Assembly: GCA_033442325.1 (NCBI GenBank)
Contig: JAWQFM010000004.1
Coordinates: 1,488,363 to 1,552,362, forward strand
Length of the DNA stretch: 64,000 nucleotides
Direction of reading: 5' to 3'
Origin: Salpingoeca rosetta
Taxonomy: Eukaryota > Protista > Choanoflagellata
This document shows positions 1 to 64,000 of this stretch, piece by piece. The notes beneath the pieces are model-generated. The model was not told the DNA's origin, did not search any database, and worked only from the letters and a program-made list of their open reading frames with translations. Positions within the stretch are counted from its first letter, which is position 1; each line of letters opens with the position of its first letter. The position numbers were made by a program, and so were the translations under genes.

Positions 1-1906
1 TCTTGCCGCTGCCGCGCCAATACCACTTGAGCCTGTCGTCTGCCACTTTTTGGCCTGGAGTGAACTTAGAGTAGGCGTCTTTGAAGTCTTTGTTGTTGAC
101 AGTGCCTTGGCCAAGGTAAGCGGCAAAGAACTCGCCACCAAGAAACTCCTTCATGCCCTTCTTTTCGAGCACGTCCTTCTCATATCGACTGAGTGATGGT
201 GCATGAGCCTCGCCCAAGAGGTCACGCCGGTCCTTCTCGGAAATGGAGTTTTTCATCAACTTCTCCAGCTTGGCAAACGTCAACTCGTTCACTGCATGCG
301 GGTCAGGTGGTGCCATATCGGCAAGCTCTTGCACTGACATGGGAAAATCGGCTGCAAGCAGAACAGCGTGGCGCACCCAGAGTGGCTTCCCCGCAAGCAT
401 TCTCGGCGGTGCACTTAAGGTTGACGGGTAAGCAGTCTGCTTCAGACGCAGAGTGTTCAGGGCGAGGGCGCTGTCAGTGGCTGCGTGAATGATATGGCCA
501 CACACCTCGATTTGCTCGGGCTTCTCTGTACTGTTGCGCCTGTGAAGCGTAGCGGTGCCCGAAACAGACTTGGCGTCACTGGAAATGGTGAGTTCAGCCT
601 CTTGCACGCCAATTTCTGTGAGTCTAGCGCTTTCATCCATGCTGAAAACCAAATGACCCTGGGGGTTGAGGCCGACAGTGCTGAGTTCCCCAGCCTTTCT
701 CAGCACCTCGTTCAGGTCGTCCTGCAAGTTGTTTCCACCAGAGTCAAGCGCGGCCTCTGGATAGTAGAGGAAACCGAAAGCCGCACCGTCTTGCAGCCCG
801 ATGTGCAGGTGCAATGGGACCTGGGAGAAGTCAGCTCCTTGAACTTCACACGGCAGTCTAATGTTGGTGGAGTAGTCGTTCTCCGCCGAGAGTTGGACCG
901 TGTGCACTGAGGAGAGCTGCTGCGACTCGGGGTCAACGGTTGCAATTGTGGCGTGGCCGGAGATACCATGTGGCCGCAACCGTGCCATCAGATAGCGGTT
1001 CTTTCCCGGCATTTTTGCAAGCACTGTTCCGTCATCCGTGAAATGGCAAGCCTCGGCTGCTTGGCCCCCAAAGCACACATTGCCCTCCGACAGTACCATG
1101 TGCATGTTGCTCGCGCCCAGCATCGGTGCGTGGGCAGTGGATGTCGGTGCTGTGGACACAAATGCATCACAATCGTGCAGCCGGAAGACGCTTGTGCTCG
1201 CGTGCATGTGACGGAAATGGGCGACATGGGTGCGGGCGTGGTGACGTGGGTTGTGGTGCGGCTTGGACCGAGCCATGCCGCTCGTGTGCGGCTCGCCACC
1301 AGTCATGCCCAGTGCTCCTCCGTGCTTCTCCAGCTTGTTGATTGTCTGCAGAATCTCTCGGCGATGGACTGCGGGCAAATGTGTAGATGTGTTTGCAATG
1401 TGGTCAAACCGAGCGCGTGTGATCTCGGGGTAGTTGAGGCCGGAGACGAAGCCACCAGCATGGTAGCTGCGATGCCCTTCGCGAAGGTGAAGGTCATACA
1501 TGATCACGGGCCTAACGGATGTGTCAGAGGCGAGGCCCTGCTGCTGCTGCTCGGGGTTTGGAACTGAGTTGCCATCGTCCTGCGTGGGTGAGGGTTGAAC
1601 TTGCTCCACGCGGACAACGACGACCACCTCGTACTCCACTTTCACCGCAGTGCCGTCCTCGTGTATGTCCATGCCTTTGGCGCGGAGTAGCTGGGTGCCT
1701 GGCGTGAGTTGCATGCAATGGGCGAAGTGGTTCTCGGCATTGGCTGTATCCGGAGACACAGCGACCAGGTTGCCGTGTGCACTACATTAATGACAACACG
1801 TGACAATGAACAGAGTAAACATGCGTACAGTACAACGGATGAGGTCCAGAGCGAAATGAGAAGAAGTATCCCCACCCTTTCAAGGCTATGGAGCGCAAGT
1901 ATACAC

Positions 1907-1982
<76 letters not shown>

Positions 1983-3718
1983 CTTAAACAACAACAACAG
2001 CAAGAAAAAACAACAACAACAACAACTTAAACAACAACGACAACAACAACTTAAAACAACAACAACAACAAGGTGTGCTCAGGGGTGAAAACTGGGCCTT
2101 CAATGATGGCTGATGCTTCGTCAGGTGTGTGGCGTTTGCTGAGCGGCACAGCTTCAAATGTGTAGAGCGGACCAGTGTAGCTGATGCAGATTTGCTCATC
2201 TGACACAACTGCAGAAAGCAAGATAAAGGCCAGGGAGATGAGAGAGAGAGAGAGGAGCCAGGAAGCCAAATGTCAGGAATTGCTGGCAAAGCAGGGTTGC
2301 TTTCTCGAGCCCGTGCACACACACACACACACACATGCGCACACACACACACAAGACTCTCAAGCGCACCACCAAGATGGCCGTCCTGGCATATGATGAC
2401 GTCGTCCTCTTGAACAGAAGCAATTGGCACTTGATGCACAGCCCCATGCTTGAAGATGGAAACTTGTGTGTTTGGCAAGAAGCAGCCGCCACTAATGGGC
2501 GACTCAGCACTTCGTAACTGTATGCGACCTTGCACGTGCCTTTCTTGTAGATACCGTCGAGCCCTGAGGCGTGGCTGTCCAGCCAGGACGCGGCACTTGC
2601 ACCCCACTTCTCCGTGACGTTGCAGGATGTTACAGGAACTGGGGTTGGGGCTGGAACGCAGTATTTGTGGGATGTTTTCTTCTTGCCAACGTTCTCCACA
2701 TCTTTTGACAGGGCCTTGTCTGCGCTGTCTATGAAAGTCGAGGGTGGATTAATCCACACGTGCTTGCCGTCAACCACGTCTAAGATGCCTGGTTCATAAA
2801 ACGGACAACCCAACCAGAAGCACAAATGTAGAGGCATGCAGAGGAGCGACTGTGAGGGATGGTGCATAACAACAGGCACTGCAACCAGCCAAGACAGAGG
2901 TGGAGACGGAGGGGATGGATATCATTGCACCTCATGAAACACTCCCAGACGACTCCTCAATGATGAAAGTCTCACCGACGTCTGGACCGGGTGTCGCGGA
3001 AGCCACAAGCTTGCGAAAGGTGTTCAGCTCAGTCTGCCCAAAGTACTCCTTGATCAAGACGGCCAAGACCTGCGCTGTGAGAACTCCGCCTTTTGCCTTT
3101 GCCTTTTCCACAACAATCATGTTCACAAATTCCTGATTCAAAATGGTGGACTTCCACGCGTCAATGTCCTTGGTCAGGCCATTTTCCTTGAGGTGCTTCT
3201 CAAACTTCTCGCGCACCAAGTTGATGAACCAACCATTCAGCACGTCGTTGTTCCTGCAGCCAGCATCACGCGCGATGACAACAAAGAGGGTACAGAAGCG
3301 AAGAAAAGTCAGTGTTGTGAATAAGCAAACTGCCACGTACAAACAGTGTGGCGGCGGTATTGAATGAGACAATAATCAAGCGGGGCTGCGCCACGCCAGG
3401 ACAAGAGCTCTTGTGCACTTACTTGTCAAGCCATGCAGATATTTTCTTTTTGGCACCATCAGCGTTGATGGCAGAGGAAAAGTTTGGAACACCATGATCC
3501 TGACTCGCCACCTTGCCCAGCAGCTTGGCGACCGTAATGATGGCGAGGCTGTCCACCTGTTTGTTTGGTTTGTTGGGGTTGCTGACTTTGCTGAAGAAGG
3601 TCGAGTGCACGGCTGGGGAACGCTTGATTTGATCGATCAACCAGGCGACAGCGTCTGGGGTAAATTCGAATGCAAGAGACACCGCCCACATGGGGGTGTT
3701 CTGTGGCGCCAGCGCCAT
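1..3718 (-). CDS. Large multi-exon protein with an internal Hint (intein/Hog-like) autoprocessing domain; 3' end beyond the window start
   Basis: Manual model: exons 3718-3423, 3253-2976, 2788-2536, 2491-2370, 2208-~2070 and 1781-<1. All junctions are GT-AG and in phase except the one inside the CAA repeat. Hint block A GG|CFLPNTQV..PIASVQEDDVI (Cys 2484-2482); block B FTPEH (2089-2075); C-terminal block YDLHLREGHRSYHAGGFVSGLN (1498-1433). The frame from 1780 to 1 has no stop, so the ORF track omits it. Confidence 0.75.
1908..2070. repeat. (CAA)n microsatellite with interruptions
   Basis: Direct inspection; lies just downstream (minus strand) of the TPEH codons. Confidence 0.95.
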
Positions 3719-4213
3719 CGCAAAACGAATGGAGACCGACCCGCAAACCGCAAATCCGGGAAAGCAAACACAACACAAGTGATTAGGGTGAGGATGCGAG
3801 AGGGAGCGGCGCGAAGGTCGAGGGGGAACGACACTGGCCAACAGCAATGCAGCAATGGAACGAGGGCGGGCAAGAAGAAAATAGTCCAAAGCAGTGCCAA
3901 CCATCAGAGAACACCTGACTGCTTGTTGTCGCTCGCACACCAGCTCGCTCATACGCCCCACACCTTGTCTTCCTCAGAAATTGAGGTTGCCATGATCTCT
4001 TTGTCTCGTGAGGGCTTGATCCCTTGTAGGGGTGTCGTCGTTTGAAGGTGCTGATGCTGGAGCGCACTGCAGGCTTCCTTGTTATTGCTCTTCCTGTGCT
4101 TCGAGGGAGTGCAATCTGCTGATCAAGAGCGTGTTCTGCGGCTGCATGGTTGAAGAAAATGACAAACCGCGCGCACCACGCATTCGCATTCAGCCTGTGG
4201 GAAACTGCGTGAC

Positions 4214-5050
4214 TACGAGGTACCCCAAAACGGGGGCCCAAAACGGGAAAGTGCCTAAGGGCGACCAACGTGTGCAATGCTCGCTGGGCAACCACCCCAA
4301 AACGGAAAGGGAAAACTTTTCTCGCCCTCTCAAAGATTACCCCAAAGACCACGCGCAAACGCTCAATGCTACATAATTTGATTGCCCGGAAGACTGCTTA
4401 TGACGGTGATGGGTCTTACTACTCTCATATCTGCCGTTGTGTTGAGGATCATGGCGTCAAAAGGCATGCATCCGATAGCCCCGCTCAACGGGCTATCGAA
4501 TGTTGCCAATTTGACTCGCTTTGAGCGAAGCATTGCTGTGTAACAGGCTCATCTTTGAAGGTGTGTCTGCCACCCCATATGAAGCGTGGTGCGCAGCGCA
4601 CGCCTCATCCTGGGCTTTCTCCATGGCGTTGACCATAGCAGCGGTGCTTGTCACGTTCATGAGCACAAAGAAGATGACGTTGTTTGGTGTGCTAGAACCA
4701 ACAGGAAAGCCCAAAACGTGATTTTGTGTGTTCATGTTCTTGTCATAATGCCTTGTTAAACTCAGTGGAATACACATGGCATTTCTGGTTGAACTTTATT
4801 TCGCTTGATCAGAGCATCCAAGGTTTTGCAGATCGCTCAGACAAGCTTCTGTGCACGATGTCAACACCTTCTCCCCGTTGCATCTCGCTGTTTACTCGTC
4901 GTGCAATGGCGCAAACAAAACACAGAAAAAAAAAAGAAGAAGAAAGAAAAGGCATACGCCAACAAGAGCGCACATCGCGCCCTTGTTGGCGTTGTATTTG
5001 CAGGGTACACGCAAGCAAAGGTTGCTCGTCAACTTGGCATGCCTTCATCT

Positions 5051-5080
<30 letters not shown>
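4214..5080 (+). mobile_element. Probable truncated Tc1/mariner-type DNA transposon remnant
   Basis: TA-CGAGGTACCCC terminus-like sequence at 4214, three CCCAAAACGG copies (~4224, ~4237, ~4296), and an HTH-like peptide GYTQAKVARQLGMPSSSTV at ~5003-5060. No DDE domain or second TIR was seen. Confidence 0.35.
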
Positions 5081-7140
<2,060 letters not shown>

Positions 7141-8127
7141 AGCAGTACTGGAGGTGCAGCAGTGGTTCGCAATGGTGATGCTTCAGTCGCTGCTGCTTCA
7201 GTCGTTGGTGTTGATGACGGTGGCGAAGAGGACGATGATCAGGACGATGGTGATGCCATCAAGTAGGTCCGCGACAGAAGGGGTGCCCCTGAACGGCCGT
7301 GGCGCTGTCGCTGCAGCCGTCGCAGACATGAGGAAACGGCGGCACCGTGTTCGGAAAGGAAGGTGGACAAGCCCTACTGCTGCCGCTGCTTCTGCTGCCA
7401 TCACGGCTGTTGTTGCTGTCGTTGCCGGTGCTGCAGATGAGGTCGACATGTTCTGGCGTCTGCACTGCAACCCCGCAGCAGCGGCCGCAATGTGCTTGTG
7501 ATGGTTGGTGTCGTTGACAATGTCGGCATCATGGCATGCGTCAGGGACGGTGGCGCTGCTGGCCCATGTACAGGCGCAGGCAATGCTGGTTGGAATGGGC
7601 GTGATGCCGCTCCCATATACTGGTTGCAGCAGTGCCGCCGCATTCATTGTGGTGGCGTTGTTGTGATTGCTGTGGATGCACACCCTCTCTGCCATATCCT
7701 CTGCTTCGTGCACGAGCTCTTTGCCCTCCTCAACCACTTCAGCCACGCTCATCCCCAGTCTGCTCTCCTGCGAGCGCCCACGCTGTATGACTGCAGGTGG
7801 TGGTGGTGGCAATGTCACATGTGTGCGTTTGTGTGCGTGTGCATGAGTGTGCGCGGCATGAGCGTGCGCATGCGTGTGGTTGAGGAGGAATAAAAGTGAT
7901 GAACAGGGACGTGACTGCAGCCGGCTTACATTGTGTGCGCATGGAGGTCGAGCGTCGAGCAGGTGCTTGCATGAGAGTCGGGGAGGGGGGTAGTTCTTGC
8001 GGCAGATGCTTCCTGATATGGTAGCAGCAGGGTGGTGGGGAAAGGTGGTGAGATCGGATTCGAAGGCAGTGGTTGGTGGGAGCATTTAGTAGAGTGAGTA
8101 GAGGGTATTGCATACACACACCGTCTT

Positions 8128-8164
<37 letters not shown>

Positions 8165-9289
8165 TTGCCGTTACCTTTCCCTGCCTGCTCCTTCTTCATG
8201 TGCAAACTCTCAAAGCAACAGCAGCACGCTGAACACGTTCAGCACTTGTGTCATCTTCGTGTACCGCCATGTGTGCGATACAAAGAGCACGGTTCCATTG
8301 CCCACTGCATCGTGGAGTGGCTGCCACTGCTTGTGCAACAGATCAATAATACACGCGCAGCAGCTGTCCCTCTTCTATTGTTGCACCACAACGACGAGGT
8401 GCTTGCTGGCTTGCTGGCTGGCGTGTTCGCGAGGAAGGTCTTCTTTGTGATCGCATCCACAAACCATCCAACCACGAAGTGTGCTTGCTTGCTTGCTCCT
8501 TTTGCTTTCTGTCCTTTGCTTCTTGTTGGCGAAAAGTGGCGCTCACACCAACAAAACGCACCGCGCTGTTTGCTTCCTTCTTTTGCTTGCCATGTTGACA
8601 GAAAAGGAAAATCCTTGCGTTTCTGGCAACACCTGCCACCTGATTTGGAAGTACTTTCCCCTTCCTGCAGCACAAAGAAAACGAAAACAATACACAATAC
8701 ACACAACAGTTATTGTTGTTGTGTTGTCGCACCACACACTCCACTGCCGCAACAAGTCAGCCAGTGCTTGCTCGCTCTGTTTGGACGAATGTGGACGCCA
8801 TCTGAGCTCTTCTTCGCCTTCTTTCTCGTTTGCGACACTGATGGCTCTTGCCACAGACACATACAGGTGCACCACGGTGGTGGCGGGACCATGTGTTGTG
8901 CAAGAGAAAGCGTGGCGGTTGTTGGGGAGGATCAAAGTTGTGATTGACACAAGAAGGTCGGCACCTTCCCTTCCACATCAACGCATCAACACCAGTCATC
9001 CATCCCACTGATGGACGCAAGTCAGCCAACGGGCATGGTGGACGTGAACGGTGTGCTTGCACCAGTGCAGCAGAGAATGGAGCACAGTGCTGCAGGAGCA
9101 CCCATCAGCCAATGGCGAGGACGCCTCTTAGACACAGCGCACCATCGTGTGACACGTTGAAGCGGCAAGCTACGTGCATGAAATCAGCCAACCACAGGAG
9201 ATACGGCAACGTGGCATGGGTGGTGTCGTGCCCAACCCCAACAACAACAACAACAACAACAACACCAACAGCAACAACCACTTGATCTG

Positions 9290-9836
9290 TGCGCAGAGAC
9301 GTGCATCTGTGCCCATCATCGATCCCTTCCATGCACCCCTGTTCGACGCAGCGACCACAGTTCCAGCGAGCAGCGGCCTTATCTTCATGCTGAATCATCA
9401 TCCCTTGTTTCAAACAAGGACAATGCCTTCATCAGCGACTGCGACACTGTATCCACTATCCTCGATTGATCCAAGGACCACCAACACAGCTGTCTGATGA
9501 GGCACGCCAGCTGGAAACGGCATCATCCACTACTGCTGCATTCCACGGAACACATTCTCTGGCACTCGTGGTGAGGGAGGCGACCTCACAGGCAGGCAAC
9601 GACCTCAGCTACAATGTCCCAGCCAGCAGATCACTCGACGACGCCTCCTGATGCTTGCCATCGACACAGCTCCACACGCAGCGATTACAGTACAGTGGGC
9701 TGGCGACGTGCTTGCGTCAAACGGCAGCATCAACCACCAACATCAGGAGGCGTGCTTGCTTGCTGTGGATGGCCTTGTCCACTGCATTCCTAATGCCAAC
9801 GCCGGGTCTGTGCTCGTCATCGACCCAGTGTGCTGA
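9290..9836 (+). pseudogene. Degenerate beta-propeller-type repeat gene fragment (W-x-G-x-VLA-x-NG / IP-x-x-A-x-SVL-x-IDP repeats)
   Basis: QWAGDVLASNGSI, LLAVDGLVHCIPNANAGSVLVIDP, ASVPIIDP and LSSIDP occur in short frames broken by stops. Confidence 0.45.
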
Positions 9837-10560
9837 TGTGAAGACACGTTATGCGTGTGTTTGTACGCTTGTCTTCTTCTCTACTTGTGTGTCTGCTTAC
9901 CTGCTCGCCTTGGATCTTCTTCGTGGGCTGTGTTGCAGCGCCCTTCTGTTTCTTCTTCCACCACTATGTTCTGTCTCCCTTCCCTCCTCCCTACTAGCCT
10001 CCCTGCAGCCACTTTGTGCGCACCCACTGCTGCTGTTACTTCACCCCATTCTTGCTTCTGTCCCATGTCATCCTTTCCCTTCTCCTTTTCACCTGGTACG
10101 TTCCTTGTTCGTGCTCGTCACCCTTGCCGCGTGTACTCCTTCCATGTTGCCGTGGCTCAAACCAACACAGTGAACCTGCAGCGTTTGCGATCATGTTGTG
10201 CACTTGCTCCTCATAGTGTGATGGAAATCCACGACATCTTGTGCAACTACTACTTCAGAGCTTGCCCCTCATCGTGAAGATCCCTTGCGTTAGGTGCTGA
10301 GCACTCACAGTGTCGCGAAGAAGGAGAGAGTCTTCTATCTTGTCTTCTTGTGGGTGGCCTCCATGATGAGCACAAACAAGAGCAAGCTGCGCCTCACCCC
10401 CAACTGGATCGACATAGTCACTCCATCAACCAACGCTCATGCGAGCTGTTGCTGCGGTTGTGTATTGCCGCCACCTTGTGAACACCGCACGAAAAGATGG
10501 AACGGAACAACAGCGCAAGAATCAATGAAACTTGCAGGACATGCGCAATACGAGCACGTA

Positions 10561-10635
<75 letters not shown>

Positions 10636-11526
10636 TCGCACACACACACTCGCACACACACGCTGGAATCGGCCTTGATGCACTTGCCGAGGCCCCTGCA
10701 GTCAAGCTGGGTGAGGTCCGTGTCCGTGACATCAAGGTATCCAGAAACGGTGGTGAGGGCTCCAAAGTTGATGGTGTTGAGGAGGCTGTTTGTGCTGCAG
10801 TCCAAGTAGCCGTCAATGCGGACGAGGGCAGAGCCAAAGTCGATGGAATCAAAGTTGTTGCTGCTGAGGTCCAAGTAGCCGCCCACGTGTGTGAGCTTGG
10901 GAAAGGTTACATTGCCGAGCTCGTTGAAGCTGAGGTCCAGGAAGCCGCCGATGTGAGCGAGGTTCTTGGAGTCAAAGGTGTCGAGCGAGTTCAACCCAAT
11001 GTTCAGGCTGCCGCCCACGGTCGTGAGCTTGGCCATGTTGACGGTGTCAAACATACACCCGCCCAGGTTCAGGTCGCCGCCAACGCTGGTCAGGTTGTGC
11101 AGGTGGAGGGTGTCCGCGATGGTCCAGGCGAGATCAACGGAACCCGTGACGCTGGTGAGCGATCCAAAGTCAACGCTGCCGATCGAGTTGTCAGTGAGGT
11201 TCAGGGATCCACCAATGGACGTCAGTGGCGTGAGGTCGATGTTGGTTATTGAGATTGGCAGGTTGTACCTGTGCAACTCTTGCGACTCTCGCTGAACCGC
11301 CCTTCAACGTTGAGGCCAGTTGTAGCTGAGGTCGATATTGCCACCAACAGACGCAACGCTGCCAAAGTCGAGCGTTGTCAGGTTGAGGTTGCGGCTCAGC
11401 ACCACGTCGCCGCCCACCATGGAGACGTTTCCAAAGTTGGCGGTTGAAATGGCGCCGTGCTTGAAGCTGCCGCGGGCAACGACCGAGCCGTTGACGGTGG
11501 TAATGCTGCCAAAGCACAAGGCCGAC

Positions 11527-11899
11527 TGTTGTGATGTGACTGGTCTGTGTGTGTGTAAGAGTGTTTGACTGGGACTTAGAGTAGGGTCTTGCTGTATACT
11601 GTGCGGGAGACGTAGTCGCAAGTAAAGAAGGCAGGGTAATAGGATGGGGCGATGAGATAAGTGGAGTGATAAGATAAGTGACAACAATCAAGCAAGGAAA
11701 GTAGAGACAGGCACAAGGTCAAGAGAGACGAGCAAGGGGGTCGGATCTTGGGTGTTGGTGTCCTTGGTGAGGAGTGGTAGTTCCGTTCTGTTGTGTGGTT
11801 CGGAATCTGTGTTGGTCCTGAATTCCGGGAGGACTATGCCTTGACACTCCTTCACGACACTTAAGTTCAGGATTTGTATTGTAGTGCTGTCTCACTACA
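11527..11899 (-). repeat. 3' LTR (LTR-A, 373 bp)
   Basis: TGTTGTGATG...CTCACTACA; appears identical to LTR-C. Confidence 0.95.
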
Positions 11900-11910
11900 C
11901 TCTCCCCGCC
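11900..11910 (-). other. Polypurine tract
   Basis: GGCGGGGAGAG on the minus strand directly 5' of the 3' LTR. Confidence 0.85.
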
Positions 11911-11918
11911 ATCAGGGC

Positions 11919-14900
11919 TTAACGCTTTGAGGTCTTTGACCTTATGTGTCGAGCGTTGCTCTTCTGAGACCTGCGTTTGAGAGAGCGCTCTTTGGCAGCA
12001 TCTGCTTTGGCAGTCTGAAGTTGATATTCAGCCAATAAGCGTTTGCATCGTGAGCCAATCATGTCTTTGGCCTGAACGTATGTCGCTTCATATTCCGGAT
12101 AGCCGAGCCACTTTACTAGGTACTCGAGTCTACCGCGATGCTTTCTGTGGCGCAGGATTCGTTCCATTGCGTACACATCATCGCTGAACCCTTGCAAAGG
12201 ACCTGGTCGATGCACAGATCGGGTGCCTTTCGTTCTCTTCAGGAACTTGATGTTGATGACATCGTGTATGCGCACTTTCAATGGTGAGAAGTCCACGCGA
12301 TAATGCGCTGGACCGAGAACGTTCTTAATCTTGAACGGACCATCGTATGGTGGTGTGAGTTTGTTTGAGCGGTACTTCGCATCTTCATTTCGTAATAAGT
12401 GTGTGCTAACATACACTTCGTCTCCCTCCCTGAAGGGGGGTTCAATGTGTTCTGATGACGAAGCCTTGTCAAAGTGCTGTTGCAAGTTGGAGGATGCTTC
12501 ATGCTGTATCTTTGCCAACCGATCCATGAGCTCGTCTGGGAGCACAGGGCTTTGCCCTGACAAGCGAGCAGGCAGTCCAATCTGTCTTGGAATCCGGCCG
12601 TTGCAAACCTCGAAGGGTGCCATCTTTGTGGAGGCGGCGGGTGATGAGTTGATAGCAAACTCAATCGTAGGTAGGTAATCAACCCATGCACTTTGATTCG
12701 ACTTTGCGTATGAGCGGAGCATATTCCCAACGACTCTGTTGACTCTTTCGGTCTGTCCGTCGGTCTGAGCGTGGGCCGCTGTTGACATTTTCATTTGCAC
12801 GCTGAACTTGTGCATGACTTTCCTGAACAGAGCTGCGGTGAACCGCGGATCCCTGTCGGAGATGAGGACTTCGGGGAGTCCGTGTAACTTGTACACATGT
12901 TGAATGAATAGTGAAATACAACCCTGGGCATCGACAGTGCTGGACGTAGGGGCCAAATGGACCATTTTGGAATACTTGTCTACGAACACGTAGATAGCGT
13001 CGTGTCCTTGAGATGTAGTTGGTAGTCCAACCATCAAGTCCATTGTGACTGTGTGCCACGGGTATGGTGCCACCGGCAAGGCTTGGGTGGGGACCTTGAG
13101 TCTACGACCACTCTTTGCCGTTGCGCATGTGTGACAAGTGTCAACGTACTCTCGAATCGCACTGTGCATCCCCGGCCAATAGAATTCGCGCGCAGCGCGG
13201 GCCTGAGACTTGGAAACACCTTGATGTCCACTGCTCAGCCCATCATGCGCCATGGCCATTACGCTTCTATGACTGGAAGATGGCACGCAGATGCGGTTCT
13301 TGTGATAGAGTAGGTCGCCAACACGTTTGTACTGTGGAAAGGACGCGAGGTCGTGAATGATCTTCTCCCAGAAAGGGTCTTTGAGGTAGTCAGACCAGCG
13401 GATGTTGACTGTTTCGTCTTCAAGCAGCTCCCTGACCATGCAGGTGCGAGAGAGTGCATCCGCAACGACGTTTTTGTCGCCTGGAATGTACTTGAAAGTA
13501 ACGTTGAAGTCTGAGAGGAAGAGCGACCATCGCTGAATGCGGGCTTCCTGTATCTTGTTCTGTGCCAACACTCGCTCGAGCGACTTGTGGTCGGTGTAAA
13601 CAGTGATGGGGCGACCGATACAAAGGTAACGCCAATGTTGCAGAGCTTTGATGACGGCATACAGCTCCTTCTGCCTGATTGGCCAGTTTCGCTCATGCAC
13701 TGAAAGGGTGCTGGAGTAGAACTCAATGGGGCGACCCTTGTGCTGGAGAACAGCGCCGACTGCTTTGTCGGAGGAGTCTGTAAACAGATCCAGTGGCTCT
13801 GTAGGATCAAGGTCGAGCGTGGGACACAACGTGGGCAACTTGGCCATGGTGGCCTTGAGATTGTTGAAGATTCGCGAGTCATCCTGCGTCCAGTTTGACA
13901 GTCGCTTCTTCGAGTTTTTCTTTGTGCCACTTGTGTGTCTGAACAATGGTTGCACATAGTCGGAGTAATTGCGAATGTATTTCTTGTAGTAGTTTGCAGC
14001 GCCAAGAAACTGTCGCAAATCGTGAGCAGTCTTGGGCAGTGGCCAGTGAAGAACTGGGTCGAGTTGTTTCTCAATGGGGCGGTGCCCTTCTTCTGAAAGG
14101 GTGTGACCAAGCCATTCCACGGAATTTGTCACGAAATCGCATTTTGCTTTGTTCAAGTGCAAATGACTTTGCTTGAGCGTTTTCAAAACGTCTTCAACAA
14201 TTTGGAGATGATTATCATCCCATTTGAGAGTGATGAGATGTCATCCAAGTAACAGGAGACGTTTTCGGAGGGAAGATTTTTCAAATGTGATCCATGATGC
14301 GTTGGTATTGGGCAGGAGCGTTTGNNNNNNNNNNNNNNNNNNNNNNNNNNNNNNNNNNNNNNNNNNNNNNNNNNNNNNNNNNNNNNNNNNNNNNNNNNNN
14401 NNNNNNNNNNNNNNNNNNNNNNNNATGCTGTCAGCTCTCGTGCTTTTGGTTTGAGTCTCACTTGGTGATATGCGGATTTAAGATCAAGTGATGTAAACAG
14501 AGAATGTCCAGATGCTTTTGTAATGAGTTCGGACAGCAGGGGCAAAGGGTATCTGTTAGGGATCGTTAATGCATTCAATGCACGGTAGTCCACACACATC
14601 CTCAAGTTCTTGTCCTTTTTAACCACAAATAGTACAGGAGAAACCCAAGATGAAGTGGACGGTTGGATCCACCCCTTGTCCAAGAGGTCCTTGACCGTTT
14701 CCTGCATTGTGGTGAACTCATGTGAGCTCAGGCGATAGCACCGTGACTTGGGGGGCATCGCATTAGTGACAAGTGGGATATCCACATCCAACTCTCCTCG
14801 AGAGGGAGGCATACAAGTCAAATCCAAAAACACAGGTGCATACTTTGTGCATAAACTGTGTACATCTACTTGGCTAGACTTACATTTGCGCGAAATCGTG

Positions 14901-55703: not shown

Positions 55704-56390
55704 ATGGATGATAGTGCATATTGAGAATGAAGAGCTGATTGAGCGCCATCACGCAACTGACAAGCGGTGGCGAGAGTTTGTTACACAACACGGCAAGTCA
55801 CTGCTGACACAATTGTGATTGATTGATTGATTTGACATGACTGTTTGATTGGTTCCGTGCGCATGTGTTCATCCCACGTTTGCGTGCGGCACAATAAAGA
55901 CCCCCTCTCAATACACAAACGCATCACACAGCGTGGGCAAGACTGCGCTGTTCGCGTGCTGGTAAGGTCTGTTAATCCACAATCGCTCGCACTCAACGAA
56001 CACATGAGCAGATGAACACATAAACAGATGGAAAGATGAAAGGAGAGCAACAAGGAAGGACAGAACCCAGATGGAGAAGGAAAGCATTGCGTCTGCTGAC
56101 GAGAGGTAACGAAAAAGGGAGGATGGAAAATGAAAGACAAAGAAGGAAGCACGCGACAAGGCAAGAAGATGTGGTGGGGCGAAAGACCAAACGCACAGCA
56201 TTAATTGTGGCGTGCTGTTTTGAAGATCGCTACTTATCAACCGAACAACAATCACAAACACACGCGCTATCTGACACACGCGCATACAATGTACACACAC
56301 GCGCGCGCGCGTACACGCTGCCAAGCGCGTTGGGTGTTGTTTTCTGTCGGTACACAAAGAGCATGCTATGCACAGCGCAAGCGTGCTGGT

Positions 56391-58244
<1,854 letters not shown>

Positions 58245-58872
58245 TGTTGCACGTTCCGATTCACCAACAGCACCAACCAAACGAAAGAAAAAGACGGGAA
58301 GAAGAGCGGCGCTTGGAAGGGTTCCTTTGCATGTGATGGCGATGAATGCGTGGAGTGGATGGAGTGTGTATTTGTGTATTTGTTGTGCGTATGCGGTGTG
58401 ATGGTGGTCAGCGCACCGTCGCACACTCTCCCTTACGAAGAAGAAGCAGAAGAAGAAGAAGGTTCGTGAGACGAACAAGCAAGCAAAGGGTGCTGTGCTG
58501 TGCTGTGCTGTGCTGTGTGCTGATGGCAGTTGTTGGTTTTGTTTGTTTGTGTCGCCGATCAAGAAAGGCGATCTCTCTTCATACGCAACAAAATCCAAGC
58601 AAGACGCAACAAACGAAACGCCCAGGTTTGATGGCGACTGAATTCAGTGTTGTGGGTCACGAACCAACACATACACGATAAAAGGTATTTATTGCGCGGA
58701 GACAAGGCAACTTGCTGCGAGCACGAGAATGTGTGCACGTGTGTGCACGAGTGTGTGTGTGCGCACGAGAGTGTGTGTTGCTTTCTTGTCCATCCAAACA
58801 TCGTTCTCCCTCCTCACACCTCTCCCTCACACCTCTCCCTCCTCTTCACTCCCCATCACTCCCTATTCTTCC

Positions 58873-62254
<3,382 letters not shown>

Positions 62255-62508
62255 GCTGCTGCTGCTTCCTCTGCTGCTGCTGCAAAAAGCACGGTTGTGG
62301 AAAATTGACCAACGACACCACCTAATCCTCACAACTTCACAACCAGCAAGCAACAAAGCGACCAAAGCAGCAGCCGTTGCTTTCATCTCCGCCACTACCG
62401 CTGCCGTTGTTGTTGTTGTTGATCATCGCTTGATCCCATCCCCCAATTCAACCCAAGTTCAACCCTAATTCAAACCCCTCTGTTCCCCCCTGTCCAGCTC
62501 TTTTGACA

Positions 62509-63565
62509 ATGCCACGACGCCAGAATGTCGGGGTACAAGTTGGAGCGCCCGTGGTTCCCGTGCTGCAGGGCTTGAGCCGTCTGGCGGACGCGGCGTTGCG
62601 GGAGACCAAGTCACTGAGCGCAGACCTGCGGCATGTGCGCGGTGCCCTGCTGGCGCACATCAACGACGTTGCAGACAAGACGCGCACGCAGCTGCGAACG
62701 GAGTTTGAGGAGTTGGCAACTACGTTTAAGCAGCAGGCCAAGCGAGAGGCCGAGCGCGGATACATTGCCGTCAAGACAACCGCGCAGGAGGCTGCAGAGA
62801 CGGCAGTTGCACAGCTGCGTCTCGAACACGAGAAGGAGCTGCAGAGCATCAAGAACGAGATGGACCAGGTGTGTTGGCTGCACTGGATGCGTTTGCTCTG
62901 CTGGATGCGAATCATTATGGCGGCTGCTGTGCACATGTGCAGCGTTGCCCAAGCGAGTGCGGTTATTCTTCGACCTTCAGTATGCCTTTTGATCACCCAC
63001 ACATGTGCACACACATATATACACACGCGCGCGCGCACACACATCGCATGCACAACATCTCACACGCACACATCGCATGCACAACATCTCACACACATCC
63101 CGCCCTCATTCTCGTCCCGCCTACCCTCATTCCCATCCAAACAGCTTCAGCGGGAGTTCAAGCAGGACTTGGACGGGTGGCAGCGGCAGTGCTACTACTA
63201 CAAGACGTCCGAGGCGACGCTGCGGCGCGAGGTGGATGCCCTGCGAATGGCAATGCCAAAGAGCGCAACACACGCGCAGCGCATCGTCGCCAGCCCGCGC
63301 GCCCTGCAGGTGCACGACGACGCGAAGCTGCTGGAGGAGATGCACGAGAAGGAGGTTGATCTTGAGAGCGCGCGACGCGAGGTGAAGACGCTGTCACTCG
63401 AGAAAAAGCGGCTTGAGTTCCTGCTGCGCGTCGTTCGCGCCAAAGCGAGCGAGCAGCTGCAACAGGCCGCCGTCAGGAAAAAGCATCTCAAGCACGAGCT
63501 GGACCAGACCAGGGAATCGCTCAAACACACGCAGGACCTCATGCTCTCGGGGGTGAGGCGTGCTT

Positions 63566-63613
<48 letters not shown>

Positions 63614-63886
63614 TTTGCTTCGTGTGTGTGTGTGTGTCTGTCTGTGTCTGGCTGTGTCTGTTGTGGATTATGTGTAGTGCAGTGGGCAGGTTACGTTTGC
63701 TGCATGTTTGCACGCTTACACCCTTCTCACACACATTACACTCCCATTACCCCAACTCACCACCACCACCACCATCACCACTACTGCCATCGCTACAGCG
63801 CAAAGGTGCCGAGCAAGCGCTGCGAGAGGCCATTGAGCGCGATTTCCAGAAGAAGGCAAAGGCCCGCATCGCCGCTGAACTCAAGG
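62509..63886 (+). CDS. Long coiled-coil protein continuing beyond the window end
   Basis: MPRRQNVGVQVG...; exons ~62509-62868, 63145-63552 and 63799-63886 with GT-AG junctions; heptad E/K/L/A-rich composition. Confidence 0.75.
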
Positions 63887-64000
63887 TCAGCTGGTGTGTG
63901 TGTCTGTGTGTCTGTGTGTGTCTGTGTTTGCCTGTGTGTTTGACTATGCTGGGCGGGGGGAGGGGGGCGAGCCGCAAGGCAGCCAACACAGAGGAACCAG

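What the first reader, a model, noticed from the sequence alone, without database searches (positions are those of the whole stretch)
1..3718. Hidden autoprocessing polyprotein: an intron-split Hint domain between two uncharacterised domains
Seen in sequence: the spliced minus-strand gene gives an N-terminal region of ~280 aa ending ...GG|C, then CFLPNTQV..PIASVQEDDVI, VVSDE, FTPEH, AVSPDTANAENHF and YDLHLREGHRSYHAGGFVSGLN|YPEIT, then more than 470 further residues running off the window. Established: Cys1 plus TxxH drive the N-to-S acyl shift in inteins, Hedgehog Hog domains and bacterial intein-like domains, and splicing needs a terminal Asn followed by Cys/Ser/Thr. Inference: the terminal Asn is followed by Tyr and there is no evident sterol-recognition region. 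The protein should therefore cleave itself, possibly at both ends, and could ligate its N-fragment to an unknown nucleophile rather than splice. That would make it a self-releasing effector or toxin-like system. From memory, the VVSDE / HLREG-RSYHA-G / NYPEIT motifs resemble uncharacterised fungal Hint proteins rather than Hedgehog or Hoglet, which would imply patchy distribution or horizontal transfer; this is unverified.
Basis: partly seen in the sequence, partly recalled or inferred. Interest (0 to 1): 0.85.

Follow-up and report, generated by a model that had tools for sequence, protein, structure and literature searches.

The report
Self-cleaving Hint membrane protein, new family
The choanoflagellate Salpingoeca rosetta expresses a spliced gene for a roughly 1,490-residue protein with a self-cutting, intein-like Hint domain in its middle; it belongs to an undescribed family shared with sponges, a jellyfish, fungi, bacteria and archaea, and its function is unknown.

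Summary
RNA-like contigs confirm the minus-strand exons. The Hint domain (window 2484-1433) is split by two introns, and all quoted motifs are present. The coding start is not at 3718, which lies in an intron, but in an upstream exon at 3993-3964. The window also carries a hidden one-letter frame break about 7-10 codons before Cys1. All three public runs that cover this spot have one more letter there, which keeps the frame open.

The organism is Salpingoeca rosetta. The protein has about 1,492 aa:
- an N-domain of 297 aa ending GG|C;
- a Hint domain of 203 aa ending N|YPEIT;
- a His-rich middle region of 339 aa;
- a helical C-module of 653 aa with hydrophobic helices at its end.

At least 150 relatives exist, most about 1,400 aa with the same layout and none characterised. 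Their Hint profile and a predicted structure match solved BIL domains, inteins and Hedgehog (Z 17.8 to Tetrahymena BIL2).

It is not a Hog domain, a canonical intein, Vint or PT-HINT. The likeliest action is self-cleavage at Gly297|Cys298, often also at Asn500, releasing the N-domain from a membrane-anchored remainder. The toxin reading has no direct support. In a FastTree tree the gene groups with sponge copies, which argues against recent horizontal transfer.

The parts
3964..3993 (-). First coding exon (MATSISEEDK). It lies outside the range given in the finding.
   Evidence: The loose ends of RNA contigs X17 and X18 at 3702 match 3967-3996. The ATG at 3993 is in frame and follows an upstream in-frame stop.
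3701..3963 (-). Intron (GT..AG).
3423..3700 (-). Exon: start of the conserved N-domain (NTPMWAVSL...SAWLDK)
   Evidence: A joint skipping 169 nt with CT..AC ends on the + strand in X17 and X18. Translation.
2976..3253 (-). Exon: N-domain, middle part (NNDVLNG...TPGPDVG)
   Evidence: Joints in X17 and X18
2370..2788 (-). Exon: end of the N-domain, the GG|C junction and Hint block A (CFLPNTQV...ICQDGHLG). Cys1 codon at 2482-2484.
   Evidence: X18 contig is continuous over 2370-2605 and X17 over 2576-2787. Alignment to the family.
2503..2514 (-). Frame break in the window's letters, one base short. Public contigs carry one more letter here.
2209..2369 (-). Intron inside the Hint domain; carries a (CA)n run
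   Evidence: In RNA contigs of X17 and X18, 2370 is directly followed by 2208 (table 8)
2064..2208 (-). Exon: Hint (VVSDE...FTPEHTLL), including block B T-P-E-H
   Evidence: RNA contigs cover 2080-2208 and carry 16 more letters before joining 1781, in both runs. The frame and length agree with homologue L004. The 3' end at 2064 is inferred.
1782..2063 (-). Intron inside the Hint domain; contains a (GTT)n microsatellite; weak GTTGTT donor
1433..1781 (-). Last exon, first part: C-terminal half of the Hint domain, up to YDLHLREGHRSYHAGGFVSGLN (blocks F and G; terminal Asn at 1433-1435)
416..1432 (-). Post-Hint middle region (339 aa). It starts with the conserved YPEITRARFDHIA and is His-rich (7.7% His, KPHHNPRHHARTHVAHFRHMHA). 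It is shared along its whole length only with the close homologue L004/P0001 and the sponge copies (66% identical to L004 over a span that covers it); other members match only its first part.
1..415 (-). Start of the conserved helical C-module (653 aa in all). It runs on past the window edge to the stop at G000:C4:1486816-1486818, and the three hydrophobic TM-like stretches lie in its last ~140 aa.

Best explanation
This is an expressed S. rosetta gene for a cytoplasmically made, C-terminally membrane-anchored protein of about 1,492 aa that cuts itself with an internal BIL/intein-type Hint domain.

Shown: the gene model, the Hint homology and fold, the intact catalytic residues, and the conserved four-part family layout.

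Inferred mechanism:
- Cys298 attacks the Gly297-Cys298 peptide bond (N-to-S acyl shift, helped by Thr/His of TPEH and by the block F Asp/His).
- The resulting thioester is resolved by water, a thiol or another nucleophile. This frees the 297-aa N-domain from the rest.
- In this protein, and in about 80% of relatives, the terminal Asn500 can also cyclise and cut before Tyr501. That would separate the Hint domain from the 992-aa C-terminal part, which stays in a membrane through the hydrophobic helices near its end.
- The biological point would be a one-shot, possibly thiol- or metal-controlled, release or unmasking of one part of the protein from its membrane anchor.

The biochemical activities of the N-domain and the C-module remain unknown.
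For: Gene and expression: intron-skipping contigs in two runs, and an open 1,110-codon last exon.

Hint identity:
- A profile of 25 relatives matches the spliced S. rosetta sequence end to end (E 4e-21).
- The same profile hits solved BIL2 (6y75/6tmm, E 6e-5, full length), the C. thermocellum BIL domain, and PRP8 and VMA inteins.
- Most members give sub-threshold hits to Hint-clan Pfam families.
- The AF2 model of the sponge homologue's N-domain plus Hint (pLDDT about 90 over the Hint part) matches BIL2 with Z 17.8, rmsd 2.4 A over 145 residues. 28 Hint-fold chains score Z >= 8, including Hedgehog 1at0 at Z 15.2.

Catalytic conservation over 53 non-redundant members: Cys1 49/49 aligned, Gly at -1 40/53, block B Ser/Thr 48/53, block B His 51/53, terminal Asn 43/53, +1 Tyr 48/53.

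Layout: the N-domain is homologous across the family. No member has a signal peptide, and every member has hydrophobic segments in its last 150-250 residues.

Selection: 52-66% identity to homologue L004 in all four regions, with introns at the same places.
Against: No cleavage has been seen; there is no protein-level data at all. The penultimate His that helps Asn cyclisation in inteins and type A BILs is Leu here. The block F Asp is present in S. rosetta but in only 20 of 53 relatives. Some relatives have almost nothing before Cys1 (P0172 has its Hint at residues 18-174), so releasing a large N-domain cannot be the universal purpose. Membrane anchoring rests only on hydropathy and a medium-confidence model (pLDDT 55-75 in that part). 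The S. rosetta spliced protein itself could not be folded, because it has no contiguous reference; the fold test was done on the sponge homologue. The window copy carries a frame break, which could be real for this copy.
Confidence: 0.55

Rival explanations
1. Latent toxin or effector. The Hint domain frees or activates a membrane-inserting, pore-forming or translocating C-module, or an N-terminal effector, in the manner of autoprocessing toxins.
For: The language-model search puts the C-module nearest to VasX_N / T6SS effector BTH_I2691 clusters (0.95, 192 shared features) and to T3SS HrpK1 translocators. The protein is long, all-helical and ends in hydrophobic hairpins. Distribution across gut Firmicutes, Actinobacteria, Bacteroidota and archaea is patchy. 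Some members have other N-termini.
Against: The recognition score of that language-model search was low, which the tool itself rates as weak evidence. No VasX_N or any toxin family appeared in Pfam over 60 C-modules. PADLOC gave nothing. PDB sequence, Foldseek and VIA searches gave no match beyond generic helical hairpins. There is no signal peptide. The four neighbourhoods examined hold no immunity-like or secretion genes. It is the C-terminal part that is constant across the family, the opposite of polymorphic toxins.
Confidence: 0.15
2. Hint-driven conjugation, as in Tetrahymena BUBL/BIL2. The thioester at Gly297 is passed to an amine or hydroxyl of another molecule (a protein lysine or a lipid), so the N-domain becomes covalently attached rather than merely released.
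For: The closest solved structure by sequence and by fold is BIL2. BIL2 transfers its N-flank to lysines without ATP and is switched by Zn (PMC8616854, section 2.4). The junction is Gly-Gly|Cys, or Gly|Cys in 40/53 members. A His-rich stretch directly follows the Hint domain.
Against: The N-domain is a 297-aa domain of unknown fold, not a ubiquitin-like fold (no match above Z 5). No acceptor is known. A Gly at -1 is also usual in Hog domains, which simply use it as the cleavage site.
Confidence: 0.12
3. Protein splicing. The Hint domain excises itself and joins the N-domain to the C-terminal part, either as a degenerate intein or through the type A BIL route (Asn cyclisation first, then the freed amine attacks the thioester).
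For: Cys1 and the terminal Asn are both present. Type A BILs splice at a low level without a +1 nucleophile (PMC4031507). The strongly conserved YPE(I/L)T at +1 to +5 could be tuned for such a reaction.
Against: +1 is Tyr and the penultimate residue is Leu. In BILs cleavage dominates, and the M. magnetotacticum BIL with Tyr+1 did not splice until that residue was changed to Cys (PMC4031507). 10 of 53 members lack the Asn. The Hint domain sits at the same place in all members and diverges together with its flanks, with no homing endonuclease. The Hint-less relatives of about 850 aa also lack the middle region, and their N-termini do not match the N-domain profile. There is therefore no clean empty site.
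Confidence: 0.08
4. The window copy is a recently broken pseudogene, and the transcripts come from the second copy at C4:~1.10 Mb.
For: The window's letters are out of frame at 2503-2514. A second copy of at least the 3' part exists. Public runs show two sequence forms at 2491-2513 and at 792-914.
Against: No laid contig reproduces the window's shorter form; all three runs covering the spot have the extra letter. The window also differs from all four runs at about 14 other places in the same way, which looks like consensus error or another strain. The rest of the gene, 1,110 codons in one exon, is fully open.
Confidence: 0.1

Closest known systems
Bacterial intein-like (BIL) domains, especially type A, and the BIL2 domain of the Tetrahymena thermophila BUBL1 locus (PDB 6TMM/6Y75)
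   Same: Best match by sequence profile (E 6e-5, full length) and by fold (Z 17.8). Shares Cys1, block B (S/T)xxH and the terminal Asn, has no +1 nucleophile, and lacks an endonuclease insert. Expected chemistry: N-terminal thioester plus Asn cyclisation, with cleavage dominating (PMC4031507).
   Different: The penultimate His is missing (Leu). The flanks are a 297-aa domain of unknown fold and a 992-aa membrane-anchored tail, not ubiquitin-like domains or hypervariable secreted bacterial proteins. There is a family-specific YPE(I/L)T motif after the Asn.
Hedgehog/Hog autoprocessing domains, including choanoflagellate Hoglet and the >=10 Hog genes of S. rosetta itself
   Same: Same fold (1at0 Z 15.2). 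Same Gly|Cys-Phe cleavage junction. Same logic of cutting an N-terminal domain off a Hint-bearing remainder.
   Different: Pfam Hint PF01079 is not reached: none of the six translated exon pieces, the last exon included, gave a hit at E <= 1, and relatives reach 17 bits against a cut-off of 29.7, whereas S. rosetta's true Hog genes score 75-86 bits. There is no signal peptide and no short sterol/adduct-recognition tail. A terminal Asn and a 992-aa C-terminal region follow instead.
Canonical inteins (mini-inteins such as DnaB, gp41-1; PRP8 and VMA1 in eukaryotes)
   Same: Blocks A, B, F and G are recognisable. Fold Z is 13-16 to many inteins.
   Different: +1 is Tyr, so there is no branched intermediate. 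No empty-site host protein exists. The domain is a fixed, co-diverging part of the family, not a mobile insertion.
Pretoxin-HINT (PT-HINT) domains of bacterial polymorphic toxins
   Same: An internal Hint domain placed before a large C-terminal part that it could set free. The distribution is patchy in prokaryotes.
   Different: PF07591 is only a weak sub-threshold hit, at 19.9 bits against a cut-off of 27.7. The C-terminal part is conserved rather than variable, carries no toxin domain, and has no immunity gene next to it in the four neighbourhoods examined.
Vint (VWA-Hint) proteins
   Same: A eukaryotic non-Hog Hint family. Weak Pfam Vint hits in 9 of 25 members. 8r2c scores Z 10.2.
   Different: No VWA or Vwaint region. 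The Hint domain is not C-terminal. Blocks F and G are well conserved here, unlike in Vint (PMC2362128).

Membership tests
Hint (Hedgehog/intein) superfamily | Hint beta-fold | tested here: met
   The model of the sponge homologue P0154:1-445 (pLDDT about 90 in the Hint part) matches BIL2 with Z 17.8 / rmsd 2.4 / 145 aa. 28 Hint chains score Z >= 8 and Foldseek gives E 1.3e-7. The S. rosetta sequence aligns end to end to the family profile. S. rosetta itself was not folded.
Hint (Hedgehog/intein) superfamily | N-terminal nucleophile (Cys/Ser) and block B T-x-x-H | tested here: met
   Cys at 2484-2482 and TPEH in exon 2064-2208. Family-wide: Cys 49/49 aligned, His 51/53.
Hog (Hedgehog-type) domain | Scores over the Pfam PF01079 cut-off; motifs of the Hog C-terminal (SRR/ARR) part | tested here: not met
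   No hit for any of the six translated exon pieces at E <= 1. Relatives reach 17 bits against a cut-off of 29.7. True Hog genes of this genome score 75-86 bits.
Hog (Hedgehog-type) domain | Hint at the C-terminal end of a secreted protein | tested here: not met
   992 residues follow the Hint domain. There is no hydrophobic N-terminal signal in this or 15 other members.
Canonical (class 1) intein | C-terminal His-Asn followed by Cys/Ser/Thr at +1 | tested here: not met
   The sequence is ...SGLN|YPEIT. The penultimate residue is Leu and +1 is Tyr (48/53 in the family).
Canonical (class 1) intein | Insertion in a host protein that also exists without it (empty site) | tested here: inconclusive
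   Hint-less relatives of about 850 aa exist, but they also lack the middle region and their N-termini do not match the N-domain profile.
BIL domain, type A | Cys1, block B, C-terminal Asn, no +1 nucleophile, no endonuclease | tested here: met
   Definition taken from PMC4031507.
BIL domain, type A | Penultimate His (His-Asn end) | tested here: not met
   Leu in S. rosetta. In the family this position is mostly L/V/I and rarely H.
BIL domain, type A | Demonstrated autocleavage | not testable with these tools
   Needs protein expression and mutants.
PT-HINT polymorphic toxin | PF07591 over cut-off, variable C-terminal toxin domain, adjacent immunity gene | tested here: not met
   19.9 bits against a cut-off of 27.7 in one member, and only 2 of 25 members hit at all. 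The C-module is conserved in >= 98 proteins. Neighbours are unrelated.
Vint | N-terminal VWA plus Vwaint region, C-terminal Hint | tested here: not met
   No VWA hit in any member scanned.
VasX-like / colicin-like pore formers | Match to VasX_N or a pore-forming domain by profile or fold | tested here: not met
   There is only a language-model lead. Pfam over 60 members found none. Fold searches found none, although the model has 653 aa and is partly of low confidence.

The most novel reading that the evidence does not exclude
This is a fourth class of eukaryotic Hint proteins, beside inteins, Hog and Vint. It would be an ancient four-part protein, shared by opisthokonts (choanoflagellates, sponges, cnidarians, ascomycetes) and prokaryotes, in which a BIL-like Hint domain acts as a single-use switch. 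On a thiol or metal cue it would either release the N-domain or, as BIL2 does with ubiquitin-like domains, covalently pass it to a target without ATP, from a platform anchored in a membrane.
Probability: 0.2. Interest if true: 0.85.

Novelty: new variant of a known kind. Interest (0 to 1): 0.62.

Why it matters
Hint domains underlie Hedgehog signalling and protein splicing. In choanoflagellates they have been discussed only as Hog/Hoglet, hedgling-related and Vint genes (PMC2362128, PMC4054682).

This gene shows a further Hint architecture in the closest relatives of animals. It is expressed, its nearest named relatives are sponge genes, and its prokaryotic counterparts have the same layout. 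No curated model or paper that I could find describes the family. In the S. rosetta protein set that the searches could reach, I found no model of this gene; its second copy appears only as a chimeric 'TKL protein kinase' model.

The family offers a tractable test of what an internal, non-splicing Hint domain does in a cytoplasmic membrane protein. S. rosetta can be manipulated genetically (from general knowledge, not checked here), and bacterial and archaeal orthologues exist for biochemistry. The gene also bears on how Hint modules were shared between prokaryotes and early opisthokonts.

Tried and rejected
- A 26-nt intron (2503-2528) to bridge the two frames. Rejected: the homologue keeps the 'VTYSYK' codons that such an intron would remove, and the RNA contig runs straight through.
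- Pfam on the separate exon translations: nothing.
- My first phmmer test suggested that the N-domain was unique to S. rosetta. This was wrong. BLAST and a family profile show it is homologous across the family, so I dropped the 'variable N-terminal cargo' idea as the general rule.
- The VasX/translocator lead from the protein atlas was not confirmed by any profile or fold search.
- Atlas searches of the middle region and of an archaeal N-domain: no usable hit.
- NCBIfam and PADLOC: nothing.
- Gene neighbourhoods in Taibaiella, Gordonibacter, Methanomassiliicoccus and a JGI contig: no conserved partner.
- The search for related loci with the broad Hint alignment failed for lack of a conserved stretch. 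A narrower alignment worked.
- The IQ-TREE run did not finish in time, so the tree is FastTree only.
- The spliced S. rosetta protein could not be given to Pfam, PDB search or structure prediction, because it has no contiguous reference and I did not paste it. Its homologues and local profile searches stand in for it.
- In one script I translated the gene with the extra letter that run X7 shows. All later scripts use X at the break.
- The upstream part of the second copy reads N and could not be examined.
Full report
WHAT IS THERE

The window is G000:C4:1488363-1552362 of a 55.4-Mb genome. A 99%-identical paralogue fragment is filed at NCBI under Salpingoeca rosetta. The minus strand of 1-3993 carries a multi-exon gene.

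Two public runs have contigs that skip introns at GT..AG (X17 from 2011 and X18 from 2017). They give these exons:
- 3700-3423
- 3253-2976
- 2788-2370
- 2208-~2064
- 1781 onward

Their loose 5' ends match 3967-3996. This means a further exon ends at 3964, and its ATG at 3993 is in frame after an upstream stop. The last exon is open for 1,110 codons and ends 1,546 nt beyond the window edge.

Counting the one extra letter that public contigs show (see below), the protein has 1,492 residues:
- N-domain, 1-297, ending ...SPISGG
- Hint domain, Cys298 to Asn500
- middle region, 501-839
- C-module, 840-1492

Every quoted motif is present at the stated place. The Hint domain (2484-1433) is split by two introns, 2369-2209 and 2063-1782. 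The second intron holds a (GTT)n run and uses a weak GTTGTT donor. Its exact position is inferred from 16 unlaid letters in both RNA contigs, from the reading frame and from the homologue.

Two details were wrong. First, the start at 3718 lies in an intron. Second, the window's own letters are one base short somewhere in 2503-2514, so the N-terminal frame and the Hint frame do not connect. A 26-nt intron would fix the frame on paper. It is excluded because the RNA contig is continuous over 2370-2605 and the homologue keeps the codons that such an intron would remove. All three runs covering the spot carry one more letter (behind 2506 in X18 and X13, behind 2513 in X7), which keeps the frame open. 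The window also differs from all four runs at about 14 other shared places. I therefore read the break as a consensus error, or as a peculiarity of this copy or strain, rather than as a property of the gene. I could not settle this.

IS IT A HINT DOMAIN?

Pfam does not see the separate exon pieces. A profile search with the last exon found at least 150 relatives. Most are about 1,400 aa long and match from just before the YDLHLREG motif to the C-terminus.

Aligning their regions around the equivalent of Cys1 gives clear intein blocks:
- block A: GC(F/V/L)xAGT...PIE..xEGD
- block B: PF(F/M)(S/T)xxH
- blocks F and G: YDLHxREGxxSYHANGYxxxLN, then YPE(I/L)T

The profile of 25 such regions, built without S. 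rosetta, gives three results:
- It matches the spliced S. rosetta sequence end to end (E 4e-21 for a million-sequence space).
- It hits solved BIL2 of Tetrahymena (E 6e-5, full length), the C. thermocellum BIL domain, and PRP8 and VMA inteins.
- Its members give sub-threshold hits to Pfam Hom_end_hint, Hint_2, Vint, Hint and PT-HINT.

An AlphaFold2 model of the nearest fully referenced homologue covers the sponge N-domain plus Hint, P0154:1-445, with mean pLDDT 83 and about 90 in the Hint part. It matches BIL2 at Z 17.8, rmsd 2.4 A over 145 residues. Mini-inteins score Z 13-16 and Hedgehog 1at0 scores Z 15.2. In these superpositions the intein C-termini end at residues 430-433 of the model. 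Model Asn431, the counterpart of Asn500, lies there, at or within one residue of the usual last-Asn position.

The spliced S. rosetta protein itself could not be submitted.

THE FAMILY

Named members:
- the sponge Corticium candelabrum, two paralogues
- the jellyfish Sanderia malayensis
- five ascomycetes: Zasmidium, Delitschia, Monosporascus, Fusarium and Exophiala
- the archaeon Candidatus Methanomassiliicoccus intestinalis, named 'Hint domain-containing protein' by NCBI
- a Nanobdellota archaeon
- bacteria: Bacillales, Gordonibacter, Oscillospiraceae, Blautia and Taibaiella

A metagenome contig (L004) carries a 52-66%-identical homologue with introns at the same positions.

The N-domain is also homologous across the family. 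The N-domain plus Hint profile matches S. rosetta with E 1.5e-44 over positions 34-459 of 464. The protein is thus one conserved four-part unit. Some members have other N-termini, or almost none, and Hint-less forms of about 850 aa exist.

Conservation over 53 non-redundant members:

| Position | Conserved in |
|---|---|
| Cys1 | 49 of 49 aligned |
| Gly at -1 | 40 of 53 |
| block B His | 51 of 53 |
| terminal Asn | 43 of 53 |
| Tyr at +1 | 48 of 53 |
| Pro at +2 | 52 of 53 |

The chemistry at the N-terminal junction is therefore universal in the family. The C-terminal cut is common but dispensable.

A FastTree tree of Hint-to-C-terminus sequences splits with 100% local support into two halves. 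One holds all named prokaryotes and the other all named eukaryotes. S. rosetta plus L004 is sister to the sponge pair with 96% support. Caveats: FastTree only, midpoint root, and 41 unlabelled metagenomic rows.

THE OTHER PARTS

N-domain. The model shows a helical part followed by a small beta part. No structural match exceeds Z 5.

Middle region. It has 7.7% His and begins with YPEITRARFDHIA. It is the best-conserved stretch between the two closest homologues (66% identity over a span covering it). Along its whole length it is shared only with L004/P0001 and the sponge copies.

C-module. The model (60-sequence alignment, mean pLDDT 72) is all-helical. It has a confident 270-residue domain and three hydrophobic stretches in the last ~140 residues. 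The same pattern appears in 15 other members, and none has a signal peptide. Foldseek against PDB, the atlas shape search and VIA-wide found nothing beyond generic helical hairpins. PDB sequence search hit only designed helical repeats. Pfam over 60 members gave no recurrent family, only stray transmembrane-type hits. NCBIfam and PADLOC were empty. The only toxin-like hint is a language-model proximity to VasX/BTH_I2691 and HrpK1 clusters, obtained with a low recognition score. I treat it as an unconfirmed lead.

HOW IT MOST LIKELY WORKS

Shown: the fold, the catalytic residues and the layout.

Inferred from established Hint chemistry (PMC4031507):
- Cys298 makes a thioester at Gly297.
- Water, a thiol or another nucleophile resolves it and frees the N-domain.
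- Asn500 can cyclise and cut before Tyr501, although less efficiently without a penultimate His.
- The C-terminal 992 residues stay membrane-bound through the terminal hydrophobic helices.

The purpose would be a one-time release or unmasking.

I weigh three rivals. The first is transfer of the N-domain to an acceptor, as the structurally closest domain, BIL2, does for ubiquitin-like domains under Zn control (PMC8616854). The His-rich stretch after the Hint domain makes metal control conceivable. The second is low-level BIL-type ligation of the two flanks. The third is activation of a membrane-damaging module. None of these is excluded. The toxin reading has the least direct support.

COMPARISON WITH KNOWN SYSTEMS, AND NOVELTY

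It works like a type A BIL or Hog autoprocessing domain. It is not a Hog domain, because PF01079 is not reached, there is no secretion signal, and there is no short C-terminal tail; S. rosetta's ten or more true Hog genes score 75-86 bits. It is not a canonical intein, because +1 is Tyr and no empty site exists. It is not Vint, because there is no VWA domain. It is not PT-HINT, because the C-terminal part is conserved and there is neither a toxin domain nor an immunity gene.

Full-text searches for choanoflagellate Hint proteins returned only Hog/Hoglet, hedgling, Vint and intein surveys. None describes this architecture. I rate it a new variant of a known kind: a known catalytic module in an undescribed, cross-domain protein family.

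An earlier first-stage note on the same stretch (s1-432435) called the C-terminus pore-forming-toxin-like. My tests neither confirm nor exclude that.

Noticed in passing
G000:C4:~1,099,268-1,100,961 (L015:2268-3961; L002): A second, 98-100% identical copy of the gene's last ~565 codons, followed by the same LRR-TM-TKL kinase gene, lies 388 kb away on the same contig. The ~3.4 kb directly upstream reads N, so whether copy 2 is complete is unknown. Two sequence forms seen in public runs at 792-914 and 2491-2513 may be the two copies.
   Followed up: partly
P0002 (NCBI 'TKL protein kinase [Salpingoeca rosetta]', 1749 aa): The reference annotation is a chimeric model. Its first ~514 residues are the C-module of copy 2, and the rest is the downstream LRR receptor-type TKL kinase. 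In the searches I ran, no protein model of the window's Hint gene turned up.
   Followed up: partly
L003:300-3645 (minus strand), just downstream of the gene, outside the window: A leucine-rich-repeat, transmembrane, TKL-type kinase gene with internally duplicated segments, duplicated together with the Hint gene's 3' part.
   Followed up: no
window 249, 305, 364, 607, 638, 2117, 2123, 3085, 3099, 3112, 3117, 3488, 3499, 3507: The window differs from all four public runs in the same way at these places. This suggests another strain or copy, or consensus errors in this assembly.
   Followed up: no
alignment A2 (Hint regions of 25 family members): 18 of 25 members hit Pfam AXH (the ataxin-1/HBP1 module) below its cut-off, with a best E of 3.5e-8. 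The profile also hits ataxin-1 AXH chains in PDB (E 6e-4). AXH may be a relative of this Hint type. Whether that link is already recorded I could not check; a paper search for both terms found nothing.
   Followed up: partly
G000, 10 loci (for example C19:967599-968099 and C22:948232-948735): At least ten canonical Hog-domain genes (PF01079, 75-86 bits) form a closely related family with the motifs PCFPGWAEVILESGERVQL...TPDHF...SSFA.
   Followed up: no
family members P0010, P0153, P0134, P0083, P0039: Positions ~100-200 of the N-domain profile weakly match the first helical domain of the C-module (i-E 6e-4 to 1e-2). This may be an ancient internal duplication.
   Followed up: no
L024:8001-15561; L019:6909-11097; L018:5799-8615: Prokaryotic variants. 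One member has its Hint at residues 18-174 and is followed in tandem by a 1,404-aa ORF without Pfam hits. A Blautia contig has N-domain plus Hint (579 aa) and an overlapping 839-aa ORF. An Oscillospiraceae ORF has the Hint at the end of 938 aa.
   Followed up: partly
window 1899-2079 and 2304-2362: Both Hint-splitting introns carry microsatellites, (GTT)n and (CA)n. The (GTT)n run starts right at the splice donor.
   Followed up: no
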